In this document: piece by piece, positions 1 through 64,000 of the stretch
Layout: each line of letters starts with the position of its first letter
Position numbering within the stretch: position 1 is the first letter of the stretch
From: Escherichia phage ph0011
Direction: 5' to 3' (one strand)
Sequence record: OP557969.1
Length of the DNA: 64,000 nt
Made by a program: the position numbers and the translations under genes
Notes under the pieces: model-generated
Database searches by the model: none
The model's input: only the letters and a program-made list of their open reading frames with translations
What the model was told of the DNA's origin: nothing

Positions 1-18
1 TTTGACCAAACATTTACG

Positions 19-552
19 TTGTACCATGATTCTGGTAAAGTTGAGATTATTGAAAATCTATTACAGTACATTGCAGATCATGATGGTGTTGAACGTTTCC
101 ATAGTAAGATGAAATTCGATTTAGCTGAATTCAACAAAAAGAATCGTGAAACTTTTTGGAAGAACCGATTCTATTATGAAATGTTTCCAGAAAGGTTTGT
201 TGGTTATTATCTTTGTACTGAGAAAGGTTTATTAGTATCTCCAGATTTACTTATGGGTGAATACATGGTTCTCTATAATGAGTACTGGAAAAATAAACGT
301 AACGCTCGTGACATTGAGTGGAGACATAAGCGTTCGTACATGTACAAACACAACCACTCCCGATACAAACGTCCTAAGACTCAACAAGAGCGTCGTATGG
401 CGTGTGCAGTACTGAAGGACGAGGGGGAACCTGAAATACGTGGAAGACGTAAGATGCGTTCATTACCATCGTATTGGAACGATATCAGAACAAGACATAG
501 TACCGGATGGAAATACAGTACTAAGCGTAAAAAACAATACAAAGGGGGCTAA
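19..552 (+). CDS. hypothetical protein with strongly basic (K/R-rich) C-terminal tail; frame is open back to position 1, so the true N-terminus may lie upstream of the window
   Basis: ORF track; part of co-directional gene array; no recognisable catalytic motif. Confidence 0.4.
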   Translation: MYHDSGKVEIIENLLQYIADHDGVERFHSKMKFDLAEFNKKNRETFWKNRFYYEMFPERFVGYYLCTEKGLLVSPDLLMGEYMVLYNEYWKNKRNARDIEWRHKRSYMYKHNHSRYKRPKTQQERRMACAVLKDEGEPEIRGRRKMRSLPSYWNDIRTRHSTGWKYSTKRKKQYKGG

Positions 553-579
553 TGCTCCCTATTTTATAGGTTAAACGTT

Positions 580-909
580 ATGAGCAAAATTAATGTTGAT
601 GTAGATATTGGTTATATTGAAATTGAACCGTGTAGTATTGATACAATGATTGACACTCTTAGTAAGTACCGTGCAGAGTACAGGGGGCATATTAGTATTT
701 CACCAGACGGTGGTTACGGTGGATTCCATGGATACAATGTGATTTGGTCCAGAGAAGAAACAGACGAAGAATATAATACACGAATTGAAGCTGAATCTAA
801 AAGACGTGAAGAAATTGAACGTCAAGAAATGAAACACTTAATGAACAAGAAATCATTAAGTACCGAAGAGAAATCTAAACTGCTAAAATACATCAAGGAT
901 TACATGTAA
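580..909 (+). CDS. hypothetical protein
   Basis: ATG-initiated ORF, tight spacing to neighbours; stop overlaps next start (TAATG). Confidence 0.45.
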   Translation: MSKINVDVDIGYIEIEPCSIDTMIDTLSKYRAEYRGHISISPDGGYGGFHGYNVIWSREETDEEYNTRIEAESKRREEIERQEMKHLMNKKSLSTEEKSKLLKYIKDYM

Positions 910-1559
910 TGAAAAATGTAACACAAGAAAAGATTTTATACCTTGCAAAATATAATGGTGGTTTCAATATCATTAGCCGTGAGTACCATGGTAATTTGGC
1001 TAAGTTGATTGACAGTTTGTTAGAATTTGATTTCATTAAATGGGAAACTAATGAACTTTGGTACGAATATGCTGGACAGCAATGGGAAAGTGACTACGAA
1101 CATGCAATTCATACGTATACAATTACTAAAAGTGGTGAAGTATGTTTAGCTATCATGCGTTGTGCATATACTTACAAACATCACAAAGGTGAAGAAAAGC
1201 ATATTCGCAGAAACGAAGAATTACTTCACCTAATGGGTGAAGCTGGTATTACAATGCATGACTTGTTCAATGAACCAAGATGGACTAGAACTCTTACTAA
1301 AGCTGAATATAAATCATTACGATACATTGATGAACAAAGCAACACCCCAGATGAAATTGATGATGTTAGTGATGATGAACTAAGCCTAAAAAATGTATTT
1401 GAAAGTACCAGCACTGAAAGTATTACTGATATTTCAGTACAGATGGCACTAAAAGCAATGGAACTTTTCAAGACACAATATGAAGGACACAGTGCTGAAG
1501 AAGTAGAGCGTGAGTTCATTACACGTGTACAGATTGCATTGTTCCAATCGAAAAAGTAG
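909..1559 (+). CDS. hypothetical protein
   Basis: ATG overlapping upstream stop; 216 codons, no recognisable motif. Confidence 0.45.
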   Translation: MKNVTQEKILYLAKYNGGFNIISREYHGNLAKLIDSLLEFDFIKWETNELWYEYAGQQWESDYEHAIHTYTITKSGEVCLAIMRCAYTYKHHKGEEKHIRRNEELLHLMGEAGITMHDLFNEPRWTRTLTKAEYKSLRYIDEQSNTPDEIDDVSDDELSLKNVFESTSTESITDISVQMALKAMELFKTQYEGHSAEEVEREFITRVQIALFQSKK

Positions 1560-1667
1560 GATGATATGAAATTTTTACTTGTACTAATCGCAGTTCTTAT
1601 GGTATTATCTTGTTTAGTTAGTAATGGTAAACCATCAATTGAGAACTTATGAATAGGTGATTAAATT

Positions 1668-1901
1668 ATGAAATTTATTTCTATAGCAATTATTTCAGCA
1701 CTCATGATGTTAGTAACAGGATGTGCACCTAAAGTTGATGAGATGGATGCTGAAATCATCCGTCAAGGTTTAACAAAACTAAATCACCAAGGAACACTAT
1801 ACGCATGTCATACTATGCGTCATGGGCAAGATCTTAATCTCATGTGCAGGAAGATTGTGAACCGCAAACGTCTTAATACTGTTCCGAAGGATGCACAATG
1901 A
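1668..1901 (+). CDS. putative small lipoprotein
   Basis: N-terminal hydrophobic signal ending in lipobox-like LVTGC (MKFISIAIISALMMLVTGC). Confidence 0.5.
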   Translation: MKFISIAIISALMMLVTGCAPKVDEMDAEIIRQGLTKLNHQGTLYACHTMRHGQDLNLMCRKIVNRKRLNTVPKDAQ

Positions 1902-2068
1902 AAGAAATAATTGGCTACAAATGTAAAAATTGTGGCAAAGATCAGGGTAAGCATTCAGTACAAGGAATGGCTTGTCCAAATCCAGGGCGTGGTAATTTCA
2001 GAGGATTCAGTACTGAAAAGTCTTATGAACCTGATTATTCAAAACCAGTGATGGGCTATAAGTTATGA
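1898..2068 (+). CDS. small Cys-rich zinc-ribbon-like protein (56 aa), not in ORF track
   Basis: ATG overlaps upstream stop (ATGA) and its stop overlaps next start (ATGA); contains CKNCGK ... MACPNPGRG Cys pairs. Confidence 0.45.
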   Translation: MKEIIGYKCKNCGKDQGKHSVQGMACPNPGRGNFRGFSTEKSYEPDYSKPVMGYKL

Positions 2069-2427
2069 GTGATTATGTAGCATTTCTTCATCGATATGGT
2101 GAAGCTAAAGAAAAACATATTATTCGTATGCCAGTATATGGTGAAAAAGACTGGTACAAAAGCACTATCAGTGTAGGTGCATTTCGTAACCGTGAATCTG
2201 AATTCTTTCTTGGTAAGCAACATGAACGACCTGTTCTTTGTTCACTGTGGCGTTTAGATGAATGGGATAGTGAAAATTCCAGAACGGCTGAATCAATGAT
2301 GGTAGTTGTTGGTATTGCGAACTATCAGCACCCATATGACATGTTGCCTACATTTGAACATGCTTCTTTGTTTGACTTTTACAAAGCAGTAGGGTATGAT
2401 TATAAAAAGAAGCGTTACATTAAATAA
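2065..2427 (+). CDS. hypothetical protein
   Basis: ORF track; ATGA overlap with upstream small ORF. Confidence 0.45.
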   Translation: MSDYVAFLHRYGEAKEKHIIRMPVYGEKDWYKSTISVGAFRNRESEFFLGKQHERPVLCSLWRLDEWDSENSRTAESMMVVVGIANYQHPYDMLPTFEHASLFDFYKAVGYDYKKKRYIK

Positions 2428-2453
2428 CAGCACCTTTTAAATTGGAGAAAATC

Positions 2454-3068
2454 ATGACTACATCTGAAAAGTACTGGTGGATTATGGGCCATCCTAAATT
2501 CATCAACGGAGATATGGTTCCCCCAAGGATTGATATCGAACCACATGATGTGTGTCCAATCACAAACCGCATTGAATCATTTAAAGCTCTGAATACAAAG
2601 ACACAATTTTGGGTAGAATTCATCTCACCTATGTACGTTGAGCAAGATGATGAATGGGTACAAGCACATGATTATGAGTTAGATTGCGGTGGTGATACTT
2701 ATGATGAGGCAATTGATGCACTATACAAAAATGTACTAAACACTTATGGTGATTACACCCAACAAGAAGCAGACGATACGTTTAATAAGATCCATGCAGC
2801 CATTTCTACATCATCAATTTACAATTCTGCAAAAACAGTTTGGGAAGAACGTCACGGGTGGAGTTCATCTGTAATTGATGCAGAAGCCAAAGAAACAATT
2901 CTCGAAGACATAAAAAATATAAAAAGTACAATAGAAGCCTTGCGTGAATTTATAAAGTCTTGTACAATAGAACAACAGAAAGAGGCAAAGATGCATTTGG
3001 AGAGTGAAGAATGTAAACTTTGGGTTCTAGAGAAATCTATTGAAAAGGGTATAGACTTAGACTTATGA
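2454..3068 (+). CDS. hypothetical protein (start moved to first ATG after GGAG)
   Basis: ORF track frame; ttggagaaaatcATG gives GGAG-7nt-ATG. Confidence 0.45.
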   Translation: MTTSEKYWWIMGHPKFINGDMVPPRIDIEPHDVCPITNRIESFKALNTKTQFWVEFISPMYVEQDDEWVQAHDYELDCGGDTYDEAIDALYKNVLNTYGDYTQQEADDTFNKIHAAISTSSIYNSAKTVWEERHGWSSSVIDAEAKETILEDIKNIKSTIEALREFIKSCTIEQQKEAKMHLESEECKLWVLEKSIEKGIDLDL

Positions 3069-3433
3069 ATCGTAAACTTGAGAAACTAATTGAAGAACTA
3101 CGCCGGATGCCACCCATCGAGCAAGTGGGGAGTTACAAACGTTATCGTGTGATTGCTCGTGCACTAGATAAGAAAGGTCGTGTATTGGCAACACGTACTA
3201 ATTCTTACACACATACTCACCCAGTACAGAAAGGTTTTGCAATCCGTGCTGGAAGACCACAAGGTGAGTTTCTTCATGCTGAAATTTCATGTTTATTAGC
3301 TTCACGTGCTGAAGTTCATACTTTGTTGATTGCACGGATAAGTAAAGATGGTATTCCAGTTCCAGCCAAGCCTTGTGAGATTTGTACGTTGGCAATTATG
3401 GAATATGGGGTCAAAGAAATTATTCACACATGA
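3065..3433 (+). CDS. cytidine/deoxycytidylate deaminase-like zinc-binding protein
   Basis: HAE ... PCEIC motif pair (H-x-E and PCxxC zinc ligands of the CDA fold) about 33 residues apart. Confidence 0.45.
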   Translation: MNRKLEKLIEELRRMPPIEQVGSYKRYRVIARALDKKGRVLATRTNSYTHTHPVQKGFAIRAGRPQGEFLHAEISCLLASRAEVHTLLIARISKDGIPVPAKPCEICTLAIMEYGVKEIIHT

Positions 3434-3654
3434 AAAAAATTGAACGCTACAAAAACCATACAGTTGTGACTGAAGATGATATATTTTATTATTATATTTT
3501 CAGACCCACACACTGTTTACAAATAACGACATTTGAGAATGATAATTTCAAAGATGTCAACTTCCATATAACAGATTTAGCTAAATATTCCAGAACTGAA
3601 CACTTTAGTAATCTAGTATTTGTGTACTGTATTCCAAACTCAAATAATAAGTAG
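3430..3654 (+). CDS. hypothetical protein (start moved to ATG overlapping upstream stop)
   Basis: ATGA overlap at 3430-3433; in frame with ORF-track ORF 3382..3654. Confidence 0.4.
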   Translation: MKKIERYKNHTVVTEDDIFYYYIFRPTHCLQITTFENDNFKDVNFHITDLAKYSRTEHFSNLVFVYCIPNSNNK

Positions 3655-3663
3655 GAGATCAAA

Positions 3664-4023
3664 ATGGCTAAAACAATTTCTTTAAAAAATGAAAAGGTAG
3701 GACAACGAAAAGATGGTTTCTATGGTTTTTCTTGGACTACATTATTTTTTGGACCTTTCCCTGCATTGTTTCGTGGTGACTTTATTACGTTCATCGGTGC
3801 ATTTGTAATTTACTTCATCCTCAACGCAGTGTCTTTTTGGATTGTGGGTACAATTGCAATGGTCGTGTGGGCGTTTATTTACAATAAGTACTACACGGTG
3901 AATCTCATCAAGAATGGGTATAAATTCAATGGTACACATGAAGAAAATGCTGAAGCTGCAATGGCTTTGCAAATTGATTTGAATAAAAACAACACAGTTG
4001 ATAAAAATAAAGATCCTGAGTAA
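3664..4023 (+). CDS. predicted integral membrane protein
   Basis: two long hydrophobic stretches (FFGPFPALF..., FVIYFILNAVSFWIVGTIAMVVWAFIY); SD-like AGGAGA upstream. Confidence 0.5.
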   Translation: MAKTISLKNEKVGQRKDGFYGFSWTTLFFGPFPALFRGDFITFIGAFVIYFILNAVSFWIVGTIAMVVWAFIYNKYYTVNLIKNGYKFNGTHEENAEAAMALQIDLNKNNTVDKNKDPE

Positions 4024-4242
4024 ATGGAAAAATATGATATAATTTACGATTATTACGGTAAGGCTTATATGAAGTGTGGACGTTATGTTGAACTCTCTAA
4101 TAGAGAATCAATAGATCCCCACACTCTTATAACAATTCATAACTCGTACTATAAAAAAGTTACAATAGCTAATTTCGCTACCTACGTAAATAATCCGTTA
4201 TTTCCTTACATTATTCAGTACTACTGTCGAGTTATAAAATAA
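4024..4242 (+). CDS. hypothetical protein
   Basis: ORF track; immediately follows upstream stop. Confidence 0.4.
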   Translation: MEKYDIIYDYYGKAYMKCGRYVELSNRESIDPHTLITIHNSYYKKVTIANFATYVNNPLFPYIIQYYCRVIK

Positions 4243-4253
4243 GGTAAAAAGAC

Positions 4254-4664
4254 ATGTTAGCCGATGATTTTATGTCTCTAAGTACCAAAATATTTGATAT
4301 ATTAGGGGATGAAATAGATTTTCATCTAAATGATACAACTATACCATTCGAAGATGGTGGTTATTTTTTCGCAATTGGTTATAAGTACAATGTTGATTTT
4401 TCAATTCCGGTTCCTGATGGAAGTGATTATGCAGAATCAACATATTTTGAATTTCAGTTCAGTGGGCATACTGAGCGTTTACTAACATATAGACGTAAAG
4501 GAAATTTCAGTAGGCCAGAGATCATATTAATGGATTTTGAAAAACGCATAGAACTTGCAAAGAATAATCCATTTATTAGTACTTACGCGTTAAACCAACT
4601 TATTGAACTATTTGATGGCTATCCAGACAGAATACGAGGGTCGTTACGTATAAATGCAGAATGA
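4254..4664 (+). CDS. hypothetical protein
   Basis: ORF track; ATG start. Confidence 0.45.
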   Translation: MLADDFMSLSTKIFDILGDEIDFHLNDTTIPFEDGGYFFAIGYKYNVDFSIPVPDGSDYAESTYFEFQFSGHTERLLTYRRKGNFSRPEIILMDFEKRIELAKNNPFISTYALNQLIELFDGYPDRIRGSLRINAE

Positions 4665-4839
4665 AATCTTTAAAAAAGAATACGATGGTGAAAGCCTTTA
4701 TGATATTCAGAGAGATGTTCATGAAGCCTTTGATTCAAAATTTAACCCATTAGCTGAACAAATCCCACAAGATGAATTTGGTTTTCAGGAAGGCACTTTC
4801 ACAGTGACTATTACATGGAGTCCAGATGAGACTAGCTAA
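4654..4839 (+). CDS. hypothetical protein
   Basis: ORF track; start overlaps upstream gene end. Confidence 0.35.
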   Translation: MQNEIFKKEYDGESLYDIQRDVHEAFDSKFNPLAEQIPQDEFGFQEGTFTVTITWSPDETS

Positions 4840-4944
4840 ACTTGTCATAGGGTGTAGTGCAATTGCTGCATATATGATTTTTTCACCTCCAACCAATGTA
4901 TTACTGCTAATTTGGGCGGTTGTTATATTAGCAGTACTTTAAAG

Positions 4945-4975
4945 CACCCCATAGTGGGTGTTTTTCTTTTTTTGT
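4945..4975 (+). terminator. putative intrinsic terminator
   Basis: short GC stem (gcaccc/gggtg) followed by long T-run tttttcttttttt. Confidence 0.45.
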
Positions 4976-5106
4976 ACAAATAAAAAGCAATGTCTCAATT
5001 CCTTGATATAGGTCAAGAGAAATAACCAGCTATTACGCTATAATGCTTTCTGTTGTTGTTAAATAACTTCACCCCCAGATGATTTCAAAAATACAAGGAG
5101 TGTACT

Positions 5107-6912
5107 GTGCAATTGAATAAATTATACACGGACGTAACGAATTTTCTAAACCAGAGTAATACTGATCTTACAAATGAAAACGCAAATAAAGATGCCAAAT
5201 GTGTAAATACACACAGAGATTTACTTGCTGGTATCTTATCTAAACATTATTCACAAGATGTTATTCCAAAGGATCTAATGCAGTGGCACAATGATGGATA
5301 TGGTCACATTCATGATTTGGACTACTATATTAGTCCATTAACAAACTGTTGTTTGGTTAATTATCCAGATATGCTTAAACATGGGTTTACTATCGGGTGT
5401 GCTAAAATCGAAGAACCAAAGAGTTTTAGTGTAGCATGTACGGTGCTAACACAGATTGTACAAGCTGTTGCAAGTTCCCAATATGGTGGTCAATCGTTGG
5501 CTCACATTGATGTCGGATTGGAACCTTATGTACAAAAGTCTTGGGAAAAGTTATTAGAAAAACAAAAGAAATATAATCTAAGCGATGATTTTATTGAAGA
5601 AGAATTACGAAAAGAAGTATATGATGGGTGTCAAACATTACTATATCAGACCAATTCAATGATTAGCACTAATGGACAAGCTGCATTCATTTCTCTTAGT
5701 TTAGGACTTAATACTTCCAAATTTGGAAAATTAATCACTGAACAGTACTTGAAAGTTCACGAGAATGGTTTAGGTAAAGATAAGATTACACCAGTGTTTC
5801 CTAAAGTTATTTTCTTTCTACAAGATGGTATTAACATGAATGTCAATGATAGTAATTATGATCTTAAACAGTTAGCTATGCGTTGTGCATCAAAAAGAAT
5901 CTATCCAGATTTTGTTTCAGTACCATTAAATCATAAAGTGACGGGAAGTAGTAGCACTGCGGTAACACCGATGGGCTGTCGTTCATTCTTAGGAAAATGG
6001 GAAGATTCAAATGGAAATGAACAATACAACGGTCGCTTCAATTTAGGTGTAGTTTCTATCAATTTACCACTAATTGCTCTTGAAAGTGCCTCAGATGGAG
6101 AGTTTTTTGATAAAATAGACGAGCATATGAATATTGCATATCGTGCTCAGATGAACCGCGTAGAGCGTTTAAAAGGTACAAAAGCGAAACAGAATCCAAT
6201 TTTGTTTATGGAAGGTGCATTAACACGTTTAAGTGCAGAAGAAACTATTGACAAGCTATTTTACAATGGTTATGCTAGTATTAGTATTGGTTATGTTGGA
6301 CTTGTTGAATGTTCGGAAATCCTCACTGGTTCTATCAGTAAGGAGTTTTGTATGTCAGTACTGAATTATATGAAAGTAAAATGCGATGAGTTCAAAAAAG
6401 AAAGTAATATTGCTTTTAGTCTATATGGAACTCCAGCAGAGTCGCTTTGTTATAAATTTGCACGTTGCATTGAAGCAAAATATCCTTCAGTTCTCAAACG
6501 AGATTTCATTACAAATTCATTCCATCAACCAGTATGGGTTGAAAGTTCCGCTTTTGAAAAGTGGGATTATGAGGAAAACTTTGCGTATCTAAGCAATGGT
6601 GGGAATATTAGCTATGTTGAAACACCAAACCTGGCTAATAATATACAAGCACTTGAAACATTGATCAATTATGCATATGATAAAATTCCATATTTTGGAA
6701 TTAATCAGAAAGTAGATAAGTGTTTTGAATGTAATTTTGAGGGAGAATTTAGTGTAGATAAAAATGGTTTTCATTGCCCTGTATGTAATAACAGAAATGA
6801 GCGAACAATGTCTGTTATACGTAGGGTATCTGGATATCTTAGTGCACCAAATAGTCGCCCGTTTAATAAAGGTAAACAAGCTGAAGTAATTCAGCGTATA
6901 CAGCATATGTAA
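5107..6912 (+). CDS. nrdD: anaerobic ribonucleoside-triphosphate reductase (class III RNR), GTG start
   Basis: N-terminus and C-terminal Cys-pair zinc ribbon plus glycyl-radical motif [12 protein letters not shown] match NrdD family as recalled from T4 NrdD; AAGGAG 7 nt upstream of GTG. Confidence 0.93.
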
Positions 6913-6923
6913 GGAGATATATT

Positions 6924-7286
6924 ATGTCAATTCAAGGTAAACAAGTAATGTCAGGTGAGCACATCGGAACCATCATGCTGGTGGATAATGATATTGCACG
7001 TATTATTGTATCTAAAACATTTTCAGAAAATGATGAAGTACTTTTGAGTACTTTTGACGGCGAAGAACTTCGTGACGTTCAGGTTAAACATGAACCTGGT
7101 ATTGAAGGTGGTCAGCATTTGAATGTAAATGTTCTATCTAAAGAACAACTCATTGATGCACAAAATAACCCTGAAAAGTATCCACAGCTTACTATTCGTG
7201 TTAGTGGTTATGCAGTACGTTTCAATTCACTAACAAAAGAACAACAAGATGATGTAATTTCTCGTACATTCACAAAAGAACTATGA
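6924..7286 (+). CDS. grcA: autonomous glycyl radical cofactor (GrcA/YfiD-like spare-part protein)
   Basis: C-terminal [10 protein letters not shown] ... [35 protein letters not shown] is near-identical in pattern to E. coli GrcA/PflB C-terminus; AAGGAGA SD. Confidence 0.85.
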
Positions 7287-7612
7287 TGGATTTAAAACCA
7301 ATTGTAGTGAACAAATACAAAGAACCGTATGATGTGTACATTGGTCGTGGGTCTAAATGGGGTAACCCATTTACCCATATCAATGATAAACAGACAAAAG
7401 CCGAATTCATTGTTGCTACAAGGGAAGAATCAATTGAAAAATTCCGAGAATACATTATTGACCGTATTTCTAATGGCGAAATTAAAATTGATGATTTACT
7501 TGAATTAGCAGGTAAACGTCTTGGATGTTTCTGCAAACCAAAATCATGTCACGGCGATGTTCTTGTTGAAATAGTGAGTGCAATATTAGATGAATTACCA
7601 GACGATAATTAA
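7283..7612 (+). CDS. DUF4326-like protein
   Basis: [12 protein letters not shown] ... [13 protein letters not shown] motif set; ATGA overlap with grcA. Confidence 0.6.
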
Positions 7613-8069
7613 AGATGACCTTATTAATGGTGAGGGGGTGAGGTGCTCCCTTTTTGTTAGTGGGTGTAGCCATTGTTGTGCCAAATGCTTCAACGAAAAG
7701 GCATGGGATTATAGAAGTGGCCAAGAGTTCAGTACTGAAACAATTGATATAATTTTAGCTGAACTCAGTAAACCGTACATTAGTGGGTTATCACTACTTG
7801 GTGGAGATCCACTAATGAAAAAGAACATCGAAACAATTTTAGAACTATGTAAAATTGTAAAAGATACTTATCCAAATAAAACTATTTGGTGCTGGAGTGG
7901 GTATACTTTAGAAGAGATTATGGATAATCATGCATCTCCAATACTGGAGTACATAGATGTATTGGTTGATGGTAAATTCATAGAAGCAGAAAAGAATTTA
8001 GAATTACCATTTAGAGGCTCTAATAATCAACGTATTCTTCGCAAAGGCGTAGATTATGCATTATCTTGA
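7590..8069 (+). CDS. nrdG: anaerobic ribonucleotide reductase activating protein (radical SAM)
   Basis: N-terminal Cys cluster GCSHCCAKCFN typical of NrdG-type activases; position adjacent to nrdD. Confidence 0.85.
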   Translation: MNYQTIIKDDLINGEGVRCSLFVSGCSHCCAKCFNEKAWDYRSGQEFSTETIDIILAELSKPYISGLSLLGGDPLMKKNIETILELCKIVKDTYPNKTIWCWSGYTLEEIMDNHASPILEYIDVLVDGKFIEAEKNLELPFRGSNNQRILRKGVDYALS

Positions 8070-8096
8070 TATTACAGAAATGTGGAAATATATGAA

Positions 8097-8121
8097 GAAG
8101 CACCCTTTGGGTGCTTTTTTT
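8097..8121 (+). terminator. intrinsic terminator
   Basis: gcaccc-ttt-gggtgc hairpin followed by 7 T. Confidence 0.7.
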
Positions 8122-8128
8122 ATAATAT

Positions 8129-8136
8129 TATAAATA
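8129..8136 (+). promoter_or_regulatory. T4-type late promoter motif TATAAATA
   Basis: exact TATAAATA about 30 nt upstream of the 8168 start. Confidence 0.55.
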
Positions 8137-8167
8137 CACTATGAATATCTAGATAGAAGGGATATAT

Positions 8168-10867
8168 ATGGCAAATAAAATATATGGTGGTATTGATGTT
8201 ACACACAATGTCACAGTAAAAGGTAAGAGAAGTGCTCAGAGCATCAATGATGACGTATTTGATGAAAACGGCAATCTCACAATAGATGCATATACACAAA
8301 ATGATATGTTAGAAATGGTTGGTATGTTACCAATTTCTCGTTATGGTACACAAAACTATCTACCTGCTGGGGTTAATGGTACAACAGTTGGTTCTTCAGA
8401 AAATATTAATTCCAGAAATACAAAATTATTTTTGGAAGATGATAACACTTTAGTAATGTTACGTCCAGGTACTAATGGTAGTACTCAAGGTGTTTATTAT
8501 AGTTATATGACCCAAGCAGTAGGTACAACAAATACAAGTCGTATGGTTAATACTACTCGTGCATATAAACCCAATTACTTTGGTGCAGCATACGCAGTTT
8601 ATTTGTACCCAAGTAGTAATGATATTACTTGCGGTTTAGTGAGAATGGAGAATACCGATGGTACATATGTTGATAAAGTTTTTGTGTCAGATAATAATGG
8701 TACATTGAATGATGCAATGCACACTGGTATTATTCTATCAGATCATACAGCAGTACAACCTTTTGGTGCAATACAATTTGTTATTCGTGCAGAAGATGGT
8801 GCATTATATTTTTTTAGTTTAGACACACCAAATAATACTCTTAAAATATCCGTTACTAAAGTTACTTTTAGTCCAAGTAATAACCCAGGTGGTGGTACTT
8901 ATAGTATTACTAGAATTACTGGTTGGACTACAAGAACTTTTTATAATGCAATGATAGCTGATGAGAACATTGTTCCTACGATGAAAATAAATTCAACAAA
9001 TACCAATGATACTCCATACGTTTTAATTCCAAGCGGTATTATTGGGTTTGGTGTTTATATGACAGATCCAGATTTATATGTTGCACAGAGATCAGGTACA
9101 TCTACATTCAAATTTAGATTATGTGGTGATATGTGGATGAGTAATGGTAGATATGACATACGACCACAACATAGTTTTAGTATGACTTTTGATGTTGCAA
9201 CGAAGCAATGTGCACTCGATAATATGACAACGACTACACCAGTTGCTGTTTATGACAATGGTTCTAGCATGAATGCAACTGGACCTTGCTTGACAACTGA
9301 CCCATTTTATCTTCATGCAGGTGCACGTAATATTTTCAGTAATTATTGCTATATTCCATCAACAGGGGATGCGTTTTGTTCATTTTCACCAAACCTAGCA
9401 GAACCATTGAATTTATCATATGCAAAATACCCACCAAAATCTTTATTTGATTTGATGGATGTTAGAAGTGTGTCAGCAACTAATTTTATTAATGGTGTAG
9501 TAACACCAAGATTTGGTTCAGCAGTTGGGTCATACCAAGTAGGTGTAGAGTTATTACCAAATAACAGTACTAAACAATATTCAAGACGTTCTGGTGATGG
9601 TCGTTTTTTTCCATCCTATGCTGTTCATAAATCTACACCAAACTTTACATTCAAGTCGTTGAATTATGGTACAGTACCTGGTTATGAACCAACACCTGAC
9701 AGAAATTTCATAACCACACCAGAATCACGCATTTTTATAAGTTCAATATCTGGTTCAAACGTCACTACTAATGGTGGTGTTTTGGTTGCTGACATTAGAA
9801 CATCAACACCAATTAGTTTTGATTATAAAGGTAATGTACTGAATAATGGTACAATCAGTATGTCTCAAGATATAATGAATGCTATTAGGAATTCAGAATT
9901 TGCTAAAGTTGCTGGTTCTTGGGATATATCCCCAGCATCAGTAAAAACATTATCAGTTTTCGTTCCACAACAAACTGATATTCCTGTTTTCGCGGTTCTT
10001 GCTGCAACAACTAATTCCAGAGGACTATATATTCGTATGATTGAATTAGGTGTTAATACAAGAACAGGAGATATTACAACGTGGGCATTTAAACGTTTAG
10101 TACATGAAAGTGTTCAAGCTCTGGATTACAAAACTGATGCCGGATATTATCTTGATAGTGGAAGTATTGGTATTACTATATATGATGCTGGTTCTTTTTA
10201 CTTCATTGGTGGTGGTATTCCAGGTTTCTTTCCTACAGTTGGTAATACAGCTTCACCTTTTTTTCGTGCTACTGTAGATAAAGCAAGTAAGCAATTTAAT
10301 AATTTCCATATAGCTGGTAATCGACCTATCTATGCATTAGACGGTCAACCATTTGCTTTACCTGGTATTGGATTTGGTATTCTTCAAAGTATAGATCTTC
10401 AAAACAAAACTATTTTTAGAAAGTATGGAACTACATTAGAAGATTATAATGCATGGACTGATAAAGGAGATCCATTCATTTGCGTTGTTTCACAAGACGT
10501 TGCTCAAGGTTTTATTATATACTTCACTGAAGAGACACCAGTACTGATATCAGGTAAGCACTATACATTACCAATATCAAATATTGATTTAACAAAAGTG
10601 AAAGCAAATCCTGCGAATACTACATTTTATGTGTATATTAAATTAGTGCAGGGTATTGCAAAGTATCATATATCAACAACTGAATTAGCTGAAACTCAGT
10701 CAATATTCTGGATTGGTACAGTGAAAACTAATGATTTACAAATAACCGAAATTAATATCGTTAAACGTTCTCGTTTAGATCTGTTTGGTGCATCCTATGA
10801 CGCTGCCGGAAGTTCATTCCCAGTTAGTTCTGGTTTCCCTTCAGGTTCTGGTAATGTGAATTGGTAA
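8168..10867 (+). CDS. large putative tail fibre / receptor-binding structural protein (paralogue A)
   Basis: 899 aa, S/T/G/N-rich; late promoter upstream; N-terminal LPISRYG motif and conserved ~90-aa C-terminal module shared with 10878 and 11479 ORFs. Confidence 0.5.
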   Translation: MANKIYGGIDVTHNVTVKGKRSAQSINDDVFDENGNLTIDAYTQNDMLEMVGMLPISRYGTQNYLPAGVNGTTVGSSENINSRNTKLFLEDDNTLVMLRPGTNGSTQGVYYSYMTQAVGTTNTSRMVNTTRAYKPNYFGAAYAVYLYPSSNDITCGLVRMENTDGTYVDKVFVSDNNGTLNDAMHTGIILSDHTAVQPFGAIQFVIRAEDGALYFFSLDTPNNTLKISVTKVTFSPSNNPGGGTYSITRITGWTTRTFYNAMIADENIVPTMKINSTNTNDTPYVLIPSGIIGFGVYMTDPDLYVAQRSGTSTFKFRLCGDMWMSNGRYDIRPQHSFSMTFDVATKQCALDNMTTTTPVAVYDNGSSMNATGPCLTTDPFYLHAGARNIFSNYCYIPSTGDAFCSFSPNLAEPLNLSYAKYPPKSLFDLMDVRSVSATNFINGVVTPRFGSAVGSYQVGVELLPNNSTKQYSRRSGDGRFFPSYAVHKSTPNFTFKSLNYGTVPGYEPTPDRNFITTPESRIFISSISGSNVTTNGGVLVADIRTSTPISFDYKGNVLNNGTISMSQDIMNAIRNSEFAKVAGSWDISPASVKTLSVFVPQQTDIPVFAVLAATTNSRGLYIRMIELGVNTRTGDITTWAFKRLVHESVQALDYKTDAGYYLDSGSIGITIYDAGSFYFIGGGIPGFFPTVGNTASPFFRATVDKASKQFNNFHIAGNRPIYALDGQPFALPGIGFGILQSIDLQNKTIFRKYGTTLEDYNAWTDKGDPFICVVSQDVAQGFIIYFTEETPVLISGKHYTLPISNIDLTKVKANPANTTFYVYIKLVQGIAKYHISTTELAETQSIFWIGTVKTNDLQITEINIVKRSRLDLFGASYDAAGSSFPVSSGFPSGSGNVNW

Positions 10868-10877
10868 TGGAGAGAAT

Positions 10878-11468
10878 ATGTCTTATAAATTTAGAGCAGA
10901 TGTGGAAGCTTATGCTTCCGTTAAATCACAAGGAAAAAATACTGGGACCACGATAACTGTTCGTTCTGGTAATGTGTATCAAGCTGATGCAAATGGGAAT
11001 ATTGATATACCAGTCATGAGTACAGATGATGTGAATTACATTACCAGTTCGTTTCCGTTATCACAATTTGGACCACTTTACAGTGATGAACCATTAGGTA
11101 TTACTTCTGCGGGTTTCAATTTAACTTTCAGCAAAGAATTACCGTTATTCATGGCGGGAGCGGCGTATACCCTCCCAGCAAAAACAATAACAGATCCTGG
11201 TGTTTCTGGTACTAATATTGAAACACATTATGTATATGTTATATTAGATGTTGGGGTAGCTGACTACCTCATTTCTAAAACTCAACGACCTGAAAGTAGT
11301 GTTAATATGTACATCGGAAAACTAACAGTTTTCCCAGATGGCATTACAGGGGTCAGTATAAATAAAGTGTCAAGATTTGACAACTTCAGAGTAAGTTCTA
11401 CAAAAATTGGTTCAGCTATCCCTATCAGTTCTGGTTCACCAGATGTGAATGGTATGATAGAATGGTAA
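10878..11468 (+). CDS. small protein carrying the fibre C-terminal module
   Basis: C-terminal ~90 aa (YIGKLTV ... VSRFDNF ... GSAIPISSGSP) aligns with C-termini of both flanking ~900-aa proteins. Confidence 0.5.
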   Translation: MSYKFRADVEAYASVKSQGKNTGTTITVRSGNVYQADANGNIDIPVMSTDDVNYITSSFPLSQFGPLYSDEPLGITSAGFNLTFSKELPLFMAGAAYTLPAKTITDPGVSGTNIETHYVYVILDVGVADYLISKTQRPESSVNMYIGKLTVFPDGITGVSINKVSRFDNFRVSSTKIGSAIPISSGSPDVNGMIEW

Positions 11469-11478
11469 AGGAATATAT

Positions 11479-14220
11479 ATGGCTTCTAGACGAATTATAG
11501 GAAACGCAGATATACTAGGGAATTTAAAAATTAATGGAAAGTATGCATTACGTTCCCTTAATGGTGTTCCTGCTGACTCTGCTGGTAAAATCACTTATCA
11601 ATATTATGACAAAGCGGAAGTAAATCAGATATTTGATATGCTTCCAGTTTCAAGGGTAGGTGATCAAGATTACCTACCAATGAGTATTAACGGTACTTTT
11701 GAAGGTGCTTCTTCCTTTTCATTTGCAAAAATAATGCAACCTTGTATCATTGAAAATGATGGAACTGGTGTAATTTTACGTGCAGGTACAAATGGAAGTT
11801 CTTATGGTTACTATTATACTTATATTAAAAATATAAGAGATATAGAAACACTAACTCAAGATAATATAATTACAACCAATACGATGTATAGACCGTCTGT
11901 GCTACCAAGTACTGATTACATTTATGAATTTTATGGGTCAAATGCATATGAATTACTATTTTGGGAATCAACTGATAGAACATCATATTACCTTACATTA
12001 ACAAATGAAACATTGAATGAATCAGCACACAAGCATTGCAGAATTCCAAAAACAGCAATAACAAATAAACCAATATATGCACACATCGTAAATGATTCAG
12101 TTTATATATGGTGTATGGATTCAAGTGTATTTAGTAGTGTTCGCGGGTGTGCATTTATTATATACACAGTACCTTTAACTGCATTTAATACTGGTTCAGT
12201 TTCTACCGTAACACAGATTGGTGGTTATTCAGGAAGAACTATAAGAGATGCAACATATACTGCATCTAATAATATTCGCGTTTATGATAGCTATTCTATT
12301 TTAGGTTCAGGTGGTGATGCACTAATAGTATATGATAATGGTATTTCCAGAATAGATTATTGGGAAAATAACGTATTTAATACCCAAGCAGTTCTTAGCC
12401 CAGATGGTACAAAAATAAGAGTTGCGATCTATCCAGGATTCCGTGTTTTCACTGAAACAAAAACATCTAGTGTATATGCACTTGGTATTAGCTTTACATA
12501 TGATATCAGTACTAAAACAATGACACTTGACGGTTCTGAACGTGGTCCAATCAGAGTATCAGCTAATACATCAACTGGTAGTATAACAGTAAGAAACCCG
12601 TTTTCAATCAATATGGAAAACTTTACAGGGTTTTATGACGGTGCACTTGGCAACTATGGTTCAATCTGTCAAACTTCTGATGGTTTTGTTTTCACCACCA
12701 AAGCAAGATGGACATCCACACCAACATATGCAGTACAAACATACAAAGTTTCTGGTACACCTTATGATAGTTGGGTCGCTAAAACACGTACTGCTAGTAA
12801 TTTAAAACGTGTCGAAGTAATGCCAGTTTATGGTTCCCCTGTCGGTGAAAACTTAATAGGTGTTCGTTTCGTAGATAAACGTAAGATACTTGTTGCATGT
12901 TCTGGCACTGCTGATGGAATTTCTTATGGTTATGATAGTACAGTTTTTACTGAAATAGGTGAGAATCCGACTTATGTTTATAAAAACTTGGAACAAAATA
13001 CCACAATGAATGGTTTTGCACCATCAAGTAATAGACACTATTTAAGTACTGATTACAAATATGCAGGTATGATAACATTGGTTGATGCAAATGGAAATGT
13101 CAGCACTTATGGTTCTTCGTTAATAGAAGACATCGATAAACCAGCGTATGGAAAATTCGACCCAGTTACAATGGACTTCGACAGTAATAGATATGAAATT
13201 TCAGGAACAACATTATCAAGTATAGGTGATAATGCAATCGCTAAAGCTGGATTGTCTGGAATAACTGATCATAAAACTGTTTTTTATTATGTACCTGATA
13301 CTACATATTCTAAATCGATTGCAGTCACTTCTGCATTAAACGGTACTACCAATGTGTGTTATATTATTTTTTCCGAAATATCATGTAGTGCAGTTGGTAC
13401 AAGTGGTACTATAATTTTACGTGATATTAATGTTGATACAGCAAGATATACATCAATGACGAATACATTCCAAATTTCACCAAATGAAATGGTCAAACGT
13501 TGGGCTGGTATGACGGTTTCTAAGTTTAGTGGTTTTAACTACTTAGGTGTGAACATTTTATATGGCATTGATACCCCAGGTTGGACTCGTTATCCTAACA
13601 TGATTGCTAAAGTGAAAAATGGTATTATTTCAAGTCAACGATATATGGAAACAACTTATATTTCAAACGCACAATTTGATATAGGTACAATTCCAGGGAT
13701 TGGGTTTGGATATTACCAAATGAACAAAAACGATTATCAAACTAAATCAGTTTTTGCTGTATGTGGTACTACTGAAGCAGATATGGATAAACTAATATCT
13801 GGTAATGAAACGATATCACAGTACTTAGTTATTGCTTCACAGGACGTGGCACAAGGGTTTCATGTATACTTTTCACAAGAAGTACCAGTTTTCTTGGGTG
13901 GAAAGTTTGCAAAGATACCACCGACTATGATAGACTTATCTACTATAAGTACTACACCAGAGAATTCAACATTCTACATATATGCGGTGATGGATAGAGA
14001 TACATCCACAGCATCGTATCAGATATCACTACATCAATTATCAGAAACTATGACATCAACATACATTGGTAAGATAGTAACTAATAATAATGGTATTGCA
14101 TCAATCGAGTCTGAAAAAGTTTCCAGATTCTTGCTATACCGTCCAAGTACCTACAATCGTGGTTCTGCGATCCCAGCAAGTTCTGGTGTTCCGTCAGGAA
14201 CAGGTACACGTTGGAATTAA
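11479..14220 (+). CDS. large putative tail fibre / receptor-binding structural protein (paralogue B)
   Basis: 913 aa; N-terminal MLPVSRVGDQDYLP and C-terminal GSAIPASSGVPSG module shared with 8168 ORF. Confidence 0.5.
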   Translation: MASRRIIGNADILGNLKINGKYALRSLNGVPADSAGKITYQYYDKAEVNQIFDMLPVSRVGDQDYLPMSINGTFEGASSFSFAKIMQPCIIENDGTGVILRAGTNGSSYGYYYTYIKNIRDIETLTQDNIITTNTMYRPSVLPSTDYIYEFYGSNAYELLFWESTDRTSYYLTLTNETLNESAHKHCRIPKTAITNKPIYAHIVNDSVYIWCMDSSVFSSVRGCAFIIYTVPLTAFNTGSVSTVTQIGGYSGRTIRDATYTASNNIRVYDSYSILGSGGDALIVYDNGISRIDYWENNVFNTQAVLSPDGTKIRVAIYPGFRVFTETKTSSVYALGISFTYDISTKTMTLDGSERGPIRVSANTSTGSITVRNPFSINMENFTGFYDGALGNYGSICQTSDGFVFTTKARWTSTPTYAVQTYKVSGTPYDSWVAKTRTASNLKRVEVMPVYGSPVGENLIGVRFVDKRKILVACSGTADGISYGYDSTVFTEIGENPTYVYKNLEQNTTMNGFAPSSNRHYLSTDYKYAGMITLVDANGNVSTYGSSLIEDIDKPAYGKFDPVTMDFDSNRYEISGTTLSSIGDNAIAKAGLSGITDHKTVFYYVPDTTYSKSIAVTSALNGTTNVCYIIFSEISCSAVGTSGTIILRDINVDTARYTSMTNTFQISPNEMVKRWAGMTVSKFSGFNYLGVNILYGIDTPGWTRYPNMIAKVKNGIISSQRYMETTYISNAQFDIGTIPGIGFGYYQMNKNDYQTKSVFAVCGTTEADMDKLISGNETISQYLVIASQDVAQGFHVYFSQEVPVFLGGKFAKIPPTMIDLSTISTTPENSTFYIYAVMDRDTSTASYQISLHQLSETMTSTYIGKIVTNNNGIASIESEKVSRFLLYRPSTYNRGSAIPASSGVPSGTGTRWN

Positions 14221-14224
14221 TTTT

Positions 14225-14255
14225 AAAGCTCGTCTATTGACGGGCTTTTCTTTTG
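14225..14255 (+). terminator. intrinsic terminator
   Basis: aaagctcgtc/gacgggcttt hairpin (one G-U pair) followed by T-rich run. Confidence 0.6.
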
Positions 14256-14288
14256 TGTGTATAATACAAAGAAATATAGGAGGAAATT

Positions 14289-14855
14289 ATGGTCAAATCA
14301 TTACTACCACCACCAAAACGACATAAAATTAAAGAAATGAAAGAACAACGTACATTAAAGATGTACAACAATTTAGTTAATTTACTTTGCAAAAGTCCAT
14401 CACTCAAAGAAATATTCACCACAGATGATGATCGTAATGCACTTATTGAGATGAAGTATATGCTCAGTAAAATGTCCTTTTACAAATTTGTCAAAGAATA
14501 CTCAACTGAACCATTCAGTCCTCGTTGGCGAGTCAAACCAAGAGAGTATTTTTTCGGTGGTTCATATACTGATATCATTCAAGATACGGTGATAGGCGTA
14601 GAGTTCGAGATTGATTATGAGCCTAATGGTGTGGAAAACTGGCAGATTGACAAACATTTACCAAGTGAAGATGAAATTTATGTTTATGCAAGAAAACAGT
14701 CAACTTTCAGTTCAAAAATTGCTCTTAATAATTTAGATTCATTTATTATTTTCTATACATTTGTCGGTGTAGATAAAATGGCAACTAAACTCAATGAATT
14801 ATCATTGCAACAAAAACAGATTAATGCATACAAAGACATTACAGATTTATACTAA
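14289..14855 (+). CDS. hypothetical protein, paralogue family member 1
   Basis: AGGAGG SD; shares motif TTDDDRNALIEMKYMLSK with next two genes. Confidence 0.55.
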   Translation: MVKSLLPPPKRHKIKEMKEQRTLKMYNNLVNLLCKSPSLKEIFTTDDDRNALIEMKYMLSKMSFYKFVKEYSTEPFSPRWRVKPREYFFGGSYTDIIQDTVIGVEFEIDYEPNGVENWQIDKHLPSEDEIYVYARKQSTFSSKIALNNLDSFIIFYTFVGVDKMATKLNELSLQQKQINAYKDITDLY

Positions 14856-14867
14856 TGAGGATTGGAT

Positions 14868-15383
14868 ATGTTTTTTGGACAGTTTAAAAAACCTGACAGT
14901 ACTTTAATTTGGCATGAAATCATCTTTAAAATTATATCTAAAAGCTACTCACTAAAAGATATTATCAAAACAGATCATGATCGACGTGTTCTGTTAGAAG
15001 CAAAATATAAATTGAGCAAACACCCGTTACTTTCTTTAATCATTGATTACGTTAATGATTATGAATCCAGTCGTTGGAAGTGGGAAGACGGAGGTTTATT
15101 TCGTGGAAAAACATTCTACGGTGCAGAACGATATGTATTCAGTGATACAGCAAATGGTGTTAAGTTTGCTATTAGAAACTTTAACTCCAAAGAAAATGAT
15201 TATCTTGAAAGTGGAGTTAAGGTGTATATAGATAATAATAACAATGTACTTACATATGACGAATCACTAATTATGTTACAAATAATGCGTGGAGTTGAAA
15301 GTGTAAGACACAATCTTACTAAGTTGAAAATCCAGCAAAATGATATACATAATAGACAGAAAATTAAGGGTTTATATAAATGA
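14868..15383 (+). CDS. hypothetical protein, paralogue family member 2
   Basis: GAGGA-7nt-ATG; motif KTDHDRRVLLEAKYKLSK. Confidence 0.5.
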   Translation: MFFGQFKKPDSTLIWHEIIFKIISKSYSLKDIIKTDHDRRVLLEAKYKLSKHPLLSLIIDYVNDYESSRWKWEDGGLFRGKTFYGAERYVFSDTANGVKFAIRNFNSKENDYLESGVKVYIDNNNNVLTYDESLIMLQIMRGVESVRHNLTKLKIQQNDIHNRQKIKGLYK

Positions 15384-15889
15384 TTTCATTTTTCAAAAAG
15401 AAAGAAAAAGTTGATGAAACTGGATTAGAATCGTTTCTATGGACTCTTATCATTAAAAAAAGTCCATTAATGAAAGAATATGCTATCAATGATGCTAATA
15501 GAAAAACTATCATTGAATACAAATACGAATTATCAAAATGTGATCCAATAGTTTATCACTTTGCGAAGTACTGTTCTAAAAATTTATCGGATATCACGAT
15601 TGAACACGAGTCAGTACCAATGAGTTTTCCTTATGGTGATTGGGTAAATACTTTTGATATTTTCGATGGGTCTAATGGATTCCGTTTCTTTTACTCGTCA
15701 AATAAAGCAAATGTTCGTATTAAAACTGAGATAGGTTGGGCACAGCATAGCACAAATAAAGAAGATTATAATTTACTAGCTGACGTATACCGAAGTGTGA
15801 AGAATTCAAAGGATATTGATGAAAGAATTAAAAAGCAAAATCGTATTTCTTTATCACTTGAAACATACAAGTCAAAGTATGGTGGTTAA
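15380..15889 (+). CDS. hypothetical protein, paralogue family member 3
   Basis: ATGA overlap; motif INDANRKTIIEYKYELSK. Confidence 0.5.
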   Translation: MISFFKKKEKVDETGLESFLWTLIIKKSPLMKEYAINDANRKTIIEYKYELSKCDPIVYHFAKYCSKNLSDITIEHESVPMSFPYGDWVNTFDIFDGSNGFRFFYSSNKANVRIKTEIGWAQHSTNKEDYNLLADVYRSVKNSKDIDERIKKQNRISLSLETYKSKYGG

Positions 15890-15891
15890 CT

Positions 15892-16293
15892 ATGACTACA
15901 GTTGATGATATCTATAGTACTATACGCAATATGAGCACAGATAGAAAAGTATTTGGTGATAAAGAAAAATCTAAGTGTTATGGTATTGATTCTTTTGATA
16001 TAATTTCGTATGAGTACAATACGAATGGAAATAGTTCACTGAATATTGTCTGCCCTCGTGACCCAGAAAATAATTTTATGTATGTTGAAATTAATAATGA
16101 TGGAATGTTTTTTACAAAAGTTTTTAAAGGTGGAATTAATTACGAAACAATTGAATGTATGAATGAAGAAACTTTCTTTCAAGAAGATACAATTATCAAT
16201 TTAGGTTTTAGTTTTGATGATTATAAAACATTAGAACATGACTTTAATCGTTATTATAACGGTTTCTTAAAGGAGTTAACAATTTATCTATGA
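15892..16293 (+). CDS. hypothetical protein
   Basis: ORF track; tight spacing. Confidence 0.45.
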   Translation: MTTVDDIYSTIRNMSTDRKVFGDKEKSKCYGIDSFDIISYEYNTNGNSSLNIVCPRDPENNFMYVEINNDGMFFTKVFKGGINYETIECMNEETFFQEDTIINLGFSFDDYKTLEHDFNRYYNGFLKELTIYL

Positions 16294-17522
16294 ATAACCA
16301 ATATGTTGAACAAACAATAGTGAAACACTTGGCTGGGTCACAAGCCTACGGAACCAGTACACCTGAAAGTGATACTGATTATCGTGGTATTTTTCTTGCT
16401 AATAAAGAATTTATTCTTACGCCATTCTATAAGGTTAAAGAAGTAGCTGATAAAAATGAAGAAGATACCAAATTCTATGAGTTAAATCAGTATTTAAAAT
16501 TATACACTGATGCTAACCCTAATATTCTGGAATCACTATGGGTTGAACCAGAACACATTGTAGAAAGTACTGAGATTTATGACTATCTTCGTTCATTTAA
16601 CCAAAAACTTCTTAGTTCCAAGATTGCATTTTCATACACTGGATATGCATATAATCAAATTAAACGTATGACAAATCACCACGGTTGGATGGATAAAGAG
16701 CGTATTGCTGAAAAACGTTTAAATGAGATTTTAGAAGAACACCCAGTCGATGAGGTTCTTGTGTGGATGTATGATTCATTCCCACAATATCTTGTTGACC
16801 GTTTAGATACATCCAAATTACATCCATTTAATGCTAAAAAGATTGATTTTGAAAAATACATGCGTGATACGTCATTGCAGTTAGTTTCGAAAAATCCATT
16901 AAAGCAATATCATTTTGTAAGATTAGTGCATAACTACACTACTGATAAAATTCTAGATCGTGATTTCAATTTATTGAATTTTAACAATGGGTATGAACTA
17001 ATTCATTACGGAGAAAACATTTTTGCGATTATTAAAAATCCAAATGAAAGTACAATCAACGGTGATGGTTCATTGCGACATTTTTCAAAAGAGCGTAGTA
17101 CTGAAGAGTTGAAAACCAAACCAGAACTAATTGTCAAATTTAACGAAAAAGAATATCAGGAAAATAGTGAGAATAGAAAAAGTTATCATAAATGGAAAGA
17201 AAATCGTAATGCCAAACGTGCTATTTTAGAATCACTACACGGCTATGATTGCAAAAGTGCAATGCATACCATTAGACTATTGAATAGTGCAGAAGATGCA
17301 TTACAAAGTGGGATTATTCAAGTTAAACGCCCAGATGCACAGATGTTGATGGATATTCGTAATGGTAAATGGAAGTATGAAGAAGTTTTAGAATATTTCG
17401 ATGATAAAGTAAAATATATCCGTGATGTTCTATATAAGAAATCAGAACTTCCAAAAAAACCAGATATTAAATTAGCATCGAAAATTATCATTGATATCCG
17501 AGAGATGCAATGGTATAAGTAA
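16290..17522 (+). CDS. Pol-beta superfamily nucleotidyltransferase
   Basis: N-terminal hAGSQAYGTSTPESDTDYRGIF = G[SG]x9-13DhD nucleotidyltransferase signature; ATGA overlap. Confidence 0.6.
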   Translation: MNNQYVEQTIVKHLAGSQAYGTSTPESDTDYRGIFLANKEFILTPFYKVKEVADKNEEDTKFYELNQYLKLYTDANPNILESLWVEPEHIVESTEIYDYLRSFNQKLLSSKIAFSYTGYAYNQIKRMTNHHGWMDKERIAEKRLNEILEEHPVDEVLVWMYDSFPQYLVDRLDTSKLHPFNAKKIDFEKYMRDTSLQLVSKNPLKQYHFVRLVHNYTTDKILDRDFNLLNFNNGYELIHYGENIFAIIKNPNESTINGDGSLRHFSKERSTEELKTKPELIVKFNEKEYQENSENRKSYHKWKENRNAKRAILESLHGYDCKSAMHTIRLLNSAEDALQSGIIQVKRPDAQMLMDIRNGKWKYEEVLEYFDDKVKYIRDVLYKKSELPKKPDIKLASKIIIDIREMQWYK

Positions 17523-17616
17523 TATATGGGTGTAATAGTTATAAAAAATTCCATTACACACCAAATCACTTCAGTGATTTATATCTTGACATTGAAAAAA
17601 ATAATTATGTATAGTT

Positions 17617-17647
17617 AGAGAACTTCATATGGAGTTCTCTTTTTTTA
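17617..17647 (+). terminator. intrinsic terminator
   Basis: 10-bp stem agagaacttc/ggagttctct, 4-nt loop, 7 T. Confidence 0.75.
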
Positions 17648-17660
17648 TAAGGGTGATTAA

Positions 17661-18062
17661 ATGTTAAATGAACGTATTAAAAATGCACTATATGTATTGA
17701 ACCAAGAAGTTAATTCTATTAATAAAAGTACTGAGCGATATAAAGTATTACATGAAATTAGACAAGAATTGGAATCTATTAATAAGGGAAAATGGGTTCT
17801 TGAACGCGAACGAACTATTGTTGAAAAAGCAATTGCAAAATTCATCTCTGAACGTTATGGTAAAATTTCAGAGGAAGATGTACTAATGAACTTACATCTT
17901 TCACAAACGGAAGTGATGGAGAAATTTCATTTTGATTCATTAGACTGGTTGGAAATGATCATGGAATTGGAAGAAGAATTCAATGTAGAAGTAGATTTAT
18001 ATTATGAAAAACAAGAAACCAAACTATATGAACTAGCAGAACATATTAAACTAATGATGTAA
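17661..18062 (+). CDS. acyl-carrier-protein-like protein with N-terminal extension
   Basis: C-terminal FDSLDWLEMIMELEEEFNVEV matches ACP phosphopantetheine-attachment region (DSLD ... ALEEEF). Confidence 0.55.
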   Translation: MLNERIKNALYVLNQEVNSINKSTERYKVLHEIRQELESINKGKWVLERERTIVEKAIAKFISERYGKISEEDVLMNLHLSQTEVMEKFHFDSLDWLEMIMELEEEFNVEVDLYYEKQETKLYELAEHIKLMM

Positions 18063-18115
18063 ACATATACCATTATATACTCTAAATAATATCATCAACT
18101 ACAGGAGATGATATT

Positions 18116-18490
18116 ATGAGTGTACTAGAAATTATTGTTTCAAAAATTTTAATTCCATATTGGAAGCCGATTTCTTTTGCGTTATTACTCGGTGGTGCGG
18201 CATTATCAGGTTGGAAAGCTAATACTTATTATACTGGTTATCAGCAAAGTATCGAGCAACAAATAGCCAAACAGGTTGATGTCGCACTTGATAAAATGCA
18301 ACAGGAAAATGCAAAAAATTACATTGAAACAAAAAAAATCATGGAAGATAATGCTAAAGTTATTGAAACGAAAGTTCCTTATATAGTAGAACGCAAAGTT
18401 TATAAGAATGTGTGTTTAGATGAAGATGGCGTGAAAATTCTAAATGATCTAAAACAAAATTCACAAGCAATGAGGAATAAGTTAAAATGA
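18116..18490 (+). CDS. putative i-spanin (Rz-like)
   Basis: single N-terminal TM (ISFALLLGGAALSGW) followed by charged coiled-coil-like region; followed by overlapping lipoprotein gene. Confidence 0.5.
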   Translation: MSVLEIIVSKILIPYWKPISFALLLGGAALSGWKANTYYTGYQQSIEQQIAKQVDVALDKMQQENAKNYIETKKIMEDNAKVIETKVPYIVERKVYKNVCLDEDGVKILNDLKQNSQAMRNKLK

Positions 18491-18795
18491 AAAAAATATT
18501 AGTCCCAATGATTTCTTTTTTAATTATAAGTGGTTGTGCTGAACAAGCAAAACTACAATCACCTGCACCTATTAAACAAGAAATTCTATTAGAAAGATGT
18601 GATGATGATACACCTCTGCCACAAAAAATCATGATTGACAATAATGGTTTTAAAGGTTATGATGGTGCAGAAATTCTTAAAGTACTTACTCGTTGGGATG
18701 CAATCTATAATGAGTGTGCTTTAAAACATGATGCCTTGATTAAAACTATTCGCGATTTACAAGGCAAAGATATTAAAATTAATATCAAGGAATAA
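18487..18795 (+). CDS. putative o-spanin (Rz1-like lipoprotein)
   Basis: signal peptide with lipobox IISGC; start overlaps i-spanin stop. Confidence 0.5.
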   Translation: MKKILVPMISFLIISGCAEQAKLQSPAPIKQEILLERCDDDTPLPQKIMIDNNGFKGYDGAEILKVLTRWDAIYNECALKHDALIKTIRDLQGKDIKINIKE

Positions 18796-18796
18796 A

Positions 18797-19414
18797 ATGA
18801 ACAAATATCATGTTTACTATAAGACTAATTTATCACTACTGGAAAAATTAAACCATAAAAGTACTAAGATTAAACACTACACATTAAATGGAATTACTTT
18901 TAAGTATTTTCCACAAAAAGTTCTTACATTTATTAAGAATCCAAAATGCATAGCATGTGGTATTGAAGCAACAGAAGTACGTATTGAACGTACATTTAGT
19001 TCTGACCCAATTTTCGGTAAACCACATTTAAATCTATATGCAGTATGTGGTCTTTATGAAGTTTTAATGACAGTTGACCATAATAATCTAGCATCAAAAG
19101 GTGGTCCAGATTTAGAGTCGAACTTTAATACTATGTGCTCCAGATGCAATCAACTACGTTCAAATAAAACTGAATCAGTTGATGAGTTTCTTGTGAAAGT
19201 TAAAGGTCGTAATCTTCTACAAGAACATATGAATAATTTCTTTAATGTGCAAAATGGACAAAAGAAAAATAGTATTGATAAATCAAAACTACTAGAAGAA
19301 CGTAGATTACAACAAGAATTATGGGAAACTGATCATTTATGGCATGTTCGAGAATTTGGTCGCCATATGAAAGCGTTAAAAAAAGAACAAAAGAAATTGA
19401 ACAATCACAATTAA
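18797..19414 (+). CDS. HNH-family endonuclease (free-standing, homing-endonuclease-like)
   Basis: CIACG ... VDHNNLASKGG ... CSRCNQLRSNK resembles His-Me finger HNH motif with Cys zinc ligands. Confidence 0.55.
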   Translation: MNKYHVYYKTNLSLLEKLNHKSTKIKHYTLNGITFKYFPQKVLTFIKNPKCIACGIEATEVRIERTFSSDPIFGKPHLNLYAVCGLYEVLMTVDHNNLASKGGPDLESNFNTMCSRCNQLRSNKTESVDEFLVKVKGRNLLQEHMNNFFNVQNGQKKNSIDKSKLLEERRLQQELWETDHLWHVREFGRHMKALKKEQKKLNNHN

Positions 19415-19425
19415 TATGCTATGAT

Positions 19426-19456
19426 AGGGACTTGAGAAATCGAGTCCCTATTTTTT
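19426..19456 (+). terminator. intrinsic terminator
   Basis: agggact/agtccct stem, 10-nt loop, 6 T. Confidence 0.65.
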
Positions 19457-19467
19457 GGAGAAAATAA

Positions 19468-19824
19468 ATGAAATCGAAAATCTTTTTACCACAATTAATG
19501 TGGCATCTGGCAGAGTTAGATGAAGATGATGAATACACTGACTATGGTACATGGGATGACAGTACTGAAACTTTCAAACCAGATATGAAATACAAAATCA
19601 TTTGCAACGAAAGTAAAGGGCACAGAAGGTGGACTGAAGAATTTGATCTCGTATTTCTTGACATGAGTACAAACAAGTTTTATCATTGTACATATGAACG
19701 AGGTTTAACAGAAGACAGACCAGTACAACCATTCAGTAATGAAACTGATGGTGTTAAGTGCAATGAAGTTTCTGTTATAAGAGAAGAAATTATCACTTAT
19801 CGAACTTTGTGGAAATATTTGTAA
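19468..19824 (+). CDS. hypothetical protein
   Basis: ORF track; ATG with GGAG upstream. Confidence 0.45.
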   Translation: MKSKIFLPQLMWHLAELDEDDEYTDYGTWDDSTETFKPDMKYKIICNESKGHRRWTEEFDLVFLDMSTNKFYHCTYERGLTEDRPVQPFSNETDGVKCNEVSVIREEIITYRTLWKYL

Positions 19825-19825
19825 A

Positions 19826-20224
19826 ATGCTTAAAGAATTAGATTTTTCAAACTTAGAAATTATCAGTGCTGTTAAAAACATCTCCGACATGGGAGATGAG
19901 AAATCAGTGCTTGTTACTATTACTTTTGTAAAAGAAGAAGATAGTTATAGTCATTTGACTGGTATTGAAGAACTAATTCATAAAACCAATCTTGAAAATA
20001 ATGGTAAACTCATCAAACTTCAGGCATCCTATATCCAAAAAACATCAAATTTTATAGACATAAATAATATAGTCAAGGTGGTATATAATCATCCTGACCA
20101 CAAATATAGGAATACATCAAGAAATGAAAATATTGCGAAAGATACTAACATCATAGAAGATGTTGACTTTATCAATACTATTTTTGATCGTTGCTCTATT
20201 GATTTGAAAAAAGTATACATGTAA
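19826..20224 (+). CDS. hypothetical protein
   Basis: ORF track. Confidence 0.45.
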   Translation: MLKELDFSNLEIISAVKNISDMGDEKSVLVTITFVKEEDSYSHLTGIEELIHKTNLENNGKLIKLQASYIQKTSNFIDINNIVKVVYNHPDHKYRNTSRNENIAKDTNIIEDVDFINTIFDRCSIDLKKVYM

Positions 20225-20259
20225 TGGGACAATAATTGAACCTGTGATATAATGTATAT

Positions 20260-20782
20260 TGTAAAATGACAACGGACATTGTAAAAAATGGACACTGAAA
20301 ACCTAATTCACTTGAAAATGTAAAGGATAGATGAGCTTTACCGTTGTAGCGAACAGCAGAAGAAACCCGTTAGAGTACTGGCATTCAAACAAACACGATG
20401 TAAGACCACGAATCACGGCGACACGGCTGTATAAAGAACTCCGATAAGCATACAGAGAGTTCCTAGATAGATGTATAAGGTTCGCACCTTACCAGATTTG
20501 CTAAGGGAGTTTAAGAATGGCGAACGCAATTTTTACAAGAAAGTTGCGTCCAAAATTTGAGAACAAGTACTACTTTGATCGAATAGAGTTAGTACTGAGT
20601 GCTGTTGATGAAAAGACCAGCGACCGTTGCATATGACTGCGATAGAGAGAAACCGAGCAACCCGCTTTCGCTCTCTAAATCTTTGGTACGAGAAAGATCC
20701 GTCCAAAATTTGAGAAATTCGCAATTCGATAATATCCGATGCCATCAGCGTCAAGAAGAGACTTAATTGTCTCTTTTTTATT
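20260..20782 (+). ncRNA. candidate structured non-coding RNA region (no + strand ORF, GC-richer than flanks)
   Basis: about 600 nt without + strand ORF of 60 codons or more in an otherwise gene-dense array; TGaTATAAT -10-like element at 20245-20253; nested stems (gttcgc/gcgaac, cctta/taagg, agagag/ctctct); 17-nt direct repeat cgtccaaaatttgagaa at 20547 and 20700; ends at terminator 20755..20782. Confidence 0.3.
20755..20782 (+). terminator. intrinsic terminator
   Basis: aagagac/gtctctt stem, loop ttaatt, T-run. Confidence 0.65.
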
Positions 20783-20919
20783 ACTTTCATTCCCCTGTGG
20801 GGGATGAAATAGTCCTCAACAAATCCCGTCAAGTTATTAAAATACATTATCATTATTCAGAAGTAACAAGTTTACGAAGTAAACGAAGTGACTTCTTGGG
20901 TTGCGAGAGAACGAAGTGA

Positions 20920-21348
20920 ATGAGTAACACAACGAAAATATATAATAAATCTGAATTAACACAATTGTTATTCAAAGAATATTTTGAGTTTCAGATAAAA
21001 GACGAACATCAATTACCACAACAATACTTGAAAAGAATTAAAGATACGTCAGTAATTACTAAAGAAACTAATTTTTATAATAGTATTTTGGATTTCGTTA
21101 AATCAGTTCATACGACAAGACCTATTGTAGTTTTGTTTTTTGATAAATCTATCCCTTTAGTAGTTCCCGAAAATGTATTTTTTATCTCAGAAACTGATTT
21201 AAATAACCAAAGTACTATAAGTAGATTAAGAAATTGCTTACTTGTAGTATGTGATTCTTATTTGTATAATAACAGAATACTATGGGATAGAAGCAAACGC
21301 AATGCAATTTCGGAAATGAACCCTGAACTTACATTTATTATTAACTAA
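20920..21348 (+). CDS. hypothetical protein
   Basis: ORF track; ATG. Confidence 0.45.
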   Translation: MSNTTKIYNKSELTQLLFKEYFEFQIKDEHQLPQQYLKRIKDTSVITKETNFYNSILDFVKSVHTTRPIVVLFFDKSIPLVVPENVFFISETDLNNQSTISRLRNCLLVVCDSYLYNNRILWDRSKRNAISEMNPELTFIIN

Positions 21349-21354
21349 ATACCA

Positions 21355-21362
21355 TATAAATA
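21355..21362 (+). promoter_or_regulatory. T4-type late promoter motif TATAAATA
   Basis: exact TATAAATA about 20 nt upstream of 21381 start, followed by AAGGAGAGA SD. Confidence 0.55.
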
Positions 21363-21380
21363 ACTCTAAGGAGAGATTTT

Positions 21381-21821
21381 ATGGAAAATATTGAAAATTT
21401 GAGACATGTTATGGATTTTATCATTGATACTGAAGAAGATAGTGCTTATGATGAAATCCTACTAACTTTTATTGAAAATAGTTTGTTTTTAAGTTCTGCT
21501 GCACATAACTGGCATTTACAAAGCCGATTCTATACTAAGCATCTTCAACTGGATGAACTATACAAAGAGTTACCTGAGTATGTTGATGCATTTGTAGAGG
21601 GTATTATGAACACACGCGGTGCATTACAGGTAGGAACTGGTAACAGTTATCGTTTTACCCCTATCGAAGATTGTGTACCAATTCTTGAAGAATATGCGAG
21701 TCAATGTAAAGCCATTCATGCTATGCTTGAGGAAGCTGAAGACTATGGCAGTACTAACACATTAGAAGATATTATTAGTTTTGTAGACGGTGTGCTTTAC
21801 AAACTTAAAGTTTTACAATAA
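21381..21821 (+). CDS. Dps/ferritin-like four-helix-bundle protein (tentative)
   Basis: AHNWHLQSRFYTKHLQLDELYKELPEYVDAFVEGIMNTRG resembles the Dps helix pair (HWNMRG..F..H..LD ... AER) as recalled. Confidence 0.4.
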   Translation: MENIENLRHVMDFIIDTEEDSAYDEILLTFIENSLFLSSAAHNWHLQSRFYTKHLQLDELYKELPEYVDAFVEGIMNTRGALQVGTGNSYRFTPIEDCVPILEEYASQCKAIHAMLEEAEDYGSTNTLEDIISFVDGVLYKLKVLQ

Positions 21822-21827
21822 AATATA

Positions 21828-21858
21828 TGGAGAGTCATTATGACTCTCCATTTCTTTT
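21828..21858 (+). terminator. intrinsic terminator
   Basis: tggagagtca/tgactctcca 10-bp stem, 3-nt loop, T-rich tail. Confidence 0.65.
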
Positions 21859-21869
21859 GGAGGATATAT

Positions 21870-22223
21870 ATGAGTGATTACCGAGTAACATCTGGACTAA
21901 TGGCCCGACTTATTGAAGCAGTTCCTAAAGAGGATTATGAAGCTATTTCAGATCGTCTTTTTGACGCAGATTCTAAACTCCATATTACATATGATGGTAC
22001 ATTAATTTACAGTACTGATATTGATATTCCTAGCTATGAATTTGAGATTTCTTTTGGTAGCAAACTAAGTACTGAAGAATTCGCTCGAAAATGTGAGCGT
22101 GAAGGGCTGTGTATTGATATCAGTTCAGTTCAGCCATACACGTCACTGTGGTATGATGGTGCTGATAGTCCAATGTCTACTACAACTTTACAGGATTTTC
22201 TAAATGCAAATAAAAAAGATTAA
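21870..22223 (+). CDS. hypothetical protein (start moved downstream of terminator to GGAGGA-ATG)
   Basis: ORF-track ORF 21840 begins inside the terminator hairpin; ATG at 21870 has SD. Confidence 0.45.
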   Translation: MSDYRVTSGLMARLIEAVPKEDYEAISDRLFDADSKLHITYDGTLIYSTDIDIPSYEFEISFGSKLSTEEFARKCEREGLCIDISSVQPYTSLWYDGADSPMSTTTLQDFLNANKKD

Positions 22224-22596
22224 ATTCCACCAGCATTGTTCTATACATGAATGTGATGATTGTGGTATGAACATGAGTGACATTTATACAGTTTCCTGTA
22301 AAGGATTCAAATTCACACACGGTGAACCTGCTTATTGTTATGGGACAGAAGAAGGTGATATCGAAGTAGTACTGAAAGAATTGTTCCAGTACTTGCAAAG
22401 TGCTGGTTATGATGTTACAATGCCCACATATTACGAAGATGATTATGACTCACATGTAGAAGAAAATACATATTATAATCAATTTGTTCATGGTAATGGA
22501 TTTATCACATACCTTCATGAGAATGGTATTGAGGTAAAAACTAAGTACACAAGTGATGATTACGAAAGTGATGACTCTATGGAGATTGAAGATTGA
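22204..22596 (+). CDS. hypothetical acidic protein (start uncertain)
   Basis: ORF track; several candidate ATGs. Confidence 0.35.
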   Translation: MQIKKIKFHQHCSIHECDDCGMNMSDIYTVSCKGFKFTHGEPAYCYGTEEGDIEVVLKELFQYLQSAGYDVTMPTYYEDDYDSHVEENTYYNQFVHGNGFITYLHENGIEVKTKYTSDDYESDDSMEIED

Positions 22597-23177
22597 AAGC
22601 AAAAGACCTAGCAGCACTGTTGATGCAGAATCCTGAAATGGAAGTTTATCATGAGCATATGCATATTGATGATATGTATGAAGCGTACTATTCACCAGAA
22701 AATGTATCTGGTATTGAAATCACACCAAGTGGTGTATTCATCAGTACTGAACGTATTGATTACAATTCCCAGCAAGAAATCAAAACTCCACATAAAAAAC
22801 CTCGCATTGGTGCTATTGAACTTGTATTTCAACAGGATCGTCTGGTTGAGTACAACGAAGACGATGGTTCTACTCGAACTGATGTTGAGAATGTTGTTTT
22901 TCGTTTTTATAATGCATATGAAGACCCAACAACAGGTGAAGATTTCTTCCGTGAACTATTAAATGATGGGGAAGTTTATGGTGAAGATGGAACTGTGTTT
23001 GTATTGGACCCTAATTATGATCCAGATCACAACACATGGCAATTCTATACACCACAAGATGTAATGGAGGTTAAAGTACTTACTGACATTGACGATATGT
23101 GGAATCCAGTATATACTTCGATGACATTTGACGAAGCAAAGAAATACTTCGTTTCTAAACTAAACATTAAACAATAG
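22593..23177 (+). CDS. hypothetical protein (TTG start per ORF track, uncertain)
   Basis: ORF track; TTGA overlap with upstream stop. Confidence 0.4.
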   Translation: MKAKDLAALLMQNPEMEVYHEHMHIDDMYEAYYSPENVSGIEITPSGVFISTERIDYNSQQEIKTPHKKPRIGAIELVFQQDRLVEYNEDDGSTRTDVENVVFRFYNAYEDPTTGEDFFRELLNDGEVYGEDGTVFVLDPNYDPDHNTWQFYTPQDVMEVKVLTDIDDMWNPVYTSMTFDEAKKYFVSKLNIKQ

Positions 23178-23191
23178 GGATTCTCGAATTT

Positions 23192-23473
23192 ATGAAAATT
23201 GTTGCAAGTGCATGGATGAAACAATCAGATGGTACAAGTGCTTTTGAAGAGTATGGTTTTGTTGAAAGTGTAGAAGAATTAAATCGTTTCAAAAGTGAAA
23301 ATGATGATGATGTATTTGATATTGTATTCACCTATCACCATATTCCAAATGATACCGATTATGAACATTATTATTACAATCCTGACCTATTGGAAATTCT
23401 AGTGTGCGACAATCAACATGAAATTGATGAAAACACTGCTCTACTAATGTTGAGCACTGTGTCTCCGGTATAA
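23192..23473 (+). CDS. hypothetical protein
   Basis: ORF track. Confidence 0.4.
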   Translation: MKIVASAWMKQSDGTSAFEEYGFVESVEELNRFKSENDDDVFDIVFTYHHIPNDTDYEHYYYNPDLLEILVCDNQHEIDENTALLMLSTVSPV

Positions 23474-23481
23474 GGAGTTAT

Positions 23482-23961
23482 ATGTATAACCTTACAATTA
23501 TCCGCGAACCAAATGAATATGATGGTGATACGACATATGGTGAAGTTTTGGTATTTCAAAGTGCTGAACAAAGTGAAATTGAACGTGAATTAAAAGATTA
23601 TTTACGTGAACATTTATATCTATACCGTACTGATGCAAATTGTCATTATGGTGATATAATGTTTATTGTAACACACAATGGTGTAGTAATTGAATATGTG
23701 AATATGACAAATGCTATGGATTTTCTTAATTACACTGATACTTCTACACCATTGGATAATTATTTCAGTACTGTTTTTGATGAATTACGTAAGAACGTTT
23801 CTAGAAATGATAGATTCTGCACTAATGTTGGATTATTAGAATCAAATACAAGAAAGAATCTTTCTAAAAAGTATGATGAAGAACGTAAGAAAAATTTGGA
23901 AATTAAACATTTGCATGAGTTAATGAAGAAATATCCCAACGAGGTCAAATATGGCTCTTAG
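23482..23961 (+). CDS. hypothetical protein
   Basis: ORF track; GGAG upstream. Confidence 0.45.
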   Translation: MYNLTIIREPNEYDGDTTYGEVLVFQSAEQSEIERELKDYLREHLYLYRTDANCHYGDIMFIVTHNGVVIEYVNMTNAMDFLNYTDTSTPLDNYFSTVFDELRKNVSRNDRFCTNVGLLESNTRKNLSKKYDEERKKNLEIKHLHELMKKYPNEVKYGS

Positions 23962-24289
23962 AGGACAAACTCAATATAAGTGTATTGAAGAAATAAGAAA
24001 GAAAGACGGAACACTTTTTGACAGGAAATTAAAACAAGAATATAAAGACCTAAGAGATGTTATACGAAATGAAAGTTTCGGTGGGAAGCGTAGACAGAAG
24101 ATTTATGAATTTCTGAAGAATGGTTTAGAAATTCAAGTCAATGGACTTCATTGTGTACAAACTAAAAACGATCCAGATATTTTACGTCTTTTAAAAGAGG
24201 GTAAAATAGAAATGTTCAATACCCCAATTTCATCCTATGGTAATAGATTAAAATGTAAGCACACATACTTAAGGATTAAAAATGGGTAA
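23951..24289 (+). CDS. hypothetical basic protein
   Basis: ORF track; GAGG upstream. Confidence 0.4.
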   Translation: MALRGQTQYKCIEEIRKKDGTLFDRKLKQEYKDLRDVIRNESFGGKRRQKIYEFLKNGLEIQVNGLHCVQTKNDPDILRLLKEGKIEMFNTPISSYGNRLKCKHTYLRIKNG

Positions 24290-24866
24290 ATTAGTATATT
24301 ACTATGGTAGTATGTCTAGTGGTAAAAGTACTCATCTTTTGCAAAAAGCATATAACCATAAGAAAAATGGAATGAAGGTAATTTACTTAACCAGTGCACT
24401 TGATGATCGTTATGGAACTGGAAAGATTACTTCAAGGATTGGCATCGAAGCTGAGGCTGAAGTAATTCCAAAAAATGACATTAGTGTTCTTCTTAAAGTT
24501 AAAGAAACTCTCAATAATGATGTTGACATTAACAGTATCTATGTTGATGAATGTCAATTTTTAAACAGGGAACAGATTGACCATTTAGCTGATATCGCAG
24601 ATAATTATGGTGTTGATGTTTCTTGTTATGGAATCCGAACAGATTTTGAATCCAACCTATTTGAAGGTTCACAAAGACTGTTTGAAATAGCTGATGACAT
24701 ACACGAACTTAAGAACGTGTGTGAGAATAAGAAGTGTGGTAAAGAAGCTACCATGAATGCTCGTATAGTTGAAAGTACGGAGAAAGTGTTTATTGGTGGT
24801 GACGAATCATATAAAAGCCTATGCAGAAAATGTTACAAAGACTATATGAGGAATAAAAATGGTTGA
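24282..24866 (+). CDS. tk: thymidine kinase
   Basis: P-loop YYGSMSSGKST near N-terminus and C-terminal Cys zinc ribbon (CENKKCGK ... CRKCY) typical of type II thymidine kinases. Confidence 0.9.
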   Translation: MGKLVYYYGSMSSGKSTHLLQKAYNHKKNGMKVIYLTSALDDRYGTGKITSRIGIEAEAEVIPKNDISVLLKVKETLNNDVDINSIYVDECQFLNREQIDHLADIADNYGVDVSCYGIRTDFESNLFEGSQRLFEIADDIHELKNVCENKKCGKEATMNARIVESTEKVFIGGDESYKSLCRKCYKDYMRNKNG

Positions 24867-25080
24867 TACATTATTGAAACGCGTTTTGAATAACGTACTA
24901 TATGGATTAAAAAAAGCAACAAATCTTATTTTTAGTTCAGTAGAAATGATTATTACAGTGCTGGTATTTTCACTTGTGCTACATTTTGTACCATTCTGGT
25001 TAGTTTTCATTGCACTCATTATTACACTTGGTGTACATGTTTATAATGTTTACTTAGAATTAATGAAAGATGGTGATTAA
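24859..25080 (+). CDS. small membrane protein with two TM helices (holin/pinholin candidate)
   Basis: 73 aa, two hydrophobic helices (IITVLVFSLVLHFVPFWLVFIALIITLGV). Confidence 0.4.
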   Translation: MVDTLLKRVLNNVLYGLKKATNLIFSSVEMIITVLVFSLVLHFVPFWLVFIALIITLGVHVYNVYLELMKDGD

Positions 25081-25089
25081 ATTTAGTTA

Positions 25090-25117
25090 GACCTCACTAT
25101 GTGGGGTCTTTTTTTAA
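25090..25117 (+). terminator. intrinsic terminator
   Basis: gacctca/tggggtc stem (one G-U), loop ctatg, 9 T. Confidence 0.7.
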
Positions 25118-25127
25118 GGTAAATGAT

Positions 25128-25571
25128 ATGCATATTGAGGTAGAGACATTCAAACGTTTTATCGACATTTGTCGTCATACGAGTCTTGTATATTTGGGTC
25201 CAGGTGCAAACTTCAGAACATTATCTTCAATTTTAGGATATACTGAGCCATCATGTATATATTATGATGGTAATATGATTCATCTCACTGATGGTGATTT
25301 TAATGTTCAGTACATTTCCCAATGTGATATGTATGTGTTTAATACACCAGAATATAATATTATTATTGAAGAACGTACTAAAGATAATTACCCAACCAAA
25401 TATGTAAGTTGGGATAGAACAGACTGTGTATATGCTACTGGACCAGTACAGAAACCTATGAATTATCCTACTATTCATTTGAATTTTATCCATGATGAAA
25501 TAAAAGATTACTGTAACAGTATTTCTGATTCAGAAACAAAATACTTTCCTATTATATTTTTTAAGGTTTGA
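25128..25571 (+). CDS. hypothetical protein (start moved to first ATG after terminator)
   Basis: ORF-track GTG start lies inside the terminator stem. Confidence 0.4.
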   Translation: MHIEVETFKRFIDICRHTSLVYLGPGANFRTLSSILGYTEPSCIYYDGNMIHLTDGDFNVQYISQCDMYVFNTPEYNIIIEERTKDNYPTKYVSWDRTDCVYATGPVQKPMNYPTIHLNFIHDEIKDYCNSISDSETKYFPIIFFKV

Positions 25572-25573
25572 TT

Positions 25574-25963
25574 ATGAGATGGCGTAAACGACACGTAAAA
25601 AGATTTGATAAAATAATCAAAAAGTATTTCTCGCACAAGATAGATCCAATGGTCCTTCAGATAAGGAATAGTATCTTTGACCGACGTTACCCACAGTGTT
25701 TAGAATCATTAGGTCGTAAGCGTTCCAAGAATGAATATCAGGTATATCGTTATGATTTATCAGAATTCTTTTTGAATACTCGTGTATCTGTTCCAATCCG
25801 AGTGTACTCAAGGGTAAAACGAAGTAGAATTCAAGATATCACGTATGGTTATCTTATGCTTGAAATTAGCGAACTCAATGAAAAAATGGGTAGAAATTTC
25901 AGTACTTTATGCCTAGAAAACCATGATACGATCAAAAGAATAATAGAAGAGATGGGAAAGTAG
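25574..25963 (+). CDS. hypothetical basic protein
   Basis: ATG 2 nt after upstream stop; ORF-track frame. Confidence 0.4.
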   Translation: MRWRKRHVKRFDKIIKKYFSHKIDPMVLQIRNSIFDRRYPQCLESLGRKRSKNEYQVYRYDLSEFFLNTRVSVPIRVYSRVKRSRIQDITYGYLMLEISELNEKMGRNFSTLCLENHDTIKRIIEEMGK

Positions 25964-25992
25964 GATTTTTAGTGCTATAATTGGAGATGTGT

Positions 25993-26337
25993 ATGAAATA
26001 TATTGATAAAGGTACAGTTGAGACGCAGTACTGGAATATTCATATGGCTGGTGATATCCAAACAGCAAGGGAGTACACAAGAAAATTTGCATTCAATCAT
26101 GGTTTTTGTGTACAATTGACCCCATGTGAATACATCTATACTGGTGGTCTTGAAAGTGGAATATGTGCTCGTATTATTCAGTACCCACGCTTCCCAAAAG
26201 AAGAAGTATATCTCAACAGAGATGTATTAAACTATGCTAAGGGTTTAGCTGAAGAGATGTGTCAAAAGAGTTTTACTATTGAGCGAAACAATGATACAAT
26301 CTATTATGAAAGCGATGAACCTTTACACAAGAAATAA
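25993..26337 (+). CDS. hypothetical protein
   Basis: ORF-track frame; GGAG-7nt-ATG. Confidence 0.4.
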   Translation: MKYIDKGTVETQYWNIHMAGDIQTAREYTRKFAFNHGFCVQLTPCEYIYTGGLESGICARIIQYPRFPKEEVYLNRDVLNYAKGLAEEMCQKSFTIERNNDTIYYESDEPLHKK

Positions 26338-26348
26338 AAGGAAAATAT

Positions 26349-26480
26349 ATGAATGGACTAAAGAAGTTTGGTAAAGATTTTCTAAAATGTATACGTTATA
26401 CATATGATGCAAATCCAGAAATGACTGCTATTGTAGGTGTGTTTATTGCACTCGTTGTATTAAGTTTTATTATGGTGTAA
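26349..26480 (+). CDS. small membrane peptide (43 aa) with C-terminal TM helix, not in ORF track
   Basis: ATG at 26349, hydrophobic C-terminus AIVGVFIALVVLSFIMV; fills an otherwise unexplained gap. Confidence 0.35.
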   Translation: MNGLKKFGKDFLKCIRYTYDANPEMTAIVGVFIALVVLSFIMV

Positions 26481-26484
26481 AAAT

Positions 26485-26688
26485 ATGATTGAAATTAATG
26501 CTGATATATATTGTAGTGCTTTTCCAAATTACTTCATTTATGCATTAAGTACATTTGGTGAAACTGAAGGTGAAACGTTTGTTCTAGTAGACAATACTAC
26601 ATGGTATAAAACAAGTAATAAAATTCCCGAAGATGTATTAAAAACATACACTCGTATTGAAAATAAGAATCTGTACGTGAATTTATAG
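26485..26688 (+). CDS. hypothetical protein
   Basis: ORF track. Confidence 0.4.
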   Translation: MIEINADIYCSAFPNYFIYALSTFGETEGETFVLVDNTTWYKTSNKIPEDVLKTYTRIENKNLYVNL

Positions 26689-26696
26689 GTAATAAT

Positions 26697-27107
26697 ATGA
26701 TTGAAATGGAAGGAACTCTGGTGTATGATCCAGATCGTGGCACTATGAAAAAGAAGAAGGACTTCTGGTTAGTACTACAACTTCCGTTACAGTTGGCTAG
26801 ATACTATCAGTACTTCATTCGAACTGACTTACATATTGACATTAAAGACCCACAATGGGGGGCACATGTCAGTATCGTTCGTGGTGAAGTGCCACCAAAT
26901 CCAGAGTACTGGAAAAAGTACGATGGTAAAAAAATAAAAATACGATTTAACCCTGATATTGTCCAAGTCAAAGATAAAAAGAATCCAGGTTCGTTCTTCA
27001 TTATTGAGTTTGATGATGAATTTATTGGGAATATTCGAAAAGAATTAGGATTACATTCTAAGTATTTACGATACCACATCACTGTAGGAAGAACGTACTA
27101 CGATTAG
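26697..27107 (+). CDS. hypothetical protein
   Basis: ORF track. Confidence 0.45.
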   Translation: MIEMEGTLVYDPDRGTMKKKKDFWLVLQLPLQLARYYQYFIRTDLHIDIKDPQWGAHVSIVRGEVPPNPEYWKKYDGKKIKIRFNPDIVQVKDKKNPGSFFIIEFDDEFIGNIRKELGLHSKYLRYHITVGRTYYD

Positions 27108-27125
27108 TTTTGTAGTAAATATTTC

Positions 27126-27153
27126 TTGACATAAAACAAAAACATGCTATAAT
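27126..27153 (+). promoter_or_regulatory. sigma70-type promoter TTGACA-16nt-TATAAT with TGn extended -10
   Basis: perfect hexamers TTGACA (27126) and TATAAT (27148) with 16-nt spacer, upstream of lysozyme gene. Confidence 0.6.
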
Positions 27154-27270
27154 ACTTAAACATTTGAAAAGAACGTTTTTGTACTGTAGAAAGTCCGATG
27201 AGGCTTTTGCAAAATGGCCTCTTTGCCATCTTTGTGATTGCCCATCTTAACAATCAACAAAGGAGGCGTT

Positions 27271-28197
27271 TTGAAACAAGCGAAAAAAGCACTGAAAACT
27301 AAAATTGCCGTAGGCGTATTAGTTTCATCAGCCCTATTCGCTGCTATTGGATTTTATGGTTTTTCACGACATGATCATGCACCATCATTAGACGAAAGTC
27401 AGGTGCATAATTTGAAACCACAGTTGACTCAAATTCAAAAGCAGGAACTACCACAGGTATCAGTACCGAAAACAGTTCCAAGCAGCGAGAAACATTATAC
27501 GGTTCAACCTGGTGATAGTTATTATTCTATTGCTAAAAAGTTTAAACCTAAAAATGTACAACTTGAAGAGTATGTTATTTTGTTGAAAAATATCAATTTA
27601 AATGCTACACTTCATACTTCTCAGGGTATCTTTATCCCAACAAAAGAGGATTTGAAGAACATATTATTACCAGATGTGACTGTTCTGTTTGATTACACTG
27701 ATCCAGAAATTATCAATCACATTAAAGAAGCTGAAGGTTCAATAGAATACCAGTCCAAGAATAAACGACGTTTACTGGGTGGTCAGGTTGGTGTTTCATA
27801 TCGTAATTCTAAATTTTATCCATACCGTGATGTAAAAGGTAACTATACGATTGGGTACGGTCACTACCTTGGTAAGAATGCTTCTGATGCAAGTAAGTAC
27901 CGTAACGGAATTACCAAATCACAAGCACATAAACTTTTATTGGATGACATGGAACGAATTAATAATGATTTAATTTTATTATTGAAGAAGCGAAATGCGA
28001 CAAACCTTACGGTCGAACAACAACGAATTTTATTTGAGATGGCATTTACTCTAGGAGTTGACAAGTTAAACACTTTCAATAAACTATGGAAAAGCGTTGA
28101 AAATCAAAATTACAACAAGTTCAAAAAAGAAATTAAGAATTCTCTATGGTATCGTCAAGTAGGAAACCGTGCAGAATTGTTGTTAAGCTCACTCTAA
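27271..28197 (+). CDS. peptidoglycan hydrolase: N-terminal signal-anchor/TM + LysM + T4-lysozyme-family (GH24) domain; likely TTG start
   Basis: AGGAGG 4 nt before TTG 27271 (ORF track uses TTG 27238); Gly/Ala-rich TM IAVGVLVSSALFAAIGFYGF; LysM YTVQPGDSYYSIAKKF; lysozyme motifs NYTIGYGHYLG and SLWYRQVGNRAELL. Confidence 0.8.
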   Translation: MKQAKKALKTKIAVGVLVSSALFAAIGFYGFSRHDHAPSLDESQVHNLKPQLTQIQKQELPQVSVPKTVPSSEKHYTVQPGDSYYSIAKKFKPKNVQLEEYVILLKNINLNATLHTSQGIFIPTKEDLKNILLPDVTVLFDYTDPEIINHIKEAEGSIEYQSKNKRRLLGGQVGVSYRNSKFYPYRDVKGNYTIGYGHYLGKNASDASKYRNGITKSQAHKLLLDDMERINNDLILLLKKRNATNLTVEQQRILFEMAFTLGVDKLNTFNKLWKSVENQNYNKFKKEIKNSLWYRQVGNRAELLLSSL

Positions 28198-28213
28198 AAA
28201 AGGTAGGTAAATT

Positions 28214-28546
28214 ATGCTAAATCTAAACATTCAAGGCAACATTGATATCACTCCAGCAATCCAAGATGCTATTTACAATGAAGCAAAAAGTCTGGATAAG
28301 TACCGTACTTCTTCAGTACTAGACATTGGTGTTCATGTTAAGAAAGAGCATAAAACTCAATATGCTGTAACTTTAACTGCTGGTAGTAAATCAGTGACTG
28401 CTGATGATGCTGATTTGTATAAAGCAATTGTTGAATCTTTTGATAAGATGGAAACTGTATTCAGTAAAGACAAAAGCATTAAATTGCACCGCCGAAACCA
28501 CCCAGAACATCCAGTTCTTGATGATTTGACAGAAAACGAAGAGTAA
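28214..28546 (+). CDS. hpf: ribosome hibernation promoting factor / RaiA (YfiA)-like protein
   Basis: MLNLNIQGNIDITPAIQDAIYNEAKSLDKY ... LYKAIVESFDKMETVF follows the HPF/YfiA pattern (MQLNITG.N.EIT.AL ... LEQY ... MYAAIDGLIDKL) as recalled. Confidence 0.65.
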   Translation: MLNLNIQGNIDITPAIQDAIYNEAKSLDKYRTSSVLDIGVHVKKEHKTQYAVTLTAGSKSVTADDADLYKAIVESFDKMETVFSKDKSIKLHRRNHPEHPVLDDLTENEE

Positions 28547-28556
28547 TATATACTAA

Positions 28557-28586
28557 AGGGACAGAATTAATCTGTCCCTTTTCTTA
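28557..28586 (+). terminator. intrinsic terminator
   Basis: agggacag/ctgtccct 8-bp stem, 7-nt loop, T-rich tail. Confidence 0.7.
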
Positions 28587-28599
28587 TGGAGTTTTAATT

Positions 28600-28995
28600 A
28601 TGAATTGTTCCTGGATGGAAATTGTAAAATCTCTAATATCAACACATGATATGGACTTACCTGAACACCTAGTTATTAATAGATGGTTCTATCCATATCC
28701 AGATAACCGTTGTGTTGGAATTGGATTTTTTATTAATGAAAAATCTCAATATATTGTATTAATTGAAGATTATACAAAAACCAATATTGCGTTCTCAATT
28801 GAGTTGAATGTAGATCACATAAAATACTACACCAATAAAATGGATGAAGACGATGGTGATGTTATAATTCCAGCAGAAATAGACGAAGCTTCATTTTTTC
28901 AGTTATCATTAATTCATAATGTATCTGATATTACTTATGATAATGTGAAAGACCTTTTTATATTGTACAATAAACTGTATAATTACTTTATATGA
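28600..28995 (+). CDS. hypothetical protein
   Basis: ORF track. Confidence 0.45.
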   Translation: MNCSWMEIVKSLISTHDMDLPEHLVINRWFYPYPDNRCVGIGFFINEKSQYIVLIEDYTKTNIAFSIELNVDHIKYYTNKMDEDDGDVIIPAEIDEASFFQLSLIHNVSDITYDNVKDLFILYNKLYNYFI

Positions 28996-29379
28996 TTGAG
29001 GTGTAAGTTGAGAAATACATTAATTAAAGTTAATTTATCACATTTCGACCCATATCAGAAATATGAAGAAAGTCGAAGATATAATATTAATGAATATTTC
29101 ACAATATATTTCAATAGAACATATAGCATGATCATCATTACTATTTGTAATCATATAAAAATTTGTATAACAAAAGACACAATAACTTTATACATTCAAG
29201 GCAAAGAAACTGATATTCCAACAGATTTGGATGAAGATGGATATGCTCAAGACGAATTCTTGAGAGATCACTTGTTGATTGAGTACAGCACTTATGCATT
29301 GATTAATTTCTACAAAGTAAATTACATTAAGTGGTTGTCTGGTGAATGTGATGATGGTATAATAGAGTATAATATATAA
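28996..29379 (+). CDS. hypothetical protein (TTG start per ORF track; uncertain)
   Basis: ORF track. Confidence 0.3.
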   Translation: MRCKLRNTLIKVNLSHFDPYQKYEESRRYNINEYFTIYFNRTYSMIIITICNHIKICITKDTITLYIQGKETDIPTDLDEDGYAQDEFLRDHLLIEYSTYALINFYKVNYIKWLSGECDDGIIEYNI

Positions 29380-29403
29380 TATATAATGAATACAATTATG
29401 CTT

Positions 29404-29511
29404 GAAGAAGATTAGGGTGTTTATTAACAAGAAATCGACGTGAACAAAGAACCAAAATACAAGCCTAATGGCTTCTGGGAACGTCTCTTTGATTGGCTGA
29501 TGGGGGAGTGA
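29404..29511 (+). repeat. direct repeat copy A (about 110 nt) of a micro-ORF element; this copy carries in-frame TAG and TAA
   Basis: gaagaagattAgggtgttt ... ggcttctgggaacgtct ... tgattggctgatgggggagtga; aligns with copy B at 30536..30643. Confidence 0.7.
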
Positions 29512-29696
29512 TGGAATATACAATATGTGCTATTATTTGTATCTTAGCTTTAATCTGTGGTGTTGGTGTGATGGTTTATTGTGATGTAGAACCCAGTACT
29601 GAAGTAGGTACAACCATCACATTTAAACCTGGTGTTAAAATTAATGATACCTATTGCTACAATCCAAACACAAACCGCTATGAGATTTGTTTATGA
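29511..29696 (+). CDS. small Cys-rich membrane protein (start moved to ATG overlapping repeat-A stop, TGATG)
   Basis: MEYTICAIICILALICGVGVMVYC hydrophobic N-terminus. Confidence 0.4.
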   Translation: MEYTICAIICILALICGVGVMVYCDVEPSTEVGTTITFKPGVKINDTYCYNPNTNRYEICL

Positions 29697-30100
29697 GAAC
29701 ATTCAACATTGTTCATATAATTGAACCGATTGCAGAACATATGAAAAACATAAGTAATAACGAGTCAGGTTTTTACTTCAATTTAGATAAACTTCATCGT
29801 TATACCAATGTATCTAGTTTTAATCGTGCTAAGAGACTTTATATCCGTATACACAACCTATGGTACAGTGATGATACGTTGATGATAGATATCACTGTTG
29901 ATGAAGACATAAAATTAAGATATATTGACGATTTTAAATCAGATGATATTCGTTCTGGTTCATTACCAATTGATGCTTCATATGAAGAATATCTGCAATA
30001 TCAGTTCATTGATGACACATTTGGCTTTGACTTTGAACTATATAATAGTATAATGAACGTATACCATATATATGAAAGGCATTTGAATGGACATTCGTAA
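29693..30100 (+). CDS. hypothetical protein, paralogue X1
   Basis: ATGA overlap; C-terminal YEEYLQYQFIDDTFGFDFELYNSIMNVYHIYERHL resembles next gene. Confidence 0.45.
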   Translation: MRTFNIVHIIEPIAEHMKNISNNESGFYFNLDKLHRYTNVSSFNRAKRLYIRIHNLWYSDDTLMIDITVDEDIKLRYIDDFKSDDIRSGSLPIDASYEEYLQYQFIDDTFGFDFELYNSIMNVYHIYERHLNGHS

Positions 30101-30509
30101 AATACCAAATTTCAACAGCACATTAAGGTTCTTTTCTGAACATGAAATCAGTACTGAAAGACGTGGTTTAGTTACATATAATCAACATCGTGTTATGTAC
30201 ACTAATAATTTTCAGGGTACTGTACGAATAAAATTTCGTAATGCGTTAGAAGAGAATGATGAATTGTTAATTTTACTAAGAAAAAGTAAGATTGAATTGA
30301 CATACGCAACTCACCATATTGAAAGTGAGTTGATGTGGCACACCCTATCAAAAAAAGAAGGTTCATTACCAGTTGTTGATAATGGTCCTGAAACACTTGA
30401 TCAGTACATGTTCATTGATGATACATTTAGTATTGACTATCCATCATTTCAGTGTATACTAGATATACATGCAAAATATTACGACCGTCTACGTGATAGA
30501 TTAATTTAA
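30087..30509 (+). CDS. hypothetical protein, paralogue X2
   Basis: C-terminal LDQYMFIDDTFSIDYPSFQCILDIHAKYYDRL parallels X1. Confidence 0.45.
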   Translation: MDIRKIPNFNSTLRFFSEHEISTERRGLVTYNQHRVMYTNNFQGTVRIKFRNALEENDELLILLRKSKIELTYATHHIESELMWHTLSKKEGSLPVVDNGPETLDQYMFIDDTFSIDYPSFQCILDIHAKYYDRLRDRLI

Positions 30510-30520
30510 TTGGAGGCATT

Positions 30521-30643
30521 GTGATTACAGTGTTAGAAGAAGATTGGGGTGTTTCCGAGCAAGGAACAGATGAATATGAATATCCAGAATATCAGCCAAA
30601 AGGCTTCTGGGAACGTCTACGTGATTGGTTGATGGGGGAATAA
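30521..30643 (+). CDS. candidate 40-aa micro-ORF (GTG start) ending ...KGFWERLRDWLMGE
   Basis: intact ORF only in copy B; GGAGG 4 nt upstream of GTG; stop 1 nt before cca ATG. Confidence 0.3.
   Translation: MITVLEEDWGVSEQGTDEYEYPEYQPKGFWERLRDWLMGE
30536..30643 (+). repeat. direct repeat copy B of the micro-ORF element
   Basis: shares 5' 20-nt and 3' ~45-nt blocks with copy A. Confidence 0.7.
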
Positions 30644-30644
30644 T

Positions 30645-31757
30645 ATGAAAAAGTATTTGGTTGGAGGTTATACGAGAGATCGTTTAATGGGCATCCGTGC
30701 AAAAGACAAAGATTATGTCATTGTTGGTGCAACTGAATCCGATATTAAGTACTTGCAAAGTATTGGTTATAAGCAAGTAGGCAAGGACTTCCCTGTGTAC
30801 TTGAGTCCAGAGGGTAATGAACACGCATTGGCTCGTACCGAGCGTAAGACTGGTACTGGATATGGTGGTTTCGAAGTGAATACAAAAGGTGTGACACTAG
30901 AACAAGATCTATATCGTCGTGATCTCACAATCAATAGTATTGCTTATGATCCAGTACTCCAGATTCACATCGACCCTTATGGTGGGAAAGCTGATATCAA
31001 GAACAAAGTACTTCGTCATGTATCAGAACACTTTAAAGAAGATCCATTGCGTGTTCTACGTTTGGCCCGTTTCGCTACACGTTATTCAGACTTTTCTATC
31101 CATGAAAGTACAGAGGAACTTGCTATTAGTATGGTCAATAGTGGTGAATTAGATCATCTTGTCCCAGACCGTGTTTTTGTTGAATTTGAAAAAGCACTTT
31201 CTGAAGAAAAACCATCTAAATTCCTCAAAACCCTAAGTAAATTTGGTTATTATGAGAAAGTTTTCAAAACATCTCTAACTAAAAAGAATTTAGACATAAT
31301 TGATTATATTTCTGATAACTGCACGGATGTATATAAACCATATTTCTTGTGGGCAGTACTTCTTGAAAATGAAGAAGTAGATAATAATTCTGTTCTAAAT
31401 GGTGCTATTAAAGTACCAGTAAAGTATGTAAAATTTAGTAATTACATCAAACGTTTTTCTGATGATATCAAAACCTTCCGAAAAAAGACCCCAGATGAAA
31501 TGGGTAATATTTTAATGGAAATGAATATCAAAAACAACGGAGGTGAAGGATTCCTTTATAAAGTATTGGAGTATTTCATTTTACGAAAAGAAATCGATTT
31601 AGAACATGAAGACCTGATTGTTAAAGTATATGACAGATATACTGATGTAGTATTACCTGATATTCAGCAACTGGTGAAAGACGGTGAACTTGAAACATCA
31701 GAAATTCGTGATTTTGTTTGTGGGCTACGTTACGAAGCAATTAAACAATTATTCTAA
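30645..31757 (+). CDS. cca: tRNA nucleotidyltransferase (CCA-adding enzyme / poly(A) polymerase family)
   Basis: MKKYLVGGYTRDRLMG ... GYKQVGKDFPVYL ... ALARTERK ... RRDLTINSIAYD matches class II nucleotidyltransferase head domain as recalled from E. coli Cca. Confidence 0.85.
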   Translation: MKKYLVGGYTRDRLMGIRAKDKDYVIVGATESDIKYLQSIGYKQVGKDFPVYLSPEGNEHALARTERKTGTGYGGFEVNTKGVTLEQDLYRRDLTINSIAYDPVLQIHIDPYGGKADIKNKVLRHVSEHFKEDPLRVLRLARFATRYSDFSIHESTEELAISMVNSGELDHLVPDRVFVEFEKALSEEKPSKFLKTLSKFGYYEKVFKTSLTKKNLDIIDYISDNCTDVYKPYFLWAVLLENEEVDNNSVLNGAIKVPVKYVKFSNYIKRFSDDIKTFRKKTPDEMGNILMEMNIKNNGGEGFLYKVLEYFILRKEIDLEHEDLIVKVYDRYTDVVLPDIQQLVKDGELETSEIRDFVCGLRYEAIKQLF

Positions 31758-31867
31758 AAAAATCGGGACAAAAAACCAATAACTGATATAATTATTAGTA
31801 TCTGAACATCGATTGATGACAAAGAGATAAGATATGCGTTATAGTTGTGGAATAATATTTTATCGTG

Positions 31868-32266
31868 ATGGGCAGATACTTATCGGGCATACAACACGGA
31901 CAGAATCATTGGGATTTACCTAAAGGGAAAGCTGAGGGTAATGAAACATTTAAAGAAGCTGCTGTCCGTGAGTGCTACGAAGAGACAGGATACGAAATTG
32001 ATGAAGATGATCTTTTGTTTCTTGGTGATGTTTCCTATAGAAAGGGAAAAAGGCTAGTACTTTTCTTTTATACTGCCAAAGACAAACCTGTACCTGAAGA
32101 ATTAGTTTGTAAAAGTACTTACACTAACAGATACGGTAAGAGTCATCCAGAATTGGATAAGTTCATGTACATTGATGTACGAGAATGTCAAAAGTATTTG
32201 ACTGAACGAATGTGTAACAGTATTATTAAAGCTGTTAAAGCTTTTCAAAGAAATAGAAGGAAATAA
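31868..32266 (+). CDS. Nudix hydrolase (apparent +1 frameshift relative to a 29-codon upstream ORF that encodes the expected N-terminal beta strands)
   Basis: Nudix box GKAEGNETFKEAAVRECYEETGY (Gx5Ex7REUxEExGU); WDLPKG upstream; N-terminal segment MRYSCGIIFYRDGQILIGHTT is in frame 31834..31923. Confidence 0.7.
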   Translation: MGRYLSGIQHGQNHWDLPKGKAEGNETFKEAAVRECYEETGYEIDEDDLLFLGDVSYRKGKRLVLFFYTAKDKPVPEELVCKSTYTNRYGKSHPELDKFMYIDVRECQKYLTERMCNSIIKAVKAFQRNRRK

Positions 32267-32267
32267 C

Positions 32268-32516
32268 ATGAAAGTTAAAATTTATGGTCGAAAGACTGGT
32301 TGTAAATTTTGCGATACAGCTAAAGCTGTGTGTGAACAAAATAATTTTGATATGGAGTTCATTGATATTGTTGCTGAAGGGATTGATGGTGCTAAACTAT
32401 CAGAAATTTGTGGTGAACCTGTGCGTCAAGTTCCACAGATTTTCGTGAATGATGTTTATGTACCTGGTGGTTGTACTGGATTTATCAACGGACTCAAAGA
32501 AGGTCATTGGAAATAA
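32268..32516 (+). CDS. nrdC: glutaredoxin/thioredoxin-like small redox protein (T4 NrdC-like)
   Basis: 82 aa with CKFC redox motif near N-terminus; position next to nucleotide-metabolism genes. Confidence 0.6.
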   Translation: MKVKIYGRKTGCKFCDTAKAVCEQNNFDMEFIDIVAEGIDGAKLSEICGEPVRQVPQIFVNDVYVPGGCTGFINGLKEGHWK

Positions 32517-32758
32517 TGGATATTGAAAAGGTATCATCTCGTGCAAAACATCTAGCTGATACATTGGGAGTTGAGTTTAAAATTCCTGATATTACAATAG
32601 CTAAAGAAAAAGCCCAGAAGAAAATCAATAAGATGAAAGAATATCTATCTAAACAGGAACAATATGATTCTGCTGTAGAATTTATTATACAATCTTTTAG
32701 TAAAGATGATATTAAAGCATTCATCCAATATGTGAAGGTTTCTGATAACCCTAAATAA
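32516..32758 (+). CDS. hypothetical protein (start at ATG overlapping nrdC stop, TAATG)
   Basis: in frame with ORF-track ORF 32471..32758. Confidence 0.45.
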   Translation: MDIEKVSSRAKHLADTLGVEFKIPDITIAKEKAQKKINKMKEYLSKQEQYDSAVEFIIQSFSKDDIKAFIQYVKVSDNPK

Positions 32759-32803
32759 TCATGAAGAACAAAAGTTCTTCATAACAATTTGGGAGATACT
32801 ATT

Positions 32804-33046
32804 ATGCTCAGTTTTCGTGAACAATTAGCAAAAGGTCAATTTCAGGCTAAAGCTCAAACTAACATTCCAAAAAAATCTGCTTTTTTGGGAACAATTACGG
32901 AAGATGGATATTGTGATTATGATGCACCAGAGGACTCATGGTACATCACAAAAGACACAAAACGCAGTAATAGACTTCACAAAAGTACAATAGCTAGAAA
33001 GCATCGAAAAGAATTGAAAAAAATCCGTTTCGGTGAAGAAGAATAA
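32804..33046 (+). CDS. hypothetical basic protein (start moved to ATG after GGGAGA)
   Basis: ORF-track frame. Confidence 0.4.
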   Translation: MLSFREQLAKGQFQAKAQTNIPKKSAFLGTITEDGYCDYDAPEDSWYITKDTKRSNRLHKSTIARKHRKELKKIRFGEEE

Positions 33047-33055
33047 TTTAAAATA

Positions 33056-33085
33056 AGGACTCTGACTATAGAGTCCTTTCTTTTC
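33056..33085 (+). terminator. intrinsic terminator
   Basis: aggactct/agagtcct 8-bp stem, T-rich tail. Confidence 0.7.
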
Positions 33086-33095
33086 GGAGAACATA

Positions 33096-33572
33096 ATGAT
33101 TCATGAACACAGAGGTAATCTGTTTGAATTATTCAGTACTGTAACAGATGATAATTCAGCATTACATATAATTGCTCATGGTTGTAACGCACAAGGTAAA
33201 ATGGGTTCAGGTTTTGCAAAAGAACTAAGAAATCGCTATCCAATGGCATATGATGATTATAAAGCATATGAAAAGGAAATGGGATTTCTAAGAACTGGGC
33301 AAATTTCATATTCTTTGGTAAGCAATGATTTGATTATTGCAAATTGTATTACGCAACAGTACTATGGCAATGATGGTAAAAAATATGTAAGTTATGATGC
33401 AGTTGACGATGTTTTTAAACAACTCAATTACTTATGTAATGTTGAACGAAGTATTCATGTGCACTTTCCGAAAATTGGAGCCGATTTGGGTGGTGGTAAC
33501 TGGAACGTTATCAAAGAAATCATTGATCATCGTTTGGTTAATGCAGAAAAACATTTATATATTCTAAAATAA
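33096..33572 (+). CDS. macro-domain (ADP-ribose-binding/processing) protein
   Basis: IIAHGCNAQGKMGSGFA ... FPKIGADLGGGNW pattern typical of macro/Appr-1-p processing domains. Confidence 0.55.
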   Translation: MIHEHRGNLFELFSTVTDDNSALHIIAHGCNAQGKMGSGFAKELRNRYPMAYDDYKAYEKEMGFLRTGQISYSLVSNDLIIANCITQQYYGNDGKKYVSYDAVDDVFKQLNYLCNVERSIHVHFPKIGADLGGGNWNVIKEIIDHRLVNAEKHLYILK

Positions 33573-33590
33573 AAAAAGGACTTGACAAAA

Positions 33591-33899
33591 ATGACTATGA
33601 CCGTTAAACTACTAAACATCAATAACATTGGCCCAGTACTAGCCGTTCTACAAACTGATTCCGCTGAAGCTGTTGTAGTCAACTACCCAGCACAACTCGG
33701 AACTGACGAAAATGGTGAAATCATTCTTCGTGATTATCTAGAGTTTGTCAGTATGGAGAAAAATGTTATTTTTTATAAATCCAACATTATTAGTGTTAGT
33801 GATGCAAATCCTGCATTGGTTGATGCTTATGTTGATGCTATTAAAGCAATCGAAGACACACCAAAAGTTTTCGTACCAGAGAATAAAATCATTGTATAA
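33591..33899 (+). CDS. hypothetical protein
   Basis: ATG in frame with ORF-track TTG start. Confidence 0.4.
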   Translation: MTMTVKLLNINNIGPVLAVLQTDSAEAVVVNYPAQLGTDENGEIILRDYLEFVSMEKNVIFYKSNIISVSDANPALVDAYVDAIKAIEDTPKVFVPENKIIV

Positions 33900-33911
33900 T
33901 AGAGGTATAAA

Positions 33912-34289
33912 ATGGCTGCTAATGACGTTAAAGTAAAAACTATTCAAGCTATCGTAGTACTGAAAGATTCAACTCCATCTCCAAAAGAATTGGTAATGGC
34001 TGGAATGACAATGCTTCATCAATACAATCCTGAATCACCAAATTATGTTCAAGAATACGAAGCAAAGCAGTTTAAAGTACATTGGCAGTCATGGATTAAA
34101 GATAATGAAATGGAGCAGGTCGTCTATGCTGCTGATGACATTTTTGAATTAGAACAAATTGAATATCTGGCAGGTCAACAATCAGTTCCATTGAGTATTT
34201 TTGGTAATGGTGAGGAAGTTTTAGTTCTAGGTCCATTCACTGCCGATGTAATTACACACTTACTAAGTAATTGTGAAAAAATTGGCTAA
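33912..34289 (+). CDS. hypothetical protein
   Basis: ORF track; SD-like GAGG upstream. Confidence 0.45.
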   Translation: MAANDVKVKTIQAIVVLKDSTPSPKELVMAGMTMLHQYNPESPNYVQEYEAKQFKVHWQSWIKDNEMEQVVYAADDIFELEQIEYLAGQQSVPLSIFGNGEEVLVLGPFTADVITHLLSNCEKIG

Positions 34290-34550
34290 ATGCTTAAAAT
34301 TATCAGGATACCGAAACAATACATTGATGTTAAATAATATAAAGTATTGGGTTGACCCATACTTTAATAATTCATTGTTAATGTACAGAGATAAAAGTCG
34401 AGATTTATACGGAATATATGTTACGCAGTTAATATATGCTATAGATTCAGAACATTTTACTCCGTTGGTATACCTGTACTGTCTTTATAATTCCAAATAA
34501 CTATTAGCACCTCTAAATAATGTATATAAACATTAATGAGGTGCTTTTTT

Positions 34551-35342
34551 ATGTCTTACGATTATATGGGTGGAAACCCAGATGCTCCTAACTTTGACCA
34601 TCGTGAAAAACTGAAAGATGTTATCACTCAAATGTTGGGTGCAGGGGCTGTTGAGGTAGAAATTACTGATGGTCAATTAGAAATTGCAATTGATAATGCT
34701 GTATCAAATTACAGAGCGTGGAGTTCTGCTTCTAAAGAAGAAGCATTTTTAAATATGAAATTCTATGATTCACAATCTGTATATATGCTCCCAACTGAAG
34801 TTGAAATAGTTAAAAAGATTTACCGCTATGGTAATGGTTATTTAAGTTCTGGGTCAGGTAACAGCGTAGACCCATTCTCATTGGCATTCACAAATACATA
34901 TCTATTGACTTCGGCTAGGAATGCAGGTGGATATGATTTAACAACTTATGATTTCAGTTTTCAATTTCAAGAATTGGTTGGTCGTATGTTTGGACGTGAA
35001 ATTATATTCCAATTTAACCCAATGACTAAGAAACTTATTATTGACCGTGATATTCGCGGTACAGAAGAAGTTCTACTACATGTGTATCATAATATTCCAG
35101 AACCATTATTGTTCCAACGTCAGCAAAGCTACCCGTGGCTTCGTGATTGGGCATTGTCTGAAGCAATGATTATGCTTGGTCGTAACCGTGCTAAGTTTGC
35201 TAGTTTGCCTGGACCACAAGGGACATTTTCAATGGATGGTGATACATTAAGAAATGAAGGTATCCAATTACAAGAACAACTAAAAGAACAGTTGAAGCGA
35301 TATAAAGATGGTGGAGAACCACTTGGAATGATTATCGGGTAA
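34551..35342 (+). CDS. hypothetical protein (start moved to ATG after GAGGTG; upstream hairpin)
   Basis: ORF-track frame 34536..35342; gcacctc ... gaggtgc hairpin plus T-run sits just 5' of start. Confidence 0.45.
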   Translation: MSYDYMGGNPDAPNFDHREKLKDVITQMLGAGAVEVEITDGQLEIAIDNAVSNYRAWSSASKEEAFLNMKFYDSQSVYMLPTEVEIVKKIYRYGNGYLSSGSGNSVDPFSLAFTNTYLLTSARNAGGYDLTTYDFSFQFQELVGRMFGREIIFQFNPMTKKLIIDRDIRGTEEVLLHVYHNIPEPLLFQRQQSYPWLRDWALSEAMIMLGRNRAKFASLPGPQGTFSMDGDTLRNEGIQLQEQLKEQLKRYKDGGEPLGMIIG

Positions 35343-35368
35343 ATTTTAAACATCAAAAAGAGTACTAT

Positions 35369-37363
35369 ATGAATAATGAAGAATTGAAAAAACTTTTGTT
35401 GTCAAAACATATTAATTCATGGGTACATTTATACAAAGGGGACTCTCATGTGAGGGATCTCCTTTCTATTTTTGGAATAGAACCAAAAACTGATTTCGAA
35501 ATATATAAAATTCTATATATGTTCATGAATGATATATCAACAATCCCAACTGCATATTGCGGAAAAAAAGCAAGATATAAAAATTTTCAAAAAGGATTTT
35601 ATAAATTTTGCGATGATTATATTATTAATAAAAAAAATACATGTAATGTATGTCATGAAATGTATTATAAAAATCGAACAAATAAAACAAAATCAACATT
35701 AATGGGTATGTATGGTGTATCTAATGTGTCCCAGATCCAAGAAGTAAAGAAAAAGAAAGAAAAAACTAACATGGAGCGTTATGGTGTTTCTACTAATTTA
35801 CAAACATCAGAATCTAAAGAGAAAATCAAACAAACTAATATAGAGCGTTATGGATGTGAATATCCAAACCAAAACCCTGAAATATTTAATAAAGTAAAAG
35901 AGACAAATTTAAAAAAATATGGTGTTGAATTCCAAAGTAAAAGAAATGAAGTAAAAGAGAAAGCAAAAAATACAAATATCTTAAAATACGGTACTGAGTA
36001 CTCTTTATCATCACCGACGATTCGTGAAAAAATCAATAAAACAAATCTTGAACGATATGGTGGTAACCCACTATCAAATAAAATTATCCAAGATAAAATA
36101 AAAAATACCAATATATTGAAGTATAATTCATTTTATCCAATGAGCAATTTGGATGTTCAGAAAAAAGTTCATAATACAAATGTGGAAAGATATGGTGTAA
36201 AACACCCATCCCAGAATAATTCTATTATTGAAAAAATGAAAGAAACCACAAAAAATAGATATGGGGCTGAACACTACTCACAAACTGATGAGTATAAAGA
36301 GAAAATGTCACTTGCTCATCTAGACGAAAGATATACTATAATTGTTGAAAATATTGATAAAAACTATATTCCATTATTTGAAAACACAGACCTGATGATG
36401 AAAGTTAACACCGATGAATACCCATTTTGGTGTGAATATTGTGATGATTTGTTTTATAGTAAGTACAAAAATCATAAAGTGAAATGTAAGTGTCAGAAAA
36501 ATAATGGTCATTCCTTGAAAGAGAAAGAGTTAGTTGATTATATAAAATCATTAATACCAAATATGGAAATTATAGAAAATGACCGTTCAGTACTGAAACC
36601 TAAAGAGTTGGATGTGTATATTCCAGAACTTAAACTAGCTATTGAATTTAATGGTGTTTATTGGCATAATGATGAAAATATCAATTCTACTAAACATCAA
36701 GATAAGGTATTAGATTGCTTAAAACATGGTGTAAATCTTATTCACATTTATGAAGATGAATGGGATAACCCATTAACCAATAAAATTATCAAGGAACGTT
36801 TAAAGAATAAACTTCTAGCGTCTAATAGAATTTATGCTAGAAAATGTACTGTTAGAAACATAGACAAACAAGTAAGTAATAAGTTTGTGAAATCACATCA
36901 TATCCAAGGTGTTGCACAAGCAAGTATACACATTGGGCTTTACTATGGGTGCGATTTAGTTGCTGTTATGACCTTTGGTAAATCAAGGTTTGATAAAAAC
37001 TATGAATATGAATTAATCAGATACTGTTCATCTGGTACAGTTGTTGGTGGTGCATCAAAATTACTAAAATATTTCGAAACCGTATATAATCCACAATCAT
37101 TGTTGACATATGCTGATATGGATTGGAGTAATGGTAATCTTTACACGGTTCTTGGTTTTGAGTTAGATAGCTATACAGAACCTGGATATTTTTATTATGA
37201 CCCACAAACGCACGAGAGAATTTCACGTCAAAAATGTCAAAAACATAAATTGATTAAGAAAGGTCACGATATCAACTTAACCGAGAGACAAATTTGCTGT
37301 GATGTATTGGGATATTATAAGATTTACAACTCTGGTAATATAAAATACACAAAAAAATATTAA
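35369..37363 (+). CDS. multidomain protein: N-terminal region, eight tandem ~25-aa repeats with (E/K)(R/K)YG core, PD-(D/E)xK (Vsr/DUF559-like) endonuclease motif, C-terminal domain of unknown function
   Basis: repeats NMERYGVSTNLQ / NIERYGCEYPNQ / LKKYGVEFQS / ILKYGTEYSL / LERYGGNPLS / ILKYNSFYPM / VERYGVKHPS / NRYGAEHYS; ELDVYIPELKLAIEFNGVYWH nuclease-like motif. Confidence 0.5.
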   Translation: MNNEELKKLLLSKHINSWVHLYKGDSHVRDLLSIFGIEPKTDFEIYKILYMFMNDISTIPTAYCGKKARYKNFQKGFYKFCDDYIINKKNTCNVCHEMYYKNRTNKTKSTLMGMYGVSNVSQIQEVKKKKEKTNMERYGVSTNLQTSESKEKIKQTNIERYGCEYPNQNPEIFNKVKETNLKKYGVEFQSKRNEVKEKAKNTNILKYGTEYSLSSPTIREKINKTNLERYGGNPLSNKIIQDKIKNTNILKYNSFYPMSNLDVQKKVHNTNVERYGVKHPSQNNSIIEKMKETTKNRYGAEHYSQTDEYKEKMSLAHLDERYTIIVENIDKNYIPLFENTDLMMKVNTDEYPFWCEYCDDLFYSKYKNHKVKCKCQKNNGHSLKEKELVDYIKSLIPNMEIIENDRSVLKPKELDVYIPELKLAIEFNGVYWHNDENINSTKHQDKVLDCLKHGVNLIHIYEDEWDNPLTNKIIKERLKNKLLASNRIYARKCTVRNIDKQVSNKFVKSHHIQGVAQASIHIGLYYGCDLVAVMTFGKSRFDKNYEYELIRYCSSGTVVGGASKLLKYFETVYNPQSLLTYADMDWSNGNLYTVLGFELDSYTEPGYFYYDPQTHERISRQKCQKHKLIKKGHDINLTERQICCDVLGYYKIYNSGNIKYTKKY

Positions 37364-37370
37364 TAAAATA

Positions 37371-37397
37371 GACTCCATTTTTTTGGGGTCTTTTTTC
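37371..37397 (+). terminator. intrinsic terminator
   Basis: gactcc/ggggtc stem with G-U pair, T-rich loop and tail. Confidence 0.5.
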
Positions 37398-37445
37398 ATA
37401 TGTGGTGATATAATGTTTATTACATTAACGTAAAGGAATAATCCT

Positions 37446-37712
37446 ATGAATACTGAGAAGGTAATGTACAATCGATATCGTTGTGGTAGACCAACCCTAG
37501 ATTATGAATCTACTGAAAATTTCTGGAGATTTATCAAAGATTCAATTGTTGATGTTATCGGTAGAGATCGAGTAAATGCATGGGCTAGTATATATCGTGA
37601 CAATAATGGTGAAACATTTTTCATCACATATGTTTCTGTGTATGACGAAAACGAGATGATTGTGGATTTACTTGAATGTTTAGTAGGGAAAGATTTAATA
37701 GAAATTGTATAA
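37446..37712 (+). CDS. hypothetical protein
   Basis: ORF track; TGgTGATATAAT -10-like element upstream at 37409. Confidence 0.45.
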   Translation: MNTEKVMYNRYRCGRPTLDYESTENFWRFIKDSIVDVIGRDRVNAWASIYRDNNGETFFITYVSVYDENEMIVDLLECLVGKDLIEIV

Positions 37713-37730
37713 AATACATGGAGTAGTATA

Positions 37731-38357
37731 ATGGGAAGACACATAATTGCAATCAATGGAACTATTGGAAGCGGGAAAGATACTTTTGCTAAAACATTCA
37801 TTGAAAATGGATATACAAAAATGTCATTTGCGACCAATCTAAAAGATTCGGTTGCTTCTATTTTTGGTTGGGATCGTGAAATGCTCGAAGGAACTACCAA
37901 GGAAAGTCGAAAGATTCGTGAAGAGCCAGATCAGTACTGGTGTAAAAAGATGGGACGTGATGATGTTTCACCTCGTTGGGTACTACAAAATTACGGAACT
38001 AATATTTTACGTAAGTATTTTCATAATGATATCTGGGTATTTAGTTTAGAAAAAACAATGCAAGAAATTGATGGAAATATTATCATTACTGATTGTCGTT
38101 TCCCAAATGAATTAAAAATGATTAGATCACAAAACGGAACTATTATTGAAGTACGTCGTGTACTTCCACATTGGTATGGTCTAGCGGCATCATATAATAA
38201 AAGAAATATTTCTATTAAACCAGTAGAACTTGAAACAGTCCATGAATCTGAATGGGCTTGGATTGGAATAAATTATCCTGATATTATTGTACATAATAAT
38301 GGTACACTAGAAGACTTACAGAAAAAAGCATTGGAGATTATTTACTCTAATATGTAA
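37731..38357 (+). CDS. deoxynucleoside monophosphate kinase (T4 gp1-like)
   Basis: P-loop INGTIGSGKDT; overall pattern (R ... G ... HESE ... NNGTLEDL) parallels T4 gene 1 product as recalled. Confidence 0.6.
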   Translation: MGRHIIAINGTIGSGKDTFAKTFIENGYTKMSFATNLKDSVASIFGWDREMLEGTTKESRKIREEPDQYWCKKMGRDDVSPRWVLQNYGTNILRKYFHNDIWVFSLEKTMQEIDGNIIITDCRFPNELKMIRSQNGTIIEVRRVLPHWYGLAASYNKRNISIKPVELETVHESEWAWIGINYPDIIVHNNGTLEDLQKKALEIIYSNM

Positions 38358-38413
38358 AATATAAACAATAAAGACTGGTCATTTAAATCCTTCAATAAAT
38401 AAGACTATACGAA

Positions 38414-38421
38414 TATAAATT
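38414..38421 (+). promoter_or_regulatory. late-promoter-like motif TATAAATT
   Basis: 7/8 match to TATAAATA, about 30 nt upstream of sheath gene start. Confidence 0.4.
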
Positions 38422-38453
38422 TCGAACAACCAATTATTTTTGGAGGATTTAAT

Positions 38454-41117
38454 ATGGCAGGAGATCTACTCTCACCTGGCGTGTCTATCTCAGTAACTGA
38501 TAACAGTATGAGTACTGCTGCTGCTCCTGGCACAGTACCACTATTTGTAATTGCTACTGCTGAAGACAAACTTGTCCCTGGCAGCAACGCAATTGCCACT
38601 GGGACTACTAAAGCAAATGCAGGTAAATTGCAGCTTTTGACATCACAAAAAAGTTCACTTGATACCTACGGTACACCAATTTTCCAAACGAATAACGGAT
38701 CTGTTGTACAAGGAGATGAACTAAACGAATATGGTCTACATGCAGTATATTCATACCTAGGAATTACCAATCGTGCATATGTAATTCGTGCTGATATCGA
38801 CCTAGCACAACTTGCACCACGTGCTGAAGCTCCAACTGGTCCAGTATCTAATGGTACTTTGTGGTTTGACGCTGCACAATCGCAAGTTGAAGCATATGTA
38901 GCTAAAAAAGATAGTCCAAGTAGTTTTTATGATTGGCAACTTAAGCCAGTAACTTTTGTTAGTGCAGAAGAAGTTGATGATGTAAGCCTAGTAGGTTTAA
39001 ATGTTGATGATTTAGTTCTACGTTATAAGCCAAGTAATGGTCAGATGTTAATGTATAAGCGTACTGCTTCCGGTTTGGTTCAAATGGAAACCTACTTATC
39101 CCCAATTAACAAAGTTCCAGTAGGTCCAACAGTAGAAAAAGGTAACATTTGGATTCGTGATGGATATACACAAAACGGTTCTAACTATTTTGGTACTCGT
39201 TTTGTTATTAAACGTTATGCCTCGTTAACTCAAGTTTGGAATGTTGTACCAACATACACAGGTAATTCATTTCAAGAAATCGAAGCGAAAAGTGGAGTAC
39301 TAAACAATAGTTATATCGCATCTCGTTTTGATGAAGATAGTAAGAGTTTCTCTTTCTATATCCAAAGTGCTAAACTATCAACTATTAGTGCACCAGCGTT
39401 GCCATTAGGTGAAACTATCATTGAACAAGCTGGTGATGATAGTTACATGACATTTACTTACTTGAATAAGTCAGTGAAAGTACTAGCAGTACCGAATGGT
39501 GGTGTTATTAATACACAAACTATCATCAATAATCTGAATTCTAATGCTGAAGTGATTAACGATGGTTTCAAATTCAAACGCGAATCAAATGGTAGTTTAG
39601 TTGTTTCTAATATTAAAGGATATAGTTTCAAAATCACACAAAGTGGTGATGACATTTTTGCAGAAGACGAACTACAAAAACTAACTGTAAACAGCAACAA
39701 CTACTCTCAAATTAATATTAAAAACTTTCGTGTTAGTGAATCCGTGCCGCGTAATATCGCAAAAGATGGAACTTTGTGGTATGATTTCGGGAACTCAGAT
39801 AATCTAACTGTCACTCTATATGTGGCTGATGTGGCAAATGACAAATGGGAACTTGTACAAGATGAAAACAAATATGTACAAGTTGATGAACCAGCAGCAG
39901 ACCGTACAATTTGGGTATGCCCACTATCACAAGGTGTTGATGGTTATGAATTCTATCGCAATGTTGATGGCGAGTGGGTTAAGCTTGATAACACTGATCA
40001 AAGCACCCTAAATGGTATGGTTTTCCACGATTTTAATATTCCATCCACTGTTCCAGCAGCAGCATTATATCAAAATGGTATGTTGGCTGTTGATTTAGGC
40101 AACACTGAAGGTGTTGTTAAAAAAATGGTTAATGGTCAATGGGAAGTTGTTAGTGGTGTAAGTATTGATGGTGCTGGCTTGTTTGGTCGTGCTGCACAAC
40201 GCAAACTAGTTGTTGAAGCTTTGGCTGCTGTCATTGTAGGCAATGATGAAATTCGTTCTGAATTTATTGATTTTAACCTAATTTGTGTACCTGGGTATGT
40301 CGAAACACTATCTGATTGTGTAACACTAAACACTGATCGTAAAGAAACTGCATTTATTGTTACCGATGTACCAGCACGTTTAGATCCAACTGGAAACGGT
40401 AGTGCCGTACAGAAATGGGCAACCAATGCAAATAATGCACCAACTAATGGTCCAGTGGGTAGAACAACTGCATATGATTATGCTGCTCAGTATATGGGTT
40501 GGTGTTTAAGTACCAATGTTGACGGGATGGAAGTTGCTGTACCTGGAAGTACAATTGCGATGCGTACATATGCATACAGTGATAGTGTAAGTTATGTATG
40601 GTATCCACCTGCTGGTACAACTCGTGGTGTTGTAACTAATGCTGCAAGTACTGGTTTTATTAATAGTGAAGGTGAATATCAACCAGTCGTATACAATCAA
40701 GGTCAACGTGATGTTATGTATACTAATAACATTAACCCAATTGCGATGCGTCCTAATCGTGGATTGTTGGTATATGGTGATAAAACACTATCTGCTAACC
40801 AAACTTCCGCTTTAAGCCGTGTTAACGTAGCTCGTTTGGTTGTTTATATTCGTCGCCAACTAGAAATTATTTCTGAACCATTCCTATTCCGTTTGAATAC
40901 ACCAAGTACTCGTCAGGAATTCAGTGGTGTTGTGAATAGTTTCCTAGCTGAAATTGTACAACAACAAGGTCTATATAACTTTGCTGTAGTTTGTGATGAA
41001 AGCAACAATACTTCTGAACGTATTGATCGTAATGAACTATGGATGGATATTGCAATCCAACCAACTAAGTCTATCAACTTCATTTATGTACCAATTCGTA
41101 TTGAGAAGACTCAATAA
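38454..41117 (+). CDS. tail sheath protein (long form, 887 aa)
   Basis: N-terminal LLSPGV and C-terminal block LLVYGDKTLSANQTSALSRVNVARLVVYIRRQLEIISEPFLF ... NFAVVCDESNN match contractile-sheath family conservation; GGAGGA SD. Confidence 0.75.
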   Translation: MAGDLLSPGVSISVTDNSMSTAAAPGTVPLFVIATAEDKLVPGSNAIATGTTKANAGKLQLLTSQKSSLDTYGTPIFQTNNGSVVQGDELNEYGLHAVYSYLGITNRAYVIRADIDLAQLAPRAEAPTGPVSNGTLWFDAAQSQVEAYVAKKDSPSSFYDWQLKPVTFVSAEEVDDVSLVGLNVDDLVLRYKPSNGQMLMYKRTASGLVQMETYLSPINKVPVGPTVEKGNIWIRDGYTQNGSNYFGTRFVIKRYASLTQVWNVVPTYTGNSFQEIEAKSGVLNNSYIASRFDEDSKSFSFYIQSAKLSTISAPALPLGETIIEQAGDDSYMTFTYLNKSVKVLAVPNGGVINTQTIINNLNSNAEVINDGFKFKRESNGSLVVSNIKGYSFKITQSGDDIFAEDELQKLTVNSNNYSQINIKNFRVSESVPRNIAKDGTLWYDFGNSDNLTVTLYVADVANDKWELVQDENKYVQVDEPAADRTIWVCPLSQGVDGYEFYRNVDGEWVKLDNTDQSTLNGMVFHDFNIPSTVPAAALYQNGMLAVDLGNTEGVVKKMVNGQWEVVSGVSIDGAGLFGRAAQRKLVVEALAAVIVGNDEIRSEFIDFNLICVPGYVETLSDCVTLNTDRKETAFIVTDVPARLDPTGNGSAVQKWATNANNAPTNGPVGRTTAYDYAAQYMGWCLSTNVDGMEVAVPGSTIAMRTYAYSDSVSYVWYPPAGTTRGVVTNAASTGFINSEGEYQPVVYNQGQRDVMYTNNINPIAMRPNRGLLVYGDKTLSANQTSALSRVNVARLVVYIRRQLEIISEPFLFRLNTPSTRQEFSGVVNSFLAEIVQQQGLYNFAVVCDESNNTSERIDRNELWMDIAIQPTKSINFIYVPIRIEKTQ

Positions 41118-41123
41118 AACATT

Positions 41124-41150
41124 AAGGGAACCTTTTGGTTCCCTTTTTTA
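41124..41150 (+). terminator. intrinsic terminator
   Basis: aagggaacc/ggttccctt perfect stem, loop tttt, 6 T. Confidence 0.8.
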
Positions 41151-41506
41151 TTGGTTAAAATTAAATACGTTATATTATCAATTTAGTGATTTGGATATAT
41201 TATGGAAGAAATACTTAAAAAAACATTACAGGATGTAAGTAATACAGTAAGGACACAAGAAGAATCATTGAAAATCTTAAAAGAATTTTTGAATAATCTA
41301 GAACATTGTCGGTATTATTCGTGGATATACTGTGTACACAAATGGTAAATGGTCTATTGGTATAAATTATATAGATTATAACCAAAATAAAAAATACTTG
41401 TATTGTGTTAATATAGATTGGTTCCCTTATTGATGACATACTTCAATAAAAGTATTATTAATAGATAAATAATATAAAGATGTCATTCCATAATAGGAGA
41501 ATATAA

Positions 41507-42193
41507 ATGGCTACAATGCTTGATCGATATGGCGTGCCGCTGGCGGGTGGTGGTCGTATCTCTATGAAACAACCGAAAGCAAAATATAAATTTCGTGTCA
41601 TTTTCTTTGGTTTCGGAACTAATGATGATGGTAATATGATTACACTAGACACTAATACAGTAGGGGCAGTATCTGTATCACATGAAAACGTTACTGTTCA
41701 TAGTTACAACAGTTCTGCACATTATAAAGGTAAGTACACATGGGATACCATTGAAATTGCTTTCCGTGATTCTGTTGGTAACGCATCAGCAAAAGCATTA
41801 TATAACCAAATGCGTAAAGAATTTAACTACTACAGCCAAGAATCCCGTATGACTGATTCACAATTTAAATTCGAAATGTGGATTCAGGAACTGGATGGTT
41901 CGAATAGTGAAAATACTTCTAACCTTTTTGAAGGTACGTTGAGTACTTGGGTATGCCAAGGTTGCTTTATTGAATCAAGCAACTTTGGTGATTGGGATTA
42001 TTCATCTAGTGATGCTCAAGTTATTTCAATGACAGTACAACCTGATGGCTGTGCTAAATTGGGTCCAAACGGTGAAGCATTTGGTGATGAAGTTAGTGGT
42101 TTCGGTAATCCTTCTACTGCTACATCTATTTCTGGTGCACAAACCAATATCAGTAGCACTACACTACCTGATAGTAATTTCTATGAAAAATAA
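41507..42193 (+). CDS. tail tube protein (gp19-like), paralogue 1
   Basis: pattern W.TIEIAFRDSVGNASAKAL ... DWDYSSSDAQVISMTVQPD parallels T4 gp19 (W.VTVMNDEAHDARQKF ... LDWDSNNEIQTFEVTL); AGGAGA SD. Confidence 0.65.
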   Translation: MATMLDRYGVPLAGGGRISMKQPKAKYKFRVIFFGFGTNDDGNMITLDTNTVGAVSVSHENVTVHSYNSSAHYKGKYTWDTIEIAFRDSVGNASAKALYNQMRKEFNYYSQESRMTDSQFKFEMWIQELDGSNSENTSNLFEGTLSTWVCQGCFIESSNFGDWDYSSSDAQVISMTVQPDGCAKLGPNGEAFGDEVSGFGNPSTATSISGAQTNISSTTLPDSNFYEK

Positions 42194-42212
42194 TTTCATT
42201 TAAACTTAATAT

Positions 42213-42241
42213 AGCCTCGAATCATTTCGGGGCTTTTTTTA
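42213..42241 (+). terminator. intrinsic terminator between tube paralogues
   Basis: agcctcgaa/ttcggggct stem (one G-U), loop tcat, 7 T. Confidence 0.7.
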
Positions 42242-42285
42242 TGCTAAATAAAGTATAATACCTTAAAAAATATAAAGAGGTTGCT

Positions 42286-43062
42286 ATGGCAAATAACATG
42301 ATTAATAAATATGGGGTTCCTTTACCATCAGGGCGTAATAGATCTATGCTTCAACCAAAAGCAAAATACAAGTTTCGTGTTATTGTATATAATTTTGGAA
42401 CTGAAATAAATGAACGAGATCACATCGCACTAGATGTTGATAAAATTGACAGACCTACTGTTACATTTAGCACACATAAACTATATCAATTTACAACCAA
42501 TACATCATATATTGGAAGTCATGATTGGGAGCCAATTACTTTATCTATACGTGATTCTGTTGGTAACGCATCAGCAAAAGCATTATCAAGACAATTACAA
42601 AAACAACTAGACTTTCAACGAAGAATAACTCAAAGAAGGAATCATGACTATGGTTCATATAAATTCGGATTAGTTATACAAATGCTTAGTGGTCGCAATG
42701 CTGATGATACCTTGGATAATTTAGGAAGAGATACTTTAGTTGATGCATCTACCGCTGCAACAAATAATTCTGGTCTTGTCAATGCAGTTGACCAATTTAT
42801 TGGTGGTTCATCATATAATAGTGCAGGTGTAATGGAATACTTTGTTTTAACTGGATGTGTTATTCAAAACATATCATACGATTCTCTGGATTATAGTTCA
42901 AGTTCACCAGTTGAAATGGTTGTAACTATAAAACCAGATAATTGTATACAATTTGATAACATTGAAGAAATGTATAGTACCAGAATAAATTCACTTTTAC
43001 CTGAAAATGTCAATCAAGGGTTAGATATCATTGATCGTGTTTTTGGTAATGTTGGATTTTAA
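42286..43062 (+). CDS. tail tube protein (gp19-like), paralogue 2
   Basis: N-terminus KYGVPLPSGRNRSMLQPKAKYKFRVI and ITLSIRDSVGNASAKAL shared with 41507 ORF. Confidence 0.65.
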   Translation: MANNMINKYGVPLPSGRNRSMLQPKAKYKFRVIVYNFGTEINERDHIALDVDKIDRPTVTFSTHKLYQFTTNTSYIGSHDWEPITLSIRDSVGNASAKALSRQLQKQLDFQRRITQRRNHDYGSYKFGLVIQMLSGRNADDTLDNLGRDTLVDASTAATNNSGLVNAVDQFIGGSSYNSAGVMEYFVLTGCVIQNISYDSLDYSSSSPVEMVVTIKPDNCIQFDNIEEMYSTRINSLLPENVNQGLDIIDRVFGNVGF

Positions 43063-43073
43063 GGAGGTGATGG

Positions 43074-44168
43074 ATGAGTGATTTTTTTGATTCATTTGTT
43101 AGTACTGGAACTGGTATAGTAGATGGAGTTATTGATAATATAAACATAGTAAATGATCCAGCATTCAAGAACTATAATGCGGCCCAGCGTGTTTTTGGAA
43201 CAGCAGGTGAAATGGGGTTCTCATTTTATAACTTACCAAAATTTAAAAATAGTTTTATAATAGAATTTGTATTAACTCCTTTCGCAAAGAACTTTATTAA
43301 AACACAATTACCAGATACACATACTGGCTTTGATGTTAATAATGTATCGTGTTTTGTGAAAGATGTGACGTTACCAAGCTTTTCATTCAATATTGAAACA
43401 GTAAATCAATATAACAAAAAGCGATTAGTTACTGGGGATATAGTTTATAAACCAAGTACTGTGGTTTTTTATGATACTGTAGATGGGGCTGGATACTTAC
43501 TACTGGATGCATATAGAAAGTTTTATTATGGGGATTTTTTTGATAAAAATCCACAATCATACAGAAATGATGTATTAAGTACACCTGACAACTTTAATGG
43601 ACTAGGTGGTAACTGGGGTCGTTCTGTTATGAATAATGGTAATTATGATAATCAGTACTTTTTCAAATCCATTAATATATATGAGATTGATAATGAGACA
43701 TATACTGTACATAATATGATAAATGTATTCATTGAAGATGTACAATTGGAAACAAAATCCATGGAAAGTGAAGCAGAACCTTCTATGATTACATTAACCA
43801 TGAGATATGAAGCATGTAACAACTTTGGTCCTGATGGGTATTTGAGCATTAGTGTTCCGTCGATGGAGATTGCTCATTTGATTACGAACACAGAAGGACT
43901 TGGTGTTAGTGGGTTTTTTAAATTTTTTGGTGAGTTAGATGATAAAACTGCCGGAATCACAACTGTTGGTAAAATTATCCGAGCAGGTACGGCAACTAGT
44001 GATATAATAAGCAGTGTTGATGATATATTGCGTGGGGATACTACACCTGATACAATTCGAAACATAGGTGCTGCTGTAACTAGGGGTTCTGATGCGATTG
44101 GATTTGGTAGTGTTGTGTCGGATGCAAGTTCTAAATTTGGACTTGGTAATATACTAGGAGATTTCTAA
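43074..44168 (+). CDS. hypothetical structural protein (possible tube-associated)
   Basis: GGAGG SD; follows tube genes; no firm motif. Confidence 0.4.
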   Translation: MSDFFDSFVSTGTGIVDGVIDNINIVNDPAFKNYNAAQRVFGTAGEMGFSFYNLPKFKNSFIIEFVLTPFAKNFIKTQLPDTHTGFDVNNVSCFVKDVTLPSFSFNIETVNQYNKKRLVTGDIVYKPSTVVFYDTVDGAGYLLLDAYRKFYYGDFFDKNPQSYRNDVLSTPDNFNGLGGNWGRSVMNNGNYDNQYFFKSINIYEIDNETYTVHNMINVFIEDVQLETKSMESEAEPSMITLTMRYEACNNFGPDGYLSISVPSMEIAHLITNTEGLGVSGFFKFFGELDDKTAGITTVGKIIRAGTATSDIISSVDDILRGDTTPDTIRNIGAAVTRGSDAIGFGSVVSDASSKFGLGNILGDF

Positions 44169-44229
44169 TAGCAGGATACTGTAATGTTTAGAATTAAATA
44201 TTGTTAAATGTATAAATTAAAAGGCATAA

Positions 44230-45240
<1,011 letters not shown>

Positions 45241-45268
45241 CTAAAACGTCTATTAATGGAGTTATTAA

Positions 45269-45805
45269 ATGAACAAGCTACAAAAAATTCTAACAGAAAA
45301 TAAACCTGTGTATGAATATCGTGTCAAATTTGCATTTGAGCCGAGTGCTGAACAATTGAGTAAAGTTACACAACGACTAGTAGATCGATATGATGCATTT
45401 GAAGTAGGTGCGTTGAAGAAAACAATTTTTATGGAAAAACCACTAGATTTTTACGAACTCGATTGTGGTGAAATCTGGATGTTTGATTTTAAATGCAATC
45501 GTGGTGTTCAGTCTAATGTACTGATGTATGAAATTGGAAACCTTCTGTCTGTTACTGAAGCACTTATTCGTGTTCGTAATAAAGATGAGCCTCGTCAAAT
45601 CGAAATGACAGATTTGGAAGATGATATTGATTTTGATGTTATTGATGAACCTATTATCGGTGTTGATTTTGGTAAACCTGAAGATAGTACTGATTTGGCT
45701 GGACAACAACGTGCTGATACAGCAGTTTCTGATGCCATTAAAGCTGTTAAAAAAGAAAATAAATACTCTCAATATATGAGTGCTGGTTTTAGTAAAAAGG
45801 ATTAA
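45269..45805 (+). CDS. hypothetical protein
   Basis: ORF track. Confidence 0.45.
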   Translation: MNKLQKILTENKPVYEYRVKFAFEPSAEQLSKVTQRLVDRYDAFEVGALKKTIFMEKPLDFYELDCGEIWMFDFKCNRGVQSNVLMYEIGNLLSVTEALIRVRNKDEPRQIEMTDLEDDIDFDVIDEPIIGVDFGKPEDSTDLAGQQRADTAVSDAIKAVKKENKYSQYMSAGFSKKD

Positions 45806-45808
45806 GAC

Positions 45809-46351
45809 ATGAGTATACTTAATGAAATGTTGGACTATGAAGATAATGAGTTAAATGAAGCTCGACCATATAGTCGTTCACAGAGTGCTATTGATAGTGC
45901 AAAAGGTAAAGTAAAAGGTTTTTTTGGTAGTGGGCAGATTGAACAAGGTGCACAAGAGGTTGGTGCTGAAGCGAACCGTTTGTGGGCAGAGTTTAAACGT
46001 TATGTTGGTCGAAAATATGGCAAAGCACAACCATCTGTTCCTTACGCTGATGTTGCACAGTTTTTTAAAGGGAACAATCTTGATATTAAATACTTGGGTA
46101 ATAATCCACGTCGTTCTTTTACACCAAAAGATGTAGGTACTGCTTTATTAAACGCTGCTCGTGATCTAATGAATGACTATCGTGACCAACAAGGCGAGGA
46201 AGAACGTTCTGAACCACAACAGTCACAGCGTACTGCACCTGAGCAACCAGCACAACAAGAACAACCAAAAGCACAAGGTTCCAGTATCCCTGATGCTCTA
46301 CAAAAATTAAGTCCAGAGCAACGCGACCAACTGTTACGTATGCTTTCTTAA
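45809..46351 (+). CDS. hypothetical protein with Q/E/P-rich C-terminus
   Basis: ORF track. Confidence 0.45.
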   Translation: MSILNEMLDYEDNELNEARPYSRSQSAIDSAKGKVKGFFGSGQIEQGAQEVGAEANRLWAEFKRYVGRKYGKAQPSVPYADVAQFFKGNNLDIKYLGNNPRRSFTPKDVGTALLNAARDLMNDYRDQQGEEERSEPQQSQRTAPEQPAQQEQPKAQGSSIPDALQKLSPEQRDQLLRMLS

Positions 46352-46364
46352 GGAGAACCATCAC

Positions 46365-47864
46365 ATGGATAATTTTTTCAGTACTGAAACTACCACCGTT
46401 CCTAATGGATATGTATATACGTCCCATACTGGTGCAAAATATGTATTTCTAGAAGGATTTTGGTTCAATGATAGTAATATGTTAATGGTAGACCCTAGAA
46501 AATACCCATCCATGTACGCAAGTGCTTGTCAGCAAATTGTCGAGCATAATCTGGCTTCAAATGAATATAAGATTGGTAAAAAATATATTATTGAAGGCAA
46601 AGAGTGTACATTTATTGGAGAAAACCGATTTGAATCAAAAGATGGTATTCTACTAACTGAAAGTGAAATCATCACTGAGTTAATGGCAGACGACCATCGC
46701 GTATATAATGTGTCTAAAGAAACACTCCAAAAAGAATGGAATGACTTAAAATTCTATATTCTTCCCCCATATGCTGATGATATTTCTATTCCAGCAGGTA
46801 TGGAAGTTGGTGGATTTAAATATGTTCCTAAAAAACATCGTTTTGTTGATATTAAATCGGGTCATCCGGTTGATCCAGTAATGACCCGTAAACTGTCAGA
46901 TGAAGGTATGCGTATTGCCCGTCAGTTAGCATCAAAAAATAAACTAATTCCAATCAAATCTACATTAGTTCAAGGTAATTCTCGATGTGAATGGAATGGT
47001 AAAGATTTTTGTGACAACGATGGTAATGTGGTAATCCCAGAGCAAAATGCACATACAATCATTAATGCGTATCAGAAATTTGTTAAAAACCACCCTGAAG
47101 ACTTCCCAACTCTAACTGGGGAACACGAACATAGTGAACAACGATTCGGTTCAGGTGAAAAACCAGAACAACGAGGTAAACCGACAGCTTTTGCAACAAA
47201 AGAATCAATCAATGAAGCTGATGAAGAAATTGAAGATTTTGAAAGCATTACGGTCCCTGATGGTTATCGAATGACTTCTTCTAAAGGAAAAACCTATACG
47301 AAGAAGAACAACATGTGGTATGATATTGAAACGAAAAAACGACTCAATACTAGTGCATCTAAAAGTGTTGAACTAGCAGCCCAGCGTGACATTTTCCGTC
47401 ATAACAATTCAGGGGCAATGAAAATCGGCACAAAAGTTAAATCCAAACAAGGAAAAGAATATTCTTATGTTGGTGGTGATAGATTTATTAGTGCCGATGG
47501 GAAGTTTATTCCAAAAGCAACCGCAGAGAAATTACTGGCTAAGTATGATGAAGAGAAAGCAGTTCAAGATGATGTGAAACCGGAAGATTCTAGTACTGAA
47601 CAACTTCATCAAAAAGAAGAACCAAAAACCAAACCAGAAAACATTTCTGAACCTGAGCCAGAAAAGGAATCTGAAACTGATAACATTGCTGGTGATGATG
47701 TACAATCATTGGCTTCTAAAATCAAAGAGTCTCCTTATGCTAAAAAAATCACAGTACTGTTAACTCGTGGTGATGAGGTTTCTCTACTTGCTGCTGACAT
47801 TTTACTTTCAGGTAAAAAGGATGAAACAGTGCAAATTTTAAAATCATTAAATAATAATGATTGA
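46365..47864 (+). CDS. hypothetical protein with internal duplicated module
   Basis: TVPNGYVYTSHTGAKY ... KIGKKYIIEGKECTFIGENRF repeated as TVPDGYRMTSSKGKTY ... KIGTKVKSKQGKEYSYVGGDRF. Confidence 0.5.
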   Translation: MDNFFSTETTTVPNGYVYTSHTGAKYVFLEGFWFNDSNMLMVDPRKYPSMYASACQQIVEHNLASNEYKIGKKYIIEGKECTFIGENRFESKDGILLTESEIITELMADDHRVYNVSKETLQKEWNDLKFYILPPYADDISIPAGMEVGGFKYVPKKHRFVDIKSGHPVDPVMTRKLSDEGMRIARQLASKNKLIPIKSTLVQGNSRCEWNGKDFCDNDGNVVIPEQNAHTIINAYQKFVKNHPEDFPTLTGEHEHSEQRFGSGEKPEQRGKPTAFATKESINEADEEIEDFESITVPDGYRMTSSKGKTYTKKNNMWYDIETKKRLNTSASKSVELAAQRDIFRHNNSGAMKIGTKVKSKQGKEYSYVGGDRFISADGKFIPKATAEKLLAKYDEEKAVQDDVKPEDSSTEQLHQKEEPKTKPENISEPEPEKESETDNIAGDDVQSLASKIKESPYAKKITVLLTRGDEVSLLAADILLSGKKDETVQILKSLNNND

Positions 47865-47886
47865 TAACTAAAAGGATTTATTTAAA

Positions 47887-48840
47887 ATGACAAAAAAAAT
47901 TAATGAAGCACAAGTTAAAATCGATATCGCAGGTTTAGAATCTGATGATTTGGAAACACTATCACGTATGCTGGCTCTTGCTGGGCAAGCAGAACACAAA
48001 GACCCAGTTGTTGCTCAAGTTCCTTCGATGGGGGCAATTTCACCATCAATTCCACCTATTGCACCACTAGACATTGATTCAATTGGAGCGGATGAAGAAA
48101 TCAGTGATATGGAAACTTCAATTGAAGATCCACTAGCATCGGCAGTTGATGAACTTTCCTCAGATGTTGCTGATTTTGGTGCTGAAGGTGATGAAGTTAG
48201 TATGGATGCTGAATTTTCAGAACCAGATGCTGAAGAAGATTTATCACTAGACTTGAGTGGTCAACCACAACTTGAATCCGTTGAAGATGACGATGAGGAA
48301 GAAGAAATTATTGAAGAAGAATTTGATTTTAGTCGTATGCTATCACTTGCTGGTATCAACGAAGAAGATGAGGATTTTTCAGTAGAGGACGAACCTTCTG
48401 ATAATAAAGAACAATTTCTTCCAGACCTAAGCATCGTTGAAGATGAGGAACCATCAAACAATACTGATTATGGTCCATATAGCTCAGAAGCTGATGCGGT
48501 ACGTGACGGCGAACTAAAAACTAATGGTGTTGAAGGTGATAATTTTGTTGTAATTGTGAAAGGAAACCAATTTTATTGGAGACGTGTTGTAGATGAAGAC
48601 ATTGACAATCGTCCAGAACCTGAGTATTATGACAATGAAGGAAATGAACATCGTGTTCACAAATTTGAACCAAAAGCACCAGGTACTGCACTAGGTGATA
48701 ACCCACTAAATGTTAATGAAAGTGAAGATGATGATTCACCAGAAGGTAACATTGATCTTGAAGATGATTCTGATGAAAAAGTAGAAGATATTTTTGAAAG
48801 TCTCCAAGAAAAATATAAGAAATTTTTAGGAGATATTTAA
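47887..48840 (+). CDS. highly acidic D/E-rich protein (scaffold-like or DNA-mimic-like; function unknown)
   Basis: long runs of D/E (DDDEEEEIIEEEFDF, EDEDFSVEDEPSD). Confidence 0.5.
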   Translation: MTKKINEAQVKIDIAGLESDDLETLSRMLALAGQAEHKDPVVAQVPSMGAISPSIPPIAPLDIDSIGADEEISDMETSIEDPLASAVDELSSDVADFGAEGDEVSMDAEFSEPDAEEDLSLDLSGQPQLESVEDDDEEEEIIEEEFDFSRMLSLAGINEEDEDFSVEDEPSDNKEQFLPDLSIVEDEEPSNNTDYGPYSSEADAVRDGELKTNGVEGDNFVVIVKGNQFYWRRVVDEDIDNRPEPEYYDNEGNEHRVHKFEPKAPGTALGDNPLNVNESEDDDSPEGNIDLEDDSDEKVEDIFESLQEKYKKFLGDI

Positions 48841-48841
48841 T

Positions 48842-49237
48842 ATGACATACAATTATCGTGAACTTGTTGAAGCATTGGATGAAATTACAGGTCGAGATGA
48901 AGATGAAAGTTTTTCAGTTCAAGTCGAATCTGATGTAGTAGCAGTTGATATTCTTAAGGATATCACTAAATGCCTCATTGACGTTGTTGATAATATTAAA
49001 TCTGGTGAAGATCAAAAAGAAATTGTCGAAAAACTACAAAAAGCACGTGACATTTTGTCTGACATGAGATATGATGATGAAAGTACTGAAGTTGCTGATG
49101 AAGAAGTTCTGGAAGCAATTGCTGGTTGTTTTGGAACCGAAGGTATGGGTCCAACAATTGACCAAGATGGAGTCCAGCACTATAACGAACCAGGTGCACC
49201 AACATATGCAGCACGTCAAGGTTATGTTGGAGACTGA
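48842..49237 (+). CDS. hypothetical acidic protein
   Basis: ORF track; start 1 nt after upstream stop. Confidence 0.45.
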   Translation: MTYNYRELVEALDEITGRDEDESFSVQVESDVVAVDILKDITKCLIDVVDNIKSGEDQKEIVEKLQKARDILSDMRYDDESTEVADEEVLEAIAGCFGTEGMGPTIDQDGVQHYNEPGAPTYAARQGYVGD

Positions 49238-49240
49238 TAT

Positions 49241-49621
49241 ATGTTTCCTGAACCATCACATAACAGTACTGAATATCAAAATAGTGTACTTTCCAAAGTT
49301 AGGGAAGTACATGAATCTGATTCAGAAATAACCGACCGTATGCTTCTGATGTCAATTTTTGAAAATTTCAGAACTGGCGGTGGTTTGCGTCTTAGCAAGT
49401 TTGGGTATGGAATTTGTAAAGAAAATAATCTATACGAATTTACAAAAATCCCCTTGAAAAGAGAATTTAAAAGTTCTATAATGTTTACATCACTTGATAG
49501 AATATGTACTTCACCTTACTATGTAGAAGGGCCGTATATATATCTTTCTGATGCAATGATAATAGCTGAATTAACATTGTGTTGTGATGATTTTAAGCAA
49601 TTGTTTTCTATACATATGTAA
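49241..49621 (+). CDS. hypothetical protein
   Basis: ORF track. Confidence 0.45.
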   Translation: MFPEPSHNSTEYQNSVLSKVREVHESDSEITDRMLLMSIFENFRTGGGLRLSKFGYGICKENNLYEFTKIPLKREFKSSIMFTSLDRICTSPYYVEGPYIYLSDAMIIAELTLCCDDFKQLFSIHM

Positions 49622-49634
49622 TAAAAAATAATTG

Positions 49635-49881
49635 TTGACAAGTTGAAAATGATGTGATATAATAAACATCACAATGAAAGTTTTCAAGTTTCACATGATG
49701 TGAGATTGAAAAAAAGAAAAAATAGTTGACGAGTTGAAATGATGTGATATAATGTTCACATCAAGACAACAAAGAGATTTACCTTTTAAACACACGGATG
49801 ATTCATGAAGTAACAAAGGAACTGATAAGTTAAAATATTTTAACACAGTTCCTTTACTTTTGCACACGGATTGGCTATAAT
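49635..49881 (+). promoter_or_regulatory. tandem promoter/leader region: P1 TTGACA-17-TATAAT (49635/49658), P2 TTGACG-16-TATAAT (49726/49748), P3 -10 TATAAT (49876); inverted repeats overlap the -10 elements
   Basis: consensus hexamers with TGa extended -10; GATGTGA/TCACATC inverted repeat flanks P2 -10; CACACGGAT repeated at 49792 and 49863. Confidence 0.6.
49815..49862 (+). terminator. leader hairpin/attenuator candidate between P2 and P3
   Basis: 10-bp stem aaaggaactg/cagttccttt with 21-nt loop, then acttttg. Confidence 0.4.
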
Positions 49882-49922
49882 AGAAACCTAAACGATTTTA
49901 TCCAACAAAAGGAAATATATAC

Positions 49923-51248
49923 ATGACTACTCAAAACGATATCCTGAACGTTAAACTGACTCCAAAGAAAGCTAAAGAAGCAATGGCACTAGCTGACATG
50001 ATTCAAGATAGCCTGATGATTTGGGGTAGCCCAGGTATCGGTAAGTCTGCAATCGCTCGTCAATATGCTGATGAAAATTATCCACTGCGTAAAGACAACG
50101 AAGCCAAAATTGAGTTAATGAAACAACAAATTGAAGCTGACCCAGAGAATGCTGAACAGCTACGTCGTGAACTAGCTGCATTTGAAGCAAAACTGATCGA
50201 CCAAGATACAAACTTTATCGATTTCCGTTTGTCTCAGATTGAACCAAGTGACCTTCGTGGTATTCCAGTTCCAGAGAAACTTTTCCGTAAAACTGATGGT
50301 TCTCTCCTAAAAGAATCTGAGCTTGCTGAAGCAAAAGATTATGTAGCTGAAACAGCAGTAGTATGGGCAGCACCTAAAGTACTGAAATTACCAGATGATT
50401 GGAAAGGTGTTATTCTGTTTGACGAAATTAACTCTGCAATGCCAATTGTTCAGGCAGCGTCTTATCAGCTAATTCTCGACCGTTGTGTTGGTGAGATGAA
50501 GCTACCGAAAACTGCCCTGATTCTTGCAGCAGGTAACCGTGAAACTGATGGCGGTGTGACGTTCTCACTGGCTACACCACTACGTGACCGTATGACACAC
50601 ATTGAGATGATTCCTTATCATCAAGATTGGATCAACGATTATGCAATTGGTAAACGTTTGAACCCAGCAACTGTTGCGTTCATCAACAACACAGGTTCTA
50701 AGTACTTTAACACTCTTAGCCCACAAGATCCTTCTCACAGCGGTGGTACATCTCCGCGTTCATGGGAAGCAGTAGCACGCTACGAAGATCTGAAGAAAAC
50801 TAAGACGATTGATAAAGAAGTATTCCGTGCAATGATTGCGGGTCGTGTAGGTGAAGGTGTTGCAACTGAATACATTGAGTACGTTGATAACGTTGCAAAA
50901 CTCCCAGATACCATGTCTATTCTGTCTGGTGAAATCAAAGATATCGATGCGTCTCTTGATATTTCTGCTAACTACTTTATCACACTGAACTTGGTTTATA
51001 AAATTATTGACCTGTACAATGAGAAGCAAGAACAACGTCTACCAGTGGAAGAATGGGGTAAATTGTGCAACAACTTCATCACCTTCCTAGACCATAACTT
51101 CTCTGCAACTCAAGCAGAATTGGCAGTGCTGGCAATCCGTACCATTACACTACATAAGGTTTTGATTTCCATTAAAGATGTACCAGCGTTTAAAGATTTT
51201 ATCGCTAAGTACTCTGAACTAGTTCGTAAAGCACGCTCTCTTGGGTAA
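49923..51248 (+). CDS. MoxR-type AAA+ ATPase (CobS-like)
   Basis: Walker A GSPGIGKS, Walker B ILFDEINSA, overall MoxR/CobS-like layout. Confidence 0.75.
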   Translation: MTTQNDILNVKLTPKKAKEAMALADMIQDSLMIWGSPGIGKSAIARQYADENYPLRKDNEAKIELMKQQIEADPENAEQLRRELAAFEAKLIDQDTNFIDFRLSQIEPSDLRGIPVPEKLFRKTDGSLLKESELAEAKDYVAETAVVWAAPKVLKLPDDWKGVILFDEINSAMPIVQAASYQLILDRCVGEMKLPKTALILAAGNRETDGGVTFSLATPLRDRMTHIEMIPYHQDWINDYAIGKRLNPATVAFINNTGSKYFNTLSPQDPSHSGGTSPRSWEAVARYEDLKKTKTIDKEVFRAMIAGRVGEGVATEYIEYVDNVAKLPDTMSILSGEIKDIDASLDISANYFITLNLVYKIIDLYNEKQEQRLPVEEWGKLCNNFITFLDHNFSATQAELAVLAIRTITLHKVLISIKDVPAFKDFIAKYSELVRKARSLG

Positions 51249-51270
51249 TTAACAAAGAGTTGTTGACAAG

Positions 51271-51298
51271 AAGGATACCTAATGGTATCCTTCTTTTA
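51271..51298 (+). terminator. intrinsic terminator
   Basis: aaggatacc/ggtatcctt 9-bp stem, T-rich tail. Confidence 0.7.
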
Positions 51299-51322
51299 TC
51301 TTAACTAAACGAGGAAATATAC

Positions 51323-52747
51323 ATGTCCGATAACAAAACTACATCTGTGTTCAATGAAGTATCCCCAGAACTTCAGAAAGAATGTCAAGACCGTCTAGTT
51401 CTGGCTCGTACATCTTTGATGTTGACTGCACCATTCTTCGGTGTATTGGCTTCGCGTTTGCGTCCAGTTCCAAATAACACATGGTGTCGTACTTTGGCAG
51501 TTGATGGTAAACATTTATTTTACAATGTAGAATTTGTAATGGGTGTTCAAGATCCAGCAAAAAAGAAAGCATATGAAGAGGCTATTCGCGAAAAGCACCC
51601 AGAAGTTACTGAAGAACAATTAAAAGAAATGACTGAAGGTCTGACAGATGAAAACATTATTGCAGTAATTTGTCATGAAATCTTGCACTGTGCATACGAT
51701 CACTTCCTTCGTCGTGGTATGCGTGATCCACAGCGTTATAACCGTGCAGCAGATTATGCGATTAACCAAATCATCGTTCGTGAGAAAATTGGTAAAATCC
51801 AAAGCTCATGGTTGTATGATAAAAAATATGAAGGAATGACTGCTGAAGAGATTTATAATCTTCTTGAAGAAGAAGAGCAACAGCAAGATGGTGAAGGTGA
51901 AGGTACACCACAAAGTGGCAGCGGTGAAGGTGAAGGCAAAGATCGCGGGACATTTGGTGATATCAAGGATGGTAAGGGTAAACCAAAAGGTACTACAATT
52001 GACCAACATGACGTTCCACAAGAAGGTCAAGAAGGTGGTTCTAGTGAACAACAAAAACGTGATTATATGGATGATTTTAAAACAGCAATGATGAATGCTG
52101 CTCGTGCTGGTGGTACACCAGCAGAAATCGCTCGTATGATTAATAACTTCAAAGAACCAAAGATTGATTGGCGTTCTAAGCTTCAACGCACTCTTCGTAG
52201 TTGGTTGAAGTCTGATGCAACTTATCAAAATCCAGCACGTCGTTCATGGGGTGCAGGTTTTGGTTCTAATGGTTCATTTTATGGTAATCCAATTTATCCA
52301 GGGATGAAACCAGATGATGATATTGATATTGCGATTGCTCTGGATGCTTCTGGATCTATTTCCGAAGACATGCTTCGTGATTTCATTAGTGAAGTTCTTG
52401 GTATCACTAAACAATTTAAACAGTTTAAGATTCGTATCATGACATTTGATACTGAAGTTTATACTGTCAAGGATTACAAAACTGGTGAAGAACGTAAGAT
52501 TCTGGAATATCCAGTAAAAGGTGGTGGCGGTACTGATTTTGAAGCAGTGTGGGTTCACATGAAGAATGACAATTATAAGCCTAAACAGCTTGTCATGTTT
52601 ACTGATGGTGAGCCATGGCAGTCATGGGGTGATCCAAACTATTGCAAAACATTGTTTGTGATTCACAGTAATCCAAATAAAGTTGCACCATTTGGTGAAA
52701 CAGTACACTACGAGTATGAAGCAGACAAAAAACGTCAACGTAGTTAA
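51323..52747 (+). CDS. VWA-domain protein with N-terminal HExxH metallopeptidase-like motif (CobT-like partner of MoxR ATPase)
   Basis: MIDAS motif ALDASGSIS and FTDGEP; HEILHCAYDH motif in N-terminal half. Confidence 0.7.
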   Translation: MSDNKTTSVFNEVSPELQKECQDRLVLARTSLMLTAPFFGVLASRLRPVPNNTWCRTLAVDGKHLFYNVEFVMGVQDPAKKKAYEEAIREKHPEVTEEQLKEMTEGLTDENIIAVICHEILHCAYDHFLRRGMRDPQRYNRAADYAINQIIVREKIGKIQSSWLYDKKYEGMTAEEIYNLLEEEEQQQDGEGEGTPQSGSGEGEGKDRGTFGDIKDGKGKPKGTTIDQHDVPQEGQEGGSSEQQKRDYMDDFKTAMMNAARAGGTPAEIARMINNFKEPKIDWRSKLQRTLRSWLKSDATYQNPARRSWGAGFGSNGSFYGNPIYPGMKPDDDIDIAIALDASGSISEDMLRDFISEVLGITKQFKQFKIRIMTFDTEVYTVKDYKTGEERKILEYPVKGGGGTDFEAVWVHMKNDNYKPKQLVMFTDGEPWQSWGDPNYCKTLFVIHSNPNKVAPFGETVHYEYEADKKRQRS

Positions 52748-52759
52748 GTACTAAATAAT

Positions 52760-52790
52760 GAGAACGGAATTTTCCGTTCTCTTCTTTTTA
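52760..52790 (+). terminator. intrinsic terminator
   Basis: gagaacgga/tccgttctc perfect stem, loop attt, T-run. Confidence 0.8.
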
Positions 52791-52857
52791 TAAGTGGGAT
52801 GACTTATAAAAATATGATATAATAGTTAATGTACAAATATACATGGAGAGTAATAAA

Positions 52858-53091
52858 ATGGAACAAGAAAACAATCAAATTCAACTAACCCTTCTGGACC
52901 TAATTAACGCTGCAAAAATCATGGAAGCTGCTGTTGCACGAAACACGTTTAAAGTAGAAGAGCTAGTTGATGTATCTCCAGTTGTCTCTAAGTTTGTTTC
53001 TTTTGCAAACGTAGCACTTGAAGATATCAAAGCACAAGAAGATGCAGCTAAAGCACAAGAAAGCGAAACTCAAGAAAATAAAGGAGAGTAA
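52858..53091 (+). CDS. hypothetical protein (start moved to ATG after GGAGAG)
   Basis: ORF-track frame 52843..53091. Confidence 0.4.
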   Translation: MEQENNQIQLTLLDLINAAKIMEAAVARNTFKVEELVDVSPVVSKFVSFANVALEDIKAQEDAAKAQESETQENKGE

Positions 53092-53093
53092 TT

Positions 53094-53750
53094 ATGGCAG
53101 CTATTCGTCATGTTGGTGTAATGCGTAATACAGGTTCTCGTGTTTTTGTTGTTTGGCGTTCACTACCAGATGATCCTGAACACTGCCTTATTGTTTATCG
53201 CGATTCACTTCCTGAAGCATATGTTCATGCAGTGACTGATATTGTGATGGGGCATGGTCAATCAAATATTGATTTATGGGAAGTGATGCATAAAATCGGT
53301 TATCTAGATGGTCGTAAAATGTTAGATGTTTTACATAACATGCAATATCTACGCCGTGTACGTACTTGTGATATCGATATGCACACTGGTGGTAATAATA
53401 AAATCTCACTTGATGTGCTTAATAAAGCATTGGATGAAAATCAAGCTAAAATTCAAGAAGATGGTAAAGTAAAAGACTTTAACCCATTTGACCCACAGGA
53501 AGCTGACACTAAAGTTGAAGAAGCTACTATTGTTGAAAAACTCATTTCTGATGCACAAAAATATGAAAAACTAGCTCAAGAATATTATGAGCGTGCATAC
53601 AATCTAGAGCCATCATTGCGTCCACAAGCACAAGTGGTTGAGCATAAAAAAGATAGCAAAACACTTTATCTGGAAATCCCAGAAGGTATTTCACAAACCA
53701 AGGCTATTGAGAAAGTAAAACAACTGTTTGCAGCACGAAAAGCAAAATAA
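53094..53750 (+). CDS. hypothetical protein
   Basis: ORF track. Confidence 0.45.
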   Translation: MAAIRHVGVMRNTGSRVFVVWRSLPDDPEHCLIVYRDSLPEAYVHAVTDIVMGHGQSNIDLWEVMHKIGYLDGRKMLDVLHNMQYLRRVRTCDIDMHTGGNNKISLDVLNKALDENQAKIQEDGKVKDFNPFDPQEADTKVEEATIVEKLISDAQKYEKLAQEYYERAYNLEPSLRPQAQVVEHKKDSKTLYLEIPEGISQTKAIEKVKQLFAARKAK

Positions 53751-53753
53751 ATT

Positions 53754-54347
53754 ATGACAAAGATTGAATTAGATGAAGCGATTAAAGGTTTATCTAATGT
53801 GTGTTTTAGTGGCGGGGCAGCAGGTGCTGACCGCCTTTTTTCTATCTATGCAAAAGATAATGGATTTGAAGTTGTTAATTTTTCATTTAAAGGTCATGAG
53901 CATAGTGTAGATGAAAATACTATATTAGAAATACCATCCAATATTCTATCTGATATTTCTATATTAAAGCAACTAAACATTGCATGTTACTCGTTGCAGA
54001 GAAAAGTACCAAAGCCTGGTTCTTATGTTTATAACTTACTTGCAAGGAATAGTTATCAAATACTTAATACAGAAAGAATATATTGTATTGCAAATATTAC
54101 ATCACCAACTAAGGTGAGTGGTGGTACTGCATGGGCAGTGCAGATGTACATGGATTCAGTTGAAAATCCTGAAATTTATTGTTATGATATGAATTCACGT
54201 TCTGTATTTTATTTTGACACAGTACTGAAAGAGTTTACTGAAACATTCTCAATACCAGAACCACACGGTAACTGGACTGGGATTGGTTCACGTAATGCTA
54301 CACAAAAACACATGGAACATTTTATTACATTTTTCAAGGAAGTATAA
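53754..54347 (+). CDS. Rossmann-like nucleotide-binding protein with GGxxGxD motif (SLOG/DprA/LOG-like; tentative)
   Basis: FSGGAAGADRLF near N-terminus resembles the glycine-rich loop of SLOG-superfamily domains. Confidence 0.35.
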   Translation: MTKIELDEAIKGLSNVCFSGGAAGADRLFSIYAKDNGFEVVNFSFKGHEHSVDENTILEIPSNILSDISILKQLNIACYSLQRKVPKPGSYVYNLLARNSYQILNTERIYCIANITSPTKVSGGTAWAVQMYMDSVENPEIYCYDMNSRSVFYFDTVLKEFTETFSIPEPHGNWTGIGSRNATQKHMEHFITFFKEV

Positions 54348-55987
54348 TGAAACAACTACAAGAACTATATCAAAAAATTCTAGATGAAGGCGTGGAAAGT
54401 GTTGACCGTACTGGTGTTGGTACAACCAAACTTATCGGTCAACAAATGCGTTTCGACCTTAACGATGGTTTTCCAGCAGTGACGACAAAACGTCTAGCAT
54501 GGAAAACAATGGTTGCTGAACTTTTATTTTTTATTAAAGGTATTCCAGACCGTCGAGTGATGCAGGAATTTTTACATGGTGAATTTAATGAAGATAAGAA
54601 CGATATTTGGAAAGGTAATTGTGTTGATATGAAAAATAAAAATCCATTAAAATTTAATGGATACAATTTAGGTAATATGTACCCAGTTTACTGGAGACGA
54701 ATGTATAAACCTGTTCCTAAAACAGTTAAAGTTAAACGTAAAAAAGACTTTGATTTTGAATATATTGAAAAATATAAATCATTTTATGATGATGTAGAAA
54801 TTGAAAAACATCATAAATCGGGTCAAACATTCATTGATATTAGGGGAGATGAGTTAGAATATCTTGGATTCAATGGACAGTATGAAAATAAACGACATTA
54901 TTTGAAATATAAGAACACGGGAACTATAATCAAACTCAATACATCTGAAATTGATATTAAACATAATAAACTTAATAGTGGTGAAGATTATTATAAAAAA
55001 AATTCAGTCGGTGGATATTTGGGTGCACCACGTGAAGTTCTTTCAAATGATCCATTGAACTCAAAAGTACAGAGCCTATGGTATAATATGCTTTCTCGTG
55101 TAAACACCTCTCCCAACTATAATAATATTAGTGTTAGCCCAAGGTGGTATAATTATTATAACTTCCTAACTGACATTCGTACTATACCACTGTTTTTTGA
55201 ATGGTTGGATGATCCAACATATTATGAATTAGATAAAGATTATTTTGGTTCATCTGTTTATTCAAGAAATACATGTACATTTTTACCCAAACATATCAAT
55301 CAAAAATTAATAAGAAAACGCAATGACTGTGCATTGGAAGTTGATGGAATACTTTATTATTCATTTACATGTTTTTATAAATCAATTTATGGTGGGAAAA
55401 CACAACCAAAAGATCCATTTACTTTTTTAGAAAATAACGGTCATACTTATATTATTCACGAAGAGACAGATGAATATGTATACCGTCCACAATTGTTTAT
55501 TGATCAATTAGAAACTGTTATTGAAAATATTAAACATGTCACCTTGAATGAAAATCATCCGGCTGGACGTAGATTGATTATGGATTCTTGGAATCCATCA
55601 TGGGAGGACGATTCAGTTCTGGGAATATGTCACCCATTTGTTCAATTCTTTGTAGTGAATGGAAAGCTGTCATGTGAGTTTTATATGCGTTCATCTGACA
55701 CATTTCTTGGATTACCACTGAATATATCATCATATGCATTATTGACGCACATGATTGCACAAATTACAGGTCTAGAAGTAGGAGAGCTAATTTACACTGC
55801 TGGTGATTGTCACATTTATAAAAATCACATTGAACAAGTAAAAGAACAACTACAACGAAAACCACGTGCATTACCTGAATTATGGATTGATCCTACTATT
55901 ACTGATATTGAAGATTTCACAATGGATTCTTTTAAATTGATTAATTACGATCCAATGCCAACAATTAAAGCACCGATGGCTGTATAA
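54347..55987 (+). CDS. td: thymidylate synthase (ThyA/Td) with about 260-aa in-frame internal insertion
   Basis: N-terminal DRTGVGT ... GFPAVTTKRLAWK and C-terminal CHPFVQFFV ... FLGLPLNISSYALLTHMIA ... IKAPMAV match ThyA/T4 Td; 546 aa versus about 265-290 aa for ordinary ThyA. Confidence 0.88.
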   Translation: MKQLQELYQKILDEGVESVDRTGVGTTKLIGQQMRFDLNDGFPAVTTKRLAWKTMVAELLFFIKGIPDRRVMQEFLHGEFNEDKNDIWKGNCVDMKNKNPLKFNGYNLGNMYPVYWRRMYKPVPKTVKVKRKKDFDFEYIEKYKSFYDDVEIEKHHKSGQTFIDIRGDELEYLGFNGQYENKRHYLKYKNTGTIIKLNTSEIDIKHNKLNSGEDYYKKNSVGGYLGAPREVLSNDPLNSKVQSLWYNMLSRVNTSPNYNNISVSPRWYNYYNFLTDIRTIPLFFEWLDDPTYYELDKDYFGSSVYSRNTCTFLPKHINQKLIRKRNDCALEVDGILYYSFTCFYKSIYGGKTQPKDPFTFLENNGHTYIIHEETDEYVYRPQLFIDQLETVIENIKHVTLNENHPAGRRLIMDSWNPSWEDDSVLGICHPFVQFFVVNGKLSCEFYMRSSDTFLGLPLNISSYALLTHMIAQITGLEVGELIYTAGDCHIYKNHIEQVKEQLQRKPRALPELWIDPTITDIEDFTMDSFKLINYDPMPTIKAPMAV

Positions 55988-55990
55988 ACG

Positions 55991-56020
55991 AAAAGGGAGA
56001 ACATATGTTCTCCCTTTTTT
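55991..56020. terminator. bidirectional intrinsic terminator at the convergence point
   Basis: aaaa-gggagaaca-ta-tgttctccc-tttttt: perfect palindromic stem flanked by A-run and T-run. Confidence 0.8.
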
Positions 56021-56021
56021 A

Positions 56022-58313
56022 TTATCTAATTGTTACCAATGTTCTTCCGTCGAAACGTACATCAGGAGTTGAAGGTATACTAAACACCACGTTAGTGCCG
56101 TTAAACGTCACGCTATCGACCTCAACACGAGTATATACACCAGGGCTAATCTGTTCCTGTATCTCTGCTGTAACGATGTTTGAGGCTGTTACTGTAAGGG
56201 TGTATGAATCACCACTTAATACCCATGATGAAATAGTAAATGCGTCTGTCCTAACTGAACCTGAACCAATAGGAACCCATTGCCCTTTTACCTTTTGCAT
56301 AGAGGTTCGTTCGGATGTAGAGTATGCAATCATACCATCGACACCCACTGAGTTATCAATGCTTGCTAGTACTGGCAACTGAATACCATATCTATTAAAA
56401 CGTGTACGGATAGTTCCATTATCATAGATACTTACATCAGCATAATTACCCATAGAAAGTTTCAAATCCGCTCCATCCAATGTCATTGAACTTTGATTTG
56501 TATTACTTTCTAGTGTGAGTACACCGTTAGCTAATAAATTGATATTTTTAAATTTATTACTATTTCCTTTAAAAGTTGTATTAGCATTAAAAGTACTTGC
56601 ACCGTTAACTACAATAGTATTTTCTGCTGTGTCGCCTAATATGGTATTACCATTCAAAGTGGTTTCACCATCTACTACAATATTGGATTCGAAAGTACTA
56701 TTACCATTTACTACAAGATTGGATTTAAAAGTTCCATCACCATCTACGTCTACAGTAGAATGGAAAGTACTCTTACCATTAACCACAATAGTATTTTCTG
56801 CGGTATCACCCAATATGGTATTACTATGAACAGTCAAATTACCACTGGTGGTAACATTACTAGCTAGTGTATCACCATTCAATGTACTTGTTCCATCTAC
56901 TACAATATTGGATTTGAAAGTACTTTTACCATTAACCACAATAGTATTTTCTGGGGTTTCACCCAATGTTGTATTACCATGAACATTCAAATTACCACTA
57001 GCAGTAATATTACTAGCTAATGTATCACCAACCAATGTACTAGTACCATCTACTACAATATTACCATGAAAAGCACTTTCACCATTTTTGAATTCAACTT
57101 GTTCTTTATTCATTGAACTAAATGAAATGATATTACTACTTGCACTTATTCCAACATTAGTATTAGTTGGATTATCGAATCTCAGAACTGGCGTTGACGC
57201 AGGTGATGATGTTGATTGATATAATGTCAATGTCGAATTGGTAATTCTAATACGTTCAGTTCCAGAAGTACTGAATCCAATAGCATCATCAGCAGGATGA
57301 AAAATACCAGTATTCGTGTCTGACCATTTTTCAGGGTCATTACCTGGGTTGCTTACTGGGTCGTATGGGCTATTGTTAAATGCAATTGCTGGTGCGGTAG
57401 CACTACCATAGGTCACACCAAATCTACCACCTCCTACTGTACCATCGTCGTACATGGAATCACCAGTCCTACGTAAGCATTCAATTACAACGTTGTCGAT
57501 TGATGTTTGAACGGTTCCTGCATTCGTTCTAAATGGACGATTATTTGCAATCATGATAGTATTATCATATAATACTGAAGCTGCTGAAATACTAGTTCTT
57601 GATTGACGAAGGCGAATGTTTTTATCTTCAGTGATAATGATCCAATCACCATCTGATAGTGCTGTTTGGTTCATTGGTACACCGGATGCAAACGGTTTAG
57701 TTAAATCTTCATCAGTTGCTAAGTTTACTAGCCCACTATGACCAGTACTGGGAATGGCGGTAGATACAATTCTCGCAAAAGCATATGTTACGAGTTTAGC
57801 ACCAGAAATATTTGGATTAGAATCAACATAATATAAAATTTCTACCCAATCACCCTGACCAGTTGGGTTAGTTGGAGTGAATGTCACTGTACTTGTTGTT
57901 GGTTTATTAGCTTCAAAGTGTGCTTGTGCTGCATCTATAATACCACGTACAACATAATAATCACCACTAAGTGATGCTGTAGGTGCAGGTAGTGGACTTT
58001 GTGCCAAAGGTGGGTCTATATCATCAGGGATTGGATTATACGTACCAACAAATTGTAAACCACTAGTTACTGAATCTGGTAACTGTGATGTAAGAAGTTT
58101 GCCGTTAGCATCTAAGTTTGCAAAACGTCTATATGCCATCGAGCCATCTTCAAAATCCAGAACACCCTCGAATGATTTCCATTCTTTATTGTATCTAATC
58201 ATCCCTGATCTTATTACGTCAGCGGTTTCTTTTGATGGTGCTTTTGGTAACTCTAAAAAAGATTTACTATCAATAATTACACCACCATCACCTCTAATTC
58301 GATTTATACTCAT
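56022..58313 (-). CDS. putative tail fibre / tailspike-like protein with tandem ~37-aa beta-rich repeats
   Basis: 763 aa; repeats NTIVVNGKSTF.SNIVVDGTSTL.GDTLASN.T.SGNL.VH.NT.LGDTAENTIVVNG; GAGGA SD before ATG at 58313. Confidence 0.55.
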   Translation of the reverse strand: MSINRIRGDGGVIIDSKSFLELPKAPSKETADVIRSGMIRYNKEWKSFEGVLDFEDGSMAYRRFANLDANGKLLTSQLPDSVTSGLQFVGTYNPIPDDIDPPLAQSPLPAPTASLSGDYYVVRGIIDAAQAHFEANKPTTSTVTFTPTNPTGQGDWVEILYYVDSNPNISGAKLVTYAFARIVSTAIPSTGHSGLVNLATDEDLTKPFASGVPMNQTALSDGDWIIITEDKNIRLRQSRTSISAASVLYDNTIMIANNRPFRTNAGTVQTSIDNVVIECLRRTGDSMYDDGTVGGGRFGVTYGSATAPAIAFNNSPYDPVSNPGNDPEKWSDTNTGIFHPADDAIGFSTSGTERIRITNSTLTLYQSTSSPASTPVLRFDNPTNTNVGISASSNIISFSSMNKEQVEFKNGESAFHGNIVVDGTSTLVGDTLASNITASGNLNVHGNTTLGETPENTIVVNGKSTFKSNIVVDGTSTLNGDTLASNVTTSGNLTVHSNTILGDTAENTIVVNGKSTFHSTVDVDGDGTFKSNLVVNGNSTFESNIVVDGETTLNGNTILGDTAENTIVVNGASTFNANTTFKGNSNKFKNINLLANGVLTLESNTNQSSMTLDGADLKLSMGNYADVSIYDNGTIRTRFNRYGIQLPVLASIDNSVGVDGMIAYSTSERTSMQKVKGQWVPIGSGSVRTDAFTISSWVLSGDSYTLTVTASNIVTAEIQEQISPGVYTRVEVDSVTFNGTNVVFSIPSTPDVRFDGRTLVTIR
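56560..57060 (-). repeat. tandem in-frame nucleotide repeats (about 111-nt units) inside fibre gene
   Basis: recurring blocks accacaatagtattttctg ... atggtattac visible on + strand text. Confidence 0.55.
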
Positions 58314-58361
58314 TTAAATATTTCCTCAGAATAGATTATATATGATGTATTTATTTTAGAT

Positions 58362-58393
58362 AAAAGAAAAGGCCAAGTATAGACCTGGCCTTT
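58362..58393 (-). terminator. intrinsic terminator (- strand) after 58400..59179 gene
   Basis: aaaggcca/tggccttt stem; T-rich tail on - strand. Confidence 0.55.
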
Positions 58394-58399
58394 AAAAAA

Positions 58400-59179
58400 T
58401 TATTTATTACGTTCAGGTATCTGAATACCTTCATATACCCATTTAGCAGCTTGTTGTGCTTTATAAATTGCATCTGGGTCAGAATCATCAACTGCATCAA
58501 TCGCTGCACATTGCTCTTCACATTCAGAAAATAGTTTTTCTACCATTGCGGATACTTCAGTATATAGTTGTGTCATTTCTTCTGAGGTAAGTTTTACAAT
58601 AGCATCATCCAGTATGATAGTGACATTTTCAGCACCCGACACTACTTGTGTATAATAATTAAGTAGCATTTGACGACCTGCAAGATCGGTATTGTAGCGA
58701 TGACCTTTGAATTCATAACCTGAATTAACACGAAATGCTCTCTCAGATAATGTTCTTTCTTTTAAATCTGTTTTTACATCAGCAATGGGTACATCAACAA
58801 AATTATAAGTTTTAAGTACTGTTAATGCTTTATATTCATCAGTTGCATCTTCCAAAAATTCCACCACTGGTTGCTTTTCATCTTTCAAACGAACATATTC
58901 CAATTGTTGGCCTTTTGAATTCACATTACCGACATTTTTATATTCTAACCACCAAAAACCTTCTTCTTTTCTCACTACATCATTCGGCTCTACTGGTGAA
59001 CCATCAACACTGGAAATTCCGTACAGAGTTCTAATATCACTATAAAGATAACGATAAGTCTGAGTATCATCGGGAGTTGCACCTGGACGTTCTTTAAGAC
59101 CTTTAACACCAATTGGATTAGTAATAATATTACCCAATTCATAATTTTCTTTTGAATCACCTTTCACATATGTGAACAT
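58400..59179 (-). CDS. hypothetical protein between two fibre genes (possible fibre assembly/accessory protein)
   Basis: 259-codon ORF; GAGGTAG SD; position between fibre genes. Confidence 0.5.
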   Translation of the reverse strand: MFTYVKGDSKENYELGNIITNPIGVKGLKERPGATPDDTQTYRYLYSDIRTLYGISSVDGSPVEPNDVVRKEEGFWWLEYKNVGNVNSKGQQLEYVRLKDEKQPVVEFLEDATDEYKALTVLKTYNFVDVPIADVKTDLKERTLSERAFRVNSGYEFKGHRYNTDLAGRQMLLNYYTQVVSGAENVTIILDDAIVKLTSEEMTQLYTEVSAMVEKLFSECEEQCAAIDAVDDSDPDAIYKAQQAAKWVYEGIQIPERNK

Positions 59180-59241
59180 ATAACTACCTCATTTGTTATG
59201 ATGGTGTCACCAAGTATAGGTGACACCTTTTATTATAATTA

Positions 59242-62200
59242 TTAAGCGGTACGTTGAGCAATAAACATATCTGCTACTGAACTTACACCATCGTAAATTA
59301 CCTGATAGATAGTTACAGAGTTTGCAGTTTTATTTAGAGTCCCATCAACAACAGCATATGTACCATCAGTAGTAAAGTTTCTATTACCAGTTGCATCTTG
59401 TTTAACATAAATGTATACTGATGATGCTTTTCCACCACCGATTAGACCAGTGATTGGTGCTAGAGTAGTATCTTGATCAAGAGTGATGAAGTATACGTTG
59501 CTAGTACCGTCAGGGGTCCAAGTACCATTCGGTGCAATAACAGAGGAAGTTACTTTACTTGGAATAACATCATACTTTTTGGTAGTTACGGTTGTAGTGG
59601 CGAGTTCTGCGTTGGTTGTAGTTAACTTACCAGTAACAGTTACTTCTTTATCAAACACCGCATTTTCTTTGAAAGTTGGTGTTGAATTAACAGTTAGTGT
59701 GTCAGTATTAGTATTACCTAAAACCACACTACCACTTGCTGTCATCAAACCAGAAACAGTTAGTGTACCACCAATAGTTGCATTACCAGTTACTGATGCA
59801 CTAGCAAGTGTAGCTGCACCAGATGTAGTTATTGTTGTAACAGATGCTGCCTCTAGTGTGGTTGCACCAGTTGCGGTAAGTTTACCATCAACTACTAGAT
59901 CACCAGTTACGGATGCACCACCGGACATTGTTACTGCCCCACCGAATGAACCAGTTGTAATTACTTCAAGTGTGTTACCTTTTAGTAATTCAGTTGCTGT
60001 GATACTTGTACCAGCGGTAATGCTTGTACCCGCAGAAACAGTATTAGTTGCAGTTAAGGACTTCACAGCTACATCAGAGTTAGCTTGGTTAAGTTTAGCA
60101 TTTAGAGTACCTGTTACTGTGAAGTCACCGTTGTTAACAACATTACCATTGATAGTTAGATTGTTATTTTGTGAACCGACATCACCAATTGTTGCTGATT
60201 TAGAAATTAACTCAGCACCAGCGGTAATGTTGCCAGCAGCACTGATATTGTTTGCTGCAACAACTGCATAAGGTTCAATTGTTTGACCACTAACATCAAT
60301 ATCTGCGTTAATACCACCATCAACACGCAAAGAACCAGCAATATATGTATTAGGGAAAATCTGAACAGTTTCAGTGTGTTCACCGACCTGTGTACCAACA
60401 ATAACATTAGATCCAGTTTTCACTGCACCAGAAGTTGTTAGAGAACCTACTGTTGCTTTGCCAGTAACACCTAGTGTACCGCCAACAGTTGCATTATTAG
60501 TTACTGCCAATGCTGTTCCTTCACCATTCAGTGTAATTGATGGAGCAGTTGCTTTACCAGTTACATCTAGTGTACCACCAACAGTTGCATTACCATCTGA
60601 ATGTATTGTTGTTGCAACAGAAAGACTGTTTGCAATTACATCCGCACCAGTCAAATCCAATGCACCTGGTGTTAATGTACCAGTAATGTTAACATTATTA
60701 CCAAAGGTTGCTGCACCAGTTACATCTAGTGTAGTGCTAAATGTACCAGAAGTTGCAGAGATTGCACCAGATTCAAGTGAACCAACAGTGGTTTTTCCAG
60801 TTACACCCAGTGTACCACCAACTGTTCCATTTGTTGTAACTTCTAGTGTTCCAGTACTTAGATCTTTTGCTGTCACTTTACCAGATGCGTTAACAGTTGT
60901 TGTTGTAACACCACCACTTAGGGTGCTTGTCCCAGTAACACTGAGTGTTTTTGCTGCACTAACGCTGTTTACAGTAAGATCAGCACCTGATAGGTCTAAA
61001 CCACCTTCAGGAATAAAATTACCCTTAACTGTTAGTTGTTGAACAGTACTGTCACCAGTTACATCTAGTGTAGAAGCAGTCAAACCACCATTCATACTTG
61101 CTGCACCAGTAACATCTAGTGTAGTTGTTACAGTTGCACTGTTTAGTGTGGAGCTACCGGAAATATTAGCACTAGGTGCAGTAATAGATCCTTTTACAAC
61201 TTGTACATCACCCGCAACAACATCAATACCACCAGCATTAACTGTTAGTTTTTCAGCAGTATTCAACGTACTTGAAATTGTTGTTGCACCAGTTAAGGTT
61301 GTAGTTCCAGCTACACTTATGTTTCCAGAGATAGATGGATTACCTGTAATGTCACCAGTAGTGAGAACCAATTCAGTACCTACAGTAGTAGAACCAGTAC
61401 TTTCTAGTGTTACACCAACGATGTTTGCAGAACTTAGGTTAATAGTACCATCAACAGTTAAGTTACCGTGAACGGTCGCATCACCAAGTGAATTTAATGT
61501 TTTCACTGAAACATCAGTTTTACTAAGGTCAATTACACCCGCAGTAAGTGTTCCAGATACTGCCAAATTACCAGTTATTGCTGTATTTTTAGTAATAGAT
61601 ACTGTTTCTGATGCTGACGTAATGGAGCCAGCAGTAAGTGCCCCACCAATGGTTGCATTGTTAGTTACGGTTAACGCTGTTTCTTCACCAGATAGTGTTA
61701 AAGAAATACCATTCATTTCACCAGTAATATTTGCCGATGCCGCAGAAATATCACCAGCAACTACCGCATTTGTTGCGTTTAGGGTTGTTGTGGTAATTTC
61801 AGTACTTTTCACTTTAGGTAGTGCGTTGATACCATCTTTACTATTAACTGTAATAATACCAGAACTTGTTAGAGATTTAACAGAAACATCTGCACCACTT
61901 AAGTTAACTGTACCAGAAACAACTAGATCGCCACCAATATTAGCTCCTTCTGTTGTAGTGATTGATTTTGCATTAACTTCAGTGTTACTCAAATCAATTG
62001 CACCAGGTGATACAGTTCCAGAAACTGTGAGATTACCAGTAACTGTAGTATCATTAGAAATAGATACGCCATCATCATTGCTAATTGTTGGGGTTTCAAT
62101 TGTAACAGCTTTAACTTTACCAGAAGAAGTCATGTCAGCAACAGTAGATGCACCAGTGACCTTTAGATTAGTAATATTTGCAGTAGTTGAGCCAAGTGTA

Positions 62201-64000
62201 GTAATCGTACCATCAGTACTTTCTAGTTTAGGAAGAACACTAGCAATAGAAGATTCGTTACTAACAATTGCACCAGTACTAGTTAAAGATTTGACAGTAA
62301 CATCAGCCGTAGTAAGATCTACTGTACCATTAACAGTTAGGTTACCACCAATAGTTGCACCAGCAGTAGTAGTAATGGATTTAGCATTAACATCAGTTGT
62401 TGCTAGATCGATAGAACCTGGAATAACTGCACCAGTAACGGTTAGGTCACCAGTTACATTTGTATTATTGGAAATAGTGACACCACTTGCATTTGAAATG
62501 GTTGGGGTAACCAACGATGCAGTTGTAGTTTCACCAGTTACAGTTAAAGTTGACCCAACTAGAACAGATGAGCTTGAGTAAATTGTACCCAAATTAGCAG
62601 ATCCGGTAACAGTTATATCATCAGCATTAACAGTAGTTGTCGTTATGGTAGTACTATTAAGTACTGGAAGTACGTTAGCATTAACAAGATCATTACTTTT
62701 AACAATACCAGAAGTAGTTAATGATTTAACATTAAGGTTGGCTGCTGATAAATCAAAAGAGCCTTGAACTACTAAATCACCACCAATAGTTGCACCAGCA
62801 GTAGTAGTGATTGATTTAGCATTAATATCGGTAGTGCTCAAGTCTAGAGAACCAACAGTTAAGCTACCAGTAATATCAACATTTTCGGTGAAGTTAGTAT
62901 CACCACTAATAGTTGGTGCAGTAAGATTTGTTGCACTAATATTAGTACCGTTAATTGTTTGCCCACTTACAGTTCCACTCGCAGTGATAGTAGGAGCCGT
63001 TACTTCAGTAGATGCACTAATTGTTGGTGCAGATACAGAAGTTGTACCAGTAATAGTACCAGAACTTACTGAACCAGCGGATAATGCACCAGAAAGAGTT
63101 GCAGTTGTACCAGCAATATCACCAGTAACAGTTAGTTTAGCACCCACGGTAGTGTTACCAGTACTTTCAAGTGTTGCACCTTTAATATTTGCTGCCGCGA
63201 CAACAGAATTAGGTGTTAGATCTTGACCACTAACATCAACAGTTAGTCCAGTTACTGTTCCAGTAAATTCAACATCATTAAGAATTGCCTTACCACCAAC
63301 TGTAAGGTATGGTGTACTTGGGTCTTGAGTATCGTTACCAGTGATAGTTAGATAATCTAGTTTGTTTAGGCCGTTACCAGTAATACCATAAGAAGATAGT
63401 GATGCATTACCAAAGGTAGCAGTTTTAAGTACTTTCAATGTTGCTGGGGAAACCAACTCAGATTGAACTTCATTAGGTAAAATAACGGTTGGACGTTTAT
63501 CTTGTGCGGTATACGCAAAACCTAGTTTCACAGCAGAATCTTGTGAATTTTGACCTAAACTAATAGCTTTAAAAGAAGCAGTACCGTTTAAACCAGTAAT
63601 ATTAGATCCTAGTGTAACACCACCAACTAAAGAAGACGCACCCTTTATATTTAAAGTGTTTGCATCAATATCATCAAGTTGGAAATCACCACCAAATGTA
63701 CCGGAAACATTAATATTATTAAAATTAGCAGTACCAGTACTTTCAATATCTGGAATGGTTGCTGTTCCAGTAACCTCAAAATCAGCAACTTTAGTTTTAC
63801 CTTTTGTCACTTCTAGAAGTGGGGTGTCAGGTGATTGTGTATCGTTACCAGAAACGGTTAGATAATCTAGTTTGTTTAGACCATTACCAGTAATACCATA
63901 AGAAGACAATGATGCATTACCAAAAGTAGCAGAAGTTAAAACTGTCAATTTAGCAGGTGACATTAATTCAGATTGAATTTCATTTTGTAGAATTACTGTT
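59242..64000 (-). CDS. giant repetitive fibre/adhesin-like protein, 5'-partial (N-terminus beyond window end)
   Basis: more than 1580 codons, T/G/S/V-rich; frame stays open past 63963 with residues matching an internal repeat (NEVQSELVSPATLKVL...). Confidence 0.6.
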   Translation of the reverse strand, partial: TVILQNEIQSELMSPAKLTVLTSATFGNASLSSYGITGNGLNKLDYLTVSGNDTQSPDTPLLEVTKGKTKVADFEVTGTATIPDIESTGTANFNNINVSGTFGGDFQLDDIDANTLNIKGASSLVGGVTLGSNITGLNGTASFKAISLGQNSQDSAVKLGFAYTAQDKRPTVILPNEVQSELVSPATLKVLKTATFGNASLSSYGITGNGLNKLDYLTITGNDTQDPSTPYLTVGGKAILNDVEFTGTVTGLTVDVSGQDLTPNSVVAAANIKGATLESTGNTTVGAKLTVTGDIAGTTATLSGALSAGSVSSGTITGTTSVSAPTISASTEVTAPTITASGTVSGQTINGTNISATNLTAPTISGDTNFTENVDITGSLTVGSLDLSTTDINAKSITTTAGATIGGDLVVQGSFDLSAANLNVKSLTTSGIVKSNDLVNANVLPVLNSTTITTTTVNADDITVTGSANLGTIYSSSSVLVGSTLTVTGETTTASLVTPTISNASGVTISNNTNVTGDLTVTGAVIPGSIDLATTDVNAKSITTTAGATIGGNLTVNGTVDLTTADVTVKSLTSTGAIVSNESSIASVLPKLESTDGTITTLGSTTANITNLKVTGASTVADMTSSGKVKAVTIETPTISNDDGVSISNDTTVTGNLTVSGTVSPGAIDLSNTEVNAKSITTTEGANIGGDLVVSGTVNLSGADVSVKSLTSSGIITVNSKDGINALPKVKSTEITTTTLNATNAVVAGDISAASANITGEMNGISLTLSGEETALTVTNNATIGGALTAGSITSASETVSITKNTAITGNLAVSGTLTAGVIDLSKTDVSVKTLNSLGDATVHGNLTVDGTINLSSANIVGVTLESTGSTTVGTELVLTTGDITGNPSISGNISVAGTTTLTGATTISSTLNTAEKLTVNAGGIDVVAGDVQVVKGSITAPSANISGSSTLNSATVTTTLDVTGAASMNGGLTASTLDVTGDSTVQQLTVKGNFIPEGGLDLSGADLTVNSVSAAKTLSVTGTSTLSGGVTTTTVNASGKVTAKDLSTGTLEVTTNGTVGGTLGVTGKTTVGSLESGAISATSGTFSTTLDVTGAATFGNNVNITGTLTPGALDLTGADVIANSLSVATTIHSDGNATVGGTLDVTGKATAPSITLNGEGTALAVTNNATVGGTLGVTGKATVGSLTTSGAVKTGSNVIVGTQVGEHTETVQIFPNTYIAGSLRVDGGINADIDVSGQTIEPYAVVAANNISAAGNITAGAELISKSATIGDVGSQNNNLTINGNVVNNGDFTVTGTLNAKLNQANSDVAVKSLTATNTVSAGTSITAGTSITATELLKGNTLEVITTGSFGGAVTMSGGASVTGDLVVDGKLTATGATTLEAASVTTITTSGAATLASASVTGNATIGGTLTVSGLMTASGSVVLGNTNTDTLTVNSTPTFKENAVFDKEVTVTGKLTTTNAELATTTVTTKKYDVIPSKVTSSVIAPNGTWTPDGTSNVYFITLDQDTTLAPITGLIGGGKASSVYIYVKQDATGNRNFTTDGTYAVVDGTLNKTANSVTIYQVIYDGVSSVADMFIAQRTA
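63329..63990 (-). repeat. two ~150-nt near-identical direct repeats about 510 nt apart inside giant fibre gene
   Basis: gtatcgttaccag ... gttagataatctagtttgtttag ... ttaccagtaataccataagaaga ... tgatgcattaccaaa at about 63329 and about 63839. Confidence 0.7.

Follow-up and report, generated by a model that had tools for sequence, protein, structure and literature searches.

The gene analyzed here, in Escherichia phage ph0011, encodes a protein with a predicted acyl carrier protein (ACP) fold, and it belongs to a family in which the serine expected to hold the cofactor is freely replaced. Because this replacement has happened repeatedly in genes whose remaining sequence is under purifying selection, the product would be a cofactor-independent binding module. 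In the reading that we prefer, to which a probability of about 0.5 was assigned, it is an ACP-fold protein that works without cofactor and uses its acidic helix II to dock on a partner. The DNA studied was a 64,000-nt stretch of the phage genome (OP557969.1), referred to below as the window. An ACP had been proposed in the initial annotation of this DNA; the fold and the presence of the serine in this allele were upheld, but the serine proved not to be conserved among orthologues, and no accompanying carrier genes were found in the window.

The gene, its product and its relatives

The open reading frame has a start codon and a ribosome-binding site of its own, as had been described (Table 1). 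The N-terminal part of the protein is indeed charged, with 8 acidic and 9 basic residues among the first 50 (pI 8.1), and the last 83 residues are acidic (pI 4.55). No signal peptide or membrane segment was detected in the protein. Between the two N-terminal helices lies a family-conserved turn, S-T-(D/E)-R-Y (aa 23-27), which in the form S/T-x-(D/E)-R-Y is nearly invariant over the family representatives. No homologue of this N-terminal extension was found outside the ACP-like family.

The C-terminal domain was predicted to adopt the four-helix carrier-protein fold, with helices I, II, III and IV at aa 53-66, 93-107, 114-117 and 122-132, respectively, and an extended loop carrying two short helices between helices I and II. 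The AF2 model reached a pTM of 0.63, with a pLDDT below 50 at linker residues 45-47; both the structure prediction and the family profile were built on a shallow alignment of nine sequences. The segment FDSLDWLEMIMELEEEFNVEV, quoted in the initial annotation as an ACP signature, corresponds to aa 91-111. The serine of its D-S-L-D does occupy the expected site, since Ser93 (codon TCA, 17937-17939) is the first residue of helix II and pairs in the alignment with AcpP Ser36 of E. coli.

From sequence alone the ACP signal is weak. The PP-binding model of Pfam (PF00550), which had been suggested as a check, did match the protein, but with 20.8 bits it stood exactly at the gathering cut-off of 20.8, and the aligned part covered 23 residues only (aa 91-113); 9 of the 17 family members were matched by this model at E<=0.01. 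The NCBIfam ACP models (TIGR00517 and NF002148-51) gave 23-29 bits against cut-offs of 66-106, below the AcpP equivalog threshold, and the two phage 'ACP' PHROGs were matched weakly. The only strong family match was to PHROG 18343, of unknown function (E 6.5e-40, aa 2-132 on profile positions 1-137 of 138).

In a phmmer search of the PDB sequences, E. coli AcpP ranked first (E 3e-4, aa 53-113). It was also the best match among solved structures (PDB 1T8K, 1L0I, 6N3P), with the same four-helix fold and about 31% identity over 60-80 residues, and the fold-search matches included ACPs as structural subunits and several AcpP-client complexes. AcpP and the phage protein share the acidic pattern of helix II, D-S-L-D-x-x-E...M...E-E-x-F...E. 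Unlike AcpP, the phage protein has a 50-aa N-terminal hairpin, a loop I about six residues longer, a Trp at +3 and no Gly before the motif, the Gly usual three residues before the Ser being replaced (EKFHFDS versus DLGADS of AcpP). It also differs in a serine that varies among orthologues, in a score of 28 versus 70 bits at the equivalog cut-off and in having no FAS context. The ACP domain is most like enterobacterial AcpP, and its descent from a captured host acpP is a conjecture.

The window was assigned to an Asteriusvirus jumbo phage of the 121Q/PBECO4 group. The closest record is that of Escherichia phage UE-S1 (92% nucleotide identity over 3.5 kb), whose orthologue differs from the window protein at 1 residue (99.2% identity); slurp01, 121Q, PBECO4 and other Asteriusvirus jumbo phages (~350 kb) show 77-90% DNA identity to the region. 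The context had been called T4-like, and T4-type nucleotide-metabolism genes are present in the window (NrdD/NrdG, thymidine kinase, thymidylate synthase, dCMP deaminase and dNMP kinase), but a strictly T4-like context it is not.

Table 1. Features of the ACP-like locus, in window coordinates.
Feature	Position	Strand	Basis
RlaP-family nucleotidyltransferase (PF10127), 410 aa; accompanies the ACP-like gene in most relatives	16290..17522	+	Pfam
Sigma-70-type promoter-like site, TTGACA-N18-TATAGT, directly 5' of the hairpin	17586..17615	+	Sequence, conservation
Intrinsic terminator: 10-bp stem (17617-17640), 4-nt loop, T7 run	17617..17646	+	Folding
Ribosome-binding site AGGGTG, 5 nt before the ATG	17650..17655	+	Read from sequence
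CDS of the ACP-like protein, 133 aa, member of PHROG 18343	17661..18062	+	ATG start, TAA stop
N-terminal extension, aa 1-41; helices 2-19 and 25-41	17661..17783	+	Structure prediction, family alignment
ACP four-helix domain, aa 53-133	17817..18059	+	Structure prediction, fold search
D92-S93-L94-D95-W96, start of helix II	17934..17948	+	Alignment
Conserved spacer motif ACTCTAAATAATATCATCAAC between ACP-like gene and i-spanin	18078..18098	+	Sequence, conservation
Rz-like i-spanin (PHROG 1152), neighbour	18116..18490	+	PHROG match
o-spanin lipoprotein (PHROG 2425, lipobox IISGC); 4-nt overlap with the i-spanin gene	18487..18795	+	PHROG match, lipobox

The attachment serine and the selection acting on the gene

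The serine had been taken for an attachment site, and its absence from homologues had been named as refuting the proposal; W, N, T, R, E, D or K was in fact found in its place among them. In the translated orthologous genes, Ser is present at the site in the window phage, UE-S1 and A4, Trp in 121Q, slurp01, TH47, vB_Ec-M-J, phAPEC6, Sharanji and fEgEco12, and Asn in JNE01 and Turkey5. FDSLDW and FDWLDW forms were both recovered among the cluster representatives of a 5.8-billion-protein search. An exhaustive profile search of 1.84 billion representatives yielded about a dozen clusters (at 50% identity) with the N-terminal extension, with R, E, S, T (RaK2), D, D, S, K and S at the site. Over 17 representatives of the family the count was S8 W2 D2 N1 R1 E1 T1 K1, whereas the ordinary ACPs pulled in by the same profile, which served as a control, keep the Ser in 19/19 cases, as DS[LI]D. 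The neighbouring residues of helix II were conserved over the same 17 representatives: D92 and D95 in all of them, E98 as 15 E and 2 D, E104 in 16, and M101, F107 and E110 in 15 each.

In an NJ tree, built without support values, the sequences with the motif D-x-x-D-W were monophyletic (Asteriusviruses, RaK2 and five metagenomic clusters), and at least seven changes at the site were counted within this clade. W96 is invariant across the subfamily, and Ser occurs in 3/12 of its representatives. The sister clade comprises CBB, XbC2, fHe-Yen9-04, P0018 and P0022.

The genes lacking the serine are under purifying selection, with no decay. The dN/dS ratio (Nei-Gojobori) was 0.15-0.4 for all pairs, dS being saturated for the most distant ones, and comparisons between Trp-bearing genes gave 0.18 (vB_Ec-M-J vs 121Q), 0.20 (121Q vs TH47) and 0.27 (vB_Ec-M-J vs TH47). 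The same architecture was predicted for the Trp variant, with helix II beginning at the Trp (pLDDT 82.7). All metagenomic relatives and 35/35 phage records carrying the gene preserve its length and frame.

The gene nevertheless evolves 2-3x faster (dN) than its neighbours, with a dN/dS of 0.2-0.4 vs 0.05-0.31 (mostly 0.07-0.18) for the two spanins and the HNH gene. Between the window and JNE01, protein identity was 37% for the ACP-like product and 55-63% for the neighbours, and across genera the upstream nucleotidyltransferase is 56-76% identical and the ACP-like protein 21-28%. In the comparison with slurp01, the DNA of the ACP domain showed 70-72% identity and the flanks about 90-95%. The allele histories of the ACP-like gene and the spanins have, on this sequence evidence, been uncoupled by recombination: UE-S1 has an ACP domain identical to that of the window and spanins only 84-92% identical, and in slurp01 the spanins are 85-95% identical and the ACP domain 60%.

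A search for partner acyltransferase or ligase genes, recommended in the initial annotation, returned none among the 84 other ORFs of at least 60 aa in the window, which is part of a genome with about 290 kb lying outside it. No ACPS, AMP-binding, ketoacyl-synthase, acyltransferase, condensation or thioesterase domain was detected in these ORFs by Pfam scans; the families that were found belong to nucleotide metabolism, RNA repair, tail, lysozyme, HPF and similar categories. A phage-encoded PPTase was also considered and rejected. In tblastn searches of 50,697 phage records (E<=10) with E. coli AcpS and B. subtilis Sfp, a method less sensitive than HMMs, none was found in RaK2-like phages and the matches were confined to unrelated phages. 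The host AcpS could substitute for a phage enzyme.

Since the serine is exchanged freely in genes that purifying selection maintains, and no genes of a carrier pathway were found nearby, the conserved function of the D-x-x-D-W subfamily cannot, as judged from the alignments, be covalent carriage, and the 4'-phosphopantetheine arm would be unused by it. A carrier role may exist in some lineages, because the Ser is retained in the window phage, in about 40% of the subfamily sequences and in the sister clade (5/5).

Gene order and transcription signals at the locus

The ACP-like family is restricted to RaK2-like jumbo phages, and a locus search of IMG/VR with the Asteriusvirus alignment returned only 121Q itself. 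The genes of Mimasvirus and Eneladusvirus that are labelled 'acyl carrier protein' (CBB_163, GAP32, XbC2_157, fHe-Yen9-04 g153 and pEa_SNUABM_12 gp158) are true homologues, which share the hairpin with its S/T-x-(D/E)-R-Y turn, the length and the position before the spanin pair. They differ in the constant Ser, in having no Trp at +3, in a terminator before the spanins and in an identity to the window protein of 21-25%. The short phage ACPs (PHROG 5934/4154; Kuttervirus ViI, Achromobacter phage Motura and Caulobacter phiCbK-like phages) also have a phage ACP fold and gave weak HMM and fold matches, but they are about 80-105 aa long, have no N-terminal hairpin, and belong to other PHROGs and other genomic contexts.

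The common order is an RlaP-type nucleotidyltransferase with small ORFs, the ACP-like gene, an i-spanin-sized gene and an o-spanin-sized gene, as seen in Asteriusvirus, RaK2, Mimasvirus CBB/XbC2, Eneladusvirus fHe-Yen9-04 and three metagenomic contigs. The last three of these genes keep their succession in four genera (Asterius-, Alcyoneus-, Mimas- and Eneladusvirus) as well as on three metagenomic contigs. In Asteriusvirus and the metagenomic contigs, the spanins are succeeded by an HNH gene and a DUF7325 gene. In 121Q, A4, JNE01 and Turkey5 there is no nucleotidyltransferase block upstream, and a tail-fibre gene abuts the locus instead. A lysozyme gene lies about 9 kb from the ACP-like gene (ORF 27238-28197, the counterpart by synteny of the vB_Ec-M-J lysozyme). 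The upstream 410-aa enzyme was also examined as a CitX-like holo-ACP synthase, and this candidate was discarded: it is of the RlaP family and does not lie beside the ACP-like gene in every phage, and a dispensable serine leaves the idea without foundation.

The strong terminator noted upstream of the gene was confirmed by folding, with -12.9 kcal/mol, z = -3.7 and 0/200 shuffles as stable, and it would stop read-through from the genes upstream. The promoter-like site that precedes it is close to consensus and recurs as TTGACA-N17/18-TATAAT in UE-S1, slurp01 and 121Q; A4 and JNE01 have near matches, and the promoter-then-hairpin arrangement is kept in Asteriusviruses whatever the upstream gene. 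A transcript starting ~7 nt past the -10 hexamer was computed to lose most of the 5' arm of the hairpin. Because it retains a stem of only -2.6 instead of -12.9 kcal/mol, the element could block upstream read-through and yet launch the mRNA of the ACP-like gene.

A separate signal may serve the spanins. In the window, TCTAAATA within the spacer is one mismatch from the T4 late-promoter consensus TATAAATA, and the Asteriusvirus spacer 5' of the i-spanin gene carries a conserved TCTAAATAAT, likewise one mismatch from the T4 late motif; the spacer motif is a possible spanin promoter. The consensus TATAAATA itself occurs 3x in the window vs 11 expected, always on the + strand. Two of these sites lie just 5' of likely structural genes, at 8129 (a tail-fibre-sized ORF) and 21355 (a Dps-like gene), and the third, at 11357, is inside an ORF, with the next tail-fibre-sized gene starting ~120 nt further on. 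Both CBB and fHe-Yen9-04 have a terminator hairpin and a promoter-like motif between the ACP-like gene and the spanins. Taken together, the transcription signals argue that the adjacency to the spanins is positional.

Proposed role and competing explanations

Docking through helix II, decoy action, early expression and the identity of the target are what we infer in the following scheme. The protein would be cytoplasmic and composed of two parts, a helical hairpin of ~45 aa and an ACP-fold domain of 80 aa. The acidic face of helix II (D92, D95, E98, E104 and E110, equivalent to AcpP D35, D38, E41, E47 and E53) would be the surface that docks onto a partner's basic ACP-binding patch, and the conserved N-terminal hairpin would provide a second interface. 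In AcpP, helix II is the 'recognition helix' that docks on the basic patches of its clients (AcpS-ACP, FabZ-, FabA- and LpxD-AcpP complexes), and docking is favoured because the residues fixed in the phage family are the acidic face and the core of this helix. The conservation of the D35, D38 and E41 equivalents is no proof of docking, since the same residues also stabilise the helix II N-cap. A host enzyme that normally binds AcpP would be the most likely class of partner, and the protein would then possibly be an apo-ACP-like decoy, permanently 'apo' and made from an early host-type promoter. The serine of the window phage would be a retained ancestral residue; its modification by the host AcpS would be optional, and the function independent of it.

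Two precedents make docking and decoy action plausible. The mACP of Plasmodium falciparum lacks the Ppant group and is essential through its binding of Isd11-Nfs1 (Falekun et al. 2021, PMC8547962). As in that protein, an ACP fold is kept under selection with the attachment serine replaced, which holds for the phage family, the window allele still having Ser. The Plasmodium protein differs in being eukaryotic and organellar, in having a known LYR-protein partner, in a loss that is fixed rather than a polymorphic site and in having no such N-terminal hairpin, and the two proteins show no sequence relationship beyond the fold. On the bacterial side, apo-ACP strongly inhibits the E. coli glycerol-3-phosphate acyltransferase and growth (Keating, Carey and Cronan 1995, in the review PMC3896788), which is a mechanistic precedent for a decoy, an ACP without prosthetic group inhibiting an ACP-client enzyme. 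That case differs in that it concerned the artificial over-expression of the host's own protein, and binding of PlsB or another client by the phage protein is an analogy.

A more specific extension, that RaK2-like phages produce an early-expressed, permanently 'apo' AcpP mimic that blocks or redirects ACP-dependent host metabolism, is speculative, and we hold it to be rather improbable. Its candidate clients would be PlsB, LpxA/LpxD, FAS enzymes, AcpS, IscS and MukB, with lipid and envelope metabolism or another ACP-dependent hub as the target, and the rapid divergence of the protein would be an adaptation to its host targets. A host-directed early protein is consistent with the host-type promoter and the raised evolutionary rate. 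Against a decoy, four genera carry the gene as part of their syntenic core, a pattern less typical of genes for decoys or host takeover, and the protein has been detected at low level in Eneladusvirus virions.

The preferred cofactor-free docking module was weighed against four other explanations. That Ser-bearing alleles, the window's included, encode a genuine carrier is unlikely. The host AcpS would load S93, and the acyl or aminoacyl group would serve an enzyme of the host or an unrecognised one of the phage; in the same unlikely scenario, alleles with Trp, Asn or another residue would be derived forms with the role lost or changed. The place of S93 in helix II speaks for it, as do the acidic residues at the positions that AcpS-type enzymes contact in ACP (D35, D38 and E41 equivalents; AcpS-ACP complexes, e.g. 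PDB 1F80), a PP-binding score that reaches the cut-off, and the sister subfamily with its unbroken Ser and PP-binding E as good as 9.9e-10. The same-genus, same-locus orthologues with W or N, maintained by purifying selection, weigh on the other side, together with the number of replacements in the subfamily, the replaced Gly, the low scores with the NCBIfam ACP and DltC models, and the failure to find a PPTase or acyl-handling enzyme in the window or a PPTase in related phages. At the opposite extreme, the gene might be what is left of a captured host acpP, decaying and without present function, as the high dN relative to the neighbours and the loss of the catalytic serine would allow; given the low dN/dS, the intact frames and the conservation of the N-terminal motif and helix II over four genera, this is very improbable.

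The position of the gene also invites readings in terms of lysis or of the virion, both of which appear quite unlikely. A lysis accessory factor would act with the downstream spanin pair, for instance in spanin maturation or timing control, and the order ACP-like gene, i-spanin, o-spanin kept so widely is in its favour. It has to contend with the transcription signals that intervene in CBB, fHe-Yen9-04 and (as TCTAAATA) the Asteriusviruses, with the uncoupled ACP-like and spanin alleles of UE-S1 and slurp01, and with a protein devoid of export or membrane-anchoring segments. Lipoprotein acylation, moreover, uses phospholipid donors via Lgt and Lnt and not acyl-ACP. One genome paper on Eneladusvirus did remark on the adjacency, speculating on a link to the lipoprotein spanin, and it reported the orthologue by LC-MS/MS in three virion preparations (PMC7760394), which bears on the second reading, that of a virion-associated or assembly protein using the ACP fold as a small structural subunit. 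The values 4, 3, 5 and 8, 8, 15 in its supplementary Table S5 were read as peptide counts and % coverage (PMC7760394). Such counts are low, and small abundant acidic proteins are frequent contaminants; the ACP of a Vi01-like phage was retrieved only once. ACP is bound as a subunit in the solved structures of respiratory complex I, MmpL5-AcpM and EmbA-EmbB-AcpM, such structural ACPs were among the fold matches, and the gene adjoins tail-fibre genes; but it is preceded by a host-type promoter and not by the TATAAATA late motif of the structural genes at 8129 and 21355, and its rate of evolution exceeds that of its neighbours.

The gene itself is already known, as a member of PHROG 18343 and under an ACP label in some deposited genomes, and no functional study of it was found in the literature searched. 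What appears to be new in that literature is the dispensability of the serine in the Asterius/Alcyoneus subfamily, the conserved N-terminal hairpin of the family and the finding that a carrier annotation is untenable for most orthologues. If the AcpP decoy were true, it would represent a new phage takeover route over bacterial lipid and envelope metabolism, a natural protein inhibitor of an ACP-client enzyme and, among viral proteins, the first decoy of an acyl carrier protein to be described; if the protein were structural or accessory, it would be a modest instance of fold re-use. The family is compact and experimentally tractable, an ACP fold freed from its cofactor, with natural Ser, Trp, Asn, Asp, Lys and Glu variants as ready-made mutants.

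The analysis also corrects a spreading annotation, as at least four GenBank jumbo-phage genomes mislabel Trp-bearing orthologues. The four records that name the gene 'acyl carrier protein', 'acpP' or 'D-alanyl carrier protein 1' all have FDWLDW. A D-alanyl carrier (DltC) identity was rejected for the window protein, which scored 16.9 bits against a cut-off of 68 with NF003464, and Pfam scans found no Dlt genes in the window. Since Trp occupies the attachment site, the Trp-bearing orthologues cannot be carriers, and to judge from this residue the 'acyl carrier protein' labels on them are functionally wrong. The orthologue of fEgEco12, annotated as a D-alanyl carrier protein, has FDWLDW as its own motif.

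Gene order and sequence mosaicism around the ACP-like gene

The gene encoding the ACP-like protein (17661-18062, plus strand) is preceded in the window by a tail-fibre gene and then by a five-gene block (see table). The three tandem paralogues of this block encode proteins of 188, 173 and 169 aa, belonging to PHROGs 18641 and 7868, and its 133-aa ORF belongs to PHROG 22376. The order tail-fibre gene, five-gene block, ACP-like gene is common to the window and phages UE-S1, slurp01 and vB_Ec-M-J. The block is absent from the position between the tail-fibre and ACP-like genes in 121Q, A4, JNE01 and Turkey5. In RaK2, CBB and fHe-Yen9-04, the nucleotidyltransferase leads and is followed by the small ORFs.

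Comparison with slurp01 and UE-S1 placed a mosaic boundary at 17750-18100, within and directly past the ACP-like gene. Identity to slurp01 falls from approximately 90-95% to 70-72% across the ACP-domain codons, and identity to UE-S1 is 98-99% within the gene and 80-89% from 18100 onwards. This pattern indicates that allele types of the genus have recombined with one another.

Features located in the window, with coordinates and strand where assigned
Feature	Position	Strand	Description
TATAAATA	8129	+	Just 5' of a tail-fibre-sized ORF, likely a structural gene
TATAAATA	11357	+	Within an ORF; next tail-fibre-sized gene ~120 nt downstream
TATAAATA	21355	+	Just 5' of a Dps-like gene, likely a structural gene
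Sigma-70-like promoter + intrinsic-terminator hairpin	14225-14265		
Sigma-70-like promoter + intrinsic-terminator hairpin	17586-17646		
Sigma-70-like promoter + intrinsic-terminator hairpin	28526-28590		
Five-gene block	14289-17522		Three tandem paralogues, 133-aa ORF, RlaP-family nucleotidyltransferase
Ribosome hibernation factor homologue	within 19-64000		PF02482
CCA-adding or poly(A) polymerase-type enzyme	within 19-64000		PF01743/PF12627
2H phosphoesterase	within 19-64000		Pfam
NUDIX hydrolase	within 19-64000		Pfam
Bactofilin-domain protein	within 19-64000		Pfam
DUF2201 VWA/metallopeptidase protein	within 19-64000		Pfam

Transcription signals

At three sites of the window the same layout was observed, in which an intrinsic-terminator hairpin overlaps, or directly trails, a strong sigma-70-like promoter. 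If the transcript started within the 5' arm of the hairpin, transcription arriving from upstream would be terminated and new transcripts would pass. The copy at 17586 is kept across Asteriusviruses, whichever gene lies upstream.

The T4 late-promoter octamer, TATAAATA, is under-represented in the window: against an expected 11 copies there are 3, each of them on the plus strand. The related motif CTAAATAAT occurs four times (18082, 32751, 34513 and 52751), each copy a short way 5' of a gene start; conservation of the one preceding the i-spanin gene reaches RaK2.

A conserved stretch at 20225-20919

This stretch of approximately 700 nt has no consistent plus-strand ORF; its sole ORF, of 106 aa on the minus strand, is annotated differently among relatives. 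Its nucleotide identity is 92.5% to vB_Ec-M-J and 84% to JNE01, whereas that of the flanking coding DNA is about 72-80%, the surrounding genes thus being less conserved. Its GC content is 39% (34% in the window), its predicted fold has a z of -3.1, and it contains a direct repeat, CGTCCAAAATTTGAGAA, in two copies. Searches of the stretch found no tRNA and no Rfam match, even at E<=1. The stretch is put forward as a conserved element of Asteriusviruses, a candidate non-coding RNA or regulatory region.

Other gene families and the closest viral structure

The families listed for 19-64000 were assigned at the Pfam level, rather than ORF by ORF. Together with RlaP, these domain assignments suggest a gene set for RNA repair and translation maintenance.

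The top viral structure match to the ACP-like protein was BFVD A0A2Z5HFQ2, a protein of 432 aa from outside the window, with 63% identity over 137 aligned columns. This entry probably represents an ORF of a relative that was fused or called wrongly. The relative may be phage CMSTMSU, in whose record there are two matching places.

Follow-up and report, generated by a model that had tools for sequence, protein, structure and literature searches.

What does a jumbo phage keep in a gap of 695 nt, in a stretch of genome where the genes nearly touch? The window analysed here, 64,000 nt of Escherichia phage ph0011 (OP557969.1), belongs to an Asteriusvirus, a PBECO4/121Q-like jumbo coliphage. The gap (20225–20919) lies between the ORFs at 19826–20224 and 20920–21348, which are complete and separate, and gene spacing around it is only 1–53 nt. 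Its GC content is 0.405–0.42 (200-nt windows, 20300–20799) versus 0.26–0.31 in the flanks, and its longest plus-strand ORF has 55 codons; the original prediction of a GC-richer region free of plus-strand ORFs of 60 codons or more is borne out, with 40–42% GC measured against about 28%. An HNH endonuclease gene is located 0.8 kb upstream of the region, and a 106-codon minus-strand ORF spans 20533–20853. Neither a GC-skew inflection nor a gene-orientation switch was seen at 20.5 kb, and no second copy of the element was found within the window. The explanation that we consider best, with confidence and doubt about evenly balanced, is that 20225–20833 makes up one self-contained module encoding a large, highly structured non-coding RNA, which, we infer, functions as the folded RNA itself. 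Transcription would start near 20260 from a phage-type promoter (TGGGACA-N13-TGATATAAT), and most transcripts would end near 20782 at an intrinsic terminator, giving an RNA of about 520 nt.

Unannotated gaps in Rak2-like jumbo phages from at least four named genera hold homologues of the region, which is conserved at 66–97% identity in 71 phage records, with 3–4 matching places per record in BLAST searches. All copies of the family were recovered with nhmmer. Rak2-like genomes keep two to four copies, of which at least 2–3 per genome are full-length, diverged and dispersed, each at its own fixed place: 121Q has them near 193, 248 and 327 kb, Serratia BF near 174.5, 259 and 335 kb, and GAP32 and CBB have two apiece; RaK2 has a divergent full-length copy. 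The paralogues, 62–71% identical, are old, and their syntenic sites are conserved; those of the same lineage resemble each other. No protein family is common to the flanks of the paralogue sites among the phages, and the other copy sites lack the HNH gene. At the 'E-site' copies (Munch, Serratia BF and 121Q_c3) the next genes are convergent, which leaves the RNA as the only product there, and at some phage sites conserved hairpins reach the ribosome-binding site of a co-directional gene. Culturable phages of E. coli, Salmonella, Klebsiella, Serratia and Erwinia carry the element. Several paralogues per genome and a clade-wide family were beyond the view of the original prediction, which was made from the window.

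Database annotation offers some support for protein-coding genes in this region: SHEFM2K-type records place up to six hypothetical proteins across the full query, 121Q annotates gene 516 on the minus strand, and the window has its 106-codon ORF on that strand. We give this reading virtually no chance. No reading frame is conserved across 30 homologues, in which the longest stop-free stretch shifts among all six frames; there is no consistent 3-base periodicity of substitutions; and even orthologues of 95% identity are separated by indels whose length is not divisible by three, the window and its 121Q orthologue differing by a 1-nt indel. Most curated records leave the region unannotated. Homologous phages thus have no conserved protein gene here, and the 'hypothetical proteins' that dozens of database records place over the RNA are spurious.

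The features of the predicted module and of the sequence leading to the next gene are as follows.

20225–20231, plus strand: −35-like element TGGGACA of a phage-specific promoter class with consensus TG(G/A)(G/A)AC(G/A), aligned in all copies
20245–20253, plus strand: extended −10 element TGATATAAT, from the promoter scan
20260–20782, plus strand: predicted primary transcript of about 523 nt, a structured RNA bounded by promoter and terminator
20271–20345, plus strand: 5′ pseudoknot, 20271–75 (AACGG) with 20341–45 (CCGUU) in the loop of hairpin c; 5 pairs, 4 compensatory
20308–20327, plus strand: hairpin b with conserved loop GAAAAUGUA; 94% paired, 5/5 pairs covary
20335–20350, plus strand: hairpin c (GCU/AGC); 100% paired, 2/3 pairs covary
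20353–57/20426–30, plus strand: long-range helix d; 98.7% paired, 3/5 pairs covary
20367–70/20415–18, plus strand: long-range helix e; 99.1% paired, 4/4 pairs covary
20371–20414, plus strand: variable arm, enclosed with conserved internal loops (AGAAGAAAC, GCRAYRCG) by helices d and e
20421–20474, plus strand: pseudoknot f, 20421–23 (ACA) with 20472–74 (UGU); 96.7% paired
20436–20462, plus strand: hairpin g (GAACUC/GAGUUC), loop with AUAAGCAUA; 6/6 pairs covary
20476–20491, plus strand: hairpin h0, UAAGG (20476–80) with CCUUA (20487–91); 57.9% paired in the curated scoring
20500–20509, plus strand: apparently unpaired, Shine-Dalgarno-like GCUAAGGGAG; AAGGGA invariant in 30/30 sequences
20534–20563, plus strand: repeat unit copy 1 (site 1), a small hairpin plus a AAAAUUUGAGAA tail
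20567–20595, plus strand: hairpin h (GUACU/AGUAC), whose loop holds the 5′ strand of pseudoknot i; 5/5 pairs covary in the column-pair scan
20578–20730, plus strand: pseudoknot i, AUCGAAU (20578–84) with AUUCGAU (20724–30); 98.1% paired, 7/7 pairs covary
20600–20622, plus strand: hairpin j; 98.8% paired, 2/3 pairs covary
20620–20671, plus strand: near-invariant core CGACCGUUGCAUAUGACUGCGAUAGAGAGAAACCGAGCAACCCGCUUUCG, with small hairpin GAGC/GCUU (20655–58/20664–67)
20638–20723, plus strand: long-range helix k, UGCGA (20638–42) with UCGCA (20719–23), stacked on pseudoknot i; 99.3% paired, 3/5 pairs covary
20672–75/20712–15, plus strand: helix l (UCUC/GAGA) inside helix k, closing the site-2 insert; 100% paired, 4/4 pairs covary
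20687–20716, plus strand: repeat unit copy 2 (site 2)
20738–20752, plus strand: hairpin m (GAUG/CGUC), followed by the first CGUCAAG motif; 94.6% paired, one-sided U.G to C-G changes
20753–20782, plus strand: intrinsic terminator, stem core GAGAC/GUCUC (20758–62/20769–73) and U-run; 4/5 stem pairs covary
20786–20808, plus strand: post-terminator C/G hairpin UUCAUUCCCC-UGU-GGGGGAUGAA; 95.3% paired
20814–20833, plus strand: conserved block CCUCAACAAAUCCCGUCAAG with the second CGUCAAG motif, the 3′ edge of the unit common with the islands
20870–20895, plus strand: lineage-specific small hairpins GUUUAC-GAA-GUAAAC and GAAGU-G-ACUUC with an ACGAAGURAAYGA repeat (repeat D3), leading to the start codon at 20920

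The promoter scores 10/12 with its extended −10, and GGGACA stands 16 nt upstream of TGATATAAT; none of the 30 aligned sequences departs from the first T of the extended TG or from 5/6 positions of the −10 hexamer TAyAAT. The −10-like element that had been noticed at 20245–20253 is present, as part of an extended −10 promoter. The −35-like element reads TGAAACG in GAP32 and CBB, TGGAACG in BF and TGAAACA/G in island copies, and the window's version matches the 'TGAAACG −35 plus normal −10' class reported for CBB and GAP32, where promoters of this class mostly precede DNA-synthesis genes (PMC5259590). From the placing of these elements, transcription probably starts at about 20260. At the other end, where a clean intrinsic terminator had been predicted, a hairpin (20753–20778) is followed by a T-run, its stem covarying at four of five pairs; a 2-kb scan found three terminator-like sites against 0.7 expected, and the stem is absent from 121Q_c1 and RaK2.

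Conservation extends about 50 nt 3′ of the terminator in every copy. The C/G hairpin is present in all of them, island copies and RaK2 included, with an invariant G strand and a C strand that shows U/C changes only; its pattern is found nowhere else in the window (0.01 chance matches expected), and used alone as a query it recovers the family. A CAAAUCYCGUCAG block is likewise conserved beyond the terminator, and the nhmmer matches of the island copies stop at the block at 20814–20833. The DNA 3′ of this block is AT-rich, as is the whole genome, and the terminator intervenes before the block. The segment near 20800 that had been likened to a group I intron S element, AAATAGTCC (20807–15), belongs to this conserved post-terminator block and is unrelated to group I introns. 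In other lineages, the position of 20870–20895 holds an analogous covarying hairpin (CAUUC-GAA-GAAUG, CAAUC-GAA-GAUUG or CAUAC-GAA-GUAUG).

The structure was tested on a 30-sequence alignment (A5) with a curated structure of 78 pairs, which supports 16 helices, two of them pseudoknots. In this structure, 91.9% of cells pair, versus 38–45% when the partners are slid; 50 of the 78 pairs change on both sides, versus 13–20 when slid; the covariation score is 0.373, versus 0.03–0.08 when slid; and none of 500 shuffles reached the observed pairing or covariation values. RNAalifold predicted 62 pairs, 24 of them compensatory, and an unbiased scan over all column pairs recovers the helices and pseudoknots. 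The plus strand fits the fold better than the minus strand (91.9% versus 87.4% canonical cells; 143 G.U cells). Single-sequence folding of the window gives a minimum free energy of −123.7 kcal/mol (z = −2.5). Comparison of the homologues shows that selection maintains a fold with 16 helices or more. The original prediction of a non-coding RNA running from promoter to terminator is supported, as neither a conserved protein gene nor an absence of covariation was found, and the covariation analysis of homologous phages that it had proposed came out strongly in favour. The non-coding, structured RNA stood, but the conserved unit passes the terminator, and several of the pairings first suggested differ from those that are conserved.

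Besides the two pseudoknots that are formally supported by the alignment, one more is suggested by the column-pair scan and one loop contact is tentative. The additional one is the 5′ pseudoknot, whose support comes from that scan over 29 sequences, A5 being misaligned in the variable 5′ leader; one of its pairs, for example, reads GC:21 AU:4 UA:3. Pseudoknot f occurs in three co-varying states (AUG/CAU, AUA/UAU and ACA/UGU). The arm at 20371–20414 has two alternative versions and is missing in L017, L028 and L074. Hairpin h is lower in the curated scoring (70.5% paired), which, like the low score of h0 (57.9%), we attribute to probable register shifts in A5; the h0 stem reads UAAG/CUUA in GAP32 versus UGAG/CUCA in L017. 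The loop of h0, GUUCGC (20480–85), may pair with GCGAAC (20521–26) in the site-1 insert: a U-A pair becomes A-U in A4, 121Q_c1, BF_c1 and the E. coli island, Citrobacter being the one exception. A start codon follows GCUAAGGGAG in some lineages only, and no ORF is conserved there. The core segments GACCGUUGC and GCAACCCGC are invariant in 30/30 sequences, and a 16-mer and a 26-mer from the core retrieve the family from public collections.

The 17-nt direct repeat reported at 20547 and 20700 is exact, but it is the core of a 30-nt repeat of 90% identity (20534–20563 and 20687–20716). These units form a peripheral hairpin module whose position varies with the lineage: site 1, site 2 or both. The window, A4 and the islands have it at both sites. 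In 121Q_c1, BF_c1 and the Munch group it fills site 1 and is missing from site 2, from which it is also missing in 121Q_c3; the GAP32 group has it at site 2 and lacks it at site 1, and L017/L028 have it at site 2. The stems first proposed fared less well, although all their segments exist. GGTTCGC and GCGAAC appear to covary, as read from the alignment rather than from a formal count, as the loop-to-insert contact described above and not as an enclosing stem. CCTTA (20487) pairs with TAAGG (20476) and not with the downstream TAAGG, and TAGAGAG/CTCTCTA conflicts with the covarying helix 20672–75/20712–15; both stems are superseded by covarying helices. A hammerhead-like GAUGAG...GAA motif around hairpin c was also set aside: its 'GAA' varies because it is part of the covarying helix d.

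A gathering-threshold Rfam scan of the whole window gave no match inside the element, and permissive scans (E ≤ 10 over 20100–21000 and E ≤ 5 in seven homologues) matched no known family. With ARAGORN and the Rfam models there was no match to tRNA, tmRNA, RNase P RNA, 6S RNA or SRP RNA, and ARAGORN found neither tRNA nor tmRNA in the window or in 17 loci with copies. The group I intron was rejected, as the P3-P9 catalytic core (RF00028) is unmatched at the gathering threshold, at E ≤ 10 in 20100–21000 and at E ≤ 5 in the seven homologues, no gene is split, the flanking ORFs are complete and the neighbours differ at every paralogue site; the reserve with which it had first been raised was justified. 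A match of CRISPR-DR37 to the C/G hairpin is at chance level (18 bits versus a gathering score of 40), and a CRISPR repeat was dismissed because there is no repeat array and the hairpin motif occurs once in the window. The RNAs ncRNA001 and ncRNA002 of PA5oct, a distant relative, are supported by RNA-seq (PMC7318152) and were discarded as relatives, with no nhmmer match and no common motifs. Neither Rfam 15 nor the searchable literature holds a description of the family, and no transcriptome of the Rak2-like clade was found in the literature. The large structured RNA family is real and is absent from Rfam 15 and the searchable literature.

GOLLD and ROOL, which often adjoin tRNA genes in phages and prophages, are several hundred nucleotides long and rich in pseudoknots, with a strongly conserved core; like the new RNA, they occur in phages and integrated elements, with no adjacent partner protein gene and no known function. 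Homo-oligomeric assemblies of both have been reported (PMC12286853), and by analogy self-assembly of the new RNA is a possibility. It differs from them in that neither Rfam model matches in sequence or structure, permissive scans included; no tRNA genes lie near its copies (ARAGORN, window and 17 loci); its hosts are Gammaproteobacteria and its carriers jumbo myoviruses with several paralogues per genome; and its promoter, terminator and post-terminator block are conserved as a single unit. The pRNA of phi29, which oligomerises via loop-loop pairing, and the CI RNA, on which satellite P4 relies in its interplay with the helper phage, are likewise phage-encoded, stable, structured and untranslated, as the new RNA is predicted to be from sequence alone, but they are single-copy RNAs of 70–170 nt, unrelated in sequence and fold. 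The island arrangement in which ORF165 follows the RNA recalls the order of promoter, repeat-containing RNA, terminator and downstream gene in type III toxin–antitoxin systems (ToxI–ToxN). Here, however, the 30-nt units are 153 nt apart and non-tandem, either of them is missing in some members, and they lie within a large non-repetitive fold, and the downstream genes vary between sites. A type III antitoxin RNA was rejected, there being no tandem array and no ToxN-like gene, and ORF165 having no match among PADLOC defence models.

Outside phages, intact copies of the RNA are present in integrative islands of about 10 kb in Citrobacter, E. coli, Klebsiella and Enterobacter. Longer contexts showed the Citrobacter and L070 carriers to be such islands and not temperate prophages, and no copies were found on plasmids. 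The islands carry an integrase and regulators and have no recognisable replication or packaging genes. In them, the RNA module is part of the backbone and the defence cargo is variable; the module always lies upstream of, and co-oriented with, either ORF165 or genes of 257, 118 and 150 aa. ORF165 adjoins the RNA in one island subfamily only and has no phage relatives, and none were found for the backbone proteins of 118 and 186 aa. The island unit of about 700 bp is the only sequence that the islands have in common with jumbo phages, and its copies nest within the phage diversity. Sequence comparison shows that this unit, with no other phage sequence, was transferred into a family of enterobacterial mobile defence islands, and that the module is autonomous.

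How the RNA acts is less certain. The main rival to a trans-acting RNA is an RNA associated with a replication origin, which we judge unlikely, if still a serious contender. Each copy would be a jumbo-phage origin, its middle-type promoter making a structured pre-primer or organiser RNA, with priming or helicase loading in the post-terminator DNA (the G/C hairpin, the CAAATCYCGTCAG block and the AT-rich DNA); the islands would be satellites, in which one copy would lead to replication by the infecting jumbo phage and headful packaging. In T4, transcripts from the middle promoters oriF and oriG form R-loop primers, and plasmids with T4 origins are replicated and packaged after infection, while ColE1 RNA II, a pre-primer of about 550 nt, shows that a fold can control priming. 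The new RNA resembles these as a predicted promoter-driven non-coding transcript of similar length to RNA II, from dispersed non-coding sites of a T4-related genome, carried also by small elements without replication genes. Its promoter is of a class used for DNA-synthesis genes, mostly so in CBB and GAP32 (PMC5259590). The several dispersed copies per genome at conserved sites, the conservation of sequence that lies outside a terminated RNA, the place of the module in the backbone of islands of about 10 kb that have an integrase and regulators and no recognisable replication or packaging genes, and the likeness of same-lineage paralogues, as expected of sites read by lineage-specific machinery, argue for an origin as well. 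However, an efficient-looking intrinsic terminator would stop the RNA short of the putative unwinding region, and a pseudoknotted fold of 16 helices with a near-invariant core across genera far exceeds known primer RNAs in elaboration; T4 origin transcripts are not known to have a conserved elaborate fold. The lack of a skew inflection or orientation switch at 20.5 kb also speaks against an origin, but weakly, because T4-like genomes rarely show such signs.

A terminator at the 3′ end of the fold would also suit a cis-acting leader or antitermination element, riboswitch-like or similar to HK022 put, in which the fold decides between a stop at 20782 and read-through into downstream genes, and which in the islands would make those genes phage-responsive. 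The folded nascent RNA between promoter and terminator, the conserved hairpins that at several phage sites extend as far as the ribosome-binding site of a gene in the same direction, the constant co-oriented position of the island module ahead of ORF165 or the 257-118-150 aa genes, and a 'CGUCAG' motif on both sides of the terminator that could support alternative pairings fit this reading, which we nonetheless find improbable. The E-site copies precede convergent genes, so that nothing co-directional is there to be regulated; the genes that follow are unrelated from site to site; the cis-regulatory families of Rfam give no match; and at about 500 nt the RNA is several times larger than known leaders, 5–7 times in the case of put RNAs and riboswitch-type leaders. 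Less credible again is a mobile RNA that spreads as DNA and resembles a ribozyme or an intron, whether of the group I or group II kind or self-processing in some other way. The horizontal movement of the module into islands, the HNH gene 0.8 kb upstream in the window and a pseudoknotted fold like that of large ribozymes would agree with it, but scans at E ≤ 10 in the window and at E ≤ 5 in seven homologues gave no match to an intron or ribozyme family, there is no split gene, the paralogues, 62–71% identical, are old and keep conserved syntenic sites, and the HNH gene is missing at the other sites.

We lean, tentatively and at somewhat below even confidence, towards a trans-acting RNA with a compact three-dimensional fold, which would be abundant in the early-to-middle phase of infection and would engage phage-lineage-specific machinery, as an RNP scaffold or an RNA-only assembly. 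The island copy would exploit or disturb the same interaction during jumbo-phage infection. Pseudoknots and a swappable peripheral hairpin module are features typical of compact three-dimensional RNAs. The conservation past the terminator and the two copies without a terminator stem are not explained by a simple terminated trans-acting RNA; the post-terminator segment may belong to a longer RNA made by read-through, or it may be a site of its own. Two further observations weigh against a trans-acting RNA: the helper already supplies several copies, so that an island's own copy would be of little use unless as a decoy, and the z-score of single-sequence folding is only −2.5.

To our knowledge, only a few phage or bacterial RNAs of more than 400 nt with a complex conserved fold have no known function (OLE, GOLLD, ROOL, raiA and a few others), and each of them that we know to have been followed up gave unexpected biochemistry, such as RNA-only cages. 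The apparently new family described here is unusually easy to study, as its phages are culturable and its promoter and terminator are defined, and its natural paralogues and module-swap variants may guide mutagenesis. It joins jumbo-phage biology and RNA structure with phage–host conflict, the last because the module is the sole sequence common to jumbo phages and mobile defence islands. A bolder and rather unlikely view is that the RNA is an important stoichiometric component of Rak2-like infection, as a self-assembling RNA or RNP or as an RNA-organised replication origin, and that the islands are the first jumbo-phage satellites or hitch-hikers. The RNA module would then be their only handle on the helper, for replication and transduction or as a dominant-negative decoy, while the islands ferry interchangeable defence systems. 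Jumbo phages keep several copies of this RNA under strong constraint, and its link to the islands offers a directly testable way to ask whether these phages have satellites.

The original prediction was of a non-coding RNA in a GC-richer, ORF-free stretch running from a promoter-like site to a terminator and carrying a 17-nt direct repeat. The gap, GC content, promoter, terminator and repeat were each checked, and these features therefore exist where it had placed them. A 695-nt gap separates the ORF at 19826-20224 from the ORF at 20920-21348, compared with spacings of 1-53 nt between neighbouring genes. The longest + strand ORF in the gap has 55 codons, and GC is 0.405-0.42 over 20300-20799, against 0.26-0.31 in the flanks on either side. 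The 17-nt repeat is present, although it is not the whole unit but the core of a 30-nt repeat with 90% identity between its two sites. A 205-aa ORF 0.8 kb upstream (18797-19414) carries an HNH endonuclease annotation in 121Q and A4; it is missing at the other paralogue sites and so is probably an unrelated homing-endonuclease gene.

The element is 92-97% identical to sequences in PBECO4, 121Q, phAPEC6 and other Asteriusvirus jumbo coliphages, and 66-71% identical to unannotated gaps in the jumbo phages Salmonella Munch/7t3, Serratia BF, Erwinia, Cronobacter GAP32, Pectobacterium CBB, Yersinia and others, giving 71 matching phage records in total. In RaK2 and K64-1, the BLAST match covers just ~49 nt, and alignment reveals a full-length divergent copy in RaK2. 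There (locus L075: 721-1617, 1640-2330), the element directly follows a putative RNA polymerase sigma-factor gene (ORF244), and the annotated ORF245 sits over the RNA core. Most curated records have no annotation over the region and the others have 1-6 'hypothetical proteins', such as 121Q gene 516 (L001:4386-4541) and those in PQ390715 (SHEFM2K); the frames of these short genes are not conserved, and the genes are very probably spurious.

The window holds a single copy, and BLAST found three to four matching places per genome. In the viral collection, several loci per genome were recovered by an invariant core 16-mer (GAGCAACCCGCTTTCG) and, independently, by the hairpin motif that follows the terminator; an nhmmer profile identified these loci as full-length copies. 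They lie at ~193, 248 (the orthologue of the window element) and 327 kb in 121Q, ~174.5, 259 and 335 kb in Serratia BF, ~177 and 261.5 kb in GAP32, and ~174 and 258 kb in CBB. Paralogues are 62-71% identical. Their sites, defined by flanking genes, are syntenic across genera; one, for example, has an endonuclease VII-like gene on one side and the baseplate hub on the other in each of 121Q, BF and Munch. No flanking protein family is common to different paralogue sites. In a neighbour-joining tree of the 30-sequence family alignment, paralogues of one lineage group together and not with copies from other genera that occupy the corresponding site, pointing to gene conversion between copies or to co-evolution with partners particular to each lineage.

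The predicted anatomy is as follows.

Features of the element in window coordinates, all on the + strand
20225-20253, promoter-like site: GGGACA, 16 nt, TATAAT with extended TG
20271-75 with 20341-45, 5' pseudoknot
20308-27, hairpin b
20335-50, hairpin c
20353-57/20426-30 and 20367-70/20415-18, long-range helices d and e around a variable arm
20421-23/20472-74, pseudoknot f, in three co-varying states (AUG/CAU, AUA/UAU, ACA/UGU)
20436-62, hairpin g
20476-91, hairpin h0
20480-85/20521-26, tentative pairing of the h0 loop with the site-1 insert
20500-09, invariant GCUAAGGGAG, apparently unpaired
20534-20563, 30-nt repeat, site 1
20567-95, hairpin h, whose loop gives one strand of pseudoknot i
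20600-22, hairpin j
20620-71, near-invariant core
20638-42/20719-23, helix k
20672-75/20712-15, helix l, closing the site-2 insert
20687-20716, 30-nt repeat, site 2
20724-30 with the loop of hairpin h, pseudoknot i (7 bp), stacking on helix k
20738-52, hairpin m
20753-20782, terminator-like hairpin and T-run
20786-20808, C/G hairpin, G strand GGGGG(G)AUGA invariant, in every copy
20814-33, block CCUCAACAAAUCYCGUCAG, in every copy

The alignments contain long invariant blocks interrupted by indels whose lengths are not divisible by three, including a 1-nt indel in a G-run between the window and 121Q. The -10 element is nearly invariant, and the terminator stem varies in sequence with its pairing kept. 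RNAalifold on 20 sequences gave 62 pairs, with compensatory changes in 24, and an unbiased scan of all column pairs recovered the same helices and, in addition, pseudoknots. The curated structure (16 helices and 78 pairs, including two pseudoknot helices) was counted on the 30-sequence alignment, which takes in all paralogue types, metagenomic members, three bacterial copies and RaK2. A standard pair occupied 91.9% of alignment cells (38-45% with partners slid by 1-3 columns), a percentage that is partly circular because the structure was built from the same 30 sequences; the informative measures are the counts of two-sided change and the slid controls. Both sides changed in 50 of the 78 pairs (13-20 slid) and in 303 cells (23-50 slid), the covariation score was 0.373 (0.03-0.08 slid), and none of 500 shuffles reached the values observed for these four measures. 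Helices h0 and h scored lower (58% and 70%), which we attribute to putative register shifts of variable loops; both are supported by the column-pair scan and by direct reading of the alignment. G.U pairs favour the + strand (91.9% vs 87.4% canonical cells), matching the orientation of promoter and terminator, and the fold of the window's own sequence has z = -2.5. A protein gene is essentially without support and barely credible: among the 30 homologues, the longest open frame shifts among all six frames and no consistent 3-base periodicity of variability was found. Covariation across homologous phages thus bears out the non-coding candidate and shows the predicted RNA fold to be under selection.

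The 30-nt repeat forms a small hairpin-plus-tail module, present at site 1 only in the Munch group and BF_c1 (a numbered copy in BF), at site 2 only in the GAP32 group, and at both in the window, A4 and the bacterial islands. In this the module would resemble the peripheral tertiary-contact elements of large compact RNAs. Conservation extends past the terminator: the C/G hairpin, whose pattern occurs once in the window, and the block after it are kept in island copies and even in RaK2 and 121Q_c1, which both lack the terminator stem. A CGUCA(A)G motif lies both 5' of the terminator and 3' of the C/G hairpin, and the two change together between lineages. Either some RNA reads through the terminator, or this segment acts as DNA.

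The element promoter belongs to a class described in CBB, with a '-35' TGAAACG and a normal -10, of which 18 occur in that phage, mostly ahead of DNA-synthesis genes (PMC5259590); a second window example, with the pattern GGGACA-N13-TGATATAAT, lies at 31784 (31763-31792) and ends at 31792. Extended -10 promoters at 23652-23680 and 37406-37430 are followed by the same initial transcribed sequence as the element (TGATATAATGTWTATTGTAA / TGATATAATGTTTATTAC), a hint that the context of the start site is conserved. A tandem pair of near-identical consensus promoters (TTGAC[A/G]AGTTGAAA...TGATATAAT) lies 90 nt apart at 49630-49753. Over ~56000-64000, genes turn to the - strand, with large ORFs at 56022-58313, 58400-59179 and 59242-63963; the sign of the GC skew reverses there too, tracking transcription direction.

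No Rfam 15 family matched the 64-kb window at gathering thresholds, nothing relevant was found for the element region at E<=10, and nothing inside the element in seven divergent homologues at E<=5. No relative was detectable among 4,227 Rfam families, and ARAGORN called neither a tRNA nor a tmRNA, whether in the window or close to any of the copies. GOLLD and ROOL are the closest analogues in kind, but the element fails the membership tests for both. The searchable literature yielded no description of the family, including by its invariant sequence. We therefore rate this predicted RNA family as new. The RNA-seq-defined ncRNAs of the distant relative PA5oct were also considered and are unrelated to it. 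These, ncRNA001 and ncRNA002 (L055: 8263-8498, 21951-22401), are highly expressed; ncRNA002, GC-rich and terminator-ended, may be a separate large phage RNA.

Among 185,579 species genomes, a core 26-mer matched a single one, that of Citrobacter amalonaticus. The element is also present, unannotated, in two of 5,426 complete E. coli genomes and in no plasmids. Downstream of it in Citrobacter lies ORF165 (165 aa), a small protein family confined to Enterobacteriaceae, and searching with this protein gave six further loci in Klebsiella variicola, Enterobacter roggenkampii and metagenomes, each with a full-length element (455-469 bits) filling the gap between integrase gene and ORF165 (~7137-7825 in each of L087-L092). 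The carriers, which also include L056:1845-6991, L070, L076:15997-26341 and L077, are ~10-kb integrative islands between chromosomal genes; longer contexts ruled out temperate prophages for Citrobacter and L070. Their backbone begins with a large serine recombinase (520, 629 or 746 aa), followed in order by RNA module, ORF165, CI-like repressor, HTH_35 protein, 186-aa and 118-aa proteins, a variable cargo slot, a small resolvase and often a DUF2188 protein. The slot holds different defence systems in different islands: a type II-A retron (RT 2.6e-121, NDT effector 4e-85), methyl-directed restriction enzymes (7.6e-63), or an NB-ARC/TPR protein together with PDC-S31. The E. coli island, which adjoins ffs, shares the 118-aa protein (68% identity), resolvase (92-93%) and DUF2188 protein (67%) and differs in having a tyrosine integrase and PDC-M45 and PDC-S16 as cargo. 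In E. coli EEC_W5, ~650 nt more of unannotated, GC-richer DNA with a repeated palindromic motif CGATCGTTATTATCGATCG lies between the module and the next gene (L076:20640-21296).

Island copies retain the promoter, with a TGAAAC(A/G) or TGGGATG element at unchanged spacing, as well as the helices, both repeat units, the terminator and the post-terminator block. In the neighbour-joining tree they nest inside phage diversity, beside Eneladusvirus and Mimasvirus copies, which indicates that phages passed the module to the islands. Among 50,697 phage records there are no relatives of ORF165 or of the 118-aa and 186-aa proteins, and therefore the RNA module alone is common to islands and jumbo phages. 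Neither replication nor packaging genes are recognisable in the islands, so these may be jumbo-phage satellites.

The promoter and terminator of the module are thus conserved, multiple old paralogues occupy fixed sites with no partner gene adjacent, and a ~700-bp unit has moved whole into islands, where it is now a backbone element. We infer that what the module produces is the folded RNA itself. At the copies in Munch, Serratia BF and 121Q_c3 it is the only possible one, because the next genes are convergent; a cis-regulatory leader, which would act on a gene downstream, fails at these sites and is improbable. An intron or ribozyme is essentially without support and very improbable. Lineage-wise clustering of paralogues and retention of the island copy lead us to prefer, tentatively, a compact trans-acting RNA working with phage-lineage-specific machinery, as an RNP scaffold or RNA-only assembly. 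The strongest rival, possible though rather unlikely, is an RNA associated with a replication origin, which best accounts for why conservation continues past the terminator, for the promoter class and for the presence of the module in islands without recognisable replication genes. Precedents exist in T4, where origins have promoters and plasmids carrying a T4 origin are replicated and packaged after infection. However, here a terminator intervenes, the fold far exceeds that of any known primer RNA in complexity and no skew signature was seen, the last being weak evidence. The module is probably transcribed together with the middle-type gene class, and the RNA is probably needed in quantity or in several variants. 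Under the preferred trans-acting reading, the island copy could exploit or block its interaction with phage machinery.

The original reading as a non-coding RNA is supported and considerably extended. Large conserved RNA folds lacking an assigned function are rare, and this module connects jumbo phages with a family of mobile defence islands, a connection that is directly testable in E. coli.

Follow-up and report, generated by a model that had tools for sequence, protein, structure and literature searches.

The locus and its surroundings

The window, a stretch of 64,000 nucleotides from Escherichia phage ph0011 (OP557969.1), is of the Asteriusvirus type of jumbo coliphage; the region shares 93.7% nucleotide identity with phage UE-S1 and about 91% with phAPEC6, 121Q and PBECO4, all of them jumbo myophages of the genus Asteriusvirus with genomes of about 350 kb. 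The gene considered here lies at positions 21381–21821 on the plus strand, as given in a preliminary description of this DNA. It starts with ATG and encodes a Dps-like protein of 146 amino acids (16.8 kDa, pI 4.3) which belongs to the DUF5856 / T4 RI.-1 family. The peptide AHNWHLQ...NTRG, quoted earlier as the Dps-like segment, is present in the translation and extends over residues 41–80, rather than 40–85 as first reported. With a G+C content of 0.34, the gene matches its surroundings and it is an ordinary orthologue of genes that have already been sequenced in about 35 close phage genomes; orthologues include phAPEC6 gp306c (85.6% amino acid identity) and CBB_169 (54.6%). It is surrounded by small genes without an assigned function, together with tk and a gene for an HNH endonuclease.

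Some features of the flanking DNA deserve mention in their own right. The downstream open reading frame, 21840–22223, has a mechanically assigned start that falls within the terminator hairpin of the Dps-like gene, and the ATG at 21870, preceded by GGAGGA, is its probable true start; the product gives a full-length match to PHROG 10749 and also matches UE-S1_466. In the same region, at about 21822–22300, a 1.4-kb query from the window splits into two pieces over 2031 bases in phAPEC6, 121Q, PBECO4 and others, implying an indel of about 630 bp; collinearity with the window is kept in UE-S1, Turkey3 and WPEC3. Upstream, about 700 bases (20225–20919) carry no plus-strand reading frame of at least 60 amino acids amid otherwise tightly packed plus-strand genes. 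The sole reading frame there encodes 106 amino acids on the minus strand (20533–20853) and lacks a PHROG match, and a small opposite-strand gene, gp307, is annotated in the corresponding gap of phAPEC6. A tRNA scan of the window yielded none.

Transcription and translation signals

Two late-promoter-like elements precede the gene on the plus strand. The first, ACTAAATA at 21344–21351, has the core CTAAATA (21345–21351), overlaps the TAA stop codon (21346–21348) of the upstream reading frame 20920–21348, and lies 10 nt upstream of the second, an exact match to the T4-type late promoter octamer TATAAATA at 21355–21362. The octamer had been noted previously and is indeed present, but the two elements differ in their conservation. 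On comparison of the loci, CTAAATA was found at the same place in UE-S1, Turkey3, JNE01, 121Q, phAPEC6, CBB, GAP32 and XbC2, and it is retained in the Asteriusvirus and Mimasvirus loci included in the comparison; in Salmonella phage 7t3 the position reads TATAAATA. In CBB this element corresponds to the late-type promoter Porf_169, "CTAAATACGGTATC", of Table S7, and a gp55-like sigma factor, CBB_244, has been reported for the same phage (PMC5259590). The octamer position, on the other hand, reads TATAATAA in UE-S1, TAGAATAA in Turkey3 and AGAGAATA in 121Q and phAPEC6; at least one change occurs there in each of UE-S1, Turkey3, JNE01, 121Q and phAPEC6, such that the exact octamer occurs in the window only. 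Since it is not kept in the nearest relatives, the octamer would be specific to this lineage, either as a second promoter or as a fortuitous match.

RaK2, EJP2, TH47 and Aeh1 carry ATAAAT-type motifs in unrelated upstream contexts and, over the orthologous loci compared, an element of the CTAAATA or TATAAATA type precedes the start by about 30 nt. In TH47, the protein is 91% identical and the upstream sequence is wholly different, yet TATAAATA is found about 40 nt before the start, which suggests that a late promoter has been retained by the gene even after rearrangement.

The octamer is rarer than chance in the window, with three copies, all on the plus strand, where shuffled sequences lead one to expect 11.0 ± 3.2. 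Exact copies at 8129 and 11357 lie upstream of two paralogous plus-strand reading frames of about 900 amino acids (8168–10867 and 11479–14220), which both belong to phrog_3573 and are about 26% identical to one another. The copy at 8129 directly follows a terminator-like hairpin and is located 31 nt before the first of these frames, whose 899-residue product is 52% identical to phAPEC6 gp323c, a virion-detected protein; the second shows 50% identity to an unannotated 2.7-kb stretch of phAPEC6 (L015 7586–10309).

The strong Shine-Dalgarno sequence that had been described for the Dps-like gene, AAGGAGAG, lies at 21368–21375 (plus strand), 5 nt before the ATG; its AAGGAG is kept in UE-S1, Turkey3, JNE01, 121Q, phAPEC6 and CBB, and the distant loci carry AAGGA or AGGAG variants. 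Downstream, an intrinsic terminator at 21827–21859 (plus strand) consists of a hairpin (21827–21851), with an 11-bp stem ATGGAGAGTCA/TGACTCTCCAT and a 3-nt loop, followed by the T-run TTCTTTTG. A hairpin and T-run occupy the same position, with different stem sequences, in phAPEC6, RaK2, CBB, GAP32, 7t3, XbC2 and EJP2; in all, eight phages have such a hairpin behind the gene, and the UE-S1 record annotates a terminator there. Because both the gene's own promoter element and the terminator are conserved in position, the gene would be an autonomous late unit, and the sequence supports its reading as a self-contained transcription unit made up of a late-type promoter, a Shine-Dalgarno sequence, a coding region and a terminator. 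The earlier proposal that the protein is made late thus gains support from the conserved promoter element, from the terminator and from the detection of orthologues in virion preparations (see below).

Family, fold and ferroxidase residues

Assignment of the protein to a family is straightforward. It matches Pfam DUF5856 (PF19174) with 94 bits against a gathering cut-off of 34.6, residues 45–142 covering profile positions 1–94 of 94, and PHROG 858 with an E-value of 4e-33. T4 RI.-1 matches DUF5856 at 5e-33 (114.5 bits) and is found directly from the window protein by BLASTP (E 7e-8); a link between the RaK2 orthologue and RI.-1 of Aeh1 had already been made in the RaK2 paper (PMC3622015). The DUF5856 hallmarks, H45, H54, Y61, D69, E73 and a C-terminal LYKLK, which are invariant or at least 90% conserved in 120–180 members, are all present. 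An exhaustive profile search (E ≤ 0.001) produced 828 DUF5856 representatives of clusters formed at 50% identity; most members have 120–150 amino acids and some are fused to other domains. The fusions, of which P0050, P0065, P0082, P0098, P0174 and P0063 are instances, include proteins with an N-terminal DUF5856 domain and a variable C-terminus of 200–270 amino acids, others in which the domain is C-terminal to an unrelated region of about 240 amino acids, an 832-residue protein with a Q/P-rich linker, and a combination of DUF3008 with DUF5856. In three of the N-terminal fusions (P0050, P0065 and P0082), Trp replaces H42 and the four ligands discussed below are retained.

The resemblance to the paired helices of Dps, on which the preliminary description was based, is real and statistically supported by searches of the PDB. 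A search with the single sequence gave only weak matches to Dps (best E 0.003). With a 31-sequence profile, the significant matches were all to the Dps family (best E 7.6e-5) and, with a 120-sequence profile, 36 of the 37 matches at E ≤ 0.01 were to Dps-family proteins, the best being S. aureus Dps (2d5k, E 1.4e-9) and L. innocua Dps (1qgh, E 2.7e-7). A protein search with E. coli Dps provided a poor basis for a diverse Dps profile, all 120 matches listed being more than 80% identical. The curated thresholds for Dps and ferritin are not reached, the sole NCBIfam match, to the Dps equivalog NF006975, scoring 19.2 bits against a threshold of 114, and Pfam PF00210 scoring 14.8 bits against 24.5; the protein sits in the separate family DUF5856. 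This family is already catalogued in Pfam and in the PHROGs and relatives of the protein already bear names derived from Dps, so that the original Dps-like call was correct but not new.

Helices are predicted at residues 21–47 (A), 51–79 (B), 95–118 (C) and 122–143 (D), with a crossover loop at 80–94, and they show the arrangement of a ferritin-like four-helix bundle in which a long crossover joins B and C. Acidic residues early in helix D, E129 and D130, are conserved.

Conservation of the ferroxidase ligands was one of the checks that had been proposed for the Dps-like assignment, and it gave a clear result. In the 120-sequence profile alignment to L. innocua Dps, which needs a 3-residue deletion in the A-B loop, H45, H54, D69 and E73 fall on His31, His43, Asp58 and Glu62, D58 falls on Asp47 and Y61 on Tyr50. 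The codons of the HxxH motif, H42-N43-W44-H45 (21504–21515, plus strand), encode the end of helix A and align with H28-x-x-H31, which makes H45 the first ferroxidase ligand. The codon for H54 (21540–21542, plus strand) specifies the second ferroxidase histidine, equivalent to E. coli His63, and those for D69-A-F-V-E73 (21585–21599, plus strand) specify the ferroxidase carboxylates, equivalent to E. coli Asp78 and Glu82. Among 120 diverse family members, H45, H54 and E73 are present in every one and D69 in 119; Y61 occurs in 119 and H42 in 112. The mean column identity of these 120 sequences is 22%, and near-invariance of the four ligands at this level implies that selection has retained precisely the ferroxidase set of Dps. 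At the level of sequence, all four residues that would form the Dps inter-subunit ferroxidase site, to which one subunit of Dps contributes the two histidines and its partner the Asp and Glu, are shown to be strictly conserved.

Other registers and another type of site were considered and discarded. Placement of N43 as the first histidine position, obtained with the 31-sequence profile against the PDB, and that of H42, obtained by hhalign against a narrow enterobacterial Dps profile, were both superseded by the 120-sequence profile, with its much better E-values. A bacterioferritin-type intrasubunit di-iron site (E...ExxH...E...ExxH) was excluded since neither helix B (51–79) nor helix D (122–143) contains an ExxH motif.

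The protein carries 27 Asp and Glu residues against 9 Lys and Arg, its N-terminal 30 residues have a pI of 4.05, and the median pI of DUF5856 members is 4.8. A Lys/Arg-rich DNA-binding tail of the E. coli Dps type was not found in it. The acidity of both the whole protein and its N-terminus renders DNA condensation of the E. coli type unlikely.

Virion association and possible functions

Orthologues have been detected by ESI-MS/MS in virion preparations of two phages: phAPEC6 gp306c at 65.8% coverage from 6 peptides, one of the highest coverages in that list, and CBB_169 at 26.3% coverage from 3 peptides. In the CBB study, CBB_169 already carried an InterPro note "Ferritin-like superfamily" (PMC5259590). 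Proteins annotated as non-structural also appear in the phAPEC6 and CBB lists, so that residence in the virion is suggestive only.

We consider it reasonably probable that the gene, as a self-contained late unit, encodes a Dps-like mini-ferritin that is divergent, specific to phages and part of the DUF5856 family. Its most likely role would be that of a Dps-type ferroxidase, probably oligomeric, which, in the late phase of infection, clears Fe(II) and H2O2 and does not bind DNA. The protein would dimerise and probably build a Dps-type shell in which Fe(II) may be bound at the ligand sites and oxidised with H2O2 or O2. Fenton reagents would then be removed during replication and packaging of the phage DNA, which amounts to several hundred kilobases per particle, and part of the protein may end up in, or co-purify with, virions. 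Because the protein is acidic and has no basic tail, protection would be chemical and the DNA would not be coated. We infer in this way the roles in DNA protection and iron handling that had been raised tentatively for the protein.

An overlapping explanation, which differs only in the site of action, is that the protein is a true internal virion component, packaged with the 350-kb genome, possibly with the inner body, so as to protect DNA within the capsid; in a variant of this explanation it is ejected with the DNA to guard the incoming genome or to alter the iron or ROS status of the host. This is a possibility that we regard with some doubt. Its detection in virions purified from phAPEC6 and CBB, which represent different genera, argues for it, as do the late-promoter architecture, which resembles that of structural genes (Porf_169 of CBB is among the promoters of structural genes; PMC5259590), and the existence of an inner body in phAPEC6. 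However, the orthologue was not detected in the virion proteomes of GAP32 and RaK2, and ClpP, a methyltransferase and PhoH are included in the phAPEC6 and CBB lists, such that carry-over of an abundant late protein, or of dense iron-loaded particles, could also have occurred. A bolder and rather unlikely proposal would make the mini-ferritin a stoichiometric internal part of Rak2/121Q-type particles, packaged with the genome, perhaps in an inner body, and protecting the 350 kb of DNA against oxidative damage catalysed by iron, either within the capsid or during entry, with T4 RI.-1 also being an iron/redox protein.

Loss of the Dps chemistry, leaving a ferritin fold that serves as a non-catalytic structural or protein-binding bundle or that holds another metal or cofactor, would accord with the large divergence from Dps (15–20% identity, scores below cut-off, a short A-B loop and replacement of a Trp) and with the fusion of DUF5856 to unrelated domains in longer phage proteins. 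We judge it improbable, since conservation is highest at the four ferroxidase ligands and Tyr61 in a family of so low a mean column identity, a pattern not easily accounted for in the absence of a metal site. That pattern of invariant Dps-type metal ligands would also be left unexplained if the protein acted on lysis timing rather than on iron, as an accessory regulator with holin or antiholin partners of the kind proposed for T4 RI.-1. The latter reading draws on homology to T4 RI.-1, the gene for which is co-transcribed with rI, and on a slight prolongation of lysis inhibition when RI.-1 is overexpressed, which is greater in combination with RIII (PMC2962797; reviewed in PMC6832632). That weak overexpression effect is the sole experimental phenotype in the family (PMC2962797) and is uninformative with regard to iron; the T4 evidence comes from overexpression only. 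Moreover, the window gene is a separate unit outside any rI operon, and the reading is further weakened by the lack of recognisable RI, RI.1, RIII and T holin in RaK2-type phages (PMC3622015). A role in lysis timing is, in our estimate, decidedly improbable.

The designation "starvation-inducible transcriptional regulator" stems only from propagated annotation, namely the label given to PHROG 858 and in several RefSeq records, and a regulatory or DNA-binding function has very little to recommend it. Neither Pfam nor NCBIfam reveals a DNA-binding domain, the fold is a ferritin-like bundle, and the acidity of the protein, its N-terminus and the family at large runs against it. We have rejected this reading on account of the acidic character and the lack of such a domain. 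The name itself has apparently drifted from "starvation-inducible DNA-binding protein", that is Dps, the name used by JGI for true Dps, and in its propagated form it is misleading.

DUF5856 was not mentioned in the literature that we searched, and the papers on Atu_ph07 and Eneladusvirus contributed nothing of use. Within that literature, we also appear to have no precedent for three points: the retention of a full Dps ferroxidase set by the RI.-1 family, the unfounded nature of the "transcriptional regulator" label, and the abundance of the jumbo-phage orthologues in virion preparations. The analysis offers a function based on sequence and structure for a widespread phage family that includes T4 RI.-1 and whose function is nominally unknown. 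Should the biochemistry be borne out, large myoviruses would bring their own anti-Fenton or iron-buffering protein, late in infection and possibly in the particle, and the weak effect of T4 rI.-1 on lysis inhibition would have to be reinterpreted.

Comparison with known systems

The closest counterparts are the orthologues phAPEC6 gp306c and CBB_169, which share the locus architecture of the window but have CTAAATA only and no exact TATAAATA, and which were labelled "hypothetical" or "structural protein" in their papers, with no function proposed.

T4 RI.-1 (MobD.6; NP_049716) belongs to the same Pfam family and carries the same HxxH...H...D...E residues (H30/H33, H42, D57 and E61). Late promoters are common to both genes, the T4 rI.1-rI-rI.-1 operon having one too (PMC2962797), with TATAAATA seen in its sequence, and a thymidine kinase gene lies a few kb away in both genomes. 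The T4 protein differs in its 23% identity to the window protein, its length of 128 amino acids and its lack of the acidic N-terminal extension of about 20 residues. Furthermore, rI.-1 is the last gene of its operon, which has an early promoter as well, whereas the window gene stands alone.

With the Dps proteins of L. innocua (1QGH), S. aureus (2D5K), B. anthracis (Dlp-2, 1JIG) and E. coli, the window protein has in common the four-helix bundle with a long B-C crossover, the HxxH motif and the His, Asp and Glu in register in helix B (H-x14-D-x3-E), the tyrosine (Tyr61) on Tyr50, and the acidic residues early in helix D. It diverges from them in its 15–20% identity, in an A-B loop that is three residues shorter, and in the short BC helix, none being predicted in residues 80–94. 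The first histidine is followed by Leu (L46, a Leu in 100 of the 120 family members), in contrast to Trp32 in Listeria and Trp52 in E. coli, and a Trp (W44) instead precedes that histidine. Unlike the bacterial proteins, it is phage encoded, and its expression would fall late in the infection cycle, not in stationary phase. Its acidic character and lack of a basic tail recall A. tumefaciens Dps, which protects DNA without binding it, according to the title of 1O9R.

Dps-like proteins have also been described from myophages of Lactobacillus plantarum and from gut "Gratiaviridae" and other gut phages (PMC6669764; PMC8008677). Like the window protein they are phage-encoded and ferritin-like, and the role suggested for them is to keep oxidative damage in check while infection proceeds (PMC6669764; PMC8008677). 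They were described as recognisable homologues of host Dps, whereas DUF5856 constitutes a separate, phage-specific branch.
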